From: a virus | Taxonomy: Duplodnaviria; Heunggongvirae; Uroviricota; Caudoviricetes | IMG/VR virus record: IMGVR_UViG_3300046507_000639 | Span: 64,001 to 128,000 of that record | Strand: one strand, 5' to 3' | DNA: 64,000 nt | In this document: in pieces, positions 1-64,000 of the stretch | Position numbering within the stretch: position 1 is the first letter of the stretch | How the letters are laid out: each line of letters opens with the position of its first letter | The notes under the pieces: model-generated | What the model saw: the letters and a program-made list of their open reading frames with translations, nothing else | Told to the model about the DNA's origin: nothing | The model's database searches: none | Position numbers and translations under genes: made by a program

Positions 1-166
1 GGCCCACCAGCTTGCAGACCTCGACCTGGACGTGCGGCTTGTCGAACTTGAGCGACTGCAGCAGGCCCTCGAGCGAAGAGCACTCCACCCCGTCGAACAC
101 GAAGGGGTGGGGCGCGAAGTTTGAGAGTGCTGAAGACGGGTAGCCCGACTTGGAGCCGATGTTCAT
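1..166 (-). CDS. NADAR-family protein (T4 gp30.3-like), partial, runs off the left edge
   Basis: Absent from the ORF track. Manual translation from ATG at 166 (ATGA overlap with the gp42 stop) gives MNIGSKSGYPSSALSNFAPHPFVFDGVECSSLEGLLQSLKF. LSNF..HPF..DG....S.E...Q..KF is the NADAR N-terminal signature. Confidence 0.7.
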   Translation of the reverse strand, partial: MNIGSKSGYPSSALSNFAPHPFVFDGVECSSLEGLLQSLKFDKPHVQVEVCKLVG

Positions 167-849
167 CCCGTGTAGTCCTCGATGAGGTGGAAGTGCCTCT
201 CGTATATGTGCAAATTCTGGACCTGCCAGGTGATAGTGCCTGGATCGATCCAGAGGCCTCCCTCGACTTCACGGTCAGACAGGTCACGCGCGAGCAGTTC
301 GAGCACGTGCTTCTGCCACGCGTAGTCGTTCTTGTAGCCGAAGACGACGTCGTTGGAGCGCATCTGGACTACCGCGTGCAGCAGGTCGTCACGGACGTAG
401 TACGTCACGGCATTCGTGCAGATGAAGTCGTTCTTGCCGTTCTCGTCGTACTCGACCCAGATGGACGGCCGGTTGTAGACCATCGTGGCTCGGCGTGAGT
501 CTGGATTGTTACGCAGTTCTCGTGACACGTTGACGTACTGCCTGTGGTACTTCGGCGAGTAGATCAGGTGTCCGTAGTTTGAGTTGATCTCGCCGTGCTC
601 ATTGGCCGTCGACTGCCAGGCCGCCGGGACTTTCTCGCCGATGTCGTTCACGTTGGTCGACATAGACTCGTACCACGTGATCTCTGCGTCGACGTAGTCC
701 TGGTTGACCGTGCCGAAGATGGCCGGCTCGTCGGCCAGGAACGAGGCGCCGATGATCTCAATCATCTTGTGACCGCCGCGACCTGTAGTGAAGTCACTGT
801 ACTGGTACTTGCTGATGAACTCTCGGCGCACGTCGCGGACGTTGGTCAT
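163..849 (-). CDS. gp42: dCMP hydroxymethylase (thymidylate synthase fold)
   Basis: Motifs EIIGASFLADEP, GEINSNYG, NPDSRR, DFICTN, MRSNDVVFGYKNDYAWQK and LHIYERHF closely match T4 gp42 as recalled. The dCMP-specifying Asp (KND) is retained. Confidence 0.9.
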   Translation of the reverse strand: MTNVRDVRREFISKYQYSDFTTGRGGHKMIEIIGASFLADEPAIFGTVNQDYVDAEITWYESMSTNVNDIGEKVPAAWQSTANEHGEINSNYGHLIYSPKYHRQYVNVSRELRNNPDSRRATMVYNRPSIWVEYDENGKNDFICTNAVTYYVRDDLLHAVVQMRSNDVVFGYKNDYAWQKHVLELLARDLSDREVEGGLWIDPGTITWQVQNLHIYERHFHLIEDYTG

Positions 850-851
850 GA

Positions 852-1391
852 TCAGGCTCCCATCGATTCTTCGAAGTCACGGTAGACGACGTTGCCGTAC
901 TTGTCGTAACAGAAAGCGTTCCCCATCGCGTCACGCAGCGGCCAAGCGTCACTGAGCGCGTTGGCGTCCATCACGCTCGTGCCGCCGTAGAATTCCCCCG
1001 TGTAGGCAGGAGTGTTTGGCGGCCTCAGGTTGTAGTCCTGCTTCTCGGTGACCTTATCAAACGGTCTGTTGAACACGTCTCGGTCCGGGCGCTGGCCGTC
1101 GATGCCGTGCCGTGAGTAAGACACGAAGAAGCTCGCGTAGTTGATGAGGTCCTTCGCGGTGTCCTCGAGTGACTCGAAGTTCGGCTCTCCGCCGGCGTCC
1201 ATGAGGCTGCGGATGCGGAGCATCTTGGTGTTCAGCATGTCGTAGATCGACTCGAGCCCTCGCGGGTAGTAGTCGGCCTGGCGCACCGTCGACTTGTCGT
1301 TCTGGTAGTCGCGAGCCTTCCTGTTCTGGAGCTCGATGCACTGACGGAGAACCTTTACGGACTCGCGCTCATCAGGAGTATGACCTTCCAT
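852..1391 (-). CDS. DUF1599 / nucleotide-modification-associated domain 1 protein (all-alpha NTP pyrophosphatase superfamily)
   Basis: RKARDYQ...K..RI..L...EPNFESLEDTAKDLINYA pattern. Start moved to ATG 1391, which has an AAAGGA SD. Confidence 0.7.
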   Translation of the reverse strand: MEGHTPDERESVKVLRQCIELQNRKARDYQNDKSTVRQADYYPRGLESIYDMLNTKMLRIRSLMDAGGEPNFESLEDTAKDLINYASFFVSYSRHGIDGQRPDRDVFNRPFDKVTEKQDYNLRPPNTPAYTGEFYGGTSVMDANALSDAWPLRDAMGNAFCYDKYGNVVYRDFEESMGA

Positions 1392-1403
1392 AGGTATCCT
1401 TTC

Positions 1404-1411
1404 TATAAATA
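1404..1411 (+). promoter_or_regulatory. T4-type late promoter TATAAATA
   Basis: Exact box upstream of the + strand ORF at 1460. Confidence 0.75.
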
Positions 1412-1417
1412 TGAGAA

Positions 1418-1446
1418 ACAGTAACACATTTCTGCAATTTTGTCAA
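1418..1446 (-). promoter_or_regulatory. sigma70-like early promoter
   Basis: TTGACA-N17-TACTGT upstream of the DUF1599/gp42 operon. Confidence 0.7.
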
Positions 1447-1459
1447 CCAGGAGAGACAC

Positions 1460-1738
1460 GTGTCTACAGCCCTAGTAATCTTTGGAAAAAACAAGCGCGG
1501 GCCTGTGCTTGACTCGACGTTCACGTCGCAGTCAGTGGGCAACGCCGTGTCAAACGCGTGCCCTGCGTCGTTCAACTACGTGTCGGTGACGGCCGTGACC
1601 GGCAACGTCTACGTCGCGTTCGGTAACACTACCGTGACGGCTAACGCGTCGACCGACCCGCGGGCGTGGATACCCTCGGGGTCGACCCTCTCGTTCAGCT
1701 GCAACGTCGGCACCACGGTGTCGGTCACTGACGGTTAA
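1460..1738 (+). CDS. Small beta-rich putative virion protein (92 aa)
   Basis: GTG start with AGGAG SD, preceded by a late promoter. S/T/V/N-rich composition like the structural genes. Confidence 0.65.
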   Translation: MSTALVIFGKNKRGPVLDSTFTSQSVGNAVSNACPASFNYVSVTAVTGNVYVAFGNTTVTANASTDPRAWIPSGSTLSFSCNVGTTVSVTDG

Positions 1739-2370
1739 TCGTTGATGTGGTCGAGGTCCGCCTCGGCCCTTATGATAGCCTGAAGCCTCATGACCTCGGC
1801 GGCGACGTCGTGCGTCGAGTCGTGGGGCACGAAGACCTCGTTCCACTTGGCCTCGTCCGTGAACGGGCAGAAGCTGTTCTTCACCTTGAAGTCGAACTTC
1901 GCGTCGATGAAAGTGCGGGTGTCTCGGACGGCCCAGTACTTCAGCAGGTCCTGTACCCTCGCCAGGTTACCCGTGTCGCGAGCGGTCCTCCACAGGATGA
2001 TCGGGTCGAACGTGTTGGACCTGCTCCACCAGTAGCTGATCTTCTTCGCGCCGGCGACGTAGTCGAGGTGCTGCTCGACCGCGTGTGCCAGCTTCTGGTC
2101 AGACGTGCTAGGCTTGAGGATGGACCGGGCCTTGGCGCCCTGCTGGCTCCACCACTCGAGGGTGGACTGCTCGATCTTGTACCCGTAGGTCTTGACCTGG
2201 TCCTCGACCTCGAACTTGACGCTCTTCACGTCCTTGATCAGCTCGCTGAAGCGGTACGGCTCCATGACGGAGGTGAACCGCGCCCGGTCGAAGTTGTAGA
2301 AAGAGACGTTCAGCACCGGACAGGTGTACACGTCCTGGCCTAGGGTCTCGTAGTCAAAGATATGGTCCAT
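1735..2370 (-). CDS. dexA: DexA-like 3'-5' exonuclease (DnaQ/DEDDh)
   Basis: N-terminal IFDYETLG (ExoI), WSRSNTFDPIIL (ExoII) and HDSTHD (ExoIII). True start at ATG 2370 with a GGAG SD; the longer ORF-track extension overlaps the upstream gene. Confidence 0.75.
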   Translation of the reverse strand: MDHIFDYETLGQDVYTCPVLNVSFYNFDRARFTSVMEPYRFSELIKDVKSVKFEVEDQVKTYGYKIEQSTLEWWSQQGAKARSILKPSTSDQKLAHAVEQHLDYVAGAKKISYWWSRSNTFDPIILWRTARDTGNLARVQDLLKYWAVRDTRTFIDAKFDFKVKNSFCPFTDEAKWNEVFVPHDSTHDVAAEVMRLQAIIRAEADLDHIND

Positions 2371-2390
2371 AGTTTCTCCATTGTGAAGCG

Positions 2391-3986
2391 TTAGAGTGCG
2401 GCGGCCTTGAAGTCTTCCACGTGGATGCCGGTCGTGGTGCTCTGGGCGTTGCCCGCCCGGATGCCGGGTGAACCAGCCGCGGTGATGGCGGTGTCGGTCA
2501 CGGATATGATCTGAGTGCCGTTGACGCTGACGGATATAGTGCTGCCCACCATGCTGAGCCTCAGCACCTTGGTGCCGCTCGTGAAGGTGTCCGCGACGTT
2601 CGATCCGAGCTGAGTGGACGTGCCGGCGACGGTCTTGAACAGCTGCCACGAGTTGACAGACCCGCTCCACCGCGCGAAGTACAGGGTGTTGGCAGCAGCG
2701 GCCATTCGTCCTGCCACGCCGATGTTCTCCAGAGAAACGGTCGACACCCACGTGAGGGTCGCCTCGACGTAGTAGTCAGCCGTCGGCGGCGTGCCCGATG
2801 CGTGGTAGACGCCAGAGCCCGTAGGCGAGTACAGGCGGTTGTTCTGGATGGCAGACGGCGTTCCCGGCACGTACCCGCTCTGGACCACCCAGGGTCCGCC
2901 CTGCTCGGCGGTGTGCGAGGTGATGGCCACGCCGTTGGTGTCAGTGAAGGTGTCGTTGACGAAGGTAGACTGGGCGACAGTCACCGTAACCGTGATCGTC
3001 TGGTTGGTGGCGTTGCCCGCGGTGTCCGTCGCAGTCACTTGGACCACGTAGGTGTTGTTGGCGTCGCTGTCGACCGGAGAAGCGAAGGTCTTCGCGGTCA
3101 TCGACAACGTAGAACCAGTGAGGGTAAACAGTGACGCGTCTGCTCCACCGGTCTTCGTCCACGTCACGGTCTCGTTCGCCGTCAGGTTCATTGAGAAGGC
3201 GTTGGCTTCCACGACCGACTGCGTGGCGCTGCTGGTGATGGTCGGCGGGGTCGTGTCGGCGGGGAGAGCAGTCGGTACGCGAGTGGCCGCGAGCACGGCC
3301 GCGGCGATGACCGCGTGTCCGTTGTCGAGTGGGTGGATGTTGTCGGCGGGGTCGATCAGTGACGAGCCGCCGTTGTCCCTCATGGCGGAGTAGCTGTCAG
3401 CGTAATAGACGCCGAACTCCTGTGCCAATGCCTTGACGCCGGCCACGCCGGCTTCGAAGCCCGCTCGCGTCTGACCGGTGAAGCCGGCTGAGCCAGAGTT
3501 CAGTCCGACGTCGCTGATCCAGTGCGGTGAGACCATGCATATGTCTGCCTGCGTGTACCCCAAGGTAAGCAGACCGTTCAGCACTTCGCGGTAGTCGTTG
3601 AGGAGGTTGGCAGTGTTGAACGTCGCCGGAGCACCGGTGTACCGCAGGTCGTTGAAGCCATAGGCGATGATGCAGAACGCCCTCTTGTTCGTGCCCGTGA
3701 TGTCAGTCACGTAGCGGTCGCGACCGTTGCTGGCGCGAGGCTGCCCGGTAGAGTCTGGGCTGTTCTGCATGACGGTGCCGGGGATGCCCTGGTTGAGCAG
3801 CGTAGCGCTCTTAGCCGTGGCCACCAGGTTCGCCCAGCGGTTGGCCGTGACTGACGCGTTCACACCTGCCGTGATGCTGTCACCGAAGGCGACTATCGAG
3901 GCGAAGGTGGCGGGGAGGGGCAGAGCCGGGCTCTTCCTCCTGTGCGGGTGTAGTCCAAAGCCGAAGCCTGTGTCAAATCCTGGCAT
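2391..3986 (-). CDS. SGNH/GDSL esterase + cadherin/Ig-like domain + beta-sandwich (lectin-like) domain; putative virion-associated protein
   Basis: SGNH blocks FGDSIT, NQGIPG, YGFND and DNIHP are all present. PPTITSS...SPVDSDANNTYVVQVTATD is a cadherin-like domain. Confidence 0.8.
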   Translation of the reverse strand: MPGFDTGFGFGLHPHRRKSPALPLPATFASIVAFGDSITAGVNASVTANRWANLVATAKSATLLNQGIPGTVMQNSPDSTGQPRASNGRDRYVTDITGTNKRAFCIIAYGFNDLRYTGAPATFNTANLLNDYREVLNGLLTLGYTQADICMVSPHWISDVGLNSGSAGFTGQTRAGFEAGVAGVKALAQEFGVYYADSYSAMRDNGGSSLIDPADNIHPLDNGHAVIAAAVLAATRVPTALPADTTPPTITSSATQSVVEANAFSMNLTANETVTWTKTGGADASLFTLTGSTLSMTAKTFASPVDSDANNTYVVQVTATDTAGNATNQTITVTVTVAQSTFVNDTFTDTNGVAITSHTAEQGGPWVVQSGYVPGTPSAIQNNRLYSPTGSGVYHASGTPPTADYYVEATLTWVSTVSLENIGVAGRMAAAANTLYFARWSGSVNSWQLFKTVAGTSTQLGSNVADTFTSGTKVLRLSMVGSTISVSVNGTQIISVTDTAITAAGSPGIRAGNAQSTTTGIHVEDFKAAAL

Positions 3987-3998
3987 GCGATGTTCCTG

Positions 3999-5009
3999 TT
4001 AGGCCTTTATGGCCATGTAGACGTAGTCACTGACTGACGCGTTCACGGTGACGCTCGTGCTGGTTATGGTGAAGCCGGTCGCGTTGACGTCGAGAGTATC
4101 GGACGACACTTCAGCGGTGGCTGCGTTGGGGTTGATGGCCATGTCGCCCGGGCCGGTCGGTATCCCTCGCGCGGTGTCGAGGATGAGCCAGTTGCCCGTT
4201 CCTCCCGAGATGCGCCGGATGAACAAGAACTGTGGCTGCCACCCCAGAGAGACGGACGGACCGGCCACGAGGCCGTTGCCGGTGTACTTGCCGCACTGGA
4301 TAATGCCCGTGGGGTCGTGGGCGAACACCCACATGACGTACGTGCCGCCGAGCGCGTTAACGATGGCGTTGTTACCCAGGTAGACGTTGGTGGCGTCGGA
4401 AGGCTGACCGCCGAAGGTGACGTCGTTGACGGTCGGCAGCGCGCTGTCGTTGAGCAGGTTGTACTGGTGCCCGGGGTTGCTCTGTATGTGGCTGACCGCG
4501 GGAGAACCTGCGCTGTCACGTCTCTTGACGATGATCAGTCCAGGCGTCACTCCGAGGGAGTGGGGGACGGCCTTGAGAGCGTTACCGTCACCGGTGTAGG
4601 CGATGACGTCGAAGAACCGAGCAGCCTTCTTGAACGTCCACCCGACGTAGGTAGAGGCGGCGGTGTTGACGCCTGTGGACGCGCCGAGGGAGAAGCCGTT
4701 GTTGTTGTAAGTATTCATGCTGTCGGGCAGCGACTGGGATGAGCCAGTGCTGATCGGCAGGTAGACGTTCGCCCCGCGCACGGTGTCAAAGAACTTCCAG
4801 CTTCCTGCGCCGTTTCGGTCCTTCGTGAGGACCATGCCGCCGGCCGTGAGGTCGACGCCGTTGACGACGTTCTGTGCTACGCCCGTGCCCGTCCACAACG
4901 AGGCCGAGAACACAGACGAAGGCGTCGGAGCCGGTGGGCCCGACGGTGTCGCGGGTGCTGCCCTCTTGGGGTGGTGGCCGAAGCCGAAACTTAGTTCGAA
5001 ACCTGGCAT
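3999..5009 (-). CDS. YTGNG-repeat putative virion fibre/appendage protein
   Basis: Three repeats (LWTGTG, AYTGDG, KYTGNG) each followed by G..P..+++K/RR, typical of phage virion appendage proteins. Confidence 0.65.
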   Translation of the reverse strand: MPGFELSFGFGHHPKRAAPATPSGPPAPTPSSVFSASLWTGTGVAQNVVNGVDLTAGGMVLTKDRNGAGSWKFFDTVRGANVYLPISTGSSQSLPDSMNTYNNNGFSLGASTGVNTAASTYVGWTFKKAARFFDVIAYTGDGNALKAVPHSLGVTPGLIIVKRRDSAGSPAVSHIQSNPGHQYNLLNDSALPTVNDVTFGGQPSDATNVYLGNNAIVNALGGTYVMWVFAHDPTGIIQCGKYTGNGLVAGPSVSLGWQPQFLFIRRISGGTGNWLILDTARGIPTGPGDMAINPNAATAEVSSDTLDVNATGFTITSTSVTVNASVSDYVYMAIKA

Positions 5010-5010
5010 G

Positions 5011-5241
5011 TCAAAGTACTTTCTCCATTAGGACTCCCAGCCCGTGAAGCAGGGTAAAGATGAACGACACGGCGCCGATGACTATGAGCACTATGAAGAA
5101 GTTGTAGTAGATCGCCGCGATGACTACCGCGGCGAGGATCAGCGTACATACTGCTAGGAAGGCTACTGCAAGCGCCGATGAAAATCTGCTGAGCAGGCTC
5201 AGACTTCTCCACCGACCGCAGATCTCTCCCAGGTACCCCAC
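5011..5241 (-). CDS. Small membrane protein
   Basis: Two hydrophobic stretches; start uncertain. Confidence 0.4.
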   Translation of the reverse strand: MGYLGEICGRWRSLSLLSRFSSALAVAFLAVCTLILAAVVIAAIYYNFFIVLIVIGAVSFIFTLLHGLGVLMEKVL

Positions 5242-5792
5242 TTGTCGCTGTTACACCTCTTGATGACGGTGCTCTCGTGGCACCCCATCGCCTTCGCGGC
5301 TTCGGTAGCGCTGTTGAATTCTCGGCCGTCGATCCGATAGACGTATTTATGCGACGTCTTATCCCACTTCGTGAGCTTGATGCCCGCGGCGGCGTACTGC
5401 TGCTTCCAGTGGGTGAGGTTCGGGTCTGACTGGTACTTGATGAGCTGAGAGTTCTCTTTGCTCGTCACGAAGTGCACTCGCGCGCGTGACTGCATGAACT
5501 TCTCAAAGCGGTCGATCCGGTCAGCGGACAGTATGCCCTTCTGCATGAGGTCGACCATCTTCTTGGCGCTCTGGGTGCGTGAGAAGTAGTGCTCGCGGCA
5601 CACGTCTTTCGACAGGAGACCGGATGCGGCCTCGCTCACCCAGCCGGTGTGGTTCTTCGGGCACTGGTAGATGACGTCCGAGATGGTGGTGACCATCCGC
5701 TTGTAGTAGTCGGGATCGTACCCGAACTTCTGCCAGCCCTCAAACAGGGCGATGCTGATCTTCGTTGCTGTCTTGTATTTCGATTCGTTCAT
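5199..5792 (-). CDS. Putative free-standing endonuclease (HNH-like core + C-terminal NUMOD1-like HTH)
   Basis: REHYFSR...VHFVTSKEN resembles a beta-beta-alpha-metal site. IDGREFNSATEAAKAMGCHESTVIKRC is NUMOD1-like. Start placed at ATG 5792. Confidence 0.55.
   Translation of the reverse strand: MNESKYKTATKISIALFEGWQKFGYDPDYYKRMVTTISDVIYQCPKNHTGWVSEAASGLLSKDVCREHYFSRTQSAKKMVDLMQKGILSADRIDRFEKFMQSRARVHFVTSKENSQLIKYQSDPNLTHWKQQYAAAGIKLTKWDKTSHKYVYRIDGREFNSATEAAKAMGCHESTVIKRCNSDKWGTWERSAVGGEV
5344..5351 (-). promoter_or_regulatory. Late-promoter variant CATAAATA embedded in CDS
   Basis: Atypical CAT AAA codons; upstream of the two putative virion genes at 2391-5009. Confidence 0.5.
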
Positions 5793-5955
5793 ATTGAATA
5801 AGTAATTTGAGAAAATTGTAGTGCTCCCCCGAGACGAGTATCTTAAACCGAGGGGAGTCAACCTCCCGCACGTCCACGAAGTCCAGGTCACAGGACTTCA
5901 CCATGCGGGAGAGTTCGAGTATCGGGAAGGATGCCTTGACTTCAAGTGTGTACAT
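5740..5955 (-). CDS. Hypothetical protein (71 aa)
   Basis: GAGGAG SD; first ORF after the promoter at 5979-6007. Confidence 0.6.
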   Translation of the reverse strand: MYTLEVKASFPILELSRMVKSCDLDFVDVREVDSPRFKILVSGEHYNFLKLLIQYERIEIQDSNEDQHRPV

Positions 5956-5978
5956 GACGAAACTCCTCGGTCATTCTC

Positions 5979-6007
5979 ATAATAAACCGAGGAGCTCAAG
6001 ATGTAAA
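5979..6007 (-). promoter_or_regulatory. sigma70-like early promoter
   Basis: TTTACA-N17-TATTAT. Confidence 0.7.
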
Positions 6008-6017
6008 CGATTAAATT

Positions 6018-6578
6018 TCAGAAACCCGGTTCACTCTCGAGGTAGTCCTCGGCGTTGAGTCTCCTGCCGCACTTCGCGCAGTTCACGTCGTAGATGTAAG
6101 CTGAGCGGTGGCTCACGGTGAAGCCGTGATGATCACTTCGATGCTGGTACCCGCGCTCGGTCTCAGTGACGCAGTCACAGACGAAGACCGTCAGCTTGCC
6201 GTGGTTTCCCTCGTGGGAAGGCGGAGTCCAGCCCTCGGGCTTGATGAGGTCGGGCAGACCCAGCGGGTTCGGCCGGCTCTCTTTGACTCCGACGGCCTTG
6301 AGCATGTTCTTCTGGAGGACTCGGTCCCAGGCTTCTTGGCCGTCGACGCCGTAGAGGTCGAGCGTGCCGATGGCGACGACACAAATGTCGATGAGCGCGT
6401 CGACGACTTCTTCGGGGTTCTTCAGGTTGCCCTGGAGCTCTTTGTACTCCTCACCAATGAAGTTCGCACGGAACTTCAGGTACTTGCGCAGCTTGTCGAC
6501 CGACAGGGAGTCTACGGCCTCATGGAAGCCGTAGTGTACGTGCATGTCGTGTATGTCTTTGAACCAGTTAGATGACAA
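6018..6578 (-). CDS. MazG/PRA-PH-like dNTP pyrophosphatase (candidate dCTPase) with a C-terminal Cys-rich extension
   Basis: FIGEEYKEL...EEVVDALIDI acidic metal-binding helices and KN..K..G.K..RP....PDL.KPEGW..P. Confidence 0.7.
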   Translation of the reverse strand: MSSNWFKDIHDMHVHYGFHEAVDSLSVDKLRKYLKFRANFIGEEYKELQGNLKNPEEVVDALIDICVVAIGTLDLYGVDGQEAWDRVLQKNMLKAVGVKESRPNPLGLPDLIKPEGWTPPSHEGNHGKLTVFVCDCVTETERGYQHRSDHHGFTVSHRSAYIYDVNCAKCGRRLNAEDYLESEPGF

Positions 6579-6579
6579 A

Positions 6580-7050
6580 TTATCTCTTTCTCTTCTTCAT
6601 TCGCTTGAACGCGAGCTCTCGGTGGTAGCGAGTGGCCTTCTCGTAGAAAACTTCTCCCGCCAGGTGGTCGAGCTCGTGCAGCACTACTCGGGCCGTGAGG
6701 CCGTGGAACTCTCGGGTGATGGTCTCACCGTTGGGCATGGTGAAGCGGAGTCGGACTCCCTCGGGGCGCTTGATCTTGACGATCAGGTTCGGCCAGCTGA
6801 GGCACCCCTCGTCGAGGTAGACCTCTTCGCCCAGGTAGTCGACCACTCGCGGGTTGAACGCCGCGATGATCGGGTCGCTCTTGATCACGAAGACGCTGTA
6901 CGGGAAGCCGACCTGGTTGGCCGCCAGGCCTGCGCCGTTCTCGCGCAGCATGGTCTCGGTGAGGATCGTCGCGAGCTCGACGGGATCGATCGGAGGGTCG
7001 GCAAAGTCGAACCGCTCCGTCTTGGCTCGGAGGTACTCGTCACTCAGCAA
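6580..7050 (-). CDS. def: Peptide deformylase
   Basis: All three PDF motifs present: GAGLAANQ, EGCLS, HELDH. Confidence 0.92.
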   Translation of the reverse strand: MLSDEYLRAKTERFDFADPPIDPVELATILTETMLRENGAGLAANQVGFPYSVFVIKSDPIIAAFNPRVVDYLGEEVYLDEGCLSWPNLIVKIKRPEGVRLRFTMPNGETITREFHGLTARVVLHELDHLAGEVFYEKATRYHRELAFKRMKKRKR

Positions 7051-7475
7051 GTGGCGAACTCCAGGAGGTTGTTCACGTGGAGAGAGTACAGCTTGAAGTA
7101 CGCGTCACCGTCGACCACTCCGTCGTTGATGAGCCACTCGAGGCCGTTCACCGGGATGGCGGACACGTCGTTGGCGTCGTCAGCCGAGAGTACCAGCACG
7201 TTGTCGAAAGACACGCCGCCGGTAAGCTGGGAGAGCGCCGATGCAGTCGGGTTCGTGAGGAACGACTGGATGTAGTTCCGCTGCATACGGTTCTGCACCA
7301 GGACGACGATCTTGGCGTCGGTGCCGGCGTAGATGACCGAGAACTCGCGGGCCAGTCGGAGAACGAAGGTCGTTACGCCCGAGCCGCGCGGCAGCGTGAA
7401 GGCCTTAGAGTAGTCGCCCTTGGACGAGAGTACGTCCGAGAAGAGGCGTTCCTGCCAGAACTGCTTGTCAGTCAT
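7044..7475 (-). CDS. Hypothetical protein with a degenerate P-loop
   Basis: LPRGSGVTT resembles a Walker A motif lacking Lys. Start at ATG 7475 with a GGAG SD. Confidence 0.55.
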   Translation of the reverse strand: MTDKQFWQERLFSDVLSSKGDYSKAFTLPRGSGVTTFVLRLAREFSVIYAGTDAKIVVLVQNRMQRNYIQSFLTNPTASALSQLTGGVSFDNVLVLSADDANDVSAIPVNGLEWLINDGVVDGDAYFKLYSLHVNNLLEFATC

Positions 7476-7647
7476 TGATCGGCTCCACCGTGTAGTTCTT
7501 GAGGCGCATGTTTTCTGCGGCGTCACGGGCCTCGTTGAGGCTGTTGTACGTCGCCGGCTTCGGGTCACCCGAAGAAGTGTACTCCGAGAAAGACATCATC
7601 CACGTCGTCGTGCCGTCTTCCCACTGAACCTTTATTCCGTGCTTCAT
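7468..7647 (-). CDS. Hypothetical protein (59 aa)
   Basis: Absent from the ORF track. MKHGIKVQWEDGTTTWMMSF...EPIND fills the gap, overlaps both neighbours, and has phage-like codon usage. Confidence 0.6.
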   Translation of the reverse strand: MKHGIKVQWEDGTTTWMMSFSEYTSSGDPKPATYNSLNEARDAAENMRLKNYTVEPIND

Positions 7648-7904
7648 TTCTTTTCCCTCTTGTCGACGACCGTCGCCCTCACCTGGTAGTTAGGTTGGAA
7701 CGAGTCGAGTGATCTGTTTAGGTAGGCTTGGACCATGACCTCAATGTTTGCACCGAGCTTCTCGACAGTGATATCGACTGTCGCCTCGGCTTCTCTCATG
7801 AGGTTAGCCTTGAGGTCTCGCATGAACATTTCTGTCACAGCGCGGCTGAGGACCGAGTCATCGAGGATTGGATGACCGTCGTATGTTTCTAGTTGAATTG
7901 CCAT
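7644..7904 (-). CDS. Hypothetical protein
   Basis: GGAG SD before MAIQLE; follows the promoter at 7915-7943. Confidence 0.6.
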   Translation of the reverse strand: MAIQLETYDGHPILDDSVLSRAVTEMFMRDLKANLMREAEATVDITVEKLGANIEVMVQAYLNRSLDSFQPNYQVRATVVDKREKK

Positions 7905-7914
7905 TGATGTCTCC

Positions 7915-7943
7915 ATACTATACTGTGATTAAAGAAATGTCAA
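7915..7943 (-). promoter_or_regulatory. sigma70-like early promoter
   Basis: TTGACA-N17-TAGTAT. Confidence 0.72.
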
Positions 7944-7944
7944 C

Positions 7945-9666
7945 TCAATCTGAGCTGATCTGTGAGAAATTTTTCACTTTCTCAAACTTAATCGCGCGGT
8001 CGAACCGATCGAGCATCGCGTCGGTCTTGTGGCTGATGACGATCACGTTAGCCTCGGGAGCCGCGAGGCTGAGTATCTTCATGAACTCCTCGGTGCCGTC
8101 GCCGTCGAGCGAGCCGTCGAAGATCTCGTCGAAGATGAGCAGGTTCGTCGAGGCGCTGTTCCGCAGCTTCGCGATAGACCTCCAGGTGAACAGCATCGCG
8201 AGGTTGATCCTCGACTTCTCGCCCTCGCTGAACGAGGTGTATGAGAAGTCGTCGCGGTGGCGAGACTTGATGGTCTCGTTGAAGTTCTCGTCGAGCTCGA
8301 ATGAGACGAAGAAGTCCATCGCGGTCAGGTACTTATTTATGTACTTGTTGATGAGCGGCACGTACTTCTTGATGATCTTGGCCTTGATGCCAGAGTCCTT
8401 GAGCATTATCGCAGCGGCGCCGTAGAGGTCTTTCTCGCCGAGCAGCTTGGACTTCTTCTTCTCGAGGGACTTCTTCTCTCGTTCGAGTTTCTTGACGTCG
8501 TTCTCGTCGCCGTGGAAGGACGACTTCTTGTCCTGCAGCTCCCGTATCTCACGCTGGTGCTGCCTGATCTGGTTCTCGAGGGACTGTATCGTGGACAGAG
8601 CCACGGTGTTCTCGAGGTTGATCTGGCTGCACGCGTCGTGGACTTCTACCACGAACTTCAGCTTCTCTTTCGTGAGGTTGATCTCGTCCTCGAGCTTGTC
8701 CAGGCCCTCGCGAGTCTCACGGAGCACTTGCTCCTTGGAGTGCACGTGCTCGTGCTTGAAGTCGTGCGATATGTCCTGGTGACACGTCGGGCAGACGTCG
8801 TTGTCCTCGTAGAACTTGATGTCTTCCCTCACAGAGTCTATCTTTGAGGTGATCTGACTCGAGAGAGCGTTCAGCTTGGCGAGGCGGTTCCTGACCCTAG
8901 AGGGGTCGTCCTGGACAGACTCGAGCAGCTCGTCCCTCTTCGCGGAGTTGGCCCGGACCTTCACGTCATGCTCGGTGATCGACTCGAGGGCTGACTTGAT
9001 CTTGTCGTTGAGGACCGAGATCAGCGACTCGGCGTCCCGCACCATCGCGTCGACGTGCTTCTTCTGAAGTTCTATCTTCTGCTCGATCAGCTTCAGCTCG
9101 TACGTGAGCTCCTTGACCGAGGAGACGTTGCTGCCCGCGCGCTCCTTGAGGATGTTGTTCATCATCGAGAAGACCTGGAGGTCGAGGATGTCCTCGATGA
9201 TCTCGCGTCGGGCGCCGGTCGGCAGGTCCATGAACGGCACGAACGAGGTGGAGCCGAGGACGACCACCTGGCGGAACGTCTTGTAGTTCAGCTTGAGGAT
9301 CTGCTTCTCGAGCACCTCCTGGTAGTCGCGGTTCGCGGCGTCCTGGTTGAGCATGACTCCGTTGTGCCATATCTCGAAGACGTTCGGTATCTGGCCGCGG
9401 ACTACCCGATAGTACGACGATCCGATCGTGAACTCGAGCTCGACCAGCAGCTCCTTCTTGTTGATGGAGTTCTTCAGCTGTGGCTTGCGGATGTTCCTGA
9501 ACGGTCGGGCGAACAGCGCGTACGAGATGGCGTCGAGCATCGTGGACTTGCCGGCGCCGTTCTTGCCGACGACCAGAGTCGTCTTGTGGCTGTCGAGGGT
9601 GATCTCAGTGAAGACGTTGCCGGTAGACAAGAAGTTCTTGTACCGGACCAATTTGAAAGTGATCAA
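7945..9666 (-). CDS. gp46: Recombination endonuclease ATPase subunit (Rad50/SbcC-like)
   Basis: YKNFLSTGN, Walker A GKNGAGKST, zinc hook CPTC, signature FSEGEK, Walker B LLIFDE. Confidence 0.95.
   Translation of the reverse strand: MITFKLVRYKNFLSTGNVFTEITLDSHKTTLVVGKNGAGKSTMLDAISYALFARPFRNIRKPQLKNSINKKELLVELEFTIGSSYYRVVRGQIPNVFEIWHNGVMLNQDAANRDYQEVLEKQILKLNYKTFRQVVVLGSTSFVPFMDLPTGARREIIEDILDLQVFSMMNNILKERAGSNVSSVKELTYELKLIEQKIELQKKHVDAMVRDAESLISVLNDKIKSALESITEHDVKVRANSAKRDELLESVQDDPSRVRNRLAKLNALSSQITSKIDSVREDIKFYEDNDVCPTCHQDISHDFKHEHVHSKEQVLRETREGLDKLEDEINLTKEKLKFVVEVHDACSQINLENTVALSTIQSLENQIRQHQREIRELQDKKSSFHGDENDVKKLEREKKSLEKKKSKLLGEKDLYGAAAIMLKDSGIKAKIIKKYVPLINKYINKYLTAMDFFVSFELDENFNETIKSRHRDDFSYTSFSEGEKSRINLAMLFTWRSIAKLRNSASTNLLIFDEIFDGSLDGDGTEEFMKILSLAAPEANVIVISHKTDAMLDRFDRAIKFEKVKNFSQISSD
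8334..8341 (-). promoter_or_regulatory. Late-promoter variant CATAAATA inside gp46
   Basis: AT-rich patch with atypical ATA AAT codons. Confidence 0.4.
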
Positions 9667-10740
9667 TTAACTTACCGTGAGTGCCTCGTTGTAGAGCTCA
9701 GTCATGAAGGACTCCAGGCGGGGAGCGTCCTCATAGTTCATCGAGGCGACGTACTTTCTGAGGATGGTGAGCGTGTCTTCTGCCTCGTCGGGGAGTTCGT
9801 CCTCCCCTTCTTCTGCGAGCAGTTGACCGCGGTCTTCTATGACTTGCAGGCTGATAATATCATGTTTCTCGAATTTGTCAACTACTTTCTCGAGCAGGTA
9901 GGGGTCATTCTTGCACTTCACGATGACCTTGACGTACGTGTCACGGTACTTCTCGGCGTCGAACGACATCATCTGCTCGGCGGTCTTCTTCGAGTCATCG
10001 TAATAGAACTTGTTGAACATGTGGAACGGGTTCGCCACGAACGTCAGCTCTCGGGTGGCAGTGTCGAGGACGTGGAAGCCGCGTGCGTCGCCGTAGTCAG
10101 ACCACGTGTACTGGCCGGTCGAACCGAGGTAGTTGATGCTCCCCACGGTGGACTTGTGATGGTAGTGGCCCGAGCAGACGACGTCGAAGTTCTTCAGGAC
10201 GTCCTTGTCCATTCCGTGCTCGGCGACGGCGCCTCGGTACATCTCAAAGCCGGCCAGCTCGAGGTGTCCCATCAGCACGGTGGCCTTCGACGTCGAGAGC
10301 ATCTTGTAGGACGCGTCCTTGTTCGACGTGGTGATCCACGGCAGCAGCAGGATGTCGAGGCCGTCCACGTTGATCTCCGCGGGGTCCTCGTAGATGCTCA
10401 TCTTCTCGAGGTACTTCGAGCTGCCGTAGAGCGCCTGGAGCGCGTTCAGCTCGTTGGTGTCCTTGAACGCCACGTCGTGGTTCCCGAGGATGAAGTGCGA
10501 CTCGATGCCGCGCTCGTAGAGCGGCTCCATGAGGGTCGCAGTGAGCGATCGGGACGTGTTGAAGTTGATGTACTTCCTCCGGTCGACGGTGTCTCCGAGG
10601 TTGATCACGTGCCGGATGTCGTGGGCGTCGAGGTACGGGAAGAAGACCTCGAGGAAGAACTTCTCCTGGTTGGCGAGGAGAGCCTTGTTGTCTCCTCGGA
10701 CGCCGAAGTGCAGGTCAGTTATCAGTGCTATCTTTGTCAT
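9667..10740 (-). CDS. gp47: Recombination endonuclease subunit (Mre11/SbcD-like)
   Basis: Metallophosphoesterase motifs TDLHFG, LGD, GNHD, GHYH. Confidence 0.95.
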   Translation of the reverse strand: MTKIALITDLHFGVRGDNKALLANQEKFFLEVFFPYLDAHDIRHVINLGDTVDRRKYINFNTSRSLTATLMEPLYERGIESHFILGNHDVAFKDTNELNALQALYGSSKYLEKMSIYEDPAEINVDGLDILLLPWITTSNKDASYKMLSTSKATVLMGHLELAGFEMYRGAVAEHGMDKDVLKNFDVVCSGHYHHKSTVGSINYLGSTGQYTWSDYGDARGFHVLDTATRELTFVANPFHMFNKFYYDDSKKTAEQMMSFDAEKYRDTYVKVIVKCKNDPYLLEKVVDKFEKHDIISLQVIEDRGQLLAEEGEDELPDEAEDTLTILRKYVASMNYEDAPRLESFMTELYNEALTVS

Positions 10741-10915
10741 GGGCCTCTAGCTTCTCTCTCATGAACGCGTCGTACACTTTCTTCGCGAGCTCGTCCCTGT
10801 CGGCGTCTGTCACGTAGCCTCTCTCGATGAGGTAGTCTGCGCGTGAGTAGAACTTCCGACGGTACTCCTGGCCGAGCTCATCGAACTCAATCTTTCGAGA
10901 CACCTTTGTCGACAA
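10715..10915 (-). CDS. Hypothetical protein (66 aa)
   Basis: Fills the gp55-gp47 gap with overlaps; typical codon usage. Confidence 0.6.
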   Translation of the reverse strand: MSTKVSRKIEFDELGQEYRRKFYSRADYLIERGYVTDADRDELAKKVYDAFMREKLEAHDKDSTDN

Positions 10916-11435
10916 ACTTCTCTACTCCCTTGGGTTTCTTGGGCGGCGACTTCTTCTTCTCGAACTTCGCCACGTAGGACGCAGCCTTCTCGTCGTCGAT
11001 CGTGACGGTCTCACCAGTGCCGCCGAGGCTCATCTCGATGGACATGTTGACGAGCGACATGTGCTTGATGTACGACTGCTTCTTCTCTTTCTCGATGCGA
11101 CGGAGGAAGGCGAACCAGACGATCTGCGTGAAGTACGCGAAGGGGTTGCTGAACCTGTCGGGGTCGAACGAGTGGTAGCCGATGATGCAGTTCTCGATGC
11201 CGTCGCCGACCATCTCTGCCCGGAAGGAGTAGCCTGAGAAGTTTGGTCGGCTCGCCAGTCTCTCGGCTATCTTCATGAAGCACTCGCCGACGTAGTCAGG
11301 TATCCTCGGAGGCTCTGAGTTCCGCTTCTCTTCGGTGTGTTTCTTCACGGCCTCCCTGTGCTTTACGATGGCCGCGTAGAAGTCCTTGTTGTTGACGTAA
11401 TATTTTTTCTTAATTGCCACTGATCTTGAAACCAC
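10887..11435 (-). CDS. gp55: Late-transcription sigma factor
   Basis: YVNNKDF, GECFMKIAERLASRPNF, NPFAYFTQI...AFLRRIEKEKKQ. Start could alternatively be GTG 11420. Confidence 0.93.
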   Translation of the reverse strand: MVSRSVAIKKKYYVNNKDFYAAIVKHREAVKKHTEEKRNSEPPRIPDYVGECFMKIAERLASRPNFSGYSFRAEMVGDGIENCIIGYHSFDPDRFSNPFAYFTQIVWFAFLRRIEKEKKQSYIKHMSLVNMSIEMSLGGTGETVTIDDEKAASYVAKFEKKKSPPKKPKGVEKFVDKGVSKD

Positions 11436-11468
11436 GTATTAAAAATTTCGGGGAATGCACTTTATGGG

Positions 11469-11497
11469 TTGACAACATTTCTCAACTTTGGTATAAT
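11469..11497 (+). promoter_or_regulatory. Perfect-consensus sigma70 promoter with no downstream ORF
   Basis: TTGACA-N17-TATAAT with TGG before -10. Confidence 0.75.
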
Positions 11498-11674
11498 AGC
11501 TCTAGCTGCTCTACTAGATAACAATCAGTGACTCGAAGCTTGCTTCGACATGAGCTTGCTCATGGAGTTGATGGATACTGATAAAGAATGAAGCAGTCGA
11601 GAACGATTGAGAATGCTGAATAATCCATCAATGACTAGATGCGTCCGGGTGGACCCTGGACCAAAATAATTACG

Positions 11675-11703
11675 ATCATATACTGTTTCTAGATGAATGT
11701 AAA
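11675..11703 (-). promoter_or_regulatory. sigma70-like promoter upstream of gp55
   Basis: TTTACA-N17-TATGAT. Confidence 0.7.
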
Positions 11704-11737
11704 CGACAGATTGCGTGCTACGCACGGTTCGCTACGC

Positions 11738-13201
11738 TCACAGCTCGTAGACGAAGGTCTTGTAGTTAAACTTCTCAGCGTCGTACATCTTTACCCTCTC
11801 CATGAAGTGCTTCAGTGCGAAGTTGACGAAAGACCCGATGCGGAAGTCGTCTGCCACGTCGTAGAGAGTCACCTTGTTCGTCACTCCGTCCAGTCGCAGT
11901 CCACGACCTACTGACTGCAGGGTCGCAATTCGAGACTTAGACGGCGACACGAACACCAGGTTGTAGAGCTTCTTCATGTTCGTACCGGTGCTGATCGTGC
12001 CCATGGAGCCGACGATGACGATCCTCTTGCCTGACTTAGACTCGTCGATGAGCTTCCTTATCCGCTCTCGGTCCTCAGAGTCAGTCTTTCCCGCGATGAA
12101 GTACACCTCGGCAGAGTCGCCGAGCGCCTCCTTGATCATCTTGAAGAGGACCTCACCGTGCGTCTCTACCCGCTTGTAGAGCACGAGGGTGTTCCCCTCG
12201 AGGTTCTTCACGAGGTTCACGATGAAGGCGTTACGCTTCGAGTGGGAGTTGATGAACTTGACCTCGTCGTTGTATGTCTTGTTCGCCCTCACCGTCTTGC
12301 AGTCCTCCTTGTCGTACTTGAGCACGATCGCTCGTATCGACAGCTCGGACACGTGTCCGTCCTTCATGAGCTGCTCGGTGGAGGTGACCTTCCTGAAGCG
12401 TCCGAACAGTCCCTCGATCTGTACTTTGCTGACCGTGCTGCCGTCGAGCGTCCCCGTGAACGCGAAGCGGTCTGCCGTGGCGGCGCAGTTGGACATGATC
12501 GTGACGAGCGACTGGGCCTTGAACAGGTGAGCCTCGTCTCCTATGACGCAGTCGAACCGCGTGAACCACGACTTGGGCATCTTGTACAGGCTCTGCCAGG
12601 TGCTGATCGTGACCGGCTTCTCGACCGTCTTGTCTACGCCTCCGGTTATCTTCAGAGCGTCGAGCGGCGTCCCGCGGTTGTAGTCCGCGAAGTCTGAGTA
12701 CATCTGGTGCACCAGCTGAGTGGTGGGGACGATGATCAGCACTTCCTTGCCGGCCGCAAGCATGAACTGAGTGATGATGTAGATGATCAGGGACTTGCCT
12801 GATGAAGTCGGAGACAGGAAGCCTGCGCGTCGAGCGTTGACTGCGTCAAGAGCTGCGTCGAACTGGTAGTCTCGGGGGAGCATCGGCAGGTCGAGGTACC
12901 CGACGAACTTGGCGAAGTCAGCCCGAGACACGTTCCTCTTCGACTCGATGCCGGGACCCACCTCGAGCTCGTAGTCTTCTTCCTGGGCGAAGTCTCGCAG
13001 GTCGTCGAGCAGACCCGTGTACAGGAGCTGCTTCTTGGTGTCGAAGACGCGGATCGTCCCGTCCCAGATGCCGGCCTTGTACTTGGGCATGAACTTGTAG
13101 CCCGGCACTTTGAACGAGAACCGGTCGGATATCTCCATGAGAGTGCCGCGGTCGGCGTCGACGTGGAAGAACGCCTCGTCGACTTTGGTCAGTCTGATCA
13201 C
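11738..13201 (-). CDS. uvsW: SF2 DNA helicase UvsW
   Basis: F.F.VPGYKFMPKYKAGIWDG, PTSSGKS, GDEAH, TGT, QSVGRGLR. Confidence 0.93.
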   Translation of the reverse strand: MIRLTKVDEAFFHVDADRGTLMEISDRFSFKVPGYKFMPKYKAGIWDGTIRVFDTKKQLLYTGLLDDLRDFAQEEDYELEVGPGIESKRNVSRADFAKFVGYLDLPMLPRDYQFDAALDAVNARRAGFLSPTSSGKSLIIYIITQFMLAAGKEVLIIVPTTQLVHQMYSDFADYNRGTPLDALKITGGVDKTVEKPVTISTWQSLYKMPKSWFTRFDCVIGDEAHLFKAQSLVTIMSNCAATADRFAFTGTLDGSTVSKVQIEGLFGRFRKVTSTEQLMKDGHVSELSIRAIVLKYDKEDCKTVRANKTYNDEVKFINSHSKRNAFIVNLVKNLEGNTLVLYKRVETHGEVLFKMIKEALGDSAEVYFIAGKTDSEDRERIRKLIDESKSGKRIVIVGSMGTISTGTNMKKLYNLVFVSPSKSRIATLQSVGRGLRLDGVTNKVTLYDVADDFRIGSFVNFALKHFMERVKMYDAEKFNYKTFVYEL

Positions 13202-13638
13202 GACATGTCTCCGTTCTTGAACTTCAGGTAAGAAATAGCGTTGTTGATGTGGAAGCTGCGGTTGCCGATGACCCGGATGATGGAGTCGATGACGTCGACC
13301 TTCTCTTTCATGAGGGCCATACGAAGGCCGTGCTGGATGATCTCCTCGTCGGACTCAAGGTAGGTCGCCATGTCGGCCCGGAGGACTTTCAGCCGGAAGG
13401 GAGTGTAGCCGCGTTCACGCATGGTCTCGACGTCGAGGGTGCCCGAGTAGTAGTCGGTCTTGATCCTCTTGAGGACGGCGTGGTCTGCCTCGGCCTTCTT
13501 GAGTCGCATCCTCTCGTCGGACAGCATGCGGTAGTACTTGTTGTGGAGCCTCGATATCTTGAGGGAGGCGCCGTCGAGGTCGTTGGGAGAGATCACGGAG
13601 TCGACCTCCCACTCGGCGAATATCTCGTCGATTGTCAT
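13198..13638 (-). CDS. uvsY: Recombination mediator UvsY
   Basis: LHNKYY, DYYSG, P+.LKVLR.D+..YLE.D, NRSFHINNAI; adjacent to uvsW. Confidence 0.88.
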   Translation of the reverse strand: MTIDEIFAEWEVDSVISPNDLDGASLKISRLHNKYYRMLSDERMRLKKAEADHAVLKRIKTDYYSGTLDVETMRERGYTPFRLKVLRADMATYLESDEEIIQHGLRMALMKEKVDVIDSIIRVIGNRSFHINNAISYLKFKNGDMS

Positions 13639-13658
13639 GGTGTAGTTCCTCGCGAAGT

Positions 13659-14165
13659 TCAGACGAAGTCGAAGGTGTCGTAGTTGAACAGAACCGTCGT
13701 GGTCGCGTAGTTCGAGTCAGGGTTCTGGAAAGTGAAGTCGATCGCGCCGATAGAGATCGGGAACGCGTTCGTGTACTGGATGGTCTTCACGGGCTTATCG
13801 CTCGAGTCGAGCAGCGCGACGGTGAGGTCTGTGTAGAGGCCCTCTTTCGCTGCCGGTCCACCCGAGTTCTTCAGGGCAGCGTACTGAGAGTAGCTGTTCG
13901 GGAAGCCGAGTCCCTGCCACCACTTGAAGAGCTCGGTGTAGGACTGCATGGCCTCGTCGATGAAGAACGTCACGCGCAGCGGTTCGAACTGCGGCTGGTC
14001 GCCCGAGAACCGGATAGGTGAGAACGGGTTGTTCACTGTGGCCGGCGCGAACGATACGCCGGGCAGCGTCAGGCTCTGGACGAAGAAGCTCACGGTGGGC
14101 AGGCGCGCGACGTCAAACTGGAAGGAGTTGACGCTCAGGTAGTTTGTGTTGAGAATCTCGCTCAC
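13659..14165 (-). CDS. gp3: Tail completion and sheath stabiliser
   Basis: NYLS.NSFQF, V.FF.Q...LPG, L.VTF.IDE.M..Y.E+..W, NAFP.SIG. Start placed at GTG 14165 because ATG 14204 abuts the late promoter. Confidence 0.82.
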   Translation of the reverse strand: MSEILNTNYLSVNSFQFDVARLPTVSFFVQSLTLPGVSFAPATVNNPFSPIRFSGDQPQFEPLRVTFFIDEAMQSYTELFKWWQGLGFPNSYSQYAALKNSGGPAAKEGLYTDLTVALLDSSDKPVKTIQYTNAFPISIGAIDFTFQNPDSNYATTTVLFNYDTFDFV

Positions 14166-14168
14166 GTG

Positions 14169-14197
14169 TTTACATTCATCCAGAAATGGTTTATGTT
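14169..14197 (+). promoter_or_regulatory. sigma70-like early promoter
   Basis: TTTACA-N17-TATGTT; drives the + strand cassette. Confidence 0.6.
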
Positions 14198-14203
14198 CGT
14201 ACA

Positions 14204-14211
14204 TATTTATA
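14204..14211 (-). promoter_or_regulatory. Late promoter TATAAATA for gp3
   Basis: Exact box. Confidence 0.75.
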
Positions 14212-14229
14212 GGAAACGGGAGAACCGAC

Positions 14230-14439
14230 GTGTACCGTATTCAAGTCGTAGAGTCAGAGCGAGGCTGGGGCCAGAGGTACGAGTACTGGGACGGCTACGA
14301 GACGCTCGAGAAAGCCATAGAGGCCTACGCTCGCGTCAACGCCGAGAACACCTCCCCCGTCGCTCCTGACTGGTACATGAAGGCGCTGTCCATCGAGAAG
14401 CACGACGAGGAGACGAACGTATGGTTCAGAGTAAGGTGA
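14230..14439 (+). CDS. Hypothetical protein (69 aa)
   Basis: GTG start with GGGAGA SD; MYRIQVVESERGWGQ. Confidence 0.6.
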   Translation: MYRIQVVESERGWGQRYEYWDGYETLEKAIEAYARVNAENTSPVAPDWYMKALSIEKHDEETNVWFRVR

Positions 14440-14618
14440 GCGGCACGCGGTACGAGCCCATCTTCTACAGCGGAGAAGACGTTGGTGAAGGGTGGGTGAA
14501 CGTGTACCGTGACGCCCTGGCAGAGCGGTGGTACTCTATCAACTATCGGTTTCGGTCCCGGGCCGTGGAGTGCGCGGGTGCTGGCGTCCTCTATCGCATC
14601 CGCGTGAAGCTAAAATAG
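14436..14618 (+). CDS. Hypothetical protein
   Basis: GTGA overlap with the upstream stop. Confidence 0.5.
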   Translation: MSGTRYEPIFYSGEDVGEGWVNVYRDALAERWYSINYRFRSRAVECAGAGVLYRIRVKLK

Positions 14619-14621
14619 TGG

Positions 14622-14650
14622 TTGACAATTCTTTAAGATGGTGATATCCT
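14622..14650 (+). promoter_or_regulatory. sigma70-like early promoter
   Basis: TTGACA-N17-TATCCT. Confidence 0.68.
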
Positions 14651-14681
14651 GACTATACCAAATCGGAAAGGGAGTCTTACG

Positions 14682-14882
14682 ATGAGCCAGAAATTGAAGT
14701 TCTACGTGCGCCGCGAGTGGGGTTTCACCTTCGTCAAGGAAGCCAAGACCACTGTCAACCTCAACGGTGAGTGGGTGGTCCGCGACGAGGACGGAGACGT
14801 CGTCGACGTGTCGAAGGGCCTCGCGCACATCAAGTTTCGCTACGCGAACCACGACCTCGTGATCTTCGGAGAAGAAGAGTGA
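14682..14882 (+). CDS. Hypothetical protein (66 aa)
   Basis: GGGAG SD; typical codon usage. Confidence 0.65.
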   Translation: MSQKLKFYVRREWGFTFVKEAKTTVNLNGEWVVRDEDGDVVDVSKGLAHIKFRYANHDLVIFGEEE

Positions 14883-15142
14883 AGCGGTTCCGGATGGAAG
14901 GCTACGAGGTCACGTTCTATGAGGACGGCCACACGCAGCATGACGGTTACGGCGTGCACGCGGTCGAAGACCCGGAAGGCGAGTGGGTCGAGGTCGAAGC
15001 GGCTCGCGCTGAAGCGAAATCGGCCAGAGCCGCGGGATGTGACTACGCGTACGAAGAGTGCGCTGAGGCTGTAGAGCTCTATTTTGGTGAGGCCGGCAAG
15101 TGGCTGGCCGATCACATTCGCACGAGGAAGTCGAAGAAATGA
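14879..15142 (+). CDS. Hypothetical protein
   Basis: GTGA coupling; MKRFRMEGYEV...EDPEGEWVEVE. Confidence 0.55.
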   Translation: MKRFRMEGYEVTFYEDGHTQHDGYGVHAVEDPEGEWVEVEAARAEAKSARAAGCDYAYEECAEAVELYFGEAGKWLADHIRTRKSKK

Positions 15143-15327
15143 ACCTAATGCAACGCGTGAATTACTTCTTCGATTTGCTCAGCACCATTCGCTTCAGGTT
15201 CTTCACGATGGGCTTCATGCTGCATGTGGGACTGTTTGAGCATAGCTGGGTCCCGTTCATATTCGTAACTGTTGGGTCTCTGTTGATAGAGATCGGCCTC
15301 CTGATGGAGAGAAAGGAAAAGTCATGA
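15139..15327 (+). CDS. Small two-TM membrane protein
   Basis: ATGA coupling; hydrophobic segments FFTMGFMLHVGLF and WVPFIFVTVGSLLIEIGLL. Confidence 0.55.
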   Translation: MNLMQRVNYFFDLLSTIRFRFFTMGFMLHVGLFEHSWVPFIFVTVGSLLIEIGLLMERKEKS

Positions 15328-15731
15328 ACATCCGATACGTCGTGTTCAATTCCGCATGCGCATTCGCGGTGGCGTACTTCGCGTACTTCCACGGGGCGTT
15401 CTCCCTGCTCATGCAGTACGAGAAGACCCACGTCTCCCTGCTTATCCTGGCGATCTACGTGGCGTGTACGCTCTACCTGGGCGTCAAGGGCCAGGCCGCG
15501 AACTTCGCGGCGATCAACTTTCAGCGACTCGAGATGACGGCGCTAGGACTGCTCGGCACGATCGTCGGCTTCATCCTCATGTTCTCCCACGCGGGAGACC
15601 TGGCGACCTTCAAGGCGAACATGCTCATGGAGCTCGCGCCGGTCTTCCTCACGGGCGCCTTCGGCGTCGGACTCTCGTGGCTACTGGGCCAGCAAGTGAG
15701 CCTGTGCTACGGGAGGTACGAGGATGCCTAG
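15324..15731 (+). CDS. MotA/TolQ/ExbB proton-channel family protein (compact, 135 aa)
   Basis: Signature helix ALGLLGTIVGFILMF followed by a second helix FLTGAFGVGLSWLL; four predicted TMs. Confidence 0.75.
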   Translation: MNIRYVVFNSACAFAVAYFAYFHGAFSLLMQYEKTHVSLLILAIYVACTLYLGVKGQAANFAAINFQRLEMTALGLLGTIVGFILMFSHAGDLATFKANMLMELAPVFLTGAFGVGLSWLLGQQVSLCYGRYEDA

Positions 15732-16272
15732 ACACGTAGCGCTGGCATACATCGACCTGCTCACGTGTCTGCTTGCCGTCTTCTTCTGTTTCTTCATCAT
15801 CCTCGACGACAGCAAGACGAAGGGTAACGACACCAACGTCTCTCGCTTCCTAGCAGAAGTGACGTGGTCCAAGGACAGTCGCTCAGACGTGGACTTGTGG
15901 ATGAAGGCTCCCGACGGCTCGCTGACTTTCTACAAGCAGAAGCAGAACGGAAGCGTGAGCCTGGACGTGGACGACCGCGGCATGTTCAGCGTAGACGTGG
16001 TGCGCCGCGAGGTGATCAGCGTCAAGTCTCTCGTCCCGGGACACTACGTCGTCAACGTGATGCTCTACTCTAACGCCGAGGTTAAGTCAGACCTCAAGGT
16101 GAGGGCGACTGTGACATGTCTGATCCCGTTCTCAGTCATAGCTGAGAAAGACTTCGAGCTGAACAACACTGGTCAGGAAATGACGGTCGCGTCGTTCGAC
16201 GTTATGCCAGACGGCTCGGTTCAGAACATCGACAAGGACACACAAGTCATCCTCGGAAAGGTAGTCGAATGA
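15724..16272 (+). CDS. ExbD/TolR/MotB-like single-TM protein with a periplasmic YfaP/DUF2135-like domain
   Basis: N-terminal TM AYIDLLTCLLAVFF with an intramembrane Asp, then W...SDVDLW+..PDG...Y.......LD.DD.G.....E.I. Confidence 0.65.
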   Translation: MPRHVALAYIDLLTCLLAVFFCFFIILDDSKTKGNDTNVSRFLAEVTWSKDSRSDVDLWMKAPDGSLTFYKQKQNGSVSLDVDDRGMFSVDVVRREVISVKSLVPGHYVVNVMLYSNAEVKSDLKVRATVTCLIPFSVIAEKDFELNNTGQEMTVASFDVMPDGSVQNIDKDTQVILGKVVE

Positions 16273-16721
16273 CCCTACTTATCTTCGCTTTCACGGGCGT
16301 GCTGGCCGTGATCTTCGGCGTCGTGTCCATACTGAGGCCGAAGTGGATGATATTCGCCATCCCGTTCTCGTTCGCCTTCGCCTTCTTCGTGCAGACGCAG
16401 GTGGTCAACTACGTCGGTTACGCGCTTGACTCTTCTCTCGTGGAGGAAGGGAGAGAAGCAGCGGTGCTGTCGTCAGTCGAGGGCCGGGACTGGATCTACT
16501 ACATGGTCAAGTTCAGCGATGAGAGCGTCCCGCGCCTCGTGAAGTTCCCCGCCACAAAGGCGAACGACGAAGAGTCGAAGAAAAAGAGCGACGGGAAGGT
16601 CATCAAGTTCACGAAGAAAAAGACTGCCGGGAACGGAGCAGCTGGTGCAGGCGAGCCCTCAGACGGCCCGTCGTTCCAGATTATAGACCCGCAGCAGTCT
16701 GAGACCATGGGGAAGGAATGA
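16269..16721 (+). CDS. Membrane-anchored protein (two N-terminal TMs plus soluble domain)
   Basis: ATGA-coupled third gene of the operon. Confidence 0.65.
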   Translation: MTLLIFAFTGVLAVIFGVVSILRPKWMIFAIPFSFAFAFFVQTQVVNYVGYALDSSLVEEGREAAVLSSVEGRDWIYYMVKFSDESVPRLVKFPATKANDEESKKKSDGKVIKFTKKKTAGNGAAGAGEPSDGPSFQIIDPQQSETMGKE

Positions 16722-17071
16722 ACGTGAAGACAGAGAACAAGAAGACGGTGCACGTGGCCGTCTACAAGGCCAACGACGCGTCTGCTGCGACTGTAGAGAA
16801 ACCTGAGGGCTGTGAGGTCGAAGTGGTGCTCACTTTCGACAACTCCGATTGGAGCCCCCGTTACGGTCTCAAGAAGTGGACGGGTGACCCGCGCGCGGTT
16901 TACTACTGTGGTGATCTGAGCGAAGTTGGGCTAAAGAAATTCGTGGGCGACGACGCCCCGTGGGTGAATATGATCATCGTGCCCTGGTGGGTGCGAGACA
17001 TCAACTTCGCGAGCGGAAGGATCTTGACGGTCGAGGTCACCGAGACGTTTGAGGCCGTCGTACGCGAGTAG
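16718..17071 (+). CDS. Hypothetical protein (117 aa)
   Basis: ATGA coupling. Confidence 0.6.
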   Translation: MNVKTENKKTVHVAVYKANDASAATVEKPEGCEVEVVLTFDNSDWSPRYGLKKWTGDPRAVYYCGDLSEVGLKKFVGDDAPWVNMIIVPWWVRDINFASGRILTVEVTETFEAVVRE

Positions 17072-17096
17072 GTACGAGAAAGTGAACGGAGAAGAA

Positions 17097-17312
17097 ATGA
17101 GAGATCCATATCGTGCAATTATGATTGCAGCTGCTAAGGGAAAGGGTCTTCACTTGACTCCTGAGGAAGTGCACGATCTCGCCACCGACAGCGCTATTGA
17201 ACAGGTTGCCAATAGTTCGGTCACACCCGAAGAGATGGACGGTGTGGGAAACCACTGGGCATTCTGGCGCACGCAGAAGCCTGATCGACGAAAGAACTCT
17301 TTCGAACACTGA
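17097..17312 (+). CDS. Hypothetical protein (71 aa)
   Basis: GGAG SD before MRDPYRAIM. Confidence 0.55.
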   Translation: MRDPYRAIMIAAAKGKGLHLTPEEVHDLATDSAIEQVANSSVTPEEMDGVGNHWAFWRTQKPDRRKNSFEH

Positions 17313-17318
17313 GATACA

Positions 17319-17399
17319 AGAAAGGGAGCCGTGAAGCTCCCTTGATTTCCTGTGGCCCTTAAGGGCTTCTTGTGAGAGGGGCCGTTAGGTCCCTCTTTA
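17319..17399. terminator. Hairpin cluster at the convergence of the + cassette and gp23
   Basis: AAGGGAGC-cgtgaa-GCTCCCTT, palindrome GCCCTTAAGGGC, and AGAGGG(GCC)-gtta-(GGT)CCCTCT-TTAT. Confidence 0.7.
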
Positions 17400-18668
17400 T
17401 TACATGAGGTTCGCGACGAACGAACGGCGGTAGTAGACGTTCGTGTTTGCCGTGACGGCGCCGTTGCCCTTGGTTGCGCCCTGGGCGTACGGGTTGGCGA
17501 CCACACCGTAGCGGGTCTTGAAGCCGATCTTCGGCTGGAAGGAGTTCTCGCCGACGGCGCGGACCATCTGCAGGGGAACGTACGGGCAGTAGAAGAGGCC
17601 GGCGTCAAAGGTGTTGGAGCCCTTGTAACCGACGATCATGTAGTTGCCGCCAGCGTACGGGTCGATGTAGACCTTGAAGCGGCCGTTGAGGACGCCCACG
17701 AAGGTGTTGCCGGTGTCGTCAACCTGGAGGTTGTTGCTGTTCAGGGCCGGGGTGTAGTCGAGGACGCCTGCCATCTGGAGGGCGGAAGCCACGTCCGAGG
17801 AGCAGAGGACGATGTTGCCCTTGCCGCGACGGGTGTCTTTCGCGATCTGGTTGGCTTCGCGTTCGATCTGGAACATCAGGCCCTTGAACTTCTCAACCGA
17901 CCAGCGGCCGTTGGAGTCCGTGTCGAGGTTGAACGTGCCGGCTGCGGCGACGTCGACCTGAGAACCGGTGACGGCAGTCGAGTACAGGGTGCGGATCATC
18001 TCGCGGTTGATTTCAGCGAGGATTTCCGAGCTGAGGATGTTCGACAGCTCAGACTCAGCGTCCAGGCCGTGGATTGCCTTCAGGTCCTGTGCGAGTTCCA
18101 TCGAGTACTCTGCCTTCAGCGCGCGGCTCTTTGCCGTGACCGAGACCTGCTCGATGGTGAACGACATTTCAGCGAACGCGGTGTTCACTTCCATGTTGGC
18201 CGTCGTGACGCCGCCGCCTGCGTTAGCGGTGTTCGCGGTACCGGTCGTGCCGGCGTGGGTGCCGGTGCCAGAGTACGCGGTGTTGGCTTCGGTGTAGAAG
18301 GCCTCAGCGATAGCTGCGTTCGTGGTGTTCGCGTAGTTGGAGCGCATTGCGAAGACCAGGCCGGTCGGGCCGGTCATCGGCTGAACGCCCATGATGTCGT
18401 ACGCGATCAGGTTCGGCATCGCGCGGCGGACCAGCGAGATGAGGACCGGGTCGTAGTTGGAGACGTTGCCGGTCACGTTGACCGGGGTAGCTTCCATCAG
18501 GGACTGCGGAGACCAACCGCCGGACTCCTTGAGGGAGATCTCGGTGTTCTCGAGCAGGGCTGCGAGGGTGTTGCGACGGTGAATGTCAGCGATCTTCGGG
18601 AGCTCGGCGTGCTCGAGGAGCGGCTTCCACTTCTCGATCAGGCGCTGAGAGTTAGAGAGTTCGGTCAT
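17400..18668 (-). CDS. gp23: Major capsid protein
   Basis: KW.PLLEH, DPVLISLVRRAMPNLIAYD..GVQPMTGPTGL, SRALKAEYS.ELAQDLKAIHGLDAE, CPYVPLQMVRA, FQPKIGFKTRYG. Confidence 0.98.
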   Translation of the reverse strand: MTELSNSQRLIEKWKPLLEHAELPKIADIHRRNTLAALLENTEISLKESGGWSPQSLMEATPVNVTGNVSNYDPVLISLVRRAMPNLIAYDIMGVQPMTGPTGLVFAMRSNYANTTNAAIAEAFYTEANTAYSGTGTHAGTTGTANTANAGGGVTTANMEVNTAFAEMSFTIEQVSVTAKSRALKAEYSMELAQDLKAIHGLDAESELSNILSSEILAEINREMIRTLYSTAVTGSQVDVAAAGTFNLDTDSNGRWSVEKFKGLMFQIEREANQIAKDTRRGKGNIVLCSSDVASALQMAGVLDYTPALNSNNLQVDDTGNTFVGVLNGRFKVYIDPYAGGNYMIVGYKGSNTFDAGLFYCPYVPLQMVRAVGENSFQPKIGFKTRYGVVANPYAQGATKGNGAVTANTNVYYRRSFVANLM

Positions 18669-18696
18669 GAGAGGGTTCTCCTTTAATTCTTTGTGA

Positions 18697-18704
18697 TATT
18701 TATA
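18697..18704 (-). promoter_or_regulatory. Late promoter for gp23
   Basis: TATAAATA followed by TCACAAAGA. Confidence 0.85.
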
Positions 18705-18708
18705 ATTC

Positions 18709-19644
18709 TTACTTCTTCAAGGTCCGCGAGAGGGCGTCGACGTACTTGGCCATCATCGGGTCGATCTTGGAAGAAGTTTCAACAGTCTCAGCGACGAACT
18801 CTTCGTTCAGTGCCTGCTCGCCTTCGACCTTCTTCTTAGAGATGAGGCCTTCCTTGATGGCTACCAGCTTGGTGCGGAACTCGTCGTCGTTGGAGTACTC
18901 GAGGGACTCTGCGAGGTTGGCGAGGCGGTCCTTCTGGGTCTCAGTGAGACCTTCCGAGACTTCTGCCACGACGTCAGACGCCTTGGACTCGTCGATCTGC
19001 TTCGCGAGCTCGATCTTCGCTGCCTCAGACTCGTTGAGGGCTGCTTCGAGCTCGGCGATCTTGGACTCGAGGCCTTCGACCACGTCCAGGCCCTCTTCCG
19101 GGAGGACGACGTTGTGCGTGCTGAAGAGTTCCTTGAGGCCTTCCATGAACGACTCGGCGACGGCGACCTTGGTGTTGGTCTCGATAGCGACTTCGTTCTC
19201 GTTCAGCCACTCTTCTACGACGTAGTCGAGGTACTTGTCAACCTGCTCAGAGATAGAAGCGACTTCTTCCTCGAGCTTGGTAGCGTACTCGGCTTCCAGT
19301 CCCTCGCGGAGCTCTTCGACGCGCTCGATGAGAGCGGCCTCGAACACTGCGGCGACCTTGGTCTTGAACTCTTCCGTGAGGTCTTCCTCGTTGAACAGCT
19401 CGTCGGTGTGCTCCTTGACGGTGCGCTTGTCGGCGAGTCGGGCCGGGGCCTGGCTCATCGTCTTGCCGCTGTCGAGGAGGGACTCACCCTTGTTGATGCC
19501 GATCAGGTCCACGACGGAGTCAGCGGTCGGGTTGGCCTTCTTCTTGAGGTCGGCCTTGCGGTCGTTGGCACCAGTAGCGATCGGGTCAGCGATCGAAGAG
19601 TCTTCTCCGTCCGCCTTGAACTCCTTAAGTTCCTTGTTAGCCAT
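18709..19644 (-). CDS. gp22: Prohead core scaffolding protein
   Basis: LTEEFK.K...+FEAA, VDKYLDYVVEEW..ENEVAI, M.KY+.AL; position between gp21 and gp23. Confidence 0.9.
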   Translation of the reverse strand: MANKELKEFKADGEDSSIADPIATGANDRKADLKKKANPTADSVVDLIGINKGESLLDSGKTMSQAPARLADKRTVKEHTDELFNEEDLTEEFKTKVAAVFEAALIERVEELREGLEAEYATKLEEEVASISEQVDKYLDYVVEEWLNENEVAIETNTKVAVAESFMEGLKELFSTHNVVLPEEGLDVVEGLESKIAELEAALNESEAAKIELAKQIDESKASDVVAEVSEGLTETQKDRLANLAESLEYSNDDEFRTKLVAIKEGLISKKKVEGEQALNEEFVAETVETSSKIDPMMAKYVDALSRTLKK

Positions 19645-19674
19645 CGGCTAGCTCCTTTATCTTCAATTCTAGAA

Positions 19675-19682
19675 TATTTATA
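19675..19682 (-). promoter_or_regulatory. Late promoter for gp22
   Basis: TATAAATA. Confidence 0.8.
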
Positions 19683-20352
19683 TCTCGAGGTTTTTGAGGA
19701 ATTTCGAGAACAGATTGATCTTCTGGCCCTCGGTGAGGGCCTTGTATGACTCGTGGACTATGCGCTTGGTCTCTTCTGCGACCTCGAGGGCCTTCCACCC
19801 GTTACGCTCGTCGTAGACCCACTCGACGTTTTCCATGACGCCGTTGAGGTACGCCGCGGGCGCAGACGGGTCGATGACCACGTCGCCGGCAGTGGCGAGG
19901 TGGAAGTCGCTCTGGACGTACATGCCCTTGCCGCCGACGCCGTCAGACTCGCGGAGCGAGCCCATGCCGCGGGAAGAGATGCCCAGTCGTCCGCCGTCTT
20001 CGATCAGTCCGCGGACGATGTCGCCCATCGGAGTGGAGGAGACGCGAGCCTTGCCGATGAAGTTCGTGCCCTCACGCTGCAGCGACACGATGCGGTGGCT
20101 GATGCGGTCGGGGTTGATCGTCGGTCCAGAGGGGTGTCCGAGCTCACCGTACGCGGTGTTGTTCTTGATCTTCTCCTGGGAGTAACGGTTGACTTCGTTC
20201 TCCATGATGCCGATCGGGTAGACGCGGCCGTTCCTGTTACGGATGTCGGCCTGCAGGAAGATGCCCTCGATGTAGAGGTTCTTCTTGCCAGACTTCTCGT
20301 CGGCTTCAGTGACGAACGAGAAGTCCTCGGTCAGTTCAGTGATTAGCTTCAC
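19678..20352 (-). CDS. gp21: Prohead protease
   Basis: YIEGIFLQA..RNRNGRVYP, GELGHP.GPTIN.DR+SH, GISSRGMGSL, DPSAP.A. Confidence 0.96.
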   Translation of the reverse strand: MKLITELTEDFSFVTEADEKSGKKNLYIEGIFLQADIRNRNGRVYPIGIMENEVNRYSQEKIKNNTAYGELGHPSGPTINPDRISHRIVSLQREGTNFIGKARVSSTPMGDIVRGLIEDGGRLGISSRGMGSLRESDGVGGKGMYVQSDFHLATAGDVVIDPSAPAAYLNGVMENVEWVYDERNGWKALEVAEETKRIVHESYKALTEGQKINLFSKFLKNLEI

Positions 20353-21257
20353 TTGCCGTCCCTCTCTTCAGGCGCGGGCTTAGTCTCGCGCGGGTGCTTC
20401 TTTTCGACTCGGTCGCGGAACGACTCCCGGAACTCGCCGGCGGTCTTCACCTTGATCTTGTCCTTGTTCTTCTTGATCATCGAGCGTCCCGAGGACGAGC
20501 CGCCCTCAGGCTTGGACTTGGTGATCGTGCTGCAGTCGTCACCGACTGCTACTTCTTCCTTGGTCAGCTTCTGAACTGCGTGACCGATGCCGCCCGAACG
20601 CTTGCTGTGCTGCTTGTTGTGGTAGTCGCGGTGTGCGCGGTCTGCAGCGGTCGTGCCGTCAGTGGCAGCGATCTGGTTGACCTTGCCGATCTCGTGAGCG
20701 TGGTGAGACTTGTCACTCGACGCCGCGTTGATGTAGTCGCCGAGCCTCTTCTTCGAGATCTCGTCGAGCTGGTCGAGGACGTCCGAGATGTCGTCGATCT
20801 CGACTTCTTCCTTGACACGCTTGAGCTTCGGGTTCTTCCTCTTGGCAGCGGCCGACGCGTGACGAGAAGCGTTCGCGAGGATCGCTCCCGCGTTCTTCAT
20901 CGGTATGTGCTCAGACGAGGAGATCTTCTTCTGGACGGATGCGAAGGACTCTTCGACCGACTCCGGCTTGAAGTACTGCATGATCTGCTGCTTGGAGTAA
21001 GCGCGGCCTGACTGGAAGATCGGGACTTCGCTCATCGGGTCGGTCTTGACGCCGTTGTCGGCAGCGTACGCCGCGACGTCCTTACCGCCCTGCTGGTCAG
21101 CGGAGCGGCTCTTGTCTTTCTTGGTCTTGACGTCCCGCTCGCCGGCGTTGGCGACCGGGTAGTCCTTGACCTGGACCGGGTGCTCCTTGAAGGCGAGCTT
21201 GTCGAGCTCAGACCGAGGTCCCTCGACTTCCGTTACGTATTCTCGAAAGCTCTTCAT
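20349..21257 (-). CDS. Prohead core / internal protein at the gp68 position, with a capsid-targeting-like N-terminus
   Basis: MKSFREYVTE resembles the T4 IP CTS (MKTYQEFIAE). Contains one LDEISKKRL..Y...A...KR..GI..A..KL module. Confidence 0.6.
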   Translation of the reverse strand: MKSFREYVTEVEGPRSELDKLAFKEHPVQVKDYPVANAGERDVKTKKDKSRSADQQGGKDVAAYAADNGVKTDPMSEVPIFQSGRAYSKQQIMQYFKPESVEESFASVQKKISSSEHIPMKNAGAILANASRHASAAAKRKNPKLKRVKEEVEIDDISDVLDQLDEISKKRLGDYINAASSDKSHHAHEIGKVNQIAATDGTTAADRAHRDYHNKQHSKRSGGIGHAVQKLTKEEVAVGDDCSTITKSKPEGGSSSGRSMIKKNKDKIKVKTAGEFRESFRDRVEKKHPRETKPAPEERDGK

Positions 21258-21260
21258 CGA

Positions 21261-22670
21261 TTACTTCTTTCCGCCTGGGACCTTGACGTTACCGTCGGTG
21301 GCTTTGTGGATGGCAGTGTTCATGCCGACCCAGCGCTTAGCATACTTCTTTGAAGATGCCTGGCCCTTAGCGTCGTCAACGTGGTTACCGGCATACGCCT
21401 TGTGGGTGTCGACCTGTGCAGCAGCCATGGAGTCCTTGGCCTTCAGCATGTAGTTACGGAGGCGGGTCTGAGATACCTCGTCGAGCTGGTCGAGGATGTC
21501 GTCGATCTCTTCAGACTCAGAGGCGTTGACTTTGGCCCGGCCGCCGAGCTTAGAGAGAGCCAGGGAAGCTCCTTTGTCTCGATTGTCGGCTTTCTTCGCA
21601 TGCTGAGACCTGACGATCTTATCTTTGTGGCTGCGTGCAATCGACGCGTGGTGTGCCTGAGAATTGCCACCGTTCCATGCGCGGTCAACGTAGCTGCGGA
21701 GTCTGTCGTTCGAGACCTCTGCGATCTCTTCCTCGGTCAGGCCGTCGGTGTCGATCGACTTCAGGTCCTCGAGGATGGCGTTCAGTTCTTCTTCCGAGAG
21801 GGACTCCAGGAAGTCCTCGAGGTCGAACTCTTCGGTCTCTTCCTTCGTCAGCTTGTTAACTGCACGATTGATACCAGCCTTACGCTTCTGGTACTTACCA
21901 ACTGCGGCATAAGTTTTGGGGTCATCGTGACCGCCCTTAGAGGCAGCTGCCATTGCTCCACCCATGCTGCTAGCAGCTCGGTTGATGTATGCTCCGAGAC
22001 GTTCTTTCGAGACCTCGTCGAGCTGGTCCAGGATGTCAGAGATGTCTTCAGAGCCCTCCGTAGCGAGCTTGCGGGCCGCAGTATTGATACCATTCTGACG
22101 CTTGTGCATCTTGGTGATCAGGTTAGACTGGTGCTGGTAGCTCTTGCCCGAGCCGTCGCTCTTGGCGCGTGCCTGGCCTAGTTCAGTGCCGCGGTATGCG
22201 TTGTCAGAAGAAGCCTTTGCGACGTACTTCGCGAGTCGTCCCTTCGAGACTTCCTCGAGCTCAGCGTATTCCATGCCCTCGAGGTCGTCGAACTCTTCGC
22301 CCTCGCGGACGTCGGTGTCGTAGCGCTTGCCGACCTTGTGCTTGACGTACGCCTTGTGGGCGGGGTCGTTGCTGTGGACGTGCACGGTGTGCGTGTGCCA
22401 GCCAGTGCGTTCAGTCGTGGCGCTGATGCCGCGCTTCTTCAAGTGTGCCGCGAGCTTCTTGGCGTTGCTCTTGTTGTCGGCGTCGTCGGCACGGAAGTGG
22501 ACCTTGAACTCGTCGAGCTGTGCGTCCGACATCACGTTCTCAGTGACGTCGTCGATGTACGCGTCGATAGCAGAGTCGATCTTGGACTCCAGCATCTCGC
22601 CGACGAGTTCTTTGAAGTCAACGGGCTTGCGGGCGACGGCGGACTCGATGAGGTTTTTGATTTCTGCCAT
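21261..22670 (-). CDS. Expanded prohead core protein at the gp67 position with four basic repeat modules
   Basis: gp67-like N-terminus (KPVDF...+.SK+..AI), then repeats separated by acidic linkers. Confidence 0.6.
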   Translation of the reverse strand: MAEIKNLIESAVARKPVDFKELVGEMLESKIDSAIDAYIDDVTENVMSDAQLDEFKVHFRADDADNKSNAKKLAAHLKKRGISATTERTGWHTHTVHVHSNDPAHKAYVKHKVGKRYDTDVREGEEFDDLEGMEYAELEEVSKGRLAKYVAKASSDNAYRGTELGQARAKSDGSGKSYQHQSNLITKMHKRQNGINTAARKLATEGSEDISDILDQLDEVSKERLGAYINRAASSMGGAMAAASKGGHDDPKTYAAVGKYQKRKAGINRAVNKLTKEETEEFDLEDFLESLSEEELNAILEDLKSIDTDGLTEEEIAEVSNDRLRSYVDRAWNGGNSQAHHASIARSHKDKIVRSQHAKKADNRDKGASLALSKLGGRAKVNASESEEIDDILDQLDEVSQTRLRNYMLKAKDSMAAAQVDTHKAYAGNHVDDAKGQASSKKYAKRWVGMNTAIHKATDGNVKVPGGKK

Positions 22671-22695
22671 ACGAATGTCTCCTAATTCTTTTCTT

Positions 22696-22703
22696 TATTT
22701 ATT
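22696..22703 (-). promoter_or_regulatory. Late-promoter variant AATAAATA
   Basis: Overlaps the gp20 stop; upstream of the 469-aa gene. Confidence 0.6.
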
Positions 22704-24252
22704 CTTTAGAGGCTTCGGGTTCTTCAGGCGGCGCTATACCTGGCGGCAGCAGCGGCTCGTCCTTAGCCTTAGCGATCTGTTTCTCCATCTCTTCGATGTC
22801 CTCGTCGGTCTGCTTGAGGATTTCCTTCTTGATCCACTCAGAAGAGAAGAAGATGCCGATGTACTGTGCGGTCCTGTCGAGCAGGTCTATCCGCGACGTC
22901 ATGATCTCCTGGTTCTTCATCTCAGTGAAGTGGTCGTCGACCGCGAACTCGAAGAAGATGTTGTTCTTGATGCCCTGCCACTCGTCCTCGCTGATGATGT
23001 TCTTCAGCACCAACTGCTTCTCGAGGGCGGCGTAGAGGAGCATCGAGAACCGCTTGCGCAGTCGGGCGATGAACTTCTGGAACTTCAGCTCGTCTCGGCT
23101 GATCTCGCTCGGTCGGCCGATGGTGAACCCTTCCGAGGGGTTGAGCCGGCTCGTCGGGATGCCGAGCGACTTGTACATCTTCTGGAGGAAGTAGTCAAGG
23201 TCGGCCAGGTCGCCGAGGTTCTGACCGCCCGGGAGCGTCTCGACTTCCGTGCTCTTGCCGTCGCGGCGAGGGAACCAGTAGTCCTCGAGCATGGTCATGT
23301 GCTTGCGGTCGTCGCGGACCTCGCCGGTGCCGGCGTCGTACACGAGCCTGTTCTTGTGCTTCACCATCATGTCGCGGAGGTACTGCTCGGCTCGCGCCGG
23401 CTGCAGCTGACCTACGTCGATGTAGAAGATGCGTCGCTCGGGGGCTCGCACCAGTCGGTAGATGATGAGGGAGTTCTCGAGGGAGCGGAGCTGGTTGAAC
23501 GGTCGCAGCGCCTTGTGGAGGTACGACAGGACGAACTTGTTGTTCTCGTCCATGAGGCCTGAGTTCGAGAAGATGATCGAGTCCTTCGAGATCTTCAGGC
23601 CCTTCTGGTTGTACGTAGAAGAGGGCTCAGACGCACGAGACCCGTCGTTCTTGCCGCCGAAGCCGCGCTCACTGAAGAGGTAGTACTCGTTCTTCGTGAA
23701 CTTCATGGGCACGTCGGTGCCGTTGGAGGGGTCCTTCTTGATCTCACGGATCTTCGTGATCTTGCGAGGATCGATGTACCGGAGCTCCTGGATGCCCTTC
23801 GAGGGGTCCTTCTCGTCGATGACGACGTGGTAGTAGATCTGACCGTCGATGTACCAGCGACGGAAGATCTCGTAGGAGATGTTGTTGATGTCGAGGAGCT
23901 CTTTGACGTTGTCGAGCTCGTCGCGGATCATCTTCTTGATGTTCTCGGAGTAGCCCTCGAGGTTGTCGGTGTTCACCGTGACGACGTCGTTCTCGTCGGA
24001 GGCTATGGCCTCGTTGACGATCTCGTCGATGGCGTACTCGACCTCGGCCTCCTTGGCCAGTTCACGGTACTTCGTGATGAGCTCCGCCTCGGTCTTGGCA
24101 GAGCCCTCAATGTCGACGTACTGCCCGTAGGCGCCGCCGGTTGAGAGTAGGGTAGCCCCCTCGTCGTCTTGACGTTCAACGAACGACGGGAGCTCTTTGT
24201 CTTCGTTCCTCTTGATAGAGAAGCCGAAGAGCGACAGGTTCTTCATTGCCAT
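22699..24252 (-). CDS. gp20: Portal vertex protein
   Basis: LI.KYRELA...EV..AI.EIVNEAI, FRRWYIDG.+YYH, SYLHKA, IYRL.RAPERRIFYIDVG, MLEDYW.PRR.G..TEV.TLPGGQNLG. Confidence 0.97.
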   Translation of the reverse strand: MAMKNLSLFGFSIKRNEDKELPSFVERQDDEGATLLSTGGAYGQYVDIEGSAKTEAELITKYRELAKEAEVEYAIDEIVNEAIASDENDVVTVNTDNLEGYSENIKKMIRDELDNVKELLDINNISYEIFRRWYIDGQIYYHVVIDEKDPSKGIQELRYIDPRKITKIREIKKDPSNGTDVPMKFTKNEYYLFSERGFGGKNDGSRASEPSSTYNQKGLKISKDSIIFSNSGLMDENNKFVLSYLHKALRPFNQLRSLENSLIIYRLVRAPERRIFYIDVGQLQPARAEQYLRDMMVKHKNRLVYDAGTGEVRDDRKHMTMLEDYWFPRRDGKSTEVETLPGGQNLGDLADLDYFLQKMYKSLGIPTSRLNPSEGFTIGRPSEISRDELKFQKFIARLRKRFSMLLYAALEKQLVLKNIISEDEWQGIKNNIFFEFAVDDHFTEMKNQEIMTSRIDLLDRTAQYIGIFFSSEWIKKEILKQTDEDIEEMEKQIAKAKDEPLLPPGIAPPEEPEASKE

Positions 24253-24281
24253 CTTGTAGTCTCCTCAGGAGCCGTGATGGC

Positions 24282-24827
24282 TTATACGCCACCGCCGTCG
24301 CCGGTATTGCCGCCCACGATGCTCCAGGAGTCGTACTGCCAGACCACCTGGAAGGTCTCGACGGTGTCACGGGTGTCCCAGTCGAGGTCGATCACGCCGA
24401 CCTCCGAGGGCCAGATGCCGTTGAACTGGTAGATGCGGAGCTCAGAGCCGTCCTTGCCGTACTGGGTGACGATCGCCTGAGACTTGTAGTTGCCGGGAGC
24501 AGAGCCGAGGGCAGCGATGTTAGTCTCGCGTCCGTTGATGGCGTTAGACCAGGTCTCGATGGCGTCGCGGATCGCGAAGTCTTCGTCGTTGTAGACGGTC
24601 GTCGTCCAGGCCTGGAACTCACGGTCGCCCGGGACCTTGATGGTGCGGCCGAAGTAAGACACGTTGATGATGCCGATGGTGTCTCCCGGGAGAGAAGCAG
24701 CGCGGCAGTGGAACGGGAGCTTGATGTCTGCGACTGCGTTGACCGGGTTAGTGATCTGGACGCTGAACTGGCTCGGTCGGGCGCCGCCGAACTGGAGCTG
24801 AGAGCGAATCTCATTGATGTTGAACAT
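24282..24827 (-). CDS. gp19: Tail tube protein
   Basis: GGARPSQF, F.CRAASLPG, YFGR.IK+PGDR.F..WT.T+YNDEDF.IR, Y.F.GIWP.EVG.IDLDW. Confidence 0.95.
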   Translation of the reverse strand: MFNINEIRSQLQFGGARPSQFSVQITNPVNAVADIKLPFHCRAASLPGDTIGIINVSYFGRTIKVPGDREFQAWTTTVYNDEDFAIRDAIETWSNAINGRETNIAALGSAPGNYKSQAIVTQYGKDGSELRIYQFNGIWPSEVGVIDLDWDTRDTVETFQVVWQYDSWSIVGGNTGDGGGV

Positions 24828-24860
24828 GTTGTCCTCTCGATTTACGATAGATCTTTGGGA

Positions 24861-24868
24861 TATTTATA
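24861..24868 (-). promoter_or_regulatory. Late promoter for gp19
   Basis: TATAAATA followed by TCCCAAAGA. Confidence 0.85.
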
Positions 24869-24878
24869 AAAGAGCCTA

Positions 24879-24907
24879 TTTACATCCTTCGGAAGGTGTG
24901 GTATAGT
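24879..24907 (+). promoter_or_regulatory. sigma70-like early promoter
   Basis: TTTACA-N17-TATAGT with TGG before -10. Confidence 0.72.
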
Positions 24908-24943
24908 ACGAACCATGAACCACCTAATAGAAGGACTCTCGTA

Positions 24944-25231
24944 ATGCCTGCCGAAGCAGTGAAATCAGTGGTAGCCTTAGTGTTCCACTTGTACAGCTCA
25001 CCAGTACCCGTCCAACACTTCTTCATACACGAGACGGAGGCCCAGTGCCGCCAGGACATCTTCGTGCTGCAGCACAATAAGACGCCCACTCAGGTCATGC
25101 TGGAGGCCCAGATCATCCCTGAGCCCGTGCAGTCCATCGAGTACTCGTGCATCACGTTCGACGAGGCCTGGGACCGTCAGACCGGTGGTGGGACGAAGGC
25201 GCCCTCCGACGCGGAGCCTAACGAGCAATGA
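24944..25231 (+). CDS. Hypothetical protein
   Basis: AAGGA SD before MPAEAVKS; inserted antisense between gp18 and gp19. Confidence 0.6.
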   Translation: MPAEAVKSVVALVFHLYSSPVPVQHFFIHETEAQCRQDIFVLQHNKTPTQVMLEAQIIPEPVQSIEYSCITFDEAWDRQTGGGTKAPSDAEPNEQ

Positions 25232-25422
25232 TCCGCTTCCTGGGAAAGACTTTCTTATTTTTCGTGGGGCTGTACGTGATCGTGCTGATCACCGCTACGG
25301 TGAACGCCGACCCCGAGTGTGTAGTCCGCGCTCAGCAGACCGGAAGCAGCAAGCAGTCGTCCGTGATGTTCTGCGCCCTCTTCGGCAAGTTCGAGCAGGT
25401 GGGGAACGACTGGTCTAAGTGA
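25228..25422 (+). CDS. Small membrane-anchored/exported protein with two Cys
   Basis: ATGA coupling; N-terminal hydrophobic helix then ADPEC...FCA. Confidence 0.6.
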   Translation: MIRFLGKTFLFFVGLYVIVLITATVNADPECVVRAQQTGSSKQSSVMFCALFGKFEQVGNDWSK

Positions 25423-25443
25423 GAAGTGCATACCGCGAAAAGC

Positions 25444-25471
25444 AAAAGGGGAGCCGTGAGCTCCCCCTTTT
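25444..25471. terminator. Bidirectional intrinsic terminator
   Basis: AAAA-GGGGAGC-cgtga-GCTCCCC-CTTTT. Confidence 0.8.
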
Positions 25472-25491
25472 CGTTTCTATGTCCAGTCCGA

Positions 25492-27483
25492 TCAGAACTG
25501 TCCGACCACTTCTGCGAAGTCGACTCCGGTCCTGACGGCCACGAAGTTGAGCTGGATGAAGTTGATCGAGCGCGCCGGAGCGATGTAGATATCGCCGACG
25601 AACTGGTTGTTGTCGATGACGTCCGGCGTGTTGTTGGTCTCGTCGCAGACGATCTTGTACGAAGACAGACCGCGGCGGCCCTGCACGTCACGGAGGTACG
25701 GCTCGACCATGTTGCGGAACTGAGCACGGGTGAACGAGTCGTTGAACTCGAACAGCGTGTACTTAGCAGCCGTGGCGATGGCCTTCTCGAGGACGATGAA
25801 GAGGCGGCGGACGTTGATGCGGTCGAAGGCCGACGCCTTGGTCTGCAGCGTCTTGTCACCGTAGAGGATCGTGCCCTCGCCTGTGAAGTTGACGACCGGG
25901 TTGATGTTGCTGCTGTAGAGCAGGTCGCGGTCGCCCATGTCCGGGTTGTACGCGAGCTTCGTGACGTTCTTGATGGCGCCGCGGTTGAAGCCAGCGGGAG
26001 ACCACCACGGGTCACGGGTGACGTCGGTGCGGACCACGAGGCCGGCGACGTCGCCGTTCAGCGGCACCCAGCGGTAGGTGTCGTTGTACTTGTCGTACTG
26101 GTACTTGTAGCCGCTGTCCATCACGCCGTAGGAAGACGAGCCGAGGACTTCACGCGTGAGGATGACCGACTCTGCTTCCTGGAACGGGTTGTTGACGACG
26201 TCGCTGATCTGCGGCGAGACGAGCGCGATGCAGTCCTTGCGGTACTCCGCGATGTTCTCGATGATGTACTGTGCGAGGCCCATGCCGCGGACGCCGTGGG
26301 AAGCCACTGCCTTGCCGTTCATGACCAGCGAGATGTCGACCTGAGTCGCGTCGCGGAACTGGTTGTAGGCGCGGATCATGTCGCCGAGGCCGATGGTGCT
26401 CTCGGTAGCACCCGCGTTGCCGCCGCCGAAGGAAGCGGTGTATGCGCGGTCGGTGGTAGCAGCCGTCGCGGTCGACGCGTCGCTGATGACGTCGGCGCCT
26501 ACGCGAGAGTTAGCGTACCAGACCCAGTTGGAAGACTGGTTGAGTACGTCCTTGTAGAAGATGGAGCCGCCCTGCTCTCCCTTGGCGTTCGAGACGCGAG
26601 AGAGACCCTGCCAGACTTCGAGGACCTGGTCGGGGGTGCCGGTGATCTTGCCGTCTTCGTCGACGATGACGATGTGGAGCTCGTCGCCCGTGCCGCCGCG
26701 GTTGTCCGTGTAGGTCGTCGTGGTCGGGGCGCCGTTCACCGAGTTGAAGAACTCCCAGTAGCGCTTGATCGAAGCGGTCTCGGTGAAGTCCGACGTGAGG
26801 TAGTAACGCTCGTAGAACGTCACGTTCGCGGTGGAGTTACCGTTAGCCGTAGCGGTGTTGCTGACCGATGCGATCTGGAGGTACTGCGTGCCGATGGTGG
26901 TGTTGCCGACGTTCACCCAGTCGTTGACCGCGAGGTCGTTGAGCAGCGGGATGTTGTTGCCGGTGGAGGTCACGACCGCGGTGTTCGAGCCGACGCTGAA
27001 TGCGACGGTCGTGTTGGAGATCGAGATGGTCTTCGAGTAGGCGTTGGCAGAGTCGCAGACGCTGATCTTCAGCGAGTTGCCGGGAGTGCCGGGCCACTTA
27101 GCGAAGTACTGCTGCTGGGTGTTCGCGAACGTGAGCGTGTCGTAGTGCGTCGCGTTCTTGATCTGAGTGTTGGACGTGGCCAGGTCTGCAGTGTTCGAGA
27201 TGGCTACCGCGTTGAAGGTGTTGATCGTCGCAGCGCGCGAGACCCACAGCTTGTTGCCGTAGTCGAGGAAGTTAGAGCCCGTGAACCACGTCTCAAAGTT
27301 ATCGTCGTTAGGCTTGCCGAAGCGGGTCGCGAGCTCGTCCTGAGAGCTGATGAGGTCGCGGTCTTCTACCGGTCCCCATGCAAAAACGCCACCCAGCGCT
27401 CCTTCCGTCGTGGAGACGGCCGGGACGATGGTCGTCAGGTCGATTTCGCTGACGCTGACTCCCGGGCTTACAGTGAACGCCAT
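25492..27483 (-). CDS. gp18: Tail sheath protein
   Basis: SPGVSVSEIDLT, FAWGP, GYKYQYDKYND.YRWVP.NGD+AGL, PWWSPAG.NRG, FDRINVRRLF, FEFND.FTR. Confidence 0.97.
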   Translation of the reverse strand: MAFTVSPGVSVSEIDLTTIVPAVSTTEGALGGVFAWGPVEDRDLISSQDELATRFGKPNDDNFETWFTGSNFLDYGNKLWVSRAATINTFNAVAISNTADLATSNTQIKNATHYDTLTFANTQQQYFAKWPGTPGNSLKISVCDSANAYSKTISISNTTVAFSVGSNTAVVTSTGNNIPLLNDLAVNDWVNVGNTTIGTQYLQIASVSNTATANGNSTANVTFYERYYLTSDFTETASIKRYWEFFNSVNGAPTTTTYTDNRGGTGDELHIVIVDEDGKITGTPDQVLEVWQGLSRVSNAKGEQGGSIFYKDVLNQSSNWVWYANSRVGADVISDASTATAATTDRAYTASFGGGNAGATESTIGLGDMIRAYNQFRDATQVDISLVMNGKAVASHGVRGMGLAQYIIENIAEYRKDCIALVSPQISDVVNNPFQEAESVILTREVLGSSSYGVMDSGYKYQYDKYNDTYRWVPLNGDVAGLVVRTDVTRDPWWSPAGFNRGAIKNVTKLAYNPDMGDRDLLYSSNINPVVNFTGEGTILYGDKTLQTKASAFDRINVRRLFIVLEKAIATAAKYTLFEFNDSFTRAQFRNMVEPYLRDVQGRRGLSSYKIVCDETNNTPDVIDNNQFVGDIYIAPARSINFIQLNFVAVRTGVDFAEVVGQF

Positions 27484-27520
27484 ATGAGTTCTCCTTGTGA
27501 AATGTGAATGTTCTTTGGGA

Positions 27521-27528
27521 TATTTATT
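27521..27528 (-). promoter_or_regulatory. Late promoter for gp18
   Basis: AATAAATA followed by TCCCAAAGA. Confidence 0.75.
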
Positions 27529-27562
27529 CTTTTGGGTATTTACATTCCCAGAGAAAGGAGAC

Positions 27563-29584
<2,022 letters not shown>

Positions 29585-29592
<8 letters not shown>

Positions 29593-30400
29593 CGTCTATG
29601 ATGTCGCTCCTCACGACTATGTACGCCCAGTCGTCGTCTTCCTCGACCTGCTGGTACGGGATGGCGGTCGCGGGGTCGGTCGTCGGCTCACCGTTTGCAG
29701 TCAGACCCGGCCAGGTCTCGGTCTTCGAGTAGACCGGAGTCTGCACGAGGTCGGGGTAGAGGTCTACCGTGGCGAACTTGATCACCTTCGCGAGGCCGCC
29801 GGTGTTGGTGAAGTACCAGCCCTTGAGCGTGAAGTTAAGCGTCCAGACGATCCGTCGGCCGTCAAGGAAGCTGCCCTCGTAGGTGTCCTCGTGCGTGACG
29901 GTGTTCAGGACGATCGATATGTCTTTCTTGTACTCAGGCACGCTGTCGAGCAGGTGTGCCGACAGCGTGATGTCCGGGCGGAAGAACGGGAGGATCTGCT
30001 CGACGATCTTGAAGCCGTCCTCGAGTGTCTTCGTGATGATCGAGAGCTCGTAGCTGAGGTTCCACGGCACCGGGTTGAGGACCGCGTGAGACGACCCGCC
30101 TGAGATGACTCGGTTGACGCCGGCCGGGTTCAGGGCGCGGGACGCATCGTATGACATGTCCTTGAGCTCGTAGGATATGCGCGGCAGGATGATCGCGCGG
30201 TCGCGGTCGAGGTTGGGGTCCTCCACCACGCGGGCGAGCCACTTCTCACGCGGGCCGTAGCCGAGCGGGACCTTCCAGTCGTCGACCTTCGGGTTCGTCC
30301 CGTCGCTTCGGGATATCCATATGTCGTTGAAGAGAGTGCCGAACAGGGCCGTGTACTTCTTCGTGAGCGCGTCGTAGAACTCTCCGGACTGGCCTAGCAT
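29585..30400 (-). CDS. gp15: Tail sheath stabiliser / tail terminator
   Basis: FGTLFNDI, VPL.YGPREKWLAR, LPRIS+E, PVPWNL.YELSI, QIVEQILPFF.P-like segment. Confidence 0.9.
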
Positions 30401-31035
30401 CAGAACTCTCCGAACGGTGTGTTAGCGCTCCAGTCGAGGACCGTGTTGGCCTCCACCTGGATCGGGTCGTTCTGGTTGAACGCATCGTGGTCGATGTCGG
30501 TGACCGTGTCGTACTTGGCCGCGATGCCGTCGATGGAGCCGTTGCCCGTCGCGAATATCTCGTTGGAGTACTCGAACAGGTCGCACTTGAGCTCGTAGGA
30601 CTGGATCTTGCCGAGCTGGTAGAAGATGGCGGCGTTCTCGACGTACGATATCTGGTAGCAGGCCTTCGTCATCGGGATGAAGATGAGGTCTCCCTCGTCA
30701 GGACGCGTCTTGCCAGAGACCGGCGCCACGAACTGGTTGAATGATCTGATGGACATCTGCAGTGTCATAGAGTCACGCACTTCCATGCCGAACTTCGACA
30801 GGAAGACGTTCTCACCGCCGAAGGACGAGAAGTTCTTGATGTAGACCTCGACGTTGGCGGTGTTAGAGAACGACGAGTACTCCATCTCGTTGAAGATGGT
30901 GTCGGGGTTCACGCCGTGTCGCGGGATGTAGACAACGTCGTGCGCGTAGAACTTGATGGCCTCGACCACCAGGTTCTCGACGAGGTTCTGCTCGTTGTTC
31001 GCATTGAAGTTGTTCAGGTACGGGTTACTGGCCAT
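30400..31035 (-). CDS. gp14: Neck protein
   Basis: EQNLVENL+.E.IK, YIPR, SKFG+E+RD, RP.EGDLI+.P, FYQLG. Confidence 0.92.
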   Translation of the reverse strand: MASNPYLNNFNANNEQNLVENLVVEAIKFYAHDVVYIPRHGVNPDTIFNEMEYSSFSNTANVEVYIKNFSSFGGENVFLSKFGMEVRDSMTLQMSIRSFNQFVAPVSGKTRPDEGDLIFIPMTKACYQISYVENAAIFYQLGKIQSYELKCDLFEYSNEIFATGNGSIDGIAAKYDTVTDIDHDAFNQNDPIQVEANTVLDWSANTPFGEF

Positions 31036-31042
31036 GTATATT

Positions 31043-31783
31043 CTAGCCGATCATAAAGGCAGTGACCATCGAGTTCTGGATGAGGTTCTCTTCCAGCTCG
31101 TTCACTTCTTCGTCTGCCTCGTCGAAGATCTGCTGACCGTTGAAGGTCACGCCGCCTGGCATGTTGATGCCGCTGAACTTCTTGAGGTTGTTGCCCCACT
31201 GCCTCTTGATGAGCGCGGTCGCGTACTTCAGGAGCCAGCGGTCTTTCCACACGTCGGGGTAGATCTCGGGGTCTACGATCTGGTATGCCTCGGCGATGAC
31301 GTACTCGCCCGCCGCGATCTTGTTCTTGTCCATGTCGATGTACAGCTTGTTCACGTTACGGTTGTAGCGGATGGGCTGCTGGCCGACGAGGATCTGTTCG
31401 ATGAACTGCAGGTTCTCGAAGGTCATCCAGAACGGGATGAGGTCGACGCCCGAGAAGGCGTAGAGGTCGTTCAGGGCGATCTGGTACTGGATAGAGAACA
31501 TGCCGCCCGAAGCCGAGATAGCAGTGCCGATGTTGAAGATGGACACCACGCCGATGTAGTCCTCAGGCATCGTGATGTAGCCGTTGTCGAGGTCTGTCTG
31601 GGTCATCTGGTGGGCGTAGTACATCTTACTCGTGCCGTCCCAGTGGTAGTCGTAGTACATCTTCAGGGCGTCGTCGACGCGGTCGTCCAGCTGGGTCGGG
31701 TCGACGTCAATGTTGATGACGGGGGAGCCGAGCCTGCGCAGGCAGTTGTCGATGAACTCTTGACGCGTAGTGGGTATGGCCAT
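31043..31783 (-). CDS. gp13: Neck protein
   Basis: R.EF...CLRRLG.PVINI.V...Q+.DRVD.AL, D.WL.KYATALIKRQWG.NL.KF.G..+PGGVT.NG. Confidence 0.93.
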   Translation of the reverse strand: MAIPTTRQEFIDNCLRRLGSPVINIDVDPTQLDDRVDDALKMYYDYHWDGTSKMYYAHQMTQTDLDNGYITMPEDYIGVVSIFNIGTAISASGGMFSIQYQIALNDLYAFSGVDLIPFWMTFENLQFIEQILVGQQPIRYNRNVNKLYIDMDKNKIAAGEYVIAEAYQIVDPEIYPDVWKDRWLLKYATALIKRQWGNNLKKFSGINMPGGVTFNGQQIFDEADEEVNELEENLIQNSMVTAFMIG

Positions 31784-31786
31784 TCG

Positions 31787-32983
31787 TCACGCCTTTATGA
31801 TGTACATCATCGAGACGTTGCGAGGGCGTGTCTCACTGCCCGATCCAGCACCGGTGTCGGTGGTGAAGGTGTGGCTGTGTGCGCCGCCTGCGACGACTGA
31901 GATGTTGTGGCTGTGTGCGCCGGCGGCCTGTATGCTGATGTTGGTCAGAGCGCCGAAGATGCCGATGCCGGTGAAGGCGCCGTTGATGCCGATGCCCGTG
32001 CCGTTGACGCTCGTGGCGCGGCCGAGGTCGGTAGACTGTCCAGAAGCAGCGCCTGTGCCCGAGCCGTTGTTGCCGACGGTGCCGTTGAACGTACGGTCGG
32101 CGTACGAGTGCGCGTGGCCTGGGTCAGATATCGAGTGAGCGTGTCCGGGGTCCGAGACAGAGTGCGCGTGGCCTGGGTCGTTGACACCGTGAGCGTGGTT
32201 GCCCTGGACGTCAGCGGTCGCGGTGTGGGTGTGTGATCCCGCCGAGCTCGTCGTGCCCGAGTGCGTGTGGGCCTTGAACGACTCGTCCTGGAAGCTGCCG
32301 AGCGTTCGTCCCGAGTCTACGCCGCGTCCGTGGTCCCAGCCTCGGATGAACTCGCCGCGGAGGTCGGGCAGGTTGAACGTCGTGCTGCCGTCACCGGCGC
32401 CGTAGAGCGTTCCGATGACCGCGAAGAGCGTGGAGTACGTCGACCTGGACTTGGCAGAGCCGTCGCACTCGAACCAGGAGTTCGGCGCAGTGTTGCCCGC
32501 GAAGGCCGTGATGGAGCCTGACGGCAGCACCTGGTTCGCGTAAGAGACCGCGTTGGAGTAGGCCGTATTGGCGGCTGATGAGATCGCGTTCGTGAGGGAG
32601 TTCGAGACGGCGTTGACGTCAGCCGTAGTGGCGAGGCGCGTCCCGGCAGCGGTGACCGCGCCGTTGGAGTAGAGCCTGAGGGTGTTGTTCGCGTCGGAAG
32701 ATGCGATGACTATAGAGTCGGAAGTGGCGTCGTGAGTGATCGAGCCGACGAGCAGGTTGGCGTCGTTGTAGAAGCGGTACGACGCGGTGTTGCCCGTGAC
32801 GGTGATCTTCTGAGCGTAGATGTCGCCCGTGATGGCCACGTTCGCTCCCGCGTCAGTCGGCATGCCGTTCGCGTAGACCGCCTTGTTGGCGAGCGATACG
32901 AGGTTGTTGGTCAGGTTCAGGAAGTACTGGAACGTGTCACCGTTCGCGGCAGTGTTTCCCGGTATGAGGTTGGGCGATGCCAT
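31787..32983 (-). CDS. Tail-collar-domain fibre protein with His-x-His repeats (gp12-like short fibre)
   Basis: Collar motif P.G.I..FAG..AP..W..CDG...SR.TY..LF.+IGT.YG.GDGSTTFNLPDLRG.F+RG, then HTH/HAH/HSH repeats. Confidence 0.8.
   Translation of the reverse strand: MASPNLIPGNTAANGDTFQYFLNLTNNLVSLANKAVYANGMPTDAGANVAITGDIYAQKITVTGNTASYRFYNDANLLVGSITHDATSDSIVIASSDANNTLRLYSNGAVTAAGTRLATTADVNAVSNSLTNAISSAANTAYSNAVSYANQVLPSGSITAFAGNTAPNSWFECDGSAKSRSTYSTLFAVIGTLYGAGDGSTTFNLPDLRGEFIRGWDHGRGVDSGRTLGSFQDESFKAHTHSGTTSSAGSHTHTATADVQGNHAHGVNDPGHAHSVSDPGHAHSISDPGHAHSYADRTFNGTVGNNGSGTGAASGQSTDLGRATSVNGTGIGINGAFTGIGIFGALTNISIQAAGAHSHNISVVAGGAHSHTFTTDTGAGSGSETRPRNVSMMYIIKA
32110..32190 (-). repeat. Three tandem 27-nt coding repeats (DPGHAHSxx)
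   Basis: DPGHAHSVS-DPGHAHSIS-DPGHAHSYA with diverged synonymous sites. Confidence 0.75.
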
Positions 32984-33174
32984 CAGCGTCCTTCGTTGAG
33001 TTTAGCGAGTATGGCCGTCAGCAGCTCTTCTACTCGCGACACTTTATCTTCAAGCTTATTTATCCTCTCGGACTGCAGCTTGCGAGTCTTGTACGCGTCG
33101 GCCGCGGCGCGGTCGGTGTTGACCACCGCGCCCGGGTTGCTGCCTAGCCTCTTGAACTTGTGGTCCATGCTCAC
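32983..33174 (-). CDS. Small coiled-coil protein following the large baseplate gene
   Basis: GAVVNTD..A..AYK.RK....RI..LE..V..+..LL. Confidence 0.7.
   Translation of the reverse strand: MSMDHKFKRLGSNPGAVVNTDRAAADAYKTRKLQSERINKLEDKVSRVEELLTAILAKLNEGR
33057..33064 (-). promoter_or_regulatory. Embedded late promoter GATAAATA
   Basis: AT-rich patch upstream of the fibre gene. Confidence 0.55.
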
Positions 33175-33175
33175 C

Positions 33176-36100
33176 TCACTTCTGCAGCGCGATGGCGCGG
33201 ATGTCAGACATCCGAGGTACCTTCGCGGTGCTGTCCGAGAGCAGGACGACCTTGAAGCAGAACGTCTTGTAGCCGACGATGAGTGCGCCGTCAGAGCGGG
33301 CGTACTGTACGATGCCGTTGTTGAGGTACGCCGTCGTCTTCGAGCCGACCGATGCCAGGACAGAGGTCGGGAGACCGTACTGGAACTCTCGGTAGTCGGT
33401 CACGTCGATGGGAGATGAGTACAGCTTGGAGCTGCCGTCAGTCATCTGCATCTGGGTCCAGAGCTTGTCGTCGAACGCCTCGCCGTCTTCTGCTCCGAGG
33501 AGCTTGACGTAGACCTGAATGTCGGTTCCGACCGGGCGGTACGCGCCGATGTAGACCAGTGCGTCCTCAGCCACTCCGACCGAGTCGTCAAGCACGATGT
33601 TCTTCGAGACGTACTTCGTCACGGCATTGCCGTAGCGGGTGTACTCGTTGGTCGAGTCGTCGTTGATCACGTTCTCGATCATCAGGCCGGCCTTGCGGCG
33701 GAGGTCGATGACGGGCGAGATGTACATGTTAGAGGTCGTCAGCGTGATCGAGAACGTCGCGCTCTTGGCTCCCGCCAGGCTGTCCATCTCGTTAGAGCGG
33801 GAAGCCACGACTCGAGGATAGTCGAGCAGCTCGGTCTCTACCTCAGGAGTCAGGGTGACCTGAGCGGAGTCAGGTGAGTAGGTCTCGTCCACGCCCGCGA
33901 ACTTGTAGGTCAGTGAGGTCAGGGCCGGGTTGATTGCCGCGAACCTCGGGACCACCGCGTTGTAGAGCGGGTCGTCGACGGTGACGATAGTGGTGTTGGC
34001 GATCAAGGTGTTCGCGTTGAACGATGCCGACACGGAGTTCGCTGATCGGTGGAACTCGATGACGTCGCCTGGCTCCAGGTTTCCGTTCGAGGTGTCGATC
34101 TGAATGAAGTCAGAGGCCTCGTCGACCGTCTGGACTCGTCCGGACGCGTAGTTCGTGTTGGCGGTGTTGGATATCCTCACTCCACCCACGACCTTGATGA
34201 TGTAGTCGCCCGGCTCGACGTCGAAGGAGTTGTTGGCCTTCGTGAGTCCGTTGATCGTGAGGAAGTCGTCGTCCTCGTTGGTGAACACCGCGGTGCCCGA
34301 GCCGACAGTAAAGTTGGCACGGTACAGGCGGAACTTCATGTCCTCGGTCTGGTTCGCAGTCCACGTGGTCATGTTGGCCGAGACGAACAGTACGCCCGAG
34401 TACGGGTTCGAGTAGACCTGTTCACCCGTGATGACGTCGTAGTTACCGATCTCGGAGATCCACAGGTTGTAGTCGGGAGAGTTGCCGTCAGGCTTCACGA
34501 GGAACGCGTAGTCTTTGCCGTTCTCGAGGTAGACTGGGTTCACGAAGGTGAACTGCGTCTCCGCGGTGGCGTCGGCCGAAACGTTGATCTGCGAGGAGGT
34601 CAGGTACGCGCGGCCGAAGAACTTCGAGGAGTCTGGCAGGCCGAGGGTGGTCTCGACGACGAAGACGGAGCAGCCGAGGGCAGCGTCCTTCGAGCTGAAG
34701 TACAGGCCGACCTTGGTGAGGAAGAGTCCGGAGGCGTTCGACGGGACCGTAGCAGTGAAGCTCTGTGCGATCGGGTCGTCGTGTCCGCCGTGGTTGCCCG
34801 AGTGACCTCCGCCGCCCTCGATGGAGGGACCCTGTGGGTTGATCGTGGTGGTCTGGGTGCTGCTGCGGGTCTGGGTCGAAGACGACGAGTTGATCTCGGT
34901 CGTCAGGGTCGTCAGGGTCGTCGTGCCGCTCGTCACGGAGATGGACGAAGCGGTGTAGAGCGCGGTCGCCTCGGTGAGGATGCTGCCCGCCTGGACGACG
35001 AGGTCGGTCACGTTAGTGACGATGAGCTCGCGGTCTCCGTTCAGGAACGTGCTGTCAGGTATCTTGAACATACCGTAGACGTTACCCGAGCCGTCAGACT
35101 TGATGGCGGTGCCGTAGTTCGCGGTCCTGTTGAGGATCTTGTTCTCGGAGCCGGCCTCGAAGTTCGTGAGGCCCGACGGCGTCGCGGGAGCGCAGAAGGA
35201 GTCGACCAGCTTGTTGTCGAAGAAGATGTGCATGCTGGTGTTCGGCTTCATGCCGGTCGCGATGAACGCCACCTCACGAGAGCGAATGTAGGTGTTCTGC
35301 GTGACGTCCGTGACGTACTTGCCGGTCGTGATAGTGTTCGCGACGGTCGCGGCAGTAGTCGTGGTGATGATCTGCTCGGAGGTCGTCGTGGTGGAAGACG
35401 ACGAGCTGTTGGCGGACGTGTTGGTGGCGACCGTCCTCCAGTCACCGTAGGTCGTGCCGGTCGTGACGGGAGTCGTCAGGTCCTGCGTGACGTTGAGGGT
35501 GGCGCCCGAGTCGATCTCCTGGGTGAAGTAGTCGTAGGTCGGGTAGAGGTTGAGCTTGCCGTTCCACGCCCAGTACGCGCCGGTGGCGTTGCGGGTGTTG
35601 GTGGCGTAGCGCTGGTCGACGAACAGCTCGTGGGTGTACGGCGCCGTGATGAGGTGGCCGGTCTTGGTCACGCTCGAGGACAGGTCGGCCCTGTAGGCGA
35701 AGTCGATGTTGTGCTGCTTGAAGTTCGGGCGGGCGATGCCCTTGTCGGGGTCGATAGCGATCGAGTACTCGATGTCGGTGGTCTTGCCGTTGTCGTCGTT
35801 GTCGAACGAGTCGGCGAAGATGCCGTTCTTGAAGCGGTCGAGGCCGTTCGCGTCGGTGACCGAGGTGTCCTTGGCCTTCTGCTCGAGGAGGTTCAGGGCG
35901 GCGTAGTACTCGAGGCGCGTGATGCGGGTGTCGAGCGTGCCGATGTCCTTCTCGGTGTAGACGCGGTTCGTCTTGATGTCGATGTCGATCTCGAGGTCAG
36001 AACGGTTGAACGAGATGGCTTCCTTGGAGGACAGCGACGGGTACGGCGTGATGTAGGTCTCGGCGATCACCGCCGTGTCGACTTCGTTGACCGGAGCGAG

Positions 36101-38935
36101 CGGGTTCTCACCGGGCTCGCCCTGGCGGGAAGTGATCTCACCGAGCTTGTTGATGACGACCAGGTCGCGCCTCGGGAGGTAGTACTCCATGTCGGCGGTG
36201 AAGTTCGTGTCGGCGTCGAGGACGTACACGCCCGTGGCCGGCGCGTTGAACGAGCTGTTCGAGACGGGCGGGTTGATCGTCGCCGCAGAGGAGTTCGCCA
36301 CGTTGGCGGTGTTGAACTTACGCGGGCGGAAGTCGATCGCGTTCCTCAGGTCCACGAAGGAGTTGAAGGAAGACGAGAAGTACTGTGGTATCTCCGCGGT
36401 CTGGATGGCCGTCGCGTTAGCGGTGTTCGCGTCGTCGATCGGGTAGGAGTCCACGCTGAAGAAGCCCACGCCCGTGGTCGTGTTCGCCGAGAACGCGTCG
36501 AGCTCGATGAGGAACTTCGTGTTCGAGGTGATGTTCGACTTGTAGGCCGTCTTGATGATCAGCTTGCCGTGGTCGTAGAAGTTGTCCCTCTGACCGTTGT
36601 CGTACGTGAACCAGGAGGAGCGCTCGGGGTTGGTGGTGCTGTAGGTGTTACCGACGTAGACGTTGCGGACCTTAGCGACGTCGACGAAGCCGAGGTCCCA
36701 CGGGCCGGCGGTCAGGGCAGCGTTGTTCGAGCAGTCTATCTTGACGAATGTGCTCTTCGTGATCGCCTTGCCCGTCGCGACCGCGCTGCTGCGCAGGACC
36801 GGGTACTGCGCGTAGAGCGTCATGGTGCCGGAGTCCATCGTGCCCGTGCCGACCGGGAGGCCGGTGTTGACCGTGAACTGCGTGTTCGAGAGGATCATGA
36901 TGGAGCCGCCGAAGTCGTTGAGGTTCACGACGGTGCCGGCCGGGTAGTACTTCTGGATCTTGGCAGCGGTGTTCGCGGCGGCTGTGACGACGGTGTCGAT
37001 CTGCAGCGACGTGGCGTTGGTGATGGCCGTGACGCTTCGGATCTGGAAGGCCGCGCCGGTCGTGTTGATGCGGATCATGTCGCCGACGTTGAGCAGGGTG
37101 TTGAAGCTCGTTCCGGTGCCGGTGATGACGTTCGAGGTGTTGGCGTAGTTGATCGTACCTGCGAGGTTGGCCGAGTACGCGTTGTTCGACGTGATGATGT
37201 TGAAGCTGTCTGCGAGGGACGAGGACAGAGTGCCGACCGAGGCGTTGAGCCGCTCGACGCCGCCGTTAGCGGGCGAGTTGATCGTGAAGGTCACGAAGCC
37301 GTTGGCGGCCATGGTAGCCGAAGCAGCGTCGCGGAACACGAAGCTGGTCTCGTTGCCGCCCGAAGAGTTGCGGAGACGCTTGACTGCGTTGACGCCGAAC
37401 GGGAACACGAGCGAGTTGCTCGCGGCGTCCTGGATGACCGCGGTGTTGGAAGACGAGAGGACCACGTCAGCCTTGGCCGGTCCGAATGCGGTGGTGCCGT
37501 AGAAGGACTTGACGTCGTTCGCGAAGCTCTTGCCGCTGTTCATCCTCACGTTGAAGAGGTACATGCGGTACTGCGTGAAGGGCGTGCCCTTGTCGTTAGT
37601 GGAGTACTGCAGGCCTAGGACGTTGGCCTTGCCGACGACGTTGCCGGTCGGCGCGGTGCCGCTGCCCTCGTACTCCGAGACGGAGTTCTGGGGGGTGTCG
37701 TACAGGCTCACTTCAGTCGCGTGGTCGAAGTCGAAGGAGCCGACGAGCTCGTCCACGAGGACGTAGTTGCCGTAGTTGCCCGTGACGATCTGGGTCAGCG
37801 CTTCCTTGACGGTCGTCGCCTTGTTGGCCACGAGGTTGAAGGCGTTCAGCTTCTCGATGCGGTAACCCTTGACGTACATGATGCCCGTCGAGATGTTGTA
37901 CTGGAACTGCTGGTTGTTCGCGGTGTACACGTCGGTGTCGATCGTGAACGGCTTGACGGTGTAGTCTCCCGACTCCTCGTTGGTTCGAGAAGCGAGGACG
38001 TCGAGTATCTGGGAGAGGCCGGACTGGTCGGTGTTGGTCTGGGTCGGCGAGTCAGAGTCGAACTCTACGATCGCGAAGAAGTTGGTGCTGTTCGCGGTCT
38101 CGGACTTCGGCTTCGAGACGAGCGTCGCGTTGAGCTGCAGTCGGTCTGCGCCGGGAGCGTTGAAGTTGAAGAAGCCCTGGGCGTTGCTGAGGAGCGACGG
38201 GTCCTGGTTGGAGTTGACGATGACTTCTTCGGTGTTGAAGCCGACGACGTAGTTGTTCACCGACGTGTCGTGGTCGCGCACGGGGATCGTGTGCTGGTCG
38301 ACGTTGATGAAGAAGCCCTTCTGGAAGACGATGCCGTCCGAGACCTGCACGCCGTAAGCGGTGCCGGTGGCGTTGGCGGTGCCGTTCGAGGTGATGATGC
38401 TGATGGTGTCGACGAGGTTGTTCGCGTCGAGCACGCCGAACTTGTTCTGGGCGTCAGTGTAGACGTAGAGCTTCTCACCCGAGGCGAACGAGGTGACGTC
38501 GTTGTTCGAGCCGTCGGTTCCGGTGTAGATGTAGTTGACGTAGAAGCGGTTGGTCTCGGGGTACGTCAGCTCGAAGCCAGACTTGGTCGTGGACACGGCA
38601 GCGCGCACGCCGCTGTTCGACACGAGCAGGTAGTTCTGGGGTATCTCGAGGATGGACAGCTCGTTGTTGGAGTCGAACTGGTTCTTGACGTAGACGACGG
38701 GGTACTGTGGGATGTACGTGATCGCGCAGCGGTCGACGATCGATCCGTCCTTGAAGACGTACGAGCCGAACCGTGCGACCTGCTCCTGCAGGATGCTCTG
38801 GAGCTGCGTGAGCTCACGGGCCTGGACCGCGATCGAGGGCTTGAAGAGTATCCGGTGGTAGTTCTTACCCTCGGCGTCGTCGAAGTCGTCGAAGTACGGT
38901 GATACGTTGAAGTCGGTGTCGAGTCTAGAAGTCAT
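33176..38935 (-). CDS. Large baseplate/tail structural protein (DUF4815/VrlC-like, 1919 aa)
   Basis: NVSPYFDDFD...Y.RILFKP..AVQARELTQLQSILQ.Q, RT.EESGDY, RI..LEYY..L.LLE, RFKNG.F.D.F, DP+AQSF. Confidence 0.85.
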   Translation of the reverse strand: MTSRLDTDFNVSPYFDDFDDAEGKNYHRILFKPSIAVQARELTQLQSILQEQVARFGSYVFKDGSIVDRCAITYIPQYPVVYVKNQFDSNNELSILEIPQNYLLVSNSGVRAAVSTTKSGFELTYPETNRFYVNYIYTGTDGSNNDVTSFASGEKLYVYTDAQNKFGVLDANNLVDTISIITSNGTANATGTAYGVQVSDGIVFQKGFFINVDQHTIPVRDHDTSVNNYVVGFNTEEVIVNSNQDPSLLSNAQGFFNFNAPGADRLQLNATLVSKPKSETANSTNFFAIVEFDSDSPTQTNTDQSGLSQILDVLASRTNEESGDYTVKPFTIDTDVYTANNQQFQYNISTGIMYVKGYRIEKLNAFNLVANKATTVKEALTQIVTGNYGNYVLVDELVGSFDFDHATEVSLYDTPQNSVSEYEGSGTAPTGNVVGKANVLGLQYSTNDKGTPFTQYRMYLFNVRMNSGKSFANDVKSFYGTTAFGPAKADVVLSSSNTAVIQDAASNSLVFPFGVNAVKRLRNSSGGNETSFVFRDAASATMAANGFVTFTINSPANGGVERLNASVGTLSSSLADSFNIITSNNAYSANLAGTINYANTSNVITGTGTSFNTLLNVGDMIRINTTGAAFQIRSVTAITNATSLQIDTVVTAAANTAAKIQKYYPAGTVVNLNDFGGSIMILSNTQFTVNTGLPVGTGTMDSGTMTLYAQYPVLRSSAVATGKAITKSTFVKIDCSNNAALTAGPWDLGFVDVAKVRNVYVGNTYSTTNPERSSWFTYDNGQRDNFYDHGKLIIKTAYKSNITSNTKFLIELDAFSANTTTGVGFFSVDSYPIDDANTANATAIQTAEIPQYFSSSFNSFVDLRNAIDFRPRKFNTANVANSSAATINPPVSNSSFNAPATGVYVLDADTNFTADMEYYLPRRDLVVINKLGEITSRQGEPGENPLAPVNEVDTAVIAETYITPYPSLSSKEAISFNRSDLEIDIDIKTNRVYTEKDIGTLDTRITRLEYYAALNLLEQKAKDTSVTDANGLDRFKNGIFADSFDNDDNGKTTDIEYSIAIDPDKGIARPNFKQHNIDFAYRADLSSSVTKTGHLITAPYTHELFVDQRYATNTRNATGAYWAWNGKLNLYPTYDYFTQEIDSGATLNVTQDLTTPVTTGTTYGDWRTVATNTSANSSSSSTTTTSEQIITTTTAATVANTITTGKYVTDVTQNTYIRSREVAFIATGMKPNTSMHIFFDNKLVDSFCAPATPSGLTNFEAGSENKILNRTANYGTAIKSDGSGNVYGMFKIPDSTFLNGDRELIVTNVTDLVVQAGSILTEATALYTASSISVTSGTTTLTTLTTEINSSSSTQTRSSTQTTTINPQGPSIEGGGGHSGNHGGHDDPIAQSFTATVPSNASGLFLTKVGLYFSSKDAALGCSVFVVETTLGLPDSSKFFGRAYLTSSQINVSADATAETQFTFVNPVYLENGKDYAFLVKPDGNSPDYNLWISEIGNYDVITGEQVYSNPYSGVLFVSANMTTWTANQTEDMKFRLYRANFTVGSGTAVFTNEDDDFLTINGLTKANNSFDVEPGDYIIKVVGGVRISNTANTNYASGRVQTVDEASDFIQIDTSNGNLEPGDVIEFHRSANSVSASFNANTLIANTTIVTVDDPLYNAVVPRFAAINPALTSLTYKFAGVDETYSPDSAQVTLTPEVETELLDYPRVVASRSNEMDSLAGAKSATFSITLTTSNMYISPVIDLRRKAGLMIENVINDDSTNEYTRYGNAVTKYVSKNIVLDDSVGVAEDALVYIGAYRPVGTDIQVYVKLLGAEDGEAFDDKLWTQMQMTDGSSKLYSSPIDVTDYREFQYGLPTSVLASVGSKTTAYLNNGIVQYARSDGALIVGYKTFCFKVVLLSDSTAKVPRMSDIRAIALQK

Positions 38936-40429
38936 TTAGTTTCCCGAGAGGTTCGACAGGATGAAGCCCACGTCTTCGAGTGAGCTGTTCGACCGATCGA
39001 CTGAGACCGCGGTGTCGTAGAATAGGACGTCGCCGCTGTACACGTTTATCTGTGGGTTATTTATAGCGAGAATCTGAGCCACGATCTCTGAGTTTGAAGT
39101 CACGATCGTCTCACCGTTCGCGAAGGAGCCCTTGTAGACGGTACCCTTCGCGTTGGTGTTGTTCGCGAAGCCGAGGATGCCGATCGCGCCCGAAGTCTGA
39201 CCCGTGAAGGTCTCGCCGATCACGTAGCTGCTGGAGGAGGAGAGGACGTTCAGGGTGAGGCTGACCGTGGAGTCGATGAACGACGAGGTGTAGATGTGGC
39301 CGTTGGCGTACTCCGGGTCCTTGATCATGCCGTACTCCCGGAAGGAGAGCTCGACTGGGATGGCGCCGGACTCGTCGCCGTCGAACGTCGTGATCACCAT
39401 GAACTTGCTCGAGCCGAGCTCAGAGACGGCGTCGGAGCCGTGGCCCTTGACCGGTGAGATGACCGCGCGCAGGGTGGAGTCAGCGTTGGCGGTGTTAGCG
39501 TACACGTTCACAGAGGTGTAGCCCGCGCCGGGGTCGATGACGTTGACTGAAGCGATGGACTTCGAGACTGTGTTGACCGTGCAGTACGCCTTGGCGCCGT
39601 CGCCGTTCCCGTCGATGACGATCTCGGGGTAGATGATGTACTGCGAGGTGTAGTCGAGGGTGAGCGGCGTGGTCGTGACGACGAAGATGCCCGAGGTGTT
39701 GCTGAAGTGCTGGGCGATGCGCGTCATGGAGCCGTCGCCGGTTCCGGACGAGACGTACATCATCAGGTTGTTGTAGAAGTTGTTCACGCCCGAGTTGTTG
39801 TCAGCTATCCTGAAGAGGTTGCTGTTGTTGGCAGTGCTGAGGACGGTGCCCGTCGCGAACGCCGGGAAGTTCGCGCCTCCCGAGACCACGACGATGTTGT
39901 CGATGGTGCCGGGGATCGCCGCGGCCTCGACGGTCGTGTTGGCGTCGATGGGGATGAAGGTCGACGTGCCGAACTTGGTGTTGTTGGCCGACGAGAGGGT
40001 GTACATGTACTTCCACTTGTAGCCGTCGCTCAGCTCGAAGATGTCAGTGGTCTTAGACGTAGGCTCCTCAGTAGAGAGCGCGCCGCCGCCGTTGCTGATG
40101 CACTTGAACACGTCGTCGTTACTGTTGATGACGTAGTATGGCTTGTCGTAGAGCTCGGGGTCGTCGTCGTCGTACTGTGCGTAGGCCGTGTCGATCGTCC
40201 AGACGTACTTGCCGACCAGGAACGAGACGTCGCCCGGCTGGAGCTTCTTGCCGAAGATCATCTCCTTGCGGAAGTCGAAGTCGCCCTGCTTGTAGGTGCC
40301 GTCCTCGGGGTCGGGGTTGACCTCGTCCGGCCACGGGGTGAACTTGGACACCACCATGTAGTAGGCGCTGTTAGCGGAGCCGAGGTCGTCCTGCAGCAAC
40401 TCGCATATCGTGTTGAATATGTTCGACAC
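38936..40429 (-). CDS. gp8: Baseplate wedge subunit
   Basis: YY+....PWPDE.NP, W...T.Y..YDD, YYV+NS...VFKC+.N, DGYKWKYMY, I+SP..GHG.D.+.ELG. Confidence 0.85.
   Translation of the reverse strand: MSNIFNTICELLQDDLGSANSAYYMVVSKFTPWPDEVNPDPEDGTYKQGDFDFRKEMIFGKKLQPGDVSFLVGKYVWTIDTAYAQYDDDDPELYDKPYYVINSNDDVFKCISNGGGALSTEEPTSKTTDIFELSDGYKWKYMYTLSSANNTKFGTSTFIPIDANTTVEAAAIPGTIDNIVVVSGGANFPAFATGTVLSTANNSNLFRIADNNSGVNNFYNNLMMYVSSGTGDGSMTRIAQHFSNTSGIFVVTTTPLTLDYTSQYIIYPEIVIDGNGDGAKAYCTVNTVSKSIASVNVIDPGAGYTSVNVYANTANADSTLRAVISPVKGHGSDAVSELGSSKFMVITTFDGDESGAIPVELSFREYGMIKDPEYANGHIYTSSFIDSTVSLTLNVLSSSSSYVIGETFTGQTSGAIGILGFANNTNAKGTVYKGSFANGETIVTSNSEIVAQILAINNPQINVYSGDVLFYDTAVSVDRSNSSLEDVGFILSNLSGN
39058..39065 (-). 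promoter_or_regulatory. Late promoter embedded in the gp8 3' end
   Basis: Exact TATAAATA via atypical GCT ATA AAT AAC codons. Confidence 0.65.
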
Positions 40430-40434
40430 TTATT

Positions 40435-41958
40435 TTAGCTCTCTGTGACTAGTCGGACCTTGCCGAACATCTTGTTGCCCGACGGGTGGACGGTCCTCTT
40501 CAGGACGTCGTAGTACTCCGAGAGCTTCTTTTTGAGGATGAGCTCGTAAGAGTACTCCTGGTAATAGTCGTCGTCTTGCAGGTATTTATCGCTGTCCACG
40601 AAGCTGGTTGAGTCCCTCCAGTATCCCTCGACCTTGCCGACCGCGCCTATCACTAGGGTGGCGTCGACCACGTGGAGCGCGTTCGTGGTGGAGGTGAGGG
40701 TGGCGTGGATGGTGTTGCCGCGGTAGGCGAAGCCCGAGGACACCACGGTGATGCTCGAGGGGACGCCGTTGCCGTAGAATGCCGACGTCGCGATGACCGC
40801 GTCGTTCCCCCAGTAGCCGCCCGAGCCGTCCTGGATGTGGAGCTTGTTCGTGACGGGCTCGAACACCTTGACGGTGACGTTGCCGTCGTAGTCGTGGCCC
40901 GGGTTGGTGGTGACGATCTTAGAGATAGTGCCGACAGTGTACGTGTTCATCGCGAGCGCGGAGTGCACCTTCGACGTGATGTTGGCGGTCGACATCGCGG
41001 AGCCGTCGCCGACGTTGTAGGTGTTGGCGCCGACCTTCACTGCGAGGTAGCCGTTCACGTATATGTTGGAAACGTCGATGTTGGACGTGTTGGACAACGA
41101 CAGTATCGCCATGTTGGCGTCGGAACCCATGGTGTTGCTGCCCGACGTGATGGTGATCGTGGAGTCTAGCTTGTAGCCGAAGCCGCCGTTGACGAGGTTG
41201 AAGTTGATGATGCCGTCGCCGCTGTTCTCGACCGCGCTGACGATGCCCCGGAAGTTGAGCCCGTCGGTGTTGGAAGTAGCAGTGACGAAGTCGCCGACCG
41301 TGAAGCCGGGCGTGGCGGAGTTCACGATGACGGAGGTGATGGACCCGAGGACGGTAGGCTCGATCGCCGTGATGCCCTCGTAGGTGATCGTCTCGCCGGG
41401 CGTGAAGTCGCCGCGGATGTTCGAGATGAACAGCAGGTCGATCAGTCGCCCGTTGACGTTGCGGCGCTCGTAGTTCTCGACGATCGCCTTCGCCCCGCTG
41501 ACCTTGCCCACGATGTTCTGGTTCTCGAACTGGTAGTTCGTGTCGTGCTTCGATATCTCAAAGTACCTAGGCTCGAACCACTCGCTGTTGTCGGGCTTGA
41601 AGATGTCCTCTGCCGGGATGTAGTACTCTATCTCGGTGTTGAAGAGCAGGCGGAACACAAGGCGGATGCCCTCGATGGAGCCCTTCGAGTTGTAGAGGTC
41701 GAGGATGTGCTTCTGGAGCATCCTCTTGTCGCCGAGGATCTGCTTCGGAACGCCCGACATGTACTCGTCCTTGAAGTAGTCAAGGAACTCGTCGGGGGTG
41801 GTGTCGATGTCTCGTATGTCGAGGAGCTTGCGCGTCTCGGACCGCTGCTCATCCCACTCGTAGTACGCCTTGACGAACTGGACGAAGTTCGTCCCGTCCT
41901 TCTTATAGAAGTCGGGGAACTGGTGCTGTACGAAGTTTGAGATGAAGTCTACGGTCAT
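40435..41958 (-). CDS. Baseplate wedge subunit (gp7-like)
   Basis: FV.F+KAYYEW, L+..I.D.Y.SKGS.E.+R.+FR+LF, D..+LQD..YYQ.YSY, +HPSG.K.FG. Confidence 0.78.
   Translation of the reverse strand: MTVDFISNFVQHQFPDFYKKDGTNFVQFVKAYYEWDEQRSETRKLLDIRDIDTTPDEFLDYFKDEYMSGVPKQILGDKRMLQKHILDLYNSKGSIEGIRLVFRLLFNTEIEYYIPAEDIFKPDNSEWFEPRYFEISKHDTNYQFENQNIVGKVSGAKAIVENYERRNVNGRLIDLLFISNIRGDFTPGETITYEGITAIEPTVLGSITSVIVNSATPGFTVGDFVTATSNTDGLNFRGIVSAVENSGDGIINFNLVNGGFGYKLDSTITITSGSNTMGSDANMAILSLSNTSNIDVSNIYVNGYLAVKVGANTYNVGDGSAMSTANITSKVHSALAMNTYTVGTISKIVTTNPGHDYDGNVTVKVFEPVTNKLHIQDGSGGYWGNDAVIATSAFYGNGVPSSITVVSSGFAYRGNTIHATLTSTTNALHVVDATLVIGAVGKVEGYWRDSTSFVDSDKYLQDDDYYQEYSYELILKKKLSEYYDVLKRTVHPSGNKMFGKVRLVTES
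40583..40590 (-). promoter_or_regulatory. Embedded late promoter GATAAATA
   Basis: Upstream of gp8. Confidence 0.5.
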
Positions 41959-43748
41959 TCTGCCACCATCGTGACGGTCACGTCGGCCACGTCGAGGATG
42001 AGGAACCTGTTCTCAGCGACGGTCACGTCCCTCTCTGCGCCGGTGGCGTAGATCGAGATGAACCCGCTGTAGGACGACACGTTGAGGAGTATCTCCATGT
42101 TGCCCGTAGCGTAGTCGACCGAGCCGACCGACGAGTTGAGCACGTTCTTGGCGGCGTTGTTGGCGACGACCTTGAGGACGCCGAGTCCGTTGTCTTCGAT
42201 CTTGGCCGAGTACGAGATGCCGTTGACGACGTACGAGAAGATGGAGGAGGTGATCGTGGGCGCTATCGCCTTGTCGAGCTCCGACGAGACGTCGTAGTCG
42301 AGAAGCGGCGTGCCGAACGAGAACTTGAAGCTCGCGGGAGAGCCGGTGGTCGGGCTCCACCTCTTGATGATGGAGAGCGTGGTGTCGTTCGAGACTATCG
42401 CGGGGTCCACGTCGTCGATCGCGTTGACGAACTTCGAGTATCGCAGGTCGGAGTCGAAGTCAGTGAGGTTCGCTGCAGCGAAGTCCTCGATGGCGTCGAT
42501 CACGTTCACCCGCAGCTGCTCGAGCGGCGTGCTGATGAGCGCGGAGTCGTACGTCACGGTCGAGTTGACCTTCACGTAGAAGTACTCTGGGTCTACCACG
42601 AAGGCCTTCGTCGTGATGGACTTGCCCTCGAGGTAGTTGACGATCTTGCGCTTCACGTTGTCCGAGATGATGCCCTCGGTGCCGAAGGGCTTGATGAAGA
42701 GCGCGACGCGTCCGAACTGTGGGGGATTGAGCAGCTCACCGCCGTAGGCCAGCACTGACTGGACGATCGGGAACTTCTCGCGGACGAGGTTCTCGAAGTC
42801 TCCGTCGATGACGGCCCGCTCCTGGGTGGTGAAGTGACGCGGCCCGTGGAACTTGATGGACGCCAGGTCCTCACGCTCGGCCCCGCCTGAAGCGGGAGCG
42901 TCAGAGACGATGGATGAGACCCGGTAGCCGTCGACCGCGACAGAGGGCGAGAACGTCGTGAGGCCGTTTCCGTCTTCGCCGTCGGTGGCCACGTAGGCGA
43001 TGTTGATGATGTTGCCGTTCGAGACCGCGCGGCCGATGACGCCGTTGCCGAAGACCACCTCGTACCGGTCGTCGCTGTAGCCCTGGACGAAGAACACGTT
43101 GGACGTGGAGGTCAGACCGTAGATGTCGAGGGTGCGAGACCAGGTCACGGTCGTGTTGTCGGTGTTGGACGTCGTGACCTTCACCTCGATGGTGTCGACG
43201 TCGACGTTGTTGGCCTGGAGGGCGTACCGGACCGTCGAGTTGGCGACGAACGCCTCGCGGACGACGTTGCCCTGGAAGAGGTCGACCTCGGAGGCCGAGT
43301 AGTTGCCGAAGGAGTCGGCCTGGACGACGACGGCCGTGTTGGTCACGAGGGTGAAGACCTTCGAGTCGTTGTTGGCGTCGAAGCCGGCCGAGGACACCGA
43401 GTAGTACTTCGGGATGGTGACGCTCGAGGGCAGGTCGCCCCCGGTGTCGATCGTGAACGTCGCGGTGGTCCGTGCCGACGAGCGGGAGCGAGGAGTGTAG
43501 TTGAGCTCCTTCGACCTGGATATGACGGAGTCCTTGAGCACCGCGGTGTCGAGGAACATCTCGGAGCCGATCATGTTCTCGTAGTACGCGTTGAGCGTGG
43601 TGTTCAGCGCGAGCACGTCGAGCAGGACGGCGAAGTTTGAGCCCTCGAAGTCGTAGTCCTTGAACCGGGCCTGGCTCGCGAGGTACGTCTTCAGGCTCTC
43701 TCGGTAGTTGAGGAAGTCGAGCTCACTCGTCGGTATGAACTGAGTCAT
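41955..43748 (-). CDS. gp6: Baseplate wedge subunit
   Basis: LDF..YRESLK.YL, F.DYDFEGS.+.VLLDVLA.NT, E.FLDTA..+.SV+S..KEL.YTPRS, ERAV...D+, GGE...PPQFGRV. Confidence 0.93.
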   Translation of the reverse strand: MTQFIPTSELDFLNYRESLKTYLASQARFKDYDFEGSNFAVLLDVLALNTTLNAYYENMIGSEMFLDTAVLKDSVISRSKELNYTPRSRSSARTTATFTIDTGGDLPSSVTIPKYYSVSSAGFDANNDSKVFTLVTNTAVVVQADSFGNYSASEVDLFQGNVVREAFVANSTVRYALQANNVDVDTIEVKVTTSNTDNTTVTWSRTLDIYGLTSTSNVFFVQGYSDDRYEVVFGNGVIGRAVSNGNIINIAYVATDGEDGNGLTTFSPSVAVDGYRVSSIVSDAPASGGAEREDLASIKFHGPRHFTTQERAVIDGDFENLVREKFPIVQSVLAYGGELLNPPQFGRVALFIKPFGTEGIISDNVKRKIVNYLEGKSITTKAFVVDPEYFYVKVNSTVTYDSALISTPLEQLRVNVIDAIEDFAAANLTDFDSDLRYSKFVNAIDDVDPAIVSNDTTLSIIKRWSPTTGSPASFKFSFGTPLLDYDVSSELDKAIAPTITSSIFSYVVNGISYSAKIEDNGLGVLKVVANNAAKNVLNSSVGSVDYATGNMEILLNVSSYSGFISIYATGAERDVTVAENRFLILDVADVTVTMVAE

Positions 43749-44155
43749 CTTATCCGTTCTAGGATCGTGGAGAAAGTTATGGGGTCTATCTTATTTATTA
43801 CGCGGAAAGTAATGGTCGCGCTGTACGCGTTCTGGTCCGGGCTGATCTGTACGTTCACGTCGAGCAGCTCGGCCCTCTTCTCGTAGGTCTGGATGCAGCG
43901 TACGATCGAGGATCGAATGAGAGTGGCGGTCACGGGAGTGACGTTCTCGAAGAGGTACTTCTGCAGGCCTGAGCCGATGCCGGGCCGGAAGCGTCGCTCG
44001 TAGGGTCCCGTGAACATCAGGTTCTTGATGGAGTTCTTCACGGCGTCCTCGTCCTTGAGCAACACGAGGTCGTGCTTCACGGGGTGAGCCGCGAAGTCGT
44101 TGCGGAAGTCAGAGTACTTGTTCTCGATCTTGGTGTTGGGTGTCTCTAGGGGCAT
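43745..44155 (-). CDS. gp25: Baseplate wedge subunit
   Basis: YSD....F..HP+..D+....DEDAVK.SIKNL+.T...ER.F.P..GS, YE.R, LER+R. Confidence 0.93.
   Translation of the reverse strand: MPLETPNTKIENKYSDFRNDFAAHPVKHDLVLLKDEDAVKNSIKNLMFTGPYERRFRPGIGSGLQKYLFENVTPVTATLIRSSIVRCIQTYEKRAELLDVNVQISPDQNAYSATITFRVINKIDPITFSTILERIR
43792..43799 (-). promoter_or_regulatory. Embedded late promoter AATAAATA
   Basis: In the gp25 3' end, upstream of gp6. Confidence 0.55.
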
Positions 44156-46365
44156 CAGAATATCTTGTCCTTCTGTCCGAGGAGCGTCGAAACTATGTAC
44201 GCTCCCATCTGGTCCATCCTGTCGGCATGGTCGGAGCCGACGTCGAACTTGGTGTACGTGTCAGGCGCGTCGTCCTGCCGCTTGTTCTTGGTCTCTACGT
44301 CGGCGCCTGCCCCGTCCACGATGAGGGCCTGGACCCCGTTGATCGCGGTGTTGGCCATCTGCATCGGCGTGGAGTTCGCGGTGTTCTCGATCTTCGTCAC
44401 GGACGTCACGGCCTCCGTGGAGGGGTCTCGCGTCGTGCCCACGTCGGAGCCGTCGACTGTCTTGGAGACCGTGGAGGTGTCTCCCTTGACGTGCGACAGC
44501 GCCACGTTGATCTCCTCGTAGGTGAACGGAGACTTGCGGGAGCCGGTGAAGCCTGCCAGCATCATGGCGATGAGCACGATGTTGTCGTTTGAGTTACCTG
44601 ACGTGAGGTCTACCTGGGCGCAGTTGAGCATCGTTCCGGTCGGGTCCACGACGTTGAAGATGGCGTCGGTCAGGCCCGCGATCACCTTCGGGAGCAGTCC
44701 TGCCGGGACCATCGATGAGGCGGCCGAGAGCAGTGTCTTGCCGTCGGGCGACGTCGACTGCATCTGCCGGAGGCCCGCGATCAGTCCTCCGATGCGGTTC
44801 GAGTACGCTGCCTTGCCGGCGACCTGTCCGATGTATCCGTCCTCAAGCTTGTTAGTGACCCCGTCCACCACTCCCACGAGGAACGGGTTGTTGAACCGGA
44901 CTGACTGTGGGATGCCGTACTCGCCCGACGTGTTGGACGGGTTGTTCAGCATCGAGACGTCGGTGAGGGACCTGTAGCCCACGTCGCTCATCATCGGGAA
45001 GATGTCCTGTCGCGGCTGTCCCGATACGTTTCCGTTAGAGACCGTAGGGCACTTCACGAGGGCGGGGAGCAGCGTCGCGAGCGTCGAGTTGAGCGCGTCG
45101 GACGAGGAGTCGGGTGGGTCGTAGTCGGTGGTGTAGTCGACCGGCGTGTCGTAGAAGTTCGGCTTGATCACCTCAGTGGAGGCGTCCACCTCGGGCAGCA
45201 CGGACGTAGTCACGTCAGATATGTTCAGGTTCGCGGCGTAAGCGAGCTTGATCGCGTTGTCCTCCGACTGCAGGTAGCCGAGGTCGAGTGAGGTCTTGAT
45301 GAAGTCCTGCAGGACGTTCGTGTCTCGAGAGACAGAGACCGGGTTGGACGTCACGTTCAAGTTGAGAGAGCCGTCAGACTGCACGACGGAGTCGTCGGCG
45401 GAGGTCGAGAAGTCCTTGTCGACGTTCACGAGCCTGGACGGGTGGATCAGGGAGTTCTCAAAGCGGGTGCCGAAGACGTAGTTCTGGCTGGAGCCGTTGA
45501 GGATCACCGTCACCCGCGGCGCGTCGGTCAGGAAGTAGTCGAGGTAGAGCTCGTTGAAGTACAGGCTGTTGAGCATGTCCTTGGCTATGAGGTACACCGA
45601 GGACGGCGTGAAGCCTGGGAAGGAGAACGTGATGGCCTCGCCCATGTACGCCTCGGCGTCGGGCGCGAAGTAGACCTGCTCCGTGAATGCGCTGAAGACC
45701 TGTGCGGAAGCCGCGACACCGTCGAGGAGGTCTCGCACGACCGGCTCGTAGACGTTCACCGCGAGGTTCATGAGGTTCTTGACGATGATCTTCGTGGACA
45801 GCCCGGCCTGGGCGGTGAGGGTCTGCGGGCGGAGGCGGTACACGAGCAGGTCTCGGAGGTCGAGGTTCTCGCTCAACGGGTAGTCGAGGGAGGTGTAGTC
45901 GTCGCTCGGCTGGATCGTGACGATAGTGTAGTCGATGAGGTTCGAGGTGCGCACCGAGGCGTAGCCCACGTCCTGCTCAAACGCCACGAGGTTCTTCTGC
46001 TGCTCCTTGATGGAGGACACCGTCGCCTTCACGTTCGTGATCAGCTGCGATATGTTGATGTACCCGTCGAAGTTGAACTTGACGAGCGCGTCGACCTCCG
46101 AGGTGCTGAGCGAAGCTATGTTCTTCCGGTTGGGAGGAGACGTGACGTTGCGAACTTTCTTTGAGAAAGTAAAGCTGTTCGTCTTGGTGTCGTAGTAGAC
46201 CGGGTTCGTCTGCACGTTGCTGAGCAGGTCGGAGTTGGACGCGCCCTTGAGGCCGACGATCGGCACCGCGATGAACGCGTAGCGAGGGAACGAGAGGCCG
46301 TTCTCGAGGACGACCGTGTCCCCCACTTCTCTCGCTCCGGTCGGCAGAAACAGTTTGTAGTTCAC
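44155..46365 (-). CDS. Putative baseplate protein (736 aa) containing a degenerate peptidase-M15-like domain
   Basis: Lies between gp5 and gp25. LSENLDLRDLL...IVKNLMNLAVNVYEP...YMGEAITFSFPGFTP aligns by eye with the gp5 C-terminal M15 domain. Confidence 0.6.
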   Translation of the reverse strand: MNYKLFLPTGAREVGDTVVLENGLSFPRYAFIAVPIVGLKGASNSDLLSNVQTNPVYYDTKTNSFTFSKKVRNVTSPPNRKNIASLSTSEVDALVKFNFDGYINISQLITNVKATVSSIKEQQKNLVAFEQDVGYASVRTSNLIDYTIVTIQPSDDYTSLDYPLSENLDLRDLLVYRLRPQTLTAQAGLSTKIIVKNLMNLAVNVYEPVVRDLLDGVAASAQVFSAFTEQVYFAPDAEAYMGEAITFSFPGFTPSSVYLIAKDMLNSLYFNELYLDYFLTDAPRVTVILNGSSQNYVFGTRFENSLIHPSRLVNVDKDFSTSADDSVVQSDGSLNLNVTSNPVSVSRDTNVLQDFIKTSLDLGYLQSEDNAIKLAYAANLNISDVTTSVLPEVDASTEVIKPNFYDTPVDYTTDYDPPDSSSDALNSTLATLLPALVKCPTVSNGNVSGQPRQDIFPMMSDVGYRSLTDVSMLNNPSNTSGEYGIPQSVRFNNPFLVGVVDGVTNKLEDGYIGQVAGKAAYSNRIGGLIAGLRQMQSTSPDGKTLLSAASSMVPAGLLPKVIAGLTDAIFNVVDPTGTMLNCAQVDLTSGNSNDNIVLIAMMLAGFTGSRKSPFTYEEINVALSHVKGDTSTVSKTVDGSDVGTTRDPSTEAVTSVTKIENTANSTPMQMANTAINGVQALIVDGAGADVETKNKRQDDAPDTYTKFDVGSDHADRMDQMGAYIVSTLLGQKDKIF

Positions 46366-46366
46366 G

Positions 46367-49300
46367 TTAGCCGCTCCATGTCGCGCGGCTGCCCGGTCTC
46401 ACGTCGACGTGGGTGAACGTCGGGTAGCGACCGATGCCGTGCGCTGCTGGTATGTTGTTGATGATGTAGTCGTGGACCTGCGCCGGCGTGTAGCCCGCGA
46501 TGACGATGTCGGAGGCTCGACCGTACATGTGCTGTGAGTTCTTGGCGCCGCCGATCCTCGCGTTGTACCAGGGCGGGCGGAGGCCCGAGTGGATCGTGAC
46601 CTTGCCCAGGCGACGCGTGAGGACGTCGAGGACGTTCACGGCCAGCTTGGACATGTTCGCCACGATCTCGTCGCAGGACACTCGCCCCGACGGGAGGTCG
46701 AGGTAGGCCGGCATGTCAAACTTGTTGCCGCCCGACTGGAGCATGTCCGCGAGGGTGAAGAACTCGCTGATCTTCTGGTTCCTGTCGGTGTACTTCGTGG
46801 CCTGCGGCGGGAGCGACACGTCGGACTCAGAGCCGCGGGTGGCCGGGCCCGAGCCCACGCCGGTGTTCGGGCTGGTGCCGTTCGCGGGGGTGCTGTTGAG
46901 TCCCGCGTTAGCGTCGAAGTTCGGCGCCGGGTTGAAGATGCCGGGGTCCTTGCTGAAGCAGTCCTTGTAGATAGAAGCAGCGTAGCCCGCACGGTTGCCC
47001 CACTCGTTGCCCGCGAAGACGCCGTTGGTGGCAGACTCGAAGCCGTTGAACCGCTCGTAGAGCGCGGCGGACTTGACGGCGTCGGAGAGGTTGTTCGTCT
47101 TGTACGTGGTGGCCGCGCCGCCCGCGACTCCGTTCGGGTTGTTCTGGAGCTCGTACATCACGTAGTCGAGCTGTCCGTCGACGGTAGTGGACCGGTCTCC
47201 GAGGTAGGACTGCATCATGCTCTTGCGGTTGCCCGAGTCAGTCCACTGCGCGATGCCGGTGGCTCCGATGGAGTTCGTGGAGGTCGGGTTGAAGCGAGAC
47301 TCCTGCATGAAGCCGCCCGCGTACGCCGCCGCTGCCTCCTGGGTCATGCCGCGCTGGACGAGTCCGTTCGCTACCTCGCAGCCGTTGGACGACGATGAGC
47401 CGAGCGACACGGTGTCGAAGTTGGAGCGAGCGAAGTTCGATGGGTTTGCGGGTGAGTTGCTGTTCTGGGTGGCGCCCGAGTTGAAGGCCGAGCGCGTGGG
47501 TGAGGTGCCGACGTTGTTGCCCATCTCGTCGTGGGCCTCCATCTCCTGACGCTTTCCGAAGGTCATGTCGACCGCGGAGGGGTTGGACTCAGGGCTGGAG
47601 ACGACTGACACCGGCTGGAACTTGGCGGGGAAGTCGAACGTCGTGATGGACGGGGCGTCGGTGTGGTCGGCGATCGTGCCCTCGTCGAACGAGTAGTGCC
47701 CGCCGTCGAAGGTGATGTTGCCGCCGCTCGCGTTGACGCCCACTCCGCCGGAAGCGTTGAGGGACATCTTGCCGCCCGTGGTGTTCTCGATGGAGGAGCC
47801 GAACGTCTTGAGCGCTCCGGTGGCCGCGATCGTGCCTGCGCCCGCGGTCGTCGCCAGGAGGTCTCCCTTCGAGAAGATGGAGGTCTGGCCGTTGGAAGCC
47901 ATCGCGAGGTTGCCCTTCGTCATCACGGTCCTGTTGCCGAGCGTCATGTCCACGCTGTAGTTGGACTTGATCGTGTGCGAGCCGGTGGTGACGGTGGTGC
48001 GCGACAGCCCGGCCTGGTCTACCATGGAGCCGGCCGTGAGGTCCTGTCGGTTGCCGCCGACCTCGAGGTTGTAGTCCTTGCCGACCTCGACGAAGTGTCC
48101 CGCCTTGGACTGCTGCTTGAAGACGCCCTCGACCATCGCGGTCTTGTTGCCCGAGACGAACTCGTCGGTCGCGGCGGACACGATGGCGAAGCGACCGCCG
48201 ACCTCGAGGATGAAGTCGCCCGCGATCTTTATCTTCTTGTTGCCGTTTATCGTCTCAGTAGCGTCACCGTTAGATACGATATTATGAGAACCTTGAGCAA
48301 GACTGTACATGTCGCCCTGCGCCATGTGGACGATAGAGCCGTCCGGTCTGATCTCGTGAGCAGACCCCGTAGGAGATACAGTGACAAGTCTCTGCTTACC
48401 CGGAGTATCATCAGCGTAGATAGCGTGGCCACCAGGAGTTTCTCGTATAACGTGAGTGAAGCCATACTCTCCTCCCCAGCCGACCGTCGGCACCTGGACG
48501 GAGTCGATGACGCCCACGGCGGTGCGGTTCGAGGCGTTCCTCGGGTCCTGCGTGTAGAACTTGGTGAGGTTGCCCTTGATCGCCTGGATAGCGGGAGGCA
48601 GCCTGTTGGCGGTCGAAGTGCCGTTGTAGCGTGCGACGACCGGGTAGTCCTGGCCGTAGTTGATCGCGGGGTACGTGCCGCGCGGGTCGTGGAACGCCGT
48701 GGGCGAGGGAGTGACCCCGTCGAACTGGGTCTTGACCGGTATGTTGTCCGTGCCGAGCACCTTGGGCGAGCCGTCGGCGGCGACGTTCACGTTGTTCGGG
48801 AAGACGTCCTTCAGCGACTCCGAGACGTTGAAGTTCGGCTTGACGCCCGAGCCGTCTTTCGTCAGGTTGTTGGCGCCGTCGATCACGGCCTTGGGGTACT
48901 TCTTCAGCAGCACCGTCAGGAGTCGCTTGAGGGCGTTCATCTGTGGGACGGTGAACCTGTCTCCCATCGACGCCGTGTAGTCCCTCTTCGGGTCGTCGGG
49001 CAGGCCGCCCACGAGGCAGACTCGGACCGTGTTGGAGGTGGTGCCTCGCGAGACGATGTTCTCGAGGTCGTCGCCCGAGTCGATGGACTTAGACAGCTGA
49101 TTCTGCGGGAAGACCTGTCCCTGCGCGCTGATCACGAAGTGGTACTGGTCGAGTCCCGTGAACGACTTCAGGGGGAGCGACGCGTTGGACTTGCGGGTGG
49201 AGTTGTGCTCCACGAGGATGAGGCCGGCCTGGTCAGGCGAGTTGTCGAGGGCCTTCTCGTAGTTCGTGCCGACGTCGACCGTGCCCGTGTTGGCGTTGAT

Positions 49301-50059
49301 GTTCACGCCGTCCAGCGAGGACACGCCGAGCATCTGGGCCAGGGAGGTGTTCGAGTACTTGTCGATGTACGAGACGATGTTGTAGCCCTCGGTGGGGTTA
49401 GAACGGATCTTCTCGCTGTTAGAGATAACGTCGTAGATCTGGGTGGCGCGGAGGTCGTTAGTGGAGGACACCACTGAGAGGATGGAGTTGGCCTGGACGG
49501 TGGAGCCCGGCACGATCGGTCCCGTCAGCCCCGAGCTGATGACGTTGGCGTACGACGAGAGGTCGACCGCGTCGGAGGCGTCAGAGACGGTCGGGCCGTA
49601 CGAACCTGGCGCTGCCGACGAGACCTGGCCGAGCGAGACGGACTGGGTGAGTCCCGCGATGCCGTCAGAGCCAGTCGTCGAGATAGACTGGCCGGCGTCC
49701 ACGAGGGTCTGCTGCACCCGCGAGGGCTTGGGGTTGCCCGGGATGGTGCCGATGACGATGGGCTGCTGGGCGTCGCGGCCGTCCGAGAAGAAGCCGATGA
49801 CCCAGGAGCCCTCGACGAGCCCGTGCGTGGCGCCGATGCCCGACATGCCCGCCGAGGTAGTGGGCAGCATCACGTGCGCCCAGGGCAGGTCGGTCGTCGG
49901 GACGAGTGACTTGTCGTCGGGGTGGTAGCCGAGGCAGCGGGCCTGGACCCGGCCCTGCATGAGCGGGTCCTGTATGGACTCGACGACGCCCGCGAACCAG
50001 AAGCTGGTGTCGAACGTGCTGAACGTCATGTCGGTCGTGGTCGGGACGTGTCTCTTCAT
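46367..50059 (-). CDS. gp5: Baseplate hub / tail spike: OB-fold + amidase_2-like + beta-helix + phage tail lysozyme + M15 peptidase
   Basis: GVVES.QDPL.QGRVQ.R..G.H...DLPWA; ETPGGH...DDTPG..R+...PTG (T4 gp5 beta-helix start); QES.FNP...GA.GIAQW; SG.R...N..IGGA.NSQH..G.A.D...THVD. Confidence 0.88.
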   Translation of the reverse strand: MKRHVPTTTDMTFSTFDTSFWFAGVVESIQDPLMQGRVQARCLGYHPDDKSLVPTTDLPWAHVMLPTTSAGMSGIGATHGLVEGSWVIGFFSDGRDAQQPIVIGTIPGNPKPSRVQQTLVDAGQSISTTGSDGIAGLTQSVSLGQVSSAAPGSYGPTVSDASDAVDLSSYANVISSGLTGPIVPGSTVQANSILSVVSSTNDLRATQIYDVISNSEKIRSNPTEGYNIVSYIDKYSNTSLAQMLGVSSLDGVNINANTGTVDVGTNYEKALDNSPDQAGLILVEHNSTRKSNASLPLKSFTGLDQYHFVISAQGQVFPQNQLSKSIDSGDDLENIVSRGTTSNTVRVCLVGGLPDDPKRDYTASMGDRFTVPQMNALKRLLTVLLKKYPKAVIDGANNLTKDGSGVKPNFNVSESLKDVFPNNVNVAADGSPKVLGTDNIPVKTQFDGVTPSPTAFHDPRGTYPAINYGQDYPVVARYNGTSTANRLPPAIQAIKGNLTKFYTQDPRNASNRTAVGVIDSVQVPTVGWGGEYGFTHVIRETPGGHAIYADDTPGKQRLVTVSPTGSAHEIRPDGSIVHMAQGDMYSLAQGSHNIVSNGDATETINGNKKIKIAGDFILEVGGRFAIVSAATDEFVSGNKTAMVEGVFKQQSKAGHFVEVGKDYNLEVGGNRQDLTAGSMVDQAGLSRTTVTTGSHTIKSNYSVDMTLGNRTVMTKGNLAMASNGQTSIFSKGDLLATTAGAGTIAATGALKTFGSSIENTTGGKMSLNASGGVGVNASGGNITFDGGHYSFDEGTIADHTDAPSITTFDFPAKFQPVSVVSSPESNPSAVDMTFGKRQEMEAHDEMGNNVGTSPTRSAFNSGATQNSNSPANPSNFARSNFDTVSLGSSSSNGCEVANGLVQRGMTQEAAAAYAGGFMQESRFNPTSTNSIGATGIAQWTDSGNRKSMMQSYLGDRSTTVDGQLDYVMYELQNNPNGVAGGAATTYKTNNLSDAVKSAALYERFNGFESATNGVFAGNEWGNRAGYAASIYKDCFSKDPGIFNPAPNFDANAGLNSTPANGTSPNTGVGSGPATRGSESDVSLPPQATKYTDRNQKISEFFTLADMLQSGGNKFDMPAYLDLPSGRVSCDEIVANMSKLAVNVLDVLTRRLGKVTIHSGLRPPWYNARIGGAKNSQHMYGRASDIVIAGYTPAQVHDYIINNIPAAHGIGRYPTFTHVDVRPGSRATWSG
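48247..48465 (-). CDS. Putative overprinted membrane protein in the +1 frame of gp5 (72 aa)
   Basis: GGAGGAG SD just before ATG; 30 of 72 codons are NTN; the gp5 codon-bias anomaly is confined to this interval. Confidence 0.65.
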   Translation of the reverse strand: MASLTLYEKLLVATLSTLMILRVSRDLSLYLLRGLLTRSDRTALSSTWRRATCTVLLKVLIISYLTVTLLRR

Positions 50060-51381
50060 CAGTTGATCTGTGCCTTCAGTCGAGAGTCCATGTTAGTGAT
50101 GGCAGCGTCGAAGCCGTCCTTGTAGAGGTCGAGCTGCATCGAGTGCTTGTCGGGCGCGAGGAAGATGTTTCGTGCCGAGCCGATGATGTACCGGCCTGAG
50201 AGGTGCGGGTCGTCGGAGACCTCGTCGTCGGCAGTGAACTCGGGTATCTTCAGGGTGATCAGGTCTCCCACGTCTACTGTGGAGTCTCCCGGCACCGTGA
50301 TCGTGAGCGACAGCTGGTTCAGCGCGAGTCGGTTGACGAGGTTCTTGCCGGCGGGCTTCATGAAGTTGAAGTTCTGGTCTACCCGACGCTCCTTCCACGA
50401 GGTGATGTTGCCTGACAGACCCATCGCGTCGGCGCGGACGTACTTCTCGATGAAGGCCGGCGTGTTCATCTTCTCGTTCGCGATGTAGGGGTTCACGTCC
50501 TTGTACGAGGTGACGTTCGAGTAGATCATCTTGTCGTCGAAGGAGTACTCGAGGGCCTCGTTGTTGAGCATGCCCTGAGACACGCGCTCGATGGTGTCGA
50601 ACGTCGAGTTCACCTTGAGCGAGAGTATGCGCCGCGGGTCCATGCCCGAGTCGCGCTGGTTGCCGAACTTGTCAGAGATGTACACGTAGTAGTTCTGGGA
50701 CTTGTTCAGCGGGCTGGAGACGATGCCTGCGAGGGTCTTGAAGTACACTCCGTCGAACCGCTCGAAGAACAGGAAGAAGTCCTCCTCGCTGTCCTTGGAC
50801 TTGACGCGGGACGAGAGGAACTCTATGGCGTCGTACGGGCGCAGGTACGGGATGCAGAGCACCTTGTTCGGGTCTATGCACGGGTCCACGAAGAGGGTCT
50901 TGTCGGTCTGCAGGTACGTCTTCAGCACGTCCTTGACGATCTCGTCGGCCGTGAGGGTGTTCCTGTAGGACTTCGCGACGAACGTGGACGCGTTGGCGAG
51001 CGCCTCCTCGGAGCAGAACTCCAGGACGTACGAGGACTTGGCTCCCTTGGAGTCGGGCAGTATGTCTCGGACGCGGTAGATGACTCCCTTGAAGTCCTTC
51101 GCGGCGTTGCCGGGCGTGTTGAACCTGATCTCGATCGTCTCCTCGCCGATGATGGGCATGCGCGTGAGGAGCGCGTGGGTGTCGACGACGAGGACGTGGC
51201 CGAAGATGCAGTTCTCAAAGATGGAGTTGGTGATGTTCATCTCCGTGAAGATCTCGCGCACGTCGACCGTCTGGCCGGCGTGGTTTGTAATCTTAACGAA
51301 AGATACCTCGACGTTGTGGGCGAGGCCGAGGTCGTACGAGGAGGTGTACTCGTCGACCTGCACCGTGTTGGAGTCAGCCAT
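50059..51381 (-). CDS. Baseplate hub protein (gp27-like)
   Basis: +.E+.I.ESIF...+.G.+.+.D...L+..+PI.GEE.+.I pattern, IP...P+.AI.+L, F+F+E..DG+.F, G...+.VGD.I; upstream of gp5. Confidence 0.72.
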   Translation of the reverse strand: MADSNTVQVDEYTSSYDLGLAHNVEVSFVKITNHAGQTVDVREIFTEMNITNSIFENCIFGHVLVVDTHALLTRMPIIGEETIEIRFNTPGNAAKDFKGVIYRVRDILPDSKGAKSSYVLEFCSEEALANASTFVAKSYRNTLTADEIVKDVLKTYLQTDKTLFVDPCIDPNKVLCIPYLRPYDAIEFLSSRVKSKDSEEDFFLFFERFDGVYFKTLAGIVSSPLNKSQNYYVYISDKFGNQRDSGMDPRRILSLKVNSTFDTIERVSQGMLNNEALEYSFDDKMIYSNVTSYKDVNPYIANEKMNTPAFIEKYVRADAMGLSGNITSWKERRVDQNFNFMKPAGKNLVNRLALNQLSLTITVPGDSTVDVGDLITLKIPEFTADDEVSDDPHLSGRYIIGSARNIFLAPDKHSMQLDLYKDGFDAAITNMDSRLKAQIN

Positions 51382-51895
51382 AGATCTTACCGATCTCCGA
51401 TACTATCTGGGTGGCGTACGAGACGTCGATGAGTCGGATGTTCCTCTTGTTCTCGTTGAGCATGTCCTCGTAGTCGTAGGCGTAGACGGGGGTGTCCCAG
51501 CCCGTGAGGAAATTGACGTCGAGCAGCGACTTCGTGTCGGGCGTCATGTAGTAGTCGAAGTTCGGGTTGGACCAGTAGAGTATCGTGGACAGGGCCGTCT
51601 GCGCGTCACCGTACTTCTTGACGATGTAGCTCTTGAACTCAGACTGGTTCATCGGCCAGTCGTAGTACGGGTCCACGATGTCGTTAGCCATGTACACGAG
51701 CCAGTAGAGCTCGGAGTTGCCGTAGTAGTCGTATGCGATCGTGTCGGCCCGTTCGCCGTCGCGTATCACGAACGGGTGGAAGACCTGGACGGTGTCGAGG
51801 ACGCTCTTGATGATGTCCGACTTGAGCGTGAGGTTGCGGAGGGAGACTCCGCCGTAGTTTATCGTCGGGAAGTTCTCGAAGAATTTAGCTGCCAC
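51374..51895 (-). CDS. gp53: Baseplate wedge subunit
   Basis: FF..FP.I.Y, I.DGER.D.IAY.YYG...LYWL+..AN.I.DP..DWP, YE..LNE.KR.I.L. Confidence 0.92.
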   Translation of the reverse strand: MAAKFFENFPTINYGGVSLRNLTLKSDIIKSVLDTVQVFHPFVIRDGERADTIAYDYYGNSELYWLVYMANDIVDPYYDWPMNQSEFKSYIVKKYGDAQTALSTILYWSNPNFDYYMTPDTKSLLDVNFLTGWDTPVYAYDYEDMLNENKRNIRLIDVSYATQIVSEIGKIYG

Positions 51896-52721
51896 TTCCT
51901 ACTCCCGTCGTCTGGTTTCCAGTGGTCGTCGCCTGCTCTCCGTCGAAGTCCTCGCGGGTCAGCGCCTCGACCTCCTGCAGGGTGATCGACAGCGTGATCG
52001 TGACCGGGCTGCCGTCGATGAAGAAGGCGTTCGGTCGCCCGTCGGTGTAGTCGACCTGCACGTCCTGCACGACTGACTTGAAGACCGGGTAGAGGAAGGA
52101 CGAGCCGTAGAAGGTGACGTACACCTCGTCGGGGAAGCCCAGGATGAAGCTGCTCTTGCGCGTCGGGTGCATCCTCAGGCGGAGCTGCTTGACGATGTTC
52201 TGGAGGGCGATCGCCTCGCTCTGGCTGGTAGGCGAGAGCTGCCACGTGAAGTTGTGCGTGCGCAGGTTGGTGTTCTGGAAGAGGTTCACGAGGTGCGGGT
52301 TGGTCACCGTGCCCGAGAGGTAGTCGAGCACTTGGACCGGCTTGGTGTCCGCGAAGGTCGACCTCACGAAGCCCTGCAGCGCCTGCTCTCCGACCGTGCG
52401 GTCGATGTCGTTGGTGCCCGCGATGGAGCCGGCCTTCGACATTATCTTGTCGTACGCCTCGATGCCGCCCGCGATCCAGCTCAGCTCGGCGCCCGAGTAG
52501 TTGATCGAGTACTGCTCCTTGAGGTTGAACGGGAGCGGCAGGACGATGTCGGCGGTGGACGCGACGGCGGTGGTCTGCACCTTGGGGTTGGCCCGCGCGT
52601 ACTTCACGAAGTTGAAGCGCGAGAAGTAAGCCCCCTGAGTCGCGGGGAACTGCAGGAGGTTGGCAGAAGTGAGGTTAGCTTGACTTGCGTCGATCGCGGC
52701 GCGCGGGTCTGATGTGGCCAC
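51885..52721 (-). CDS. gp48: Baseplate tail-tube cap
   Basis: I.LP+P.NL...YS+.Y, NP....+FQ...LRTH.F.W.L.P.S..E...+..I+, V.VDY, +T+S+...E. Confidence 0.82.
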   Translation of the reverse strand: MATSDPRAAIDASQANLTSANLLQFPATQGAYFSRFNFVKYARANPKVQTTAVASTADIVLPLPFNLKEQYSINYSGAELSWIAGGIEAYDKIMSKAGSIAGTNDIDRTVGEQALQGFVRSTFADTKPVQVLDYLSGTVTNPHLVNLFQNTNLRTHNFTWQLSPTSQSEAIALQNIVKQLRLRMHPTRKSSFILGFPDEVYVTFYGSSFLYPVFKSVVQDVQVDYTDGRPNAFFIDGSPVTITLSITLQEVEALTREDFDGEQATTTGNQTTGVGSGS

Positions 52722-52730
52722 TTGGCCCTC

Positions 52731-52738
52731 TATAAATA
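52731..52738 (+). promoter_or_regulatory. Late promoter for gp4-gp2-gp54
   Basis: Exact TATAAATA. Confidence 0.8.
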
Positions 52739-52769
52739 GGTGAGATCTAGCTCAATACTCGTTCAAGGC

Positions 52770-52777
52770 TATTTATC
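52770..52777 (-). promoter_or_regulatory. Late promoter for the gp48 operon
   Basis: GATAAATA. Confidence 0.7.
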
Positions 52778-52783
52778 AGGAAG

Positions 52784-53218
52784 ATGGCGGCGTACCGGCA
52801 GGGCTTCTTCAAGCCACGCAACCCAAAGAAGTACAGGGGCGACCCGACCCGGATCGTGTACCGGTCCTCGTGGGAGCTCAAGTGCATGCAGAAGTTCGAC
52901 GAGCACCCCGACGTCGTCGAGTGGTCCTCGGAGGAGCTGATCGTGCCGTACATGGACGTGAGCTCGGGCAAGCAGCGCCGGTACTTCCCTGACTTCATCG
53001 TCAAGAAGGCCGACGGCACCACCTTCATGGTGGAGGTGAAGCCCGAGAAGGAGACACACCCTCCCGCGCTGAGCAAGAAGAAGACGACGAAGTACCTGCG
53101 CGAGGTGCTCACGTGGGGCACGAACTCCAGCAAGTGGAGCGCGGCAGAGGCCTACTGTAAGAGACGCGGGTGGATCTTTATGGTCATGACTGAGAAGGAC
53201 ATATTCGGTGCCAAGTAG
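52784..53218 (+). CDS. gp4: Head completion nuclease (TnsA-like PD-(D/E)xK)
   Basis: Y.G.FKP.NP.KY.GDP..IVYRSSWE, WSSEE..+PY, RYFPDF, +VEVKP, N..KW.AA..YC. Confidence 0.93.
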   Translation: MAAYRQGFFKPRNPKKYRGDPTRIVYRSSWELKCMQKFDEHPDVVEWSSEELIVPYMDVSSGKQRRYFPDFIVKKADGTTFMVEVKPEKETHPPALSKKKTTKYLREVLTWGTNSSKWSAAEAYCKRRGWIFMVMTEKDIFGAK

Positions 53219-53807
53219 CATTTTCACGAACATACTCCAGGACGCCGCGCGCAGCAACGTCAGCGCCGCCTCGAAGGGCGAGGAAGCGCGCAAGTGGTTC
53301 CGCAACAAGGCGATGGAGATCAAGAAGGCCGACACCAAGCGCATCCTCGCGAACTCGCAGGACCGCTACCGTCAGTCGATGGTGCCCGGCACGATGTACA
53401 TGTTCTACTACGACCCGAAGTACAAGAACGAGCTGCCGTTCTACGACCAGTTTCCTCTCATCTTCCCGCTCTCGGTCGAGAAGGACTCCATCCTGGGCAT
53501 CAACTTCCACTACCTCCAGCCGGTGCTCCGTGCTAAGCTCATGGACGCGCTGTACACCCACGTGACTAACGAGAAGCTGACCGACACCGCGAAGATGCAG
53601 ATATCGTACAAGATCCTCAAGGGCGCGAGCAACTTCAACCTCGTGAAGCCGACGATCAAGAGGTACCTGAAGACCCACGTGCGTTCTCGCTTCGTGAAAG
53701 TGTACCCCAACGAGTGGGACGTAGCAATAATGCTTCCGCTGCAGTCGTTCGTCAAGGCGACTCCGAACAAAGTGTGGGCCGAGTCACGCAAGATAGCAGG
53801 AGTCTGA
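53208..53807 (+). CDS. gp2: DNA end protector protein
   Basis: G.MY.F.YDPKYK..LP+YD.FPL+, G+NFHYL.P..R, KP.+K.YL..HVRS, W..A+.LP...F. Confidence 0.93.
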   Translation: MPSSIFTNILQDAARSNVSAASKGEEARKWFRNKAMEIKKADTKRILANSQDRYRQSMVPGTMYMFYYDPKYKNELPFYDQFPLIFPLSVEKDSILGINFHYLQPVLRAKLMDALYTHVTNEKLTDTAKMQISYKILKGASNFNLVKPTIKRYLKTHVRSRFVKVYPNEWDVAIMLPLQSFVKATPNKVWAESRKIAGV

Positions 53808-53808
53808 C

Positions 53809-54576
53809 GTGCCCTTCGACATCAACGAGCTGAGCTCAAACGTTAACCGGTACGGCGGACTCGCCCGACCCAACAGGTTCTCCCTGTTCATAGCCACGCC
53901 GCCCTGGTCTAACTCCCAGGACGAGAGCCGGCTGATCGAGGTCTTCTGTGACTCGGCGTCGCTGCCGGGCATCACGTTCGCGACGAACGAGGTGAAGAAC
54001 CTCGGCTACGGCCCGACCTTCAAGCTGCCCCACACTCCCATCTACACCGACATCGACGCCACCATCATGCTCGACAACGACGGCGTCATCCTGGGCTTCT
54101 TCCAGAAGTGGGTGCAGAACGTGATGAACGTGAACCCTGACGGCGCTCCCTCGACGTCAGGCTACAACGGCGCGAGGATGTACGCCGTGCAGTACCCGTC
54201 GAACTACGTCACGAACGTCTCGATCATCCTGTACGACGGCGAGGCTAACACCATCGTCATCTACACGCTCAACGAGGCCTACCCTCTGCGCATCGGTCAG
54301 CCGACCCTGGACTGGGCCGCGAACAACCAGGTGCTCAAGCTTCCCGTGACGTTCACGTACAGGACCTGGACCTCGACGCTCTTCGCGGCCAACGACCAGA
54401 CGCTCGAGGAGAGCCTGGCGACGTTCGACCCGTTCGCCTCCACGCTCTCGGGGTCGCTGTTCAACACGACGACTTACTCGTACATGTCGCTGGGACAGGC
54501 CCTCGCGTCCACCGCGATATCACTGATAAATAATGACGGCAACTACAGTCAGAACCTACTGAACATATTTAATTGA
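53809..54576 (+). CDS. gp54: Baseplate tail-tube initiator
   Basis: GGLARPNRF, C..ASLPG, FF..W, Y..+Y.L.EAYP..+...L.W, L.VTF.YR.W. Confidence 0.82.
   Translation: MPFDINELSSNVNRYGGLARPNRFSLFIATPPWSNSQDESRLIEVFCDSASLPGITFATNEVKNLGYGPTFKLPHTPIYTDIDATIMLDNDGVILGFFQKWVQNVMNVNPDGAPSTSGYNGARMYAVQYPSNYVTNVSIILYDGEANTIVIYTLNEAYPLRIGQPTLDWAANNQVLKLPVTFTYRTWTSTLFAANDQTLEESLATFDPFASTLSGSLFNTTTYSYMSLGQALASTAISLINNDGNYSQNLLNIFN
54525..54532 (+). promoter_or_regulatory. Embedded late promoter GATAAATA
   Basis: In the gp54 3' end, upstream of gp26. Confidence 0.6.
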
Positions 54577-54584
54577 GGACGTGA

Positions 54585-55295
54585 ATGACACTCCCTAAGA
54601 TACAGTCTCCCACCTTCCGGCTCAAGCTGGCGTCCGACGGCACCGAGGTCAAGTACCGCGGCTTCCTCGTGAAGGAGGAGAAGATGCTCCTCGTGGCGAA
54701 GGAGTCTGACGAGAAGAAAGACCTGATCGACGCTTTCAAGCAGATCGTCTCTAACTGCGTGGTGGGCGACATCAACGTGGACTCGCTCCCGCTGTTCGAC
54801 CTCGAGTACCTCTTCCTGATGATCAGGTCGAAGTCCCAGCAGAACATCGCCAAGGTGAAGTTCCGCGACGAGGAGGACGCCAAGGAGTACGACGCGATCT
54901 TCAACTTCGACAAGGTCGAGGTGAGGAGAGACCCGGAGCACGACAAGACGATCGACCTCGACGGCCGAGTCGGAGTCGTCATGAGGTACCCCACGATACG
55001 GGACCTCGAGGCGCTCAACCTGTTCGACGAGGCGACCGCGCTGAAGGGCGAGTCGGTCATCGAGCTGATCAAAAAGTGCATCGACGCGGTATACGACGAG
55101 GACTCGGTGCACCCGATGTCAGAGGCGACCGACGCCGAGAAGGACGAGTTCTTCGACTCGCTGTCGGGACACTACATCGAGAAGCTGCAGAAGTTCTTCT
55201 CGACGTTCCCGGTCGTGGTCGGCTACGTCGAGTACAAGAAGGGTAACAAGATCATCAGCCGAGAGATCAGGGGTGCCGCTAATTTTTTAGCGTGA
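54585..55295 (+). CDS. gp26: Baseplate hub subunit / assembly protein
   Basis: LPKI..P.+.L.L.S.G..VKYR.FLVKEEK.LL+A.ES, LP.FD+EY+FL.IR.KS, +.MRYP, IE..FF.T.P-like tail. Confidence 0.88.
   Translation: MTLPKIQSPTFRLKLASDGTEVKYRGFLVKEEKMLLVAKESDEKKDLIDAFKQIVSNCVVGDINVDSLPLFDLEYLFLMIRSKSQQNIAKVKFRDEEDAKEYDAIFNFDKVEVRRDPEHDKTIDLDGRVGVVMRYPTIRDLEALNLFDEATALKGESVIELIKKCIDAVYDEDSVHPMSEATDAEKDEFFDSLSGHYIEKLQKFFSTFPVVVGYVEYKKGNKIISREIRGAANFLA
55283..55289 (+). promoter_or_regulatory. Candidate -1 ribosomal frameshift heptamer U_UUU_UUA
   Basis: gp26 codons AAT TTT TTA GCG TGA; the -1 frame reads TTT TTT AGC GTG AGC CTC into gp51. Confidence 0.65.
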
Positions 55296-55468
55296 GCCTC
55301 GCGCACATAAGCCTGCCGAGCTACTACCAACTGAACTTCGTGCTGCACCGACACGACTACTCGACCGAGGAGGTCGAGAACTGGCTGCCCTACGAGAGAG
55401 ACATCTACGTGGGGCTGCTGCTACAACACCTAGAGAAGACGAAGAATGCTTCCAACGCCGGCGCCTAG
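55292..55468 (+). CDS. gp51: Baseplate hub assembly catalyst
   Basis: Absent from the ORF track. (M/V)SLAHISLPSYYQLNFVLHRHDYSTEEVENWLPYERDIYVGLLLQHLE matches the gp51 pattern L..YY..NF.L.....YS..E+EN..P+ER.IY+.LL. Confidence 0.85.
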   Translation: MSLAHISLPSYYQLNFVLHRHDYSTEEVENWLPYERDIYVGLLLQHLEKTKNASNAGA

Positions 55469-57179
55469 GCCGCCTGAGACCAGCGGTAAACAAGACGGCA
55501 CTGCCTCGTCGGCGACGGGCGGGGTGTTCGACTACATCTCGGTCATCACGTTCCAGGGCTACCTGACGCAGAGGCAGATCCTGCTCAACACCAACACCAT
55601 GGTGAAGCAGCTCGGGTCGCTCATCAACTTCTTTAAAGACAGCAGCGTGCGGGCGTCCCAGGACCAGGAGGAGCAGAACCTCGACAAGCCGAAGCCGACG
55701 TCGTCCAACAACGGTGACGGCCTCGTGGGCGCGATCAAGGACGGCATCGGGTTCATAACGGTCAAGGCCGCGGTGCTCGCGATCGCGACTGCCATCACCC
55801 TCCTCTCTGACGAGATACAGCACACCGTCCGCGAGACTGTGGCGTACCTCACGCTCGCACGTAAGCAGACCTTTGACGCCGTGAAGGCTCTCCCCGAGGT
55901 CATCGTCAGCACGGTAGAGTTCGCGGCCCTCACGGTCGGAAAGGTCATCGGCCTCGCGCTGAGGACCTTCGGCGTCACGACCGAAGGCTTCATCAAGGGC
56001 ATCGACTTCCTGCTCCACTCGGCCGTCACCGAGCCGTTCATCAAGGCCTTCACCACGATGTTCGAGATAGTCGGCGGCATAGCCAAGGCTGTGTTCAGCG
56101 TCGTGGACGTGTTCCTCCGGCCGATGCTGTCCCTCTTTGAGGGCATAGGTAAGCTCGGCCTCTCGGCCCTCGAGCTCGTGGCCAAGGGCGCCGGCAAGAT
56201 CTTCCTGCCTCTCCAGATCTTGCTCAGCGCCATCGACTTCATCAGCGGCTTCATCGAGGGCTACGAGCGCTCGGGCGTAGAAGAGGGCATCAAGACCGGC
56301 CTGGTCAAGGTGTTCGACGGCCTGTTCATCGCGGTCATCGACATCGCGAAGAAGTTCGTGGCGTGGGTGCTCGACTACATCGGCCTCGACAACCTCGCGA
56401 AGTCCCTCACGCGTGACGTAGACCTCATCATCGAGGACCTGCGCGGAGTATTCAAGTCCATCATCGAGGTGTTCGCGGGACTCGTGAAGTTCGACGGCAA
56501 GCAGGTCTGGGACGGCCTGAAGACCGGCTTCACCGACCTGCTCTCGCTCATAGTCCACAGCGTGACCGGCTCTATCAACCTCGTCGTCAACTTCTTCAAG
56601 GACGTGTTCGACCTCGGCGACGAGCCGTTCGACATCCTCAAGTCTGACTTCGTCAACTCCATCCTCGAGACCCTCAAGGAGTTCGCTAAGGGCGTCGTCG
56701 AGTGGCTGAAGGACTCCCTGCGCAGCGCCCTGACGAGCGTCGCGGGCGAGGGCATCGCCAACAAGGTCCTCGGCGCCAAGGAGGTGTCAGAAGAAGACGT
56801 CAACAAGAAGGCCGACCAGGTGGCGCGCGACCGCGTCACGTCGAGCATGAGCAACGTCGAGAAGTTCGCGGCCCAGCAGGACGACTACAAGCACCTCAAG
56901 TACGAGGTGACTCCCGACGACGTGGCCCAGGCTCGGAAGCAGCTCCAGGACTCGGGCTTCAAGGTCGACGACAACGTCAAGATCGACGACCAGCAGTTCT
57001 CAAAGATAGAGAAGATCCTGAACGACGCCAGCAAGGCCCCGCAGACCAGGGGCGGCGACGTGAACATCAGCAACACCCGCATAACGAACGGGGGCGGTGG
57101 TAGCCGCCCCGTGATAGTTCCGATACCGATGCAGGAGAAGGCGTCGCAGTCGAACCCGACCCGACGCAGCGGCAACTGA
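55446..57179 (+). CDS. Tape measure / tail-length determinator (gp29-like)
   Basis: 577 aa, long amphipathic A/G/F/L-rich helices, directly after gp26/gp51, with a C-terminal NN....N.....P-like tail. Confidence 0.7.
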   Translation: MLPTPAPRPPETSGKQDGTASSATGGVFDYISVITFQGYLTQRQILLNTNTMVKQLGSLINFFKDSSVRASQDQEEQNLDKPKPTSSNNGDGLVGAIKDGIGFITVKAAVLAIATAITLLSDEIQHTVRETVAYLTLARKQTFDAVKALPEVIVSTVEFAALTVGKVIGLALRTFGVTTEGFIKGIDFLLHSAVTEPFIKAFTTMFEIVGGIAKAVFSVVDVFLRPMLSLFEGIGKLGLSALELVAKGAGKIFLPLQILLSAIDFISGFIEGYERSGVEEGIKTGLVKVFDGLFIAVIDIAKKFVAWVLDYIGLDNLAKSLTRDVDLIIEDLRGVFKSIIEVFAGLVKFDGKQVWDGLKTGFTDLLSLIVHSVTGSINLVVNFFKDVFDLGDEPFDILKSDFVNSILETLKEFAKGVVEWLKDSLRSALTSVAGEGIANKVLGAKEVSEEDVNKKADQVARDRVTSSMSNVEKFAAQQDDYKHLKYEVTPDDVAQARKQLQDSGFKVDDNVKIDDQQFSKIEKILNDASKAPQTRGGDVNISNTRITNGGGGSRPVIVPIPMQEKASQSNPTRRSGN

Positions 57180-57368
57180 TCAGAGCTGCTTGACCCAGAC
57201 GCTGTCGCTTTCTTCTAGGACAGTGACGCCGTTGAGCTTGACCTTCGCCTCGACTCTCACGTAGCCGCCGTCTTCATATTTGTACTGCTCGGTGTCTGTC
57301 TTCAAGTCAAGGATCAAGTTCTCCTTGACCCACAGGAGGAGGCGAGCCTCGTCTTCAAACTGTATCAT
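57180..57368 (-). CDS. Hypothetical protein (62 aa)
   Basis: GAGGA SD. Confidence 0.55.
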   Translation of the reverse strand: MIQFEDEARLLLWVKENLILDLKTDTEQYKYEDGGYVRVEAKVKLNGVTVLEESDSVWVKQL

Positions 57369-57377
57369 TTCTCGTCC

Positions 57378-57614
57378 TCACTTAACGATCGTTACGACCG
57401 GTTCAGGCGTTTCTACCGTGAAGGAAGCCACGTGGACGTGGGTCTCACCGTTGACGTCGTACAGGTCGAAGTTGAAGTAGCCGGCCTTCGAGAGCGTCGC
57501 GGCCACCTTCGCAGCCTCGCTCTTGGCCCTGTCGAGGTCGTCCTGGAAGACGACGTGGTTGATGCGAGTTGTGATGACCGAGCCAGAAGCTACTAAGACG
57601 TACCCGATTTGCAT
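57378..57614 (-). CDS. Hypothetical protein (78 aa)
   Basis: AAAGGA SD; first ORF after the promoter at 57645-57673. Confidence 0.6.
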   Translation of the reverse strand: MQIGYVLVASGSVITTRINHVVFQDDLDRAKSEAAKVAATLSKAGYFNFDLYDVNGETHVHVASFTVETPEPVVTIVK

Positions 57615-57644
57615 GATGTGGTTCCTTTCCGATTTGATAATTTA

Positions 57645-57673
57645 AAGATATACCATCTCGGAGCAGATGTAAA
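57645..57673 (-). promoter_or_regulatory. sigma70-like early promoter
   Basis: TTTACA-N17-TATCTT. Confidence 0.65.
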
Positions 57674-57676
57674 CCA

Positions 57677-58105
57677 CTATTTTAGAGAAAGTGCATCCCA
57701 CAGCAACTTTCCGGTCTCGAGCCGGAACTGCGGGTCGTTGTAGTCCCTCGTGAGACCAGAGGGGTGGGGCAGCGTCGTGAAAGTGAAGTAGCCCATCGCC
57801 GACTTCCACTCACCGTCGGCGCGAGGGACTCCGAGGGCAGACGCGGTCTGTCGCCCGAAGATGATCACGCGTTTCCCGAACAGGGTCTCCCACACAGACA
57901 GACGGTTGGCCCGTGCTGCCTTGGCGTCCCAGTCCTTTCCGTAGTGCATGTTGTGTCGCTCGAACGCGTCGAGGAACTCCTCGCACGATATCTCCTCCAC
58001 CAGGTTCATCATCGAGAGGATGCGGCCGCCCGAGCAGGCGGCGTTGTCGGGATAGAACACCCGGTCGGGGTGCTCGTTGTTCATGCCGAGGAGGACGGGC
58101 TTCAT
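57677..58105 (-). CDS. Uracil-DNA glycosylase superfamily protein
   Basis: PVLLGMN...SGGRIL...VIIFGRQTASAL...LPHPSG..R.YN. Confidence 0.65.
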   Translation of the reverse strand: MKPVLLGMNNEHPDRVFYPDNAACSGGRILSMMNLVEEISCEEFLDAFERHNMHYGKDWDAKAARANRLSVWETLFGKRVIIFGRQTASALGVPRADGEWKSAMGYFTFTTLPHPSGLTRDYNDPQFRLETGKLLWDALSLK

Positions 58106-58299
58106 TCGTCACGGTACTCCCTTGCGCCGAGTATACGCGTCTTCGTGTGGTCGACGTCAAGCTCAGACCAGTCATACGCCTCGCCGTCCCTTGCTCGGGC
58201 GACGGCGTCCTTCTTAGAAGTAGCCATAACGAACGCGTCACGCACAATGTGAAGTTTTTCCTTGACGATGAAGACTCGCTGTTTCTTTTCCTGGCTCAT
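58102..58299 (-). CDS. Hypothetical protein (65 aa)
   Basis: ATGA couplings on both sides. Confidence 0.55.
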   Translation of the reverse strand: MSQEKKQRVFIVKEKLHIVRDAFVMATSKKDAVARARDGEAYDWSELDVDHTKTRILGAREYRDE

Positions 58300-58793
58300 G
58301 GCGTGTCCACCTCTATCTCCGTCACTCGGTACACGTCCGGCTCACCACGCCAGTTCTTGACCTCGTGACGCTTTTCTTCAGGCATGTCGTCGATGACGCT
58401 CACCGCGTAGACCGCTGCGGGCTCCTCGATCTTCTCGACCGTGAACGCCGCGAAGACCCGCCTCACGTCCTCGACCGCATCGCTCCACTTCCTCTTCTCT
58501 TCGTGGAACGCCGCGAGGGCTGCCCTGTCTCTCTGGTCGCCGCGGTACTTTGGCTTCTCGTGGTTCAGCTCGACGTAGGCGGACCAGAGTCGATCGTACT
58601 CTTCGGCGTTCTCTTCCTTGAGCCGCTGGGCCTCGTGGAACGTCGCGTATCCACGCCAGTTCTCTCGCAGGGCCTCTCGGCTCACCCGTTCCACGTACTC
58701 ATCGGCCTTCTCTCGGGTCGAGTAGACGCCCACGAACTCGTACGTCTGGTAGTAGTCTTCGATGCAGTTTTCTCTCTCTAGCAGGTACATCAT
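58296..58793 (-). CDS. Hypothetical protein (165 aa)
   Basis: Y+L.RE....Y....+.GVYST.EKA N-terminus and Y.+.E+EVD C-terminus, a common phage hypothetical pattern. Confidence 0.65.
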   Translation of the reverse strand: MMYLLERENCIEDYYQTYEFVGVYSTREKADEYVERVSREALRENWRGYATFHEAQRLKEENAEEYDRLWSAYVELNHEKPKYRGDQRDRAALAAFHEEKRKWSDAVEDVRRVFAAFTVEKIEEPAAVYAVSVIDDMPEEKRHEVKNWRGEPDVYRVTEIEVDTP

Positions 58794-58796
58794 CGC

Positions 58797-58958
58797 TCAC
58801 CAACCGTTCTTCATAGCGCACTCGGAGTAGTGTGCGTTGATCGGTCCGTCGATCGCCGCCCAGAAGCACTCGTCTGAAGCGAACGTCACGAACACCGCGG
58901 CCCAAAGGAGGCCCGCCGCGACGAACATGATGAACAGAAAGAGTCGGCTATAGATCAT
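58797..58958 (-). CDS. Small membrane-anchored protein with two Cys (53 aa)
   Basis: Absent from the ORF track. MIYSRLFLFIMFVAAGLLWAAVFVTFASDECFWAAIDGPINAHYSECAMKNGW, with a GAGGA SD. Confidence 0.6.
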   Translation of the reverse strand: MIYSRLFLFIMFVAAGLLWAAVFVTFASDECFWAAIDGPINAHYSECAMKNGW

Positions 58959-59002
58959 GATTTGTAATCCTCACCATATTCGTTGATTCCTTCAATAGAG
59001 AC

Positions 59003-59031
59003 AAGGTATCACCATCTTGAAGTTTTGTCAA
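59003..59031 (-). promoter_or_regulatory. sigma70-like early promoter
   Basis: TTGACA-N17-TACCTT. Confidence 0.65.
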
Positions 59032-59036
59032 CGCGT

Positions 59037-59342
59037 TTATGCGTCCTCGAGCACTTTCGTCTTCAGCAGCTTCGTGAACGCCGACGTGTCTAGCTTCTGG
59101 ACCTTCTTGAAGCGCGCCCAGTGGTAGCCTCCAGTCCGAACCGGCACTTCCTGTAACACTACCACGACGTGCTCTTCGGTGCGGCCGATGCGGTGGTAGA
59201 ACGCGGTCTTCGTGAAGACGTGCGACACCGTGTAGATACGACCGAGGGTGAGCATGCTGTCGAACACCACTCCGTCGGCGCCTTCCATGTAAGAGTCGAT
59301 GCAGACGACTTCGTCACCTACTACGAACGGGCACTCTATCAC
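59037..59342 (-). CDS. Hypothetical protein (101 aa)
   Basis: F.VGDEVVCID...G.+YTV SH3-like pattern. Confidence 0.6.
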   Translation of the reverse strand: MIECPFVVGDEVVCIDSYMEGADGVVFDSMLTLGRIYTVSHVFTKTAFYHRIGRTEEHVVVVLQEVPVRTGGYHWARFKKVQKLDTSAFTKLLKTKVLEDA

Positions 59343-59815
59343 CAGAAGACCTCCTTCAGTTTAGCCAGCGTGTCCTCGAACGAGGTGTGGACGATGCCGA
59401 CGCCGCCCATCTCTCGCCACGGGACGATGTTCTTCTCGAAGTCGTCGATCAGCACGTCGCCTCGCTGCTTCATGAAGAGGCACTTGTTCTTGCCTCCCAT
59501 GACGGGCAGCACGTGGAGCCGCTTCGAGATGTGGTTGTGCACCCAGTCACGCTTCTGGATAGCAGCCTTGAAGTAGTTCGTTCGCGGGCACGCCGTGAGG
59601 ATGATCGGCAGGCCTCCCCACGAGTCGTACAGCGTGTCGCAGAAGGTGAGCGCTCCGGGCAGAGGCGGGAGCGAGCCGAAGAAGTTCTCGTGGGCATCGA
59701 TCAGCCTCCACATCTCCTTGTCGGAGACGGAGTCGTGACGGAAGCCGAAGTGGCTCTCGAAGTAGCCCTCAAAGTCGGCCATGACACCGTCGAGGTCCAG
59801 GAATACGATGGGCAT
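59339..59815 (-). CDS. HAD-family 5'(3')-deoxyribonucleotidase (NT5C-like)
   Basis: FLDLDGVMADF, ILTA.P, K..WV, LIDD...N+..W...GG.GI.H. Confidence 0.85.
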   Translation of the reverse strand: MPIVFLDLDGVMADFEGYFESHFGFRHDSVSDKEMWRLIDAHENFFGSLPPLPGALTFCDTLYDSWGGLPIILTACPRTNYFKAAIQKRDWVHNHISKRLHVLPVMGGKNKCLFMKQRGDVLIDDFEKNIVPWREMGGVGIVHTSFEDTLAKLKEVFW

Positions 59816-59817
59816 AG

Positions 59818-60606
59818 TTATACTTTCATGTTCTCAATGGCTCCTACGAGCCGGTTCAGGTCTGCCGCGTAGAGTCCCGCGGCGTTGATGCAGTTGGTCT
59901 CGAGCAGGTGGAGGCCGAAGTCAGTGCGGCACACGTCGAGCACGTAGGCGGGCGAGTAGTAGGGGTTCACCTCGATCACGTGTCTCGCGAACTCCAGCGC
60001 GTCGTCGTCGATGTACGGCAGGTACATGACCTTCCCGCCCTGCTTGTAGAGTGAATAAGTAACGACTCGGTCTTCGACGACCCAGAGCCTCCACTCCTGA
60101 CGGACGTCAGAGACGGTCGAGAGGATCATCTCGGTGTCGTGACCGAGCGAACCGCGTATGAGCTCGTGTTCCTCGAGGGCCATCACGTTCTGGCACATCT
60201 CGACCACGTCGTTGTAAGTCATGACCGCTCCCGCGATCTCCTTGCTGTCCTGCAGGGGACGGATGAACATCGTGTGCGTGCCCACGCCAGGCTTCAGGCC
60301 GGCGAGTCTGCGGACCGTCATGACCGTAGAGTTGTGCGGCCCGTTGAGCAGCAGGTTGTCCCACACCTTCTCGTCGTAGAAAGGACGCAGCTCGAAGACA
60401 CCCGGTGTCAGGCCGTGCTTCCGCGCGTAGTAACGCAGGCTGTACGAGCCGAACATGACGACCTTCGACGGGTCTTCGATCACGGGCTCGGGGAGGAGCT
60501 CTCCCACGAACGGTATCACCTTATGGAAGGAGTGTAGGACGTCCTGACGCGTCAGCGTTTCGGCGAGCATCGAGGTGTCTTCGTAGTTCTGGAGTATCCA
60601 CTGCAT
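59818..60606 (-). CDS. ATP-grasp domain protein (DUF4343/R2K-like)
   Basis: FIRP..D.K...G, EWR.WVV...VVT.S.Y, AYVLDV, LLE.NC.N.AGLY. Start at ATG 60606 after the promoter. Confidence 0.72.
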   Translation of the reverse strand: MQWILQNYEDTSMLAETLTRQDVLHSFHKVIPFVGELLPEPVIEDPSKVVMFGSYSLRYYARKHGLTPGVFELRPFYDEKVWDNLLLNGPHNSTVMTVRRLAGLKPGVGTHTMFIRPLQDSKEIAGAVMTYNDVVEMCQNVMALEEHELIRGSLGHDTEMILSTVSDVRQEWRLWVVEDRVVTYSLYKQGGKVMYLPYIDDDALEFARHVIEVNPYYSPAYVLDVCRTDFGLHLLETNCINAAGLYAADLNRLVGAIENMKV

Positions 60607-60629
60607 TTTCAATTCCCTTTGATGGGTCC

Positions 60630-60657
60630 ATTCTATATCAGAGTCGAGAAATGTCAA
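60630..60657 (-). promoter_or_regulatory. sigma70-like early promoter
   Basis: TTGACA-N16-TAGAAT. Confidence 0.6.
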
Positions 60658-60660
60658 CCA

Positions 60661-60686
60661 AAGAAAAAGGGAGCCGAAGCTCCCTA
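60661..60686 (-). terminator. Intrinsic terminator after gp32
   Basis: AGGGAGC-TTCG-GCTCCCT-TTTTCTT, a C(UUCG)G tetraloop. Confidence 0.88.
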
Positions 60687-60689
60687 ATC

Positions 60690-61604
60690 TCAGTCGTCTG
60701 CCGCGAGTCGTTTGAAGAACTCGAGGTCTTCGTCGTCCCCGCCGCTGTTCCACGGCGCGTCGTCGGCCTTGGCAGCGGGTGCCGGCTTGGACTTGGACTC
60801 GGACCGCTCTTCGCGGGCCTGCTCGAACTTCTGCTCCTCGCGAGATGCCGCCGGCGCGTCGTTCAGTCCGAGGACCTTGTTGAGGCGCTTCTGCAGCTCG
60901 TCGTAGGACTTGAAGTTGGACGCGTCAAGGAACGCCTTGAGCGAGTGCTCCTGCTTCCAGATCGCCTCGAGCTTCTCGTCGTCGAACTTGCCGAGGACGC
61001 CCTTGGTGGCGAACTCAGACTTGTCGTAGTTCCGGTAGCCCTCGACCTGACGGATCTTGAGCTTGAAGTCGGCGCCTTCCCAGAGGTCGAACGGGTTGAT
61101 CGGGTCCTCGTCCTCGAACTTCGGGTTCATCACGTCCGTGACTTTCTCGAAGATCTTCTTGCCGTACTTCCACAGGAACACCTTGCCCTCGTTGGCGGGG
61201 TTGCCGGAGTCCTTCACGATGTACACGTTCGAGATGAAGTGCAGCCGGCGCTTCTGCTTGCGGGCGACGTCTTTGTTCGCCTCGACGCCGCTCTGCCACA
61301 GCTCGGAGTTGTACTTCGAGACGGGGTCGTCCTGGCCGATGGTGGTCAGCGAGTTCTCGATGTACCAGCCGCCCGGGCCCTGGAAGCCGTGGTCCCACGT
61401 GCGAATGAACGGCTCGTCTTCAGCGCCCGGTGCCGGCAGGAAGCGGAGCACAGCGTAGCCGTTGCCCTGTTCATCGACGGTCGGGGTCCAAAAGCGGTCG
61501 TCTTTTCGGGAGTTGTCGTTTCCGTTGGAGATCGAGGCGACCTTCGCGTTGAGGGCCTCGAGAGAAGAAGTGCGCGACTTCTTGAGTTGACTAAAGTCTA
61601 CCAT
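60690..61604 (-). CDS. gp32: Single-stranded DNA-binding protein
   Basis: DDRFW.P..D..GNGYAV+RFLPAP, H.FQGPGGWYIENSLTT, F+WKYGKKIF, FD.WEGA.FKLKIR.V.GY.NYDKSEF, acidic tail. Confidence 0.97.
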   Translation of the reverse strand: MVDFSQLKKSRTSSLEALNAKVASISNGNDNSRKDDRFWTPTVDEQGNGYAVLRFLPAPGAEDEPFIRTWDHGFQGPGGWYIENSLTTIGQDDPVSKYNSELWQSGVEANKDVARKQKRRLHFISNVYIVKDSGNPANEGKVFLWKYGKKIFEKVTDVMNPKFEDEDPINPFDLWEGADFKLKIRQVEGYRNYDKSEFATKGVLGKFDDEKLEAIWKQEHSLKAFLDASNFKSYDELQKRLNKVLGLNDAPAASREEQKFEQAREERSESKSKPAPAAKADDAPWNSGGDDEDLEFFKRLAADD

Positions 61605-61635
61605 TTGTATGCTCCGTGTAAATGTGTCTTGTGTA

Positions 61636-62205
61636 TCAGTGTATGTCGAGCGCCCCGCGTAGGGCGTCTCTGTATTTATACAAATCGACTTCGAGGAATG
61701 ACGAATATTTTTTCAAATTGAAGTAGACTTGCGGCCACACCACGGCGTCCTCTATCTTCGCGTTCCAGTGCGGTGCGAACTTGAGTATGCCGTTGAGTAG
61801 TATGACCGTCTCTCGGTGGACCTCGCCGCGCAGCATCGCCTTGAGCAGGGGAGGGTGCTCCCCTCGCTTGACAGTGAAGTTTGAGTCGAAGTCCGGGTCG
61901 AGCTTCTTGACGTCCTCGGTGAAGACGTAGTTCAGGGAGGTGACGACCTTCTTCCACTCCTTGTAGACGGAGTCGTCGGAGGTCACGTCACCGATCCACG
62001 CGTTGGGGTTCTTCGACAGGTGGGCCACTAGGACCGCGTGCGGGTCCCTCTGCTTGGCGAGCTTCTCGAACTGGAAGCGGTCGCCCCTCTTCTCGTAGGA
62101 AGAGTACTTGGCGTTCACCTTTCCGCTGTAGCGGAAGTAGTCGTAGTCAGAAGTGAAGTGGCGTTTGAGCGCCAGATAATCAATGTATACTTCGAACGGG
62201 GAGAT
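61636..62205 (-). CDS. gp59: Helicase loader; conserved N-terminus begins at ATC (no ATG/GTG/TTG)
   Basis: The frame extends upstream of the ORF-track start as ISPFEVYIDYLALKRHFTSDYDYFRYSGK; HP.LLK..L.G.+..ET+++L+, +.KY..F. Confidence 0.85.
   Translation of the reverse strand: MSPFEVYIDYLALKRHFTSDYDYFRYSGKVNAKYSSYEKRGDRFQFEKLAKQRDPHAVLVAHLSKNPNAWIGDVTSDDSVYKEWKKVVTSLNYVFTEDVKKLDPDFDSNFTVKRGEHPPLLKAMLRGEVHRETVILLNGILKFAPHWNAKIEDAVVWPQVYFNLKKYSSFLEVDLYKYRDALRGALDIH
61673..61680 (-). promoter_or_regulatory. Late promoter for gp32, embedded in the gp59 3' end
   Basis: Exact TATAAATA. Confidence 0.7.
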
Positions 62206-62210
62206 GTCAA
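62182..62210 (-). promoter_or_regulatory. sigma70-like promoter overlapping the gp59 start
   Basis: TTGACA-N17-TACATT. Confidence 0.55.
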
Positions 62211-62214
62211 CACC

Positions 62215-62439
62215 TCAGAGACCGGGGATCGTCCTGATCTTCTCGACCAGGTTCAGCTTCATGCAGTCTTCCTGCAGCTTACCCTTGAGGTTGGGGTTCT
62301 TCTTGACGATGGACGCGATGAGCTCAGGGTCCACTTCATGCACGTCGACGTAGTACATGATGGCGTCGAGGTAGTTCATGTTCTTGCCCTTGACCAGCTT
62401 CTCGATCTCGAGCACGAACTCTTGAGAGTTTCGTATCAA
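62215..62439 (-). CDS. gp33: Late-promoter transcription coactivator
   Basis: F..EIE.+V....+NY+DAI+.Y.....+D.E..A.+++....LK.K+..+...LN. Start placed at TTG 62439, downstream of the tRNA. Confidence 0.85.
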   Translation of the reverse strand: MIRNSQEFVLEIEKLVKGKNMNYLDAIMYYVDVHEVDPELIASIVKKNPNLKGKLQEDCMKLNLVEKIRTIPGL

Positions 62440-62462
62440 TGTGATGCTTTCATTTGAGAAGA

Positions 62463-62546
62463 TGGAGGCCTGCCCAGGGATCGAACCTGGTCTCTTTCGA
62501 GGCATCTCCTTTGCAGGGAGTCGCGTTACCGTCCCGCCCGCAGGCC
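62463..62546 (-). tRNA. tRNA-Cys(GCA) with an extra variable-arm hairpin
   Basis: GGCCUGC/GCAGGCC acceptor stem, U73, encoded CCA, loop CU-GCA-AA, T-arm CCAGG-UUCGAUC-CCUGG. Confidence 0.85.
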
Positions 62547-62548
62547 AC

Positions 62549-62645
62549 TTGCCGAGGACCTCTACGAGGTCGTAACGCTGTCTCGGCACTCTACGGGCAG
62601 TTAGGTGTCTGCCGACCTTTCACTCACCGTGCATGCCGGAGAGTT
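62549..62645 (-). ncRNA. Candidate structured RNA between two tRNAs
   Basis: Nested stems TGCCGAG/CTCGGCA and GACCTC/GAGGTC, plus GGCAG/CTGCC; no credible ORF. Confidence 0.4.
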
Positions 62646-62650
62646 ATTTC

Positions 62651-62728
62651 TGGTGCCCGGCGTGGGGCTCGAACCCACGACATTCCCATTTTAAGTGGGA
62701 CGACTCTAACCAACTGGCCTAGCCGGGC
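62651..62728 (-). tRNA. tRNA-Leu(UAA) with a short variable loop
   Basis: GCCCGGC/GCCGGGC acceptor stem, A73-CCA, UCCCA-CU-UAA-AA-UGGGA, T-arm GUGGG-UUCGAGC-CCCAC. Confidence 0.82.
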
Positions 62729-62737
62729 GCATTCTAT

Positions 62738-63118
62738 TTATTCTTCGTGGTGCGGGGCGTGGCTCCAGTCGACTTCACCGGTCTCGACGAGCTTGCGAAG
62801 AGTGAGCGCAGCGTCTTCCGGAGTCACGGCGCCAAAGTCGATGCCTTGACCGAAGGGGTAGAAGAGCTTACCGCCGATGTCTTCACTGATGCCGAGGTAT
62901 TTCCGGGCGTCTTCCAAGAACGTATCGTCGAATCTTATCGTCTCGGGGTGCCCGCGCTGTTCCCAGGCCGACCATCCCGCGAGGCATGCCGGCGCGCCGC
63001 ACTCGAAGGTCTCGTAGTTCAGGTTGAACCCGTGAATCTTGCCGTGCGAGTTGTCTACGCGAGGCAGAGTCTCGATGAGGTCGGCGAGCGCGAGGGCGTG
63101 TTCCCTGTTGACTGTCAT
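62738..63118 (-). CDS. Hypothetical protein
   Basis: Start MTVNREHAL after the promoter, with AAGGGA SD; CG...C+AGW motif. Confidence 0.62.
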   Translation of the reverse strand: MTVNREHALALADLIETLPRVDNSHGKIHGFNLNYETFECGAPACLAGWSAWEQRGHPETIRFDDTFLEDARKYLGISEDIGGKLFYPFGQGIDFGAVTPEDAALTLRKLVETGEVDWSHAPHHEE

Positions 63119-63147
63119 GATGTAGTCCCTTCCGTTGATCGTGAAGA

Positions 63148-63176
63148 AATATACCACGACCGGAGCCAAATGTCAA
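63148..63176 (-). promoter_or_regulatory. sigma70-like early promoter
   Basis: TTGACA-N17-TATATT with TGG before -10. Confidence 0.72.
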
Positions 63177-63189
63177 CTGATTTGAGAAA

Positions 63190-63414
63190 TCACTTCGTCG
63201 GGGGAGTAGTCGAAGTGTCCTTCGCGGCGAGCTGCTGGACGCTCGAGACCAGCGTCTTGATGACGAGGTTGAGCAGGTTGAGCGAACCGACGATCTTCAG
63301 GGCCACGACGGCCGAGACGATGGTGGTCCAGTCGAAACCGATCAGCGCAGAGATCAAGGTCGCGAGCAGCGTCGCGACTACTGCGATGAGGTTGAGTGTA
63401 TTGGTGTTCATCAT
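63190..63414 (-). CDS. Small two-TM membrane protein (holin-like)
   Basis: GGAG SD, Met-Met start, two hydrophobic helices, polar/basic C-terminal tail. Confidence 0.62.
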   Translation of the reverse strand: MMNTNTLNLIAVVATLLATLISALIGFDWTTIVSAVVALKIVGSLNLLNLVIKTLVSSVQQLAAKDTSTTPPTK

Positions 63415-63430
63415 GGCTCCGTTACAGTTC

Positions 63431-63509
63431 TGGTACCCGACCACGGAGTCGAACCGTGATGCACCTCGCTTTGAGGGAGGCGGCTTTACCGAGGTTTGCC
63501 TAGTCGGGC
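63431..63509 (-). tRNA. tRNA-Leu(CAA) with a short variable loop
   Basis: GCCCGAC/GUCGGGU acceptor stem, A73-CCA, loop CU-CAA-AG (C31.C39 mismatch), T-arm CACGG-UUCGACU-CCGUG. Confidence 0.75.
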
Positions 63510-63514
63510 AAATT

Positions 63515-63592
63515 TGGCAGGGAAGGAGGGATTCGAACCCCCGATCGCGGTTTTGGAGACCGCAGCTTTAGGCCAGGCTAAGCTACATCCCT
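63515..63592 (-). tRNA. tRNA-Trp(CCA)
   Basis: GCGGU-CU-CCA-AA-ACCGC, T-arm GGGGG-UUCGAAU-CCCUC, G73-CCA. Confidence 0.88.
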
Positions 63593-63595
63593 GTA

Positions 63596-63877
63596 TTACT
63601 TCGAGTTGAACTCGACGACCTCGTCGATCGCGTCCCGAAGTTTCTTGAGAGTCTCGACGTCGGATACCATGATGTCGGTGTAGTCCACCCGATCAGCGTC
63701 GCTCTTGGTCACGTATTTATACGCGATCCACAGTCTCTTGAGGAACCGTGCGTAGTGGCTCATCTTGTAGTAGATGAACAGCTCTTTCTGATCCTCGTCC
63801 CAGTGGCACACCTCGAAGACCATGAGGTGGTCGGGTGAGCTGCAGTTACAGAACGCTACGTGACGTTTTTCCATCAT
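63596..63877 (-). CDS. Hypothetical protein (CxC...H motif)
   Basis: Start MMEKRH after the promoter; CNC.SPDH...F.KRL..AYKY. Confidence 0.65.
   Translation of the reverse strand: MMEKRHVAFCNCSSPDHLMVFEVCHWDEDQKELFIYYKMSHYARFLKRLWIAYKYVTKSDADRVDYTDIMVSDVETLKKLRDAIDEVVEFNSK
63714..63721 (-). promoter_or_regulatory. Embedded late promoter upstream of the tRNA/holin-like cluster
   Basis: Exact TATAAATA via atypical TAT AAA codons. Confidence 0.65.
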
Positions 63878-63883
63878 GCTCTC

Positions 63884-63912
63884 ACTATACCACACTTTCG
63901 AGAATTTGTCAA
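63884..63912 (-). promoter_or_regulatory. sigma70-like early promoter
   Basis: TTGACA-N17-TATAGT with TGG before -10. Confidence 0.75.
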
Positions 63913-64000
63913 CTGAAAAGTTCAGCGGATCCAATTCTTTACGCAGTTGAAGTGTTCTCGCACTCCTCGAGAGACGAGCCACCGGGCCTGCTTGTAGTCG

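Follow-up and report, generated by a model that had tools for sequence, protein, structure and literature searches.

A T-rich patch with conserved synonymous sites in the gp5 gene of a T4-like phage carries a candidate overprinted +1-frame gene

Small hydrophobic proteins overprinted in an alternative frame of an essential gene are known from phiX174 (E within D) and MS2 (L). Both are lysis genes of tiny ssDNA or ssRNA phages, and their phenotypes are proven. In phage lambda, the embedded o-spanin gene Rz1 is a same-strand +1 gene inside the larger late gene Rz, with its own ribosome-binding site and a hydrophobic product, a lipoprotein with a signal peptide and a lipobox cysteine. Small genes are also overprinted in the gp5 gene of T4 itself. 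T4 gene 5 (77959..79686) holds repEB (45 aa; 77981..78118, minus strand), repEA (50 aa; 79085..79237, minus strand), and oriE at 79355; repEA and repEB are antisense, early, and tied to this replication origin. The T4-like Citrobacter phage Moon lacks repEA/B (PMC4319498).

The candidate described here lies in a 64,000-nt stretch of a tailed-phage genome (positions 64,001 to 128,000 of IMG/VR record IMGVR_UViG_3300046507_000639), which we refer to as the window. Its features are listed in Table 1. Like Rz1, the candidate open reading frame (ORF) would lie in the +1 frame, on the same strand as the larger late gene that encloses it, would have a ribosome-binding site of its own, and would encode a hydrophobic product; unlike Rz1, which is embedded in a lysis gene, it lies in a structural spike gene and has no lipobox (there is no L-x-x-C after an N-terminal signal, and the single Cys53 is preceded by R-R-A-T). 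It resembles E and L as a small hydrophobic protein in an alternative frame, but it has no homology to either, and the link to lysis that is proven for those genes is unsupported here. An earlier note on this DNA, which had proposed the ORF, was not aware of such overprinting in T4-like gp5 genes; this is wrong in part, as repEA, repEB, and oriE attest. In contrast to the T4 genes, the only patch-limited ORF here is a +1-frame ORF of the sense strand, and the patch has neither an early promoter nor sequence similarity to repEA or repEB. Elsewhere in this genome, an overlapped pair with a lipoprotein-like +1 gene is found at G000 38235-38958.

Table 1. Features of the gp5 locus (positions in the window)
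Feature	Position	Strand	Remarks
gp5-like baseplate hub/spike gene, 1230 aa	46367..50059	minus	Gp5_OB 49-111, Phage_lysozyme2 895-1032, Peptidase_M15 1137-1219
Low-GC3, T3-rich patch, gp5 codons ~529-606	48242..48477	minus	synonymous divergence from L002 reduced
+1-frame ORF, 72 codons plus TAA	48247..48465	minus	ATG formed by gp5 TAT and the following G
Shine-Dalgarno-like GGAGGAG	48469..48475	minus	gp5 Gly-Gly-Glu codons GGA GGA GAG; identical in L002
Invariant 48-nt block, 0 differences to L002	48260..48307	minus	encodes ORF C-terminal hydrophobic stretch
Weak sigma-70-like match TGTACA-17-CATAAT, 9/12	48281..48309	minus	probably noise

The patch is sharply set off from the rest of gp5. In 25-codon windows, GC3 is 0.84-1.00 elsewhere in the gene and 0.36-0.68 in the patch; third-position T is 0.39 in the patch versus 0.03 in the rest of gp5, and third-position A is 0.12 versus 0.04. 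The switch to T-ending codons over the ORF interval, from which the earlier note had argued, is therefore real and large. The patch has the lowest GC3 (0.375; mean 0.89, SD 0.076) among 14,416 40-codon windows in the genes of the window, and it is the deepest and longest internal GC3 dip in any long gene of the whole 135.8-kb genome. It is single copy, with no second copy in the genome to act as a gene-conversion template or DGR. An assembly chimera was ruled out, since two independent assemblies carry the patch yet differ within it by 13.6%. A tRNA-based explanation was also rejected; the phage tRNAs in the window are Cys, Leu(UAA), Leu(CAA), and Trp only.

The +1 frame of gp5 is open from stop to stop over 179 codons (48786..48249), and the 72-codon ORF reported to follow GGAGGAG was confirmed within it, as was the count of 30 Leu, Val, Ile, or Met residues among its 72. 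The GGAGG of this Shine-Dalgarno (SD) sequence ends 5 nt upstream of the ORF ATG at 48465. A 5-mer SD precedes only 26 of the 143 called gene starts in the genome, and GGA is a non-preferred codon in the gp5 gene. Thus, as is expected of an overprinted same-strand phage gene of the Rz1 or E type, an intact out-of-frame ORF inside gp5 has its own start codon and ribosome-binding site. A TAT-to-TAC change would, as previously suggested, remove the ATG silently in gp5. The limits of the ORF match those of the patch, whose low-GC3 codons begin at the SD and end at the stop, although coincidence at the start is partly mechanical because a +1-frame NTG start needs a T-ending gp5 codon. When synonymous codons were resampled, an ATG with a 5-mer SD and an ORF of at least 60 codons arose in 0.8% (patch codon usage) to 8% (usage of the relatives) of resamplings. 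A second nested ORF with an ATG and SD, of 75 codons (window positions 59473-59697), lies in sequence of normal GC3 and looks like chance, indicating that such ORFs arise without meaning. No homologue of the 72-residue product was found among 5.8 billion proteins, nor any Pfam or PHROG match. Its language-model recognition score is 1954, below the 2300 reached by most real families, and its best atlas matches score 0.85-0.86 against a lead threshold of 0.9, which is not discriminating. A programmed frameshift into the +1 frame is unsupported, with no slippery site seen on reading the sequence.

Protein searches for clade members returned seven relatives, with L002 the only high-GC one; P0014 covers the C-terminal half only. 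L002 is the only close relative of this phage's gp5 (84% amino acid identity), and the patch is carried by these two genomes only. L002 has a matching patch, GGAGGAG-ATG, and an intact 72-codon +1 ORF: the SD, ATG, length, and stop (TGA at the position equivalent to TAA here) are all kept although 31 nt differ. Conservation of the ORF across gp5 homologues, proposed in the earlier note as a check, holds for L002 and fails in seven lower-GC relatives (L003-L008 and L011), in which the ATG or SD is missing or stops occur early.

Comparison with L002 revealed that the synonymous sites of the patch are unusually conserved. A trough in pS of the kind suggested as a sign of overprinting was found over the patch (0.26, versus 0.48-0.53 outside; binomial p = 6e-4 against 0.48 in the flanks), whereas dN is unchanged (0.103 versus 0.108-0.112 outside). 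Among 2196 76-codon windows from 29 gene pairs, the pS of the patch is the second lowest, and this is the only such window without extreme GC3. Outside the patch, synonymous sites are saturated: of 62 four-fold sites that are AT3 here, 20 are also AT3 in L002, which is close to background, and differences affect 42% of the GC/GC four-fold sites. Inside it, 18 of 19 AT3 four-fold sites are shared with L002 (Fisher p = 1.5e-6), and 8 of 9 GC/GC four-fold sites are identical. Differences at codon positions 1 and 2 (0.132 and 0.066) are like those in the flanks (0.141 and 0.063), and the extra conservation is confined to position 3. At the flank rate, 0 differences across 48 nt, as in the invariant block, would occur with P = 1.5e-5; among other relatives, gp5 is variable across this block. 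Taken together, selection of some kind probably acts on the synonymous sites of the patch.

Local composition anomalies in phage genomes often result from recombination, and the patch might instead be a functionless mosaic, acquired from an unsampled sister lineage of lower GC through short-patch recombination, later exchanged between two high-GC lineages, and younger than its flanks. It covers the most conserved motif of gp5, where crossover homology is highest; its third-position composition resembles that of relative L006; and lower-GC relatives such as L011 (GC3 of ~0.45) come from metagenomes with sample numbers 3300046xxx, suggesting one study. A young patch should, however, have lowered both rates, whereas dS is at least 2.5-fold lower and dN equals that of the flanks. 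From the near-unchanged four-fold sites, ~1-2 nonsynonymous differences would be expected, yet ~17 are seen. Patch amino acid identity to every relative equals flank identity (0.70 and 0.70 between this phage and L011), so the amino acid phylogeny shows no sign of a foreign donor. Exact 20- to 26-nt pieces of the patch were found among viral contigs only in that of L002 and in no metagenome or GTDB genome contigs, and blastn against 50,697 phage records gave no match. Four-fold T in the patch (0.60) lies above, and four-fold A (0.07) below, the value in every low-GC relative, and because of this excess of T the patch is not a passive fossil. Because pS is low, dN is unchanged, and there is no foreign donor, the data point to selection on synonymous sites and not to recent import; we regard a functionless mosaic as unlikely.

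Another possibility is that the patch slows translation at the start of the beta-helix, with non-preferred codons and an SD-like pause letting the N-terminal domains fold or trimerize first. The start of the patch coincides with that of the T4 gp5 C-terminal beta-helix domain, codons rare in the genome (ATA, AGA, CGA, GGA, and NNT) are abundant in it, and conservation at position 3 alone would fit. Mere non-optimality would nevertheless permit interchange of T and A, yet the shared AT3 four-fold sites are identical in 18 of 18 cases (~3e-4 expected if randomized at the observed T:A ratio). Conservation extends to four-fold codons ending in G or C; A-ending codons, the rarest class, are depleted and not enriched; and the lower-GC relatives show no synonymous constraint over the equivalent segment. 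A slow-down therefore seems very unlikely to account for the patch.

The patch might also be a noncoding element within gp5, such as an origin-like or DNA-unwinding region, an antisense or regulatory transcript, or a protein-binding site, in which case the +1 ORF would be a by-product of T-rich composition. The location invites this comparison: gp5 residues 524-645 align with T4 gp5 residues 379-492 (31% identity), those aligned with the patch being T4 residues 379-455. T4 repEA, spanning gp5 codons 376-427, overlies the homologue of the first two-thirds of the patch, and the segment is ~40 codons from oriE. The synonymous constraint and the invariant block would be compatible with such an element, and other GC3 dips in this genome do coincide with embedded promoters. 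Beyond the homologous gene 5 location, however, features of the oriE/repEA type (a small antisense ORF, an antisense early promoter, and direct repeats) are lacking. The repEA-type antisense frame is closed by many stops; the only open antisense frame is the codon-aligned one, part of a 604-codon composition artifact without an SD. Iterons and repeats are absent from the patch; nearby repeats are coding repeats of the beta-helix, and the T4 "iterons" are the beta-helix repeats themselves. On neither strand does the patch have a late promoter (TATAAATA) or a strong early one (at least 10/12). The real early promoters of this genome, TTGACA/TTTACA-17-TATAxT, score 10-12/12, and 9/12 matches like that in Table 1 are equally common inside and between genes genome-wide. 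No Rfam family matches, and neither strand gives a stable RNA fold (minimum free energy z = 0.9 for sense and -0.03 for antisense). A sequence element should also constrain codon positions 1 and 2, which are no more conserved than in the flanks, and AT-richness leaves the excess of T over A unexplained in a patch whose overall GC is still ~51%. We thus consider a noncoding element unlikely.

The T-specific bias favors the +1 ORF, as neither AT-richness nor rare-codon models predict enrichment of T over A. The four-fold T:A ratio is 24:3 in the patch (22:3 in L002) versus 99:51 in the relatives (p = 0.02). A GC3-dip screen of the genome also detected one true gene overlap, along with embedded promoters of the early and late kinds. 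This overlap, a real +1 overlap at G000 38536-38652 involving the hydrophobic signal peptide of a downstream lipoprotein gene, served as a positive control and has a signature like that of the gp5 patch (T3 of 0.33 and A3 of 0.10). The embedded promoters likewise appear as local GC3 dips inside genes, but these dips are shorter, contain TTGACA-16/17-TATAxT or the late motif, neither of which is found in the patch, and are at least about as rich in A as in T. T3-rich dips without a long ORF also occur, as in the metallophosphatase gene (G000 45298-45456).

The proposal that selection maintains the ORF protein stands in part. Synonymous sites are conserved across exactly the ORF interval, and +1-frame identity to L002 (0.76-0.78) ranks within the highest ~1.2% among 1193 windows. 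On the other side, the pN/pS of the +1 frame (1.13) is no better than that of control +1 frames (1.43 ± 0.38), and purifying selection on this frame was not detected, two sequences giving low power. The ORF products share 55 of 72 residues (76%, below the 84% of gp5), with radical changes at residues 24-40.

The further claim of a two-helix membrane protein acting as a holin or in single-gene lysis is unsupported. Since the third position of gp5 codons is the second position of ORF codons, T-ending codons make the ORF hydrophobic automatically: among 72-codon +1 blocks drawn at random from gp5, an equal hydropathy threshold is reached by 51-63% in the T3-rich relatives L003 and L004, 33% in L005, 22% in L008, and 0% in L006. 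The longest uncharged runs in the ORF are 12 residues, short of the ~18- to 20-residue uncharged transmembrane helix of a holin, and the sole 19-residue stretch with a Kyte-Doolittle value of at least 1.6 (within residues 51-72) includes Lys58. Pfam, PHROG, and homologue searches revealed no resemblance to a known holin family; a search of the genome with PF11031 (T holin) gave no match but is uninformative, as the controls likewise gave no response. An AlphaFold model has two long helices at moderate confidence (pLDDT of ~70, pTM of 0.35) and is not discriminating. A T4-like genome of ~136 kb or larger has no obvious need for single-gene lysis. The predicted product is very basic (net charge +8) and rich in Leu, and a single hydrophobic stretch at its C-terminus might serve as a membrane anchor.

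An overlapping +1 ORF is the reading that explains most features of the patch, including the SD, ATG, and stop kept in L002, the enrichment of T specifically, and a dS that is lowered while dN stays normal. We tentatively propose, at somewhat less than even odds, that a lineage-specific overprinted +1 gene is the cause of the selection on synonymous sites. The ~230-nt patch would be a dual-use sequence in the high-GC lineage of this phage and L002, its synonymous sites most likely held by selection since the same bases encode the 72-residue protein. The candidate ORF would be carried on the late polycistronic baseplate mRNA, and we infer that ribosomes initiate internally at GGAGGAG-N3-ATG, read 72 codons, and terminate where the patch ends on its 3' side. 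With position 3 of each gp5 codon serving as position 2 in the ORF, T-ending gp5 codons would be required for the Leu, Val, Ile, and Met residues of the ORF; the T's of the patch would therefore have been protected while the remaining genome moved to a GC3 of ~0.9. Counting against a +1 gene, the evidence is thin, since only two genomes bear the patch, and their ORFs are non-independent; absence of the ORF from seven lower-GC relatives would also require the gene to be of recent origin. The fuller picture, which we offer more tentatively still, is of a young, lineage-specific +1 gene overprinted on the most conserved motif of gp5 and selected through a swing from AT-rich to ~90% GC third positions, whose basic, Leu-rich late product may function at the membrane, perhaps to time lysis or to control superinfection.

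A genuine +1 ORF would be a de novo gene that arose within a virion protein both conserved and essential in a T4-like phage, and it would have left a clean evolutionary footprint, the genome-wide GC3 shift serving as a natural screen in which sequence that resists is under extra selection. The dips found in this way here also included embedded promoters and a true gene overlap, and such a screen could therefore serve as a cheap general method wherever the composition of a lineage has shifted recently. Should the ORF prove spurious, the patch still points to a functional element, as yet unexplained, at the place in gp5 that holds repEA and oriE in T4. If instead it is real, then, with repEA on the corresponding T4 segment, overprinting in T4-like phages would recur where the gp5 beta-helix begins.

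The window lies in the 135.8-kb record of a T4-like virus, whose genome carries T4-type late promoters (TATAAATA, mostly 25 to 50 nt upstream of gene starts) and strong sigma-70-type early promoters (TTGACA/TTTACA-17-TATAxT). In its gp5-like hub/spike gene, residues 524 to 645 align with T4 gp5 residues 379 to 492, where the beta-helix starts. An earlier note had described a switch to T-ending codons within this gene, and we confirmed it: GC3 was 0.36 to 0.68 at codons ~529 to 605 versus 0.84 to 1.0 along the rest of the gene, T3 was 0.39 versus 0.03, and A3 was 0.12 versus 0.04. This patch (window ~48242-48477) is the deepest GC3 dip among the window genes and, genome-wide, the longest and deepest internal dip in a long gene. 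A T at the third position of a gp5 codon is a T at the second position in the +1 frame, where it codes for Leu, Val, Ile, Met, or Phe and makes a stop codon impossible.

Coordinates of the gp5-like gene, nested ORFs, and promoter-bearing GC3 dips (window numbering unless marked G000, the whole viral genome record)
Feature	Position	Strand	Details
gp5-like hub/spike gene, 1230 aa	46367..50059	-	Gp5 OB domain, phage tail lysozyme, M15 peptidase
72-codon +1-frame ORF	48247..48465	-	GGAGGAG upstream
Second nested +1 ORF, 75 codons	59473-59697	-	ATG, GGAGG 7 nt upstream; within 158-aa gene 59342-59815
Internal GC3 dip in gene 9670-10746	9757-9924	-	Near-consensus early promoter TTGACA-16-TATTAT at 9881
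Internal GC3 dip in coding sequence	G000:C1:3345-3530		Near-consensus early promoter TTGACA-16-TATAGT at genome 3448

GC3 dips in this genome are a map of embedded signals. Those in which A roughly equals or exceeds T hold embedded early promoters (the two dips in the table), and those at 3' ends hold late promoters. Just one dip reflects a genuine +1 overlap (G000 38536-38652): there, the signal peptide of a downstream lipoprotein gene lies over the upstream gene. This dip has T3 0.33 and A3 0.10, a signature that it shares with the gp5 patch. The two minus-strand genes concerned (G000:C1:38235-38958, outside the window) overlap by ~70 nt, and the last ~25 codons of the upstream gene are T3-rich. 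The downstream gene (122 aa) begins in the +1 frame, and its product is lipoprotein-like, since the signal-peptide-like N terminus ends in ...LSLSNC; the genes are possibly a spanin-type overlapped pair. Elsewhere outside the window, a T3-rich dip (G000:C1:45298-45456; T3 0.28, A3 0.08) lies over the part of a metallophosphatase-like gene that encodes its conserved metal-binding motifs, with a 22-codon hydrophobic +1 ORF behind AGGAG-N9-ATG. A prohead-core-like, repeat-containing gene (21264-22670, minus strand) has several dips at window 21504-22043 (minimum 0.43), in which no promoter match was found.

The seven gp5 relatives found span gp5 GC3 values from 0.24 to 0.81, and only L002 (84% aa, GC3 0.81) shares the high-GC lineage of the window. 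Across the family (window, L002 to L008, and L011), GC3 ranges from 0.24 to 0.90 at 52 to 85% amino acid identity. The high-GC lineage retains an AT-type amino acid composition (GC2 ~0.45), indicating that third positions changed rapidly, and recently on the scale of protein divergence. In L002, L004, L005, L007, and L008, the first ~290 nt of the locus hold a gene for a Tn7 TnsA-like endonuclease; it is on the strand opposite to gp5, ~3 kb upstream, and adjoins the block made up of the tail-cap gene, gp53, and gp5.

Outside the patch, synonymous divergence of the window from L002 has reached saturation: a four-fold site that is AT3 in one genome is AT3 in the other only at the background rate (20/62), and GC/GC four-fold sites differ in 42% of cases. 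Within the patch, by contrast, the two genomes share 18 of 19 AT3 four-fold sites, all with the identical base, and 8 of 9 GC/GC sites are identical. The patch has a pS of 0.26, compared with 0.48 for its flanks and 0.53 for the remainder of the gene; the corresponding dN values are 0.103, 0.108, and 0.112. Across 76-codon windows from 29 orthologous gene pairs (n = 2196), the patch ranks second from the bottom in pS, and no other low-pS window lies outside extreme GC3; it also holds the top 25-codon codon identity (0.96) among 9427 windows. The lowest pS (0.23) falls at codons ~124 to 225 of the gene at 60693-61604 (minus strand; GC3 0.95), where +1-frame identity is also high (0.79).

Recent import or exchange of the patch would be expected to lower dN too, which is not seen. 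Amino acid identity to each relative is equal in patch and flanks, so there is no donor signal, and the patch DNA occurs in no other sequence of the searched collections beyond the window and L002. That the patch is a functionless mosaic segment is thus unlikely: dN is not lowered alongside pS, and no donor is apparent. Nor is it merely a frozen ancestral state, because its four-fold T (0.60) exceeds that of every low-GC relative; T:A at four-fold sites is 24:3 in the window and 22:3 in L002, versus 99:51 in relatives (P = 0.02). Together, the low pS, unchanged dN, lack of a donor, and restriction to these sequences argue, from two genomes, that synonymous sites in the patch are probably under selection. 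A translational pause through rare codons is a very unlikely target, since the two genomes agree on T or A at 18/18 sites in common, and codons ending in A, the rarest class, are depleted.

Tests of the patch for RNA structure, Rfam families, promoters, and iterons were negative, and no second copy was found in the genome. A generic nucleic acid element should constrain codon positions 1 and 2, yet both diverge as in the flanks, making a non-coding element rather unlikely. T4 gene 5 carries embedded antisense repEB and repEA, and oriE (GenBank AF158101; reviewed in PMC3016281). repEA covers T4 gp5 codons 376 to 427, which correspond by gp5 homology to the first two-thirds of the patch, and the oriE "iterons" coincide with beta-helix coding repeats: evenly spaced direct repeats near oriE (T4 locus L014, 5403-5570; GTTGAAGGTAAT / GTTAAAGGTAAT, 24-nt spacing) match the VxGN octapeptide repeats. 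Unlike the antisense T4 genes, however, the window ORF is on the sense strand, in the +1 frame, and without a promoter, and the repEA-type antisense frame is closed in the patch. We regard the T4 parallel as a competing lead and do not class the patch with the T4 elements.

The 72-codon +1 ORF behind GGAGGAG is present as previously described. Synonymous-codon resampling with the patch's own usage gave an ATG, a 5-mer SD, and an alternative-frame ORF of at least 60 codons in 0.8% of trials, and in ~8% with relatives' usage; the +1 frame stayed open across 72 codons in 3.7 to 31%, depending on the model. Genome-wide, just two nested ORFs combine an ATG, a 5-mer SD, and at least 60 codons. The second, at 59473-59697, has normal host-frame GC3 (0.88) and an Arg/Ser/Thr-rich product, and looks like a chance ORF. 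L002 has the patch at identical columns with the same GGA GGA GAG TAT G, and keeps the 72-codon ORF with its stop at the same position (TGA versus TAA); the only metagenomic contigs carrying the patch are these two. Early stops break the ORF in L003, L004, L005, and L011; the SD is absent in L006, L008, and L011, and L011 has TAC in place of the start-forming codon.

The proposed holin or lysis function was unsupported. Hydrophobicity of the ORF is automatic: random gp5 +1 blocks pass the same hydropathy threshold in 51 to 63% of cases in the T3-rich relatives L003 and L004, 33% in L005, 22% in L008, and 0% in L006. The product is very basic (net +8), with uncharged runs of only 12 residues and one TM-length stretch interrupted by an internal Lys. 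Pfam and PHROG searches gave no match, no homologues were found, and language-model recognition was weaker than for most real families. AlphaFold predicted two helices (pLDDT ~70), as would be expected of any Leu-rich peptide. The +1-frame pN/pS is indistinguishable from control frames, and conservation is poor at residues 24 to 40.

Taken by itself, the ORF is no proof; the case for it is that it coincides exactly with a constrained, T-specific patch. From these sequence comparisons, we tentatively suggest that the patch may be a translated +1 overprinted gene; the probability left over by this reading, a non-coding element, a mosaic, and a pause belongs to other readings. Collectively, gp5 likely contains a selectively maintained dual-use segment.

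Follow-up and report, generated by a model that had tools for sequence, protein, structure and literature searches.

The tail chaperone gene of an uncultured, high-GC, T4-like phage very likely contains a functional programmed −1 ribosomal frameshift, a reading to which we give a probability of roughly 0.85. The frameshift signal is shown in the DNA; the slip itself is inferred, with no protein or ribosome-profiling data. The DNA analysed here, referred to as the window, is a stretch of 64,000 nt (bases 64001–128000) of a 135.8-kb IMG/VR record with an estimated completeness of 79%, and the GC content of the window is 59%.

Results

A slip-prone heptamer at the 3′ end of the gp26 homolog

Four plus-strand genes lie in a row, the first of which is the DNA end protector gene (53208–53807). 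It is followed on the same strand by the tail tube gene (53809–54576; PF23849, E 2e-13; phrog_45, E 9e-36), the gp26 homolog (54585–55295), the 58-aa gp51-like ORF (55292–55468; phrog_634, the PHROG of gp51, E 6e-18) and a tape-measure-like gene of 577 aa (55446–57179; best PHROG match phrog_1272, E 1.8e-8). Read in the zero frame, the gp26 homolog gives a short product of 236 aa, which matched phrog_150 (E 5e-55) and, over residues 9–235, PF12322 (E 4.3e-47; 161 bits against a cut-off of 24.5). The order of tail tube, gp26, gp51-like and tape-measure-like genes is that of the G/GT position. The 577-aa protein matched several PHROG tape measure families, and BLASTP gave no significant match between it and T4 gp29 (E 0.44). 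The tape measure label therefore rests on the PHROG matches, the size and the position.

The 3′ end of the gp26 ORF reads GCT AAT TTT TTA GCG TGA. It includes the heptamer T_TTT_TTA (55283–55289, plus strand) in the slip-prone X_XXY_YYZ register, with UUU in the P site and UUA in the A site, and the zero-frame TGA (55293–55295) is located one codon past the A-site codon. In the −1 frame, a TAA (55280–55282) directly 5′ of the heptamer sets the 5′ limit of the shift window, and the frame is then open from 55283 to 55465 and closes with TAG at 55466–55468. The heptamer occupies the 10-nt gap that separates this TAA from the zero-frame TGA, and because the TAA stands right before it, the heptamer fills the sole stretch where a slip could join the two frames. 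A tandem slip at this site is predicted to yield a 294-aa protein (54585–55289 joined to 55289–55465) with the junction ...GAANFLSVSLAH. The −1 frame extension, which is the gp51-like C-terminal domain, consists of 59 codons and the TAG (55289–55468), and its end overlaps the tape-measure-like gene by 23 nt (55446–55468). The start of this last gene lies in the zero frame of gp26.

The heptamer is spelled in codons that are rare in this phage. In the 43 confident genes of the window, AAT accounts for 2.9% of the Asn codons, TTT for 4.6% of the Phe codons and TTA, with 5 occurrences in total, for 0.4% of the Leu codons. From this codon usage, the probability that N-F-L is spelled AAT TTT TTA was calculated to be about 5e-6. 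TTT was used for none of the 13 Phe codons in the remainder of the window gp26. When 46 genes were searched, 20 in-frame X_XXY_YYZ sites were obtained, and this heptamer was the only one composed solely of T or of A. The 64-kb window has three T6 runs; the other two (11403–11408 and 61708–61713) are in locally AT-rich DNA near gene ends.

A first-pass annotation, made from the sequence alone, had pointed out the heptamer, its register, its rare codons and an open −1 frame that is the gp51 frame, and all of these statements held. So did its names for the two ORFs, gp26 (PF12322 and phrog_150) and gp51 (phrog_634), its placing of AGGGGT 8 nt before the heptamer, and its junction peptide, which matches the predicted ...GAANFLSVSLAHISLPSYY. 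It had further stated that the GTG of gp51 is without a properly spaced Shine-Dalgarno (SD) sequence; this also held, and an overlap of the GTG with the stop as GTGA is nonetheless present.

Conservation of the putative slip site among relatives

Loci of gp26 were gathered from IMG/VR, JGI and ENA metagenomes, one MAG contig and isolated phages. Complete junctions were obtained for 240 loci, of which 216 were distinct, and the isolates counted include S-RIM14, phiN3, Moby, KVP40, S-8S55 and MA10. The scans of metagenome and genome contigs yielded only relatives of 42% identity or less. An in-frame T_TTT_TTN located 6–30 nt 5′ of the stop was present in 215 of the 216 distinct junctions. The check proposed by the first-pass annotation, conservation of the heptamer at gp26 3′ ends, was thus clearly positive. 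The last base of the heptamer (n = 215) was C in 140, T in 65, G in 6 and A in 4. The codon preceding the run was GAT, AGT, TCT, AAT, GCT, ACT or GGT, so that the wobble base before the run was invariably T under six different amino acids. Past the stop, the −1 frame was open for 52–75 codons in all 216 junctions, and the +1 frame closed at a median of 5. A stop one codon after the A-site codon was the commonest layout (115 of 215 junctions). Among the homologs, the slip site and the frame relation are kept beyond what protein coding needs.

Four further isolates outside the count of 216, namely Aeromonas phages PX29 and G2, Rhizobium phage IG49 and Desulfovibrio phage 7757, have GAT or AGT followed in frame by TTT TTC, and in each of them the −1 frame encodes the gp51-like domain. 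In the record of G2 (Aeromonas phage vB_AdhaM_G2, L252:3205-3373) the −1 ORF after AGT TTT TTC is unannotated, and elsewhere the gp51-like ORF is labelled as hypothetical or as a separate 'hub assembly catalyst'. A joined coding sequence was annotated in none of the public records examined.

The sole junction without the heptamer was that of Salmonella phage SS9 (Ackermannviridae; L087:3260-3470). Its gp26 ends with GAG ATT TTC ATT TAA, so that a U_UUC tetramer is retained in the register of the heptamer, and its gp51-like domain again lies in the −1 frame, in a stretch left unannotated in the record.

Most relatives are AT-rich, and for these composition alone predicts NNT TTT at a rate of about 30%. 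The high-GC cases therefore weigh most. One of these is a second high-GC T4-like phage on an IMG/VR contig of 123 kb with 64% GC (L218; junction at L218:3160-3363), whose gp26 is 37% identical to that of the window. It has a pure T_TTT_TTA, in GAT TTT TTA, and TTT is used for none of the 11 Phe codons in the rest of its gp26.

Comparison at the DNA level covered two of the nine closest relatives, both from IMG/VR. In the first (L283; 70% identical, 59% GC), AAT TTT TTA GCG TGA is kept within a run of 26 identical bases, while the third positions of the gene are 64% identical. The second (L284; 53% identical, 41% GC) has CAT TTT TTA TAA, and its domain has no start codon. GC content had been considered as the cause of UUA and was dropped, since L284 uses UUA at 41% GC. 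The C-termini of the other close-relative proteins are NFL, SFL or HFL, and two proteins whose DNA was not seen (P0008 and P0010) end with NFM, a sequence that no T_TTT_TTN can specify. Heptamers of the form U_UUU_UUY slip efficiently in E. coli, where U_UUA is a weak shifter as compared with U_UUC or U_UUU (PMC4066793). The weakness of U_UUA in E. coli counts against a slip in the window; it also fits the preference of the family for a final C or T, and makes the clade of the window the unusual one.

These data bear on two alternative explanations of the T run. The first is that a single 294-aa gene was split, either by a sequencing error in the homopolymer or by a genuine frameshift mutation. 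Homopolymer runs are error-prone, and three metagenome fragments (P0139, P0071 and P0049) continue in frame from the body of gp26 to the gp51-like domain across ...NFF/LLILSH...; these may be natural variants or homopolymer length errors. Against this explanation, independent assemblies and cultured phages show the same −1 split, in 215 of 216 distinct junctions, and so do the four isolates outside the count, so that artefact or decay is all but excluded.

The second is transcriptional slippage, in which RNA polymerase inserts or omits a U while copying the T run and some mRNAs encode an in-frame fusion. About 30% of the relatives have runs of T7 to T9, on which polymerase slippage is likelier, and UUUUUUU is reported to be under-represented in every frame, possibly owing to polymerase slippage (Sharma et al.). 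However, the run is exactly T6 in the window, L283, L284 and L218, and T6 followed by C in 140 of 215 junctions, and T6 is shorter than the runs known to give efficient polymerase slippage. In addition, the run always begins at the third base of a codon, which is relevant to ribosomes and not to polymerase. We consider transcriptional slippage very unlikely, and a slip of the ribosome remains the preferred reading.

Possible separate start of the gp51-like ORF

A third explanation is that the gp51-like ORF is translated as a separate 58-aa protein by termination-reinitiation at GTGA, and that the T run merely represents the codons of a conserved Phe-containing motif. The GTG at 55292 overlaps the TGA stop (55293–55295), an arrangement that could permit coupled restart. 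Furthermore, the small ORF is annotated as a gene of its own in the public records of S-RIM14, phiN3, Moby, KVP40 and PX29, and some ATG, GTG or TTG is present near the start of the domain in 40 of 66 distinct relatives.

Several observations speak against this explanation. In the window, there was no Shine-Dalgarno-like run in the 16 nt 5′ of the GTG. In the interval from the −1 frame stop to the aromatic motif conserved in the domain, 26 of the 66 distinct loci have no ATG, GTG or TTG, and 48 have no ATG; an SD was almost never present at the candidate small-ORF starts of these loci. Where the heptamer lies 30 nt 5′ of the stop, the conserved −1 frame sequence (…LSH…) begins right after the heptamer. 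A conserved Phe motif by itself would explain neither the rare codons of the heptamer nor the T at the wobble position, invariant under six amino acids, and T4 retains Phe-Phe without a T run. T4 gp51, described below, shows the domain working as the C-terminus of a gp26-like protein.

The separate-protein explanation is therefore considered very unlikely, and independent initiation is probably not the general mechanism for the gp51-like ORF in this family. It remains possible that a free 58-aa product is made by coupled restart in the window phage, which we cannot exclude. For the family as a whole, the fusion by a −1 slip is the reading that we prefer. The extension belongs to a family with 2,272 representatives among 1.84 billion proteins, and nearly all of its best 150 homologs had been called as small ORFs.

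Relation to gp26 and gp51 of T4

In T4, gp26 (208 aa) and gp51 (249 aa) are hub assembly chaperones (Leiman et al. 2010, PMC3004832, Table 2), encoded by separate, divergently transcribed genes. An alignment profile was built from the predicted fusions and compared with the two T4 proteins. T4 gp26 was matched over profile positions 11–237, ending at the junction, with 78 bits. T4 gp51 was matched over positions 22–280 with 42–48 bits, in one colinear stretch across the junction, and the profile of the extension matched gp51 residues 209–244. This colinearity is shown by the alignments, and it places the small domain at the end of a single gp26-like chain in T4.

The same relation was observed independently in the PHROG families. 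Both T4 proteins are in phrog_150, in which gp51 covers the additional positions 236–280. The window gp26 covers positions 5–214 of this family, and the 58-aa ORF matches positions 243–278 of 282. Some members of phrog_150 thus carry both parts in one chain, of which the match of the small ORF to this profile had been the first sign. By the profile alignment and the PHROG placement, T4 gp26 corresponds to the short form and gp51 to the long form.

The T4 pair therefore resembles the predicted products of the window phage in that gp26 aligns with the short form as far as the junction, and gp51 with the predicted fusion in full. It differs in that T4 has two separate, divergent genes and no slippery run, whereas the window phage has one gene and a slip. 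T4 serves as a natural control: its gene 26 ends with GAG TTC TTT GAG TTA CTA TAA, which still encodes Phe-Phe but interrupts the T run. Conversely, the window phage has no single ORF, as T4 gp51 has, for the gp26-like body and the C-terminal domain. Body and domain are in different frames and would be joined only by a −1 slip. The layout of one gene plus slip is found inside Straboviridae too, in KVP40 and Aeromonas phage PX29.

Predicted structures of the two forms

The AlphaFold2 model of the 236-aa product had a pLDDT of 86 and a pTM of 0.82. Its structural matches in BFVD were gp26 proteins of many myoviruses, with TM values of 0.75–0.79. In an all-against-all structural search of 48,161 PDB representatives, the top three chains were 3fgx (Z 8.0), 2ob9 (Z 7.4) and 3klu (YqbN; Z 6.6), followed by a chain with Z 5.3. 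All three matched on residues 1–90, and values of 6.6–8.0 are middling for this tool. The 2ob9 chain is the HK97 tail assembly chaperone; 3fgx and 3klu are uncharacterised proteins that the literature treats, alongside 2ob9, as homologs of chaperones. Foldseek of the gp26 model against the PDB gave no meaningful match, and a search of the PDB with the gp26 sequence profile found nothing. Since the Z values are moderate and the Foldseek search was empty, the match of the predicted N-terminal fold to the HK97 chaperone is supportive and not decisive. The extension was predicted to form three helices (pLDDT 79).

The four Cys residues of T4 gp26 and of the family consensus, arranged in two CxxC-like pairs, are absent from the window gp26. 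They are also absent from its close relatives (P0006–P0014), which makes their loss a feature of the clade, and the curated definition of the Pfam family does not include them. A putative metal site would therefore be dispensable in this clade.

Possible stimulators and the phage tRNA-Leu(UAA)

No stimulatory RNA structure was detected downstream of the heptamer, which counts against the frameshift reading. In the window, the folds of the 48–121 nt past the heptamer were no stabler than those of shuffled sequences (z −0.4 to −0.8). Conserved downstream structure was not found in the clade either, where the consensus of three sequences gave −1.6 kcal/mol and L284 was unfolded.

On the 5′ side, the SD-like AGGGGT (55269–55274, plus strand), is a possible stimulator, and both of its codons, AGG (14.7% of Arg) and GGT (11.3% of Gly), are minor ones. 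About two thirds of the relatives have GGAGG, GAGGG, GAAGG or AGGG 8–10 nt 5′ of the heptamer. The first-pass annotation had cited internal SDs as stimulators of −1 slips. Because the spacing is common to about two thirds of the relatives, such a role is plausible here; nevertheless, the run cannot be distinguished from conservation of a Gly codon, RNA-level selection was not shown, and the internal SD stays no more than a possible stimulator.

The UUA codon in the A site would be read by a phage tRNA-Leu(UAA), which was found by ARAGORN at 62651–62728 on the minus strand and is one of 17 tRNA matches in the whole record. Its link to the frameshift is untested. The tRNA has 78 nt and a variable loop of 5 nt; such a short loop is unusual for bacterial tRNA-Leu. 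As it is unlike the long-armed bacterial tRNA-Leu, its charging identity is uncertain. A tRNA-Leu(CAA) of 79 nt is located at 63431–63509 on the minus strand, and its length suggests a short variable loop too. A tRNA-Leu(UAA) was not found in L218 (11 tRNA matches; 74% complete) or L283 (23% complete), which is uninformative.

The first-pass annotation had proposed that this tRNA could tune the ratio of the two products. The existence of the tRNA held, and the tuning remains speculation. A bolder reading, in which the supply of tRNA-Leu(UAA) sets the frameshift ratio in this clade, is unlikely on the present evidence. Equally doubtful, and resting on analogy with HIV-1, is the idea that the share of the long chaperone could shift during infection as the phage tRNA accumulates. 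In favour of a role for the tRNA, no sense codon of the genome is rarer than the A-site UUA, UUA is kept in the clade member with 41% GC, and T_TTT_TTA is also present in the unrelated L218.

Discussion

A −1 frameshift is described as conserved in the tail assembly chaperones of long-tailed phages 'except T4' (Atkins et al. 2016, PMC5009743), one case being the conserved gpG/gpGT frameshift of lambda (Xu, Hendrix and Duda 2004, as summarised in PMC5009743). We found no report of a gp26/gp51 slip in the literature searched, most subscription journals being outside the search. The first-pass annotation had inferred that gp26 and gp51 of the window are a pair of the G/GT type, and this inference is supported by the gene order, the conserved heptamer (215 of 216 junctions), the correspondence of T4 gp26 and gp51 to the two forms, and the moderate N-terminal fold match.

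The window genes resemble lambda G/GT in several respects. The pair lies between the tube gene and the tape measure gene, an X_XXY_YYZ heptamer is placed a few codons before the stop, the −1 extension is short, and the predicted N-terminal domain has a moderate match to the HK97 chaperone in 2ob9. On the other hand, there is no detectable sequence similarity to the lambda proteins, the heptamer of the window is U_UUU_UUA, and the window protein is longer (236 aa), with extra domains past residue 90.

The heptamer itself is identical to that of HIV-1 gag-pol, with the rare UUA in the A site. On this U UUU UUA in HIV-1, the abundance of tRNA-Leu(UAA) picks between two slip routes (Korniy et al. 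2019, PMC6547452). HIV-1 differs in using a eukaryotic ribosome and a downstream stem-loop, whereas no conserved structure was found for the window phage, and the window phage itself carries a tRNA-Leu(UAA) gene. With E. coli dnaX, the window shares a purine-rich SD-like run 8–10 nt 5′ of the heptamer, a spacing that stimulates −1 slips in dnaX. However, dnaX has A_AAA_AAG and a strong downstream hairpin, and the SD-like run of the window coincides with a conserved Gly codon.

In the mechanism that we propose, the majority of ribosomes would reach the TGA of the gp26 homolog and release the 236-aa protein. A minority would slip back one base on U_UUU_UUA (55283–55289) while the P site holds tRNA-Phe and the A site, at the rare UUA, is empty or occupied by tRNA-Leu(UAA). 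Translation of 59 further codons in the −1 frame would then produce the 294-aa protein, whose C-terminus is the gp51-like domain of three predicted helices. On the model of lambda G/GT and T4 gp26/gp51, the tape-measure-like protein would be bound by the part common to both forms, and a second contact, required for initiation of the hub and tube, would come from the extension. The ratio of short to long form would be set by a fixed slip rate. The occurrence of the slip, its frequency and the binding partner of each form are all inferred.

If the slip is real, T4-like phages obey the rule of the long-tailed phages, and one reported exception to it is removed. The ancestral state would be one gene plus slip, kept in cyanophages, rhizobiophages, KVP40 and Aeromonas phages, and T4 would be the derived case, in which the two products were split into genes 26 and 51. 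The annotation would be corrected in hundreds of phage genomes, where the small ORF is separate, hypothetical or uncalled. It would also give gp26 and gp51 a testable job, as chaperones of the tape measure protein.
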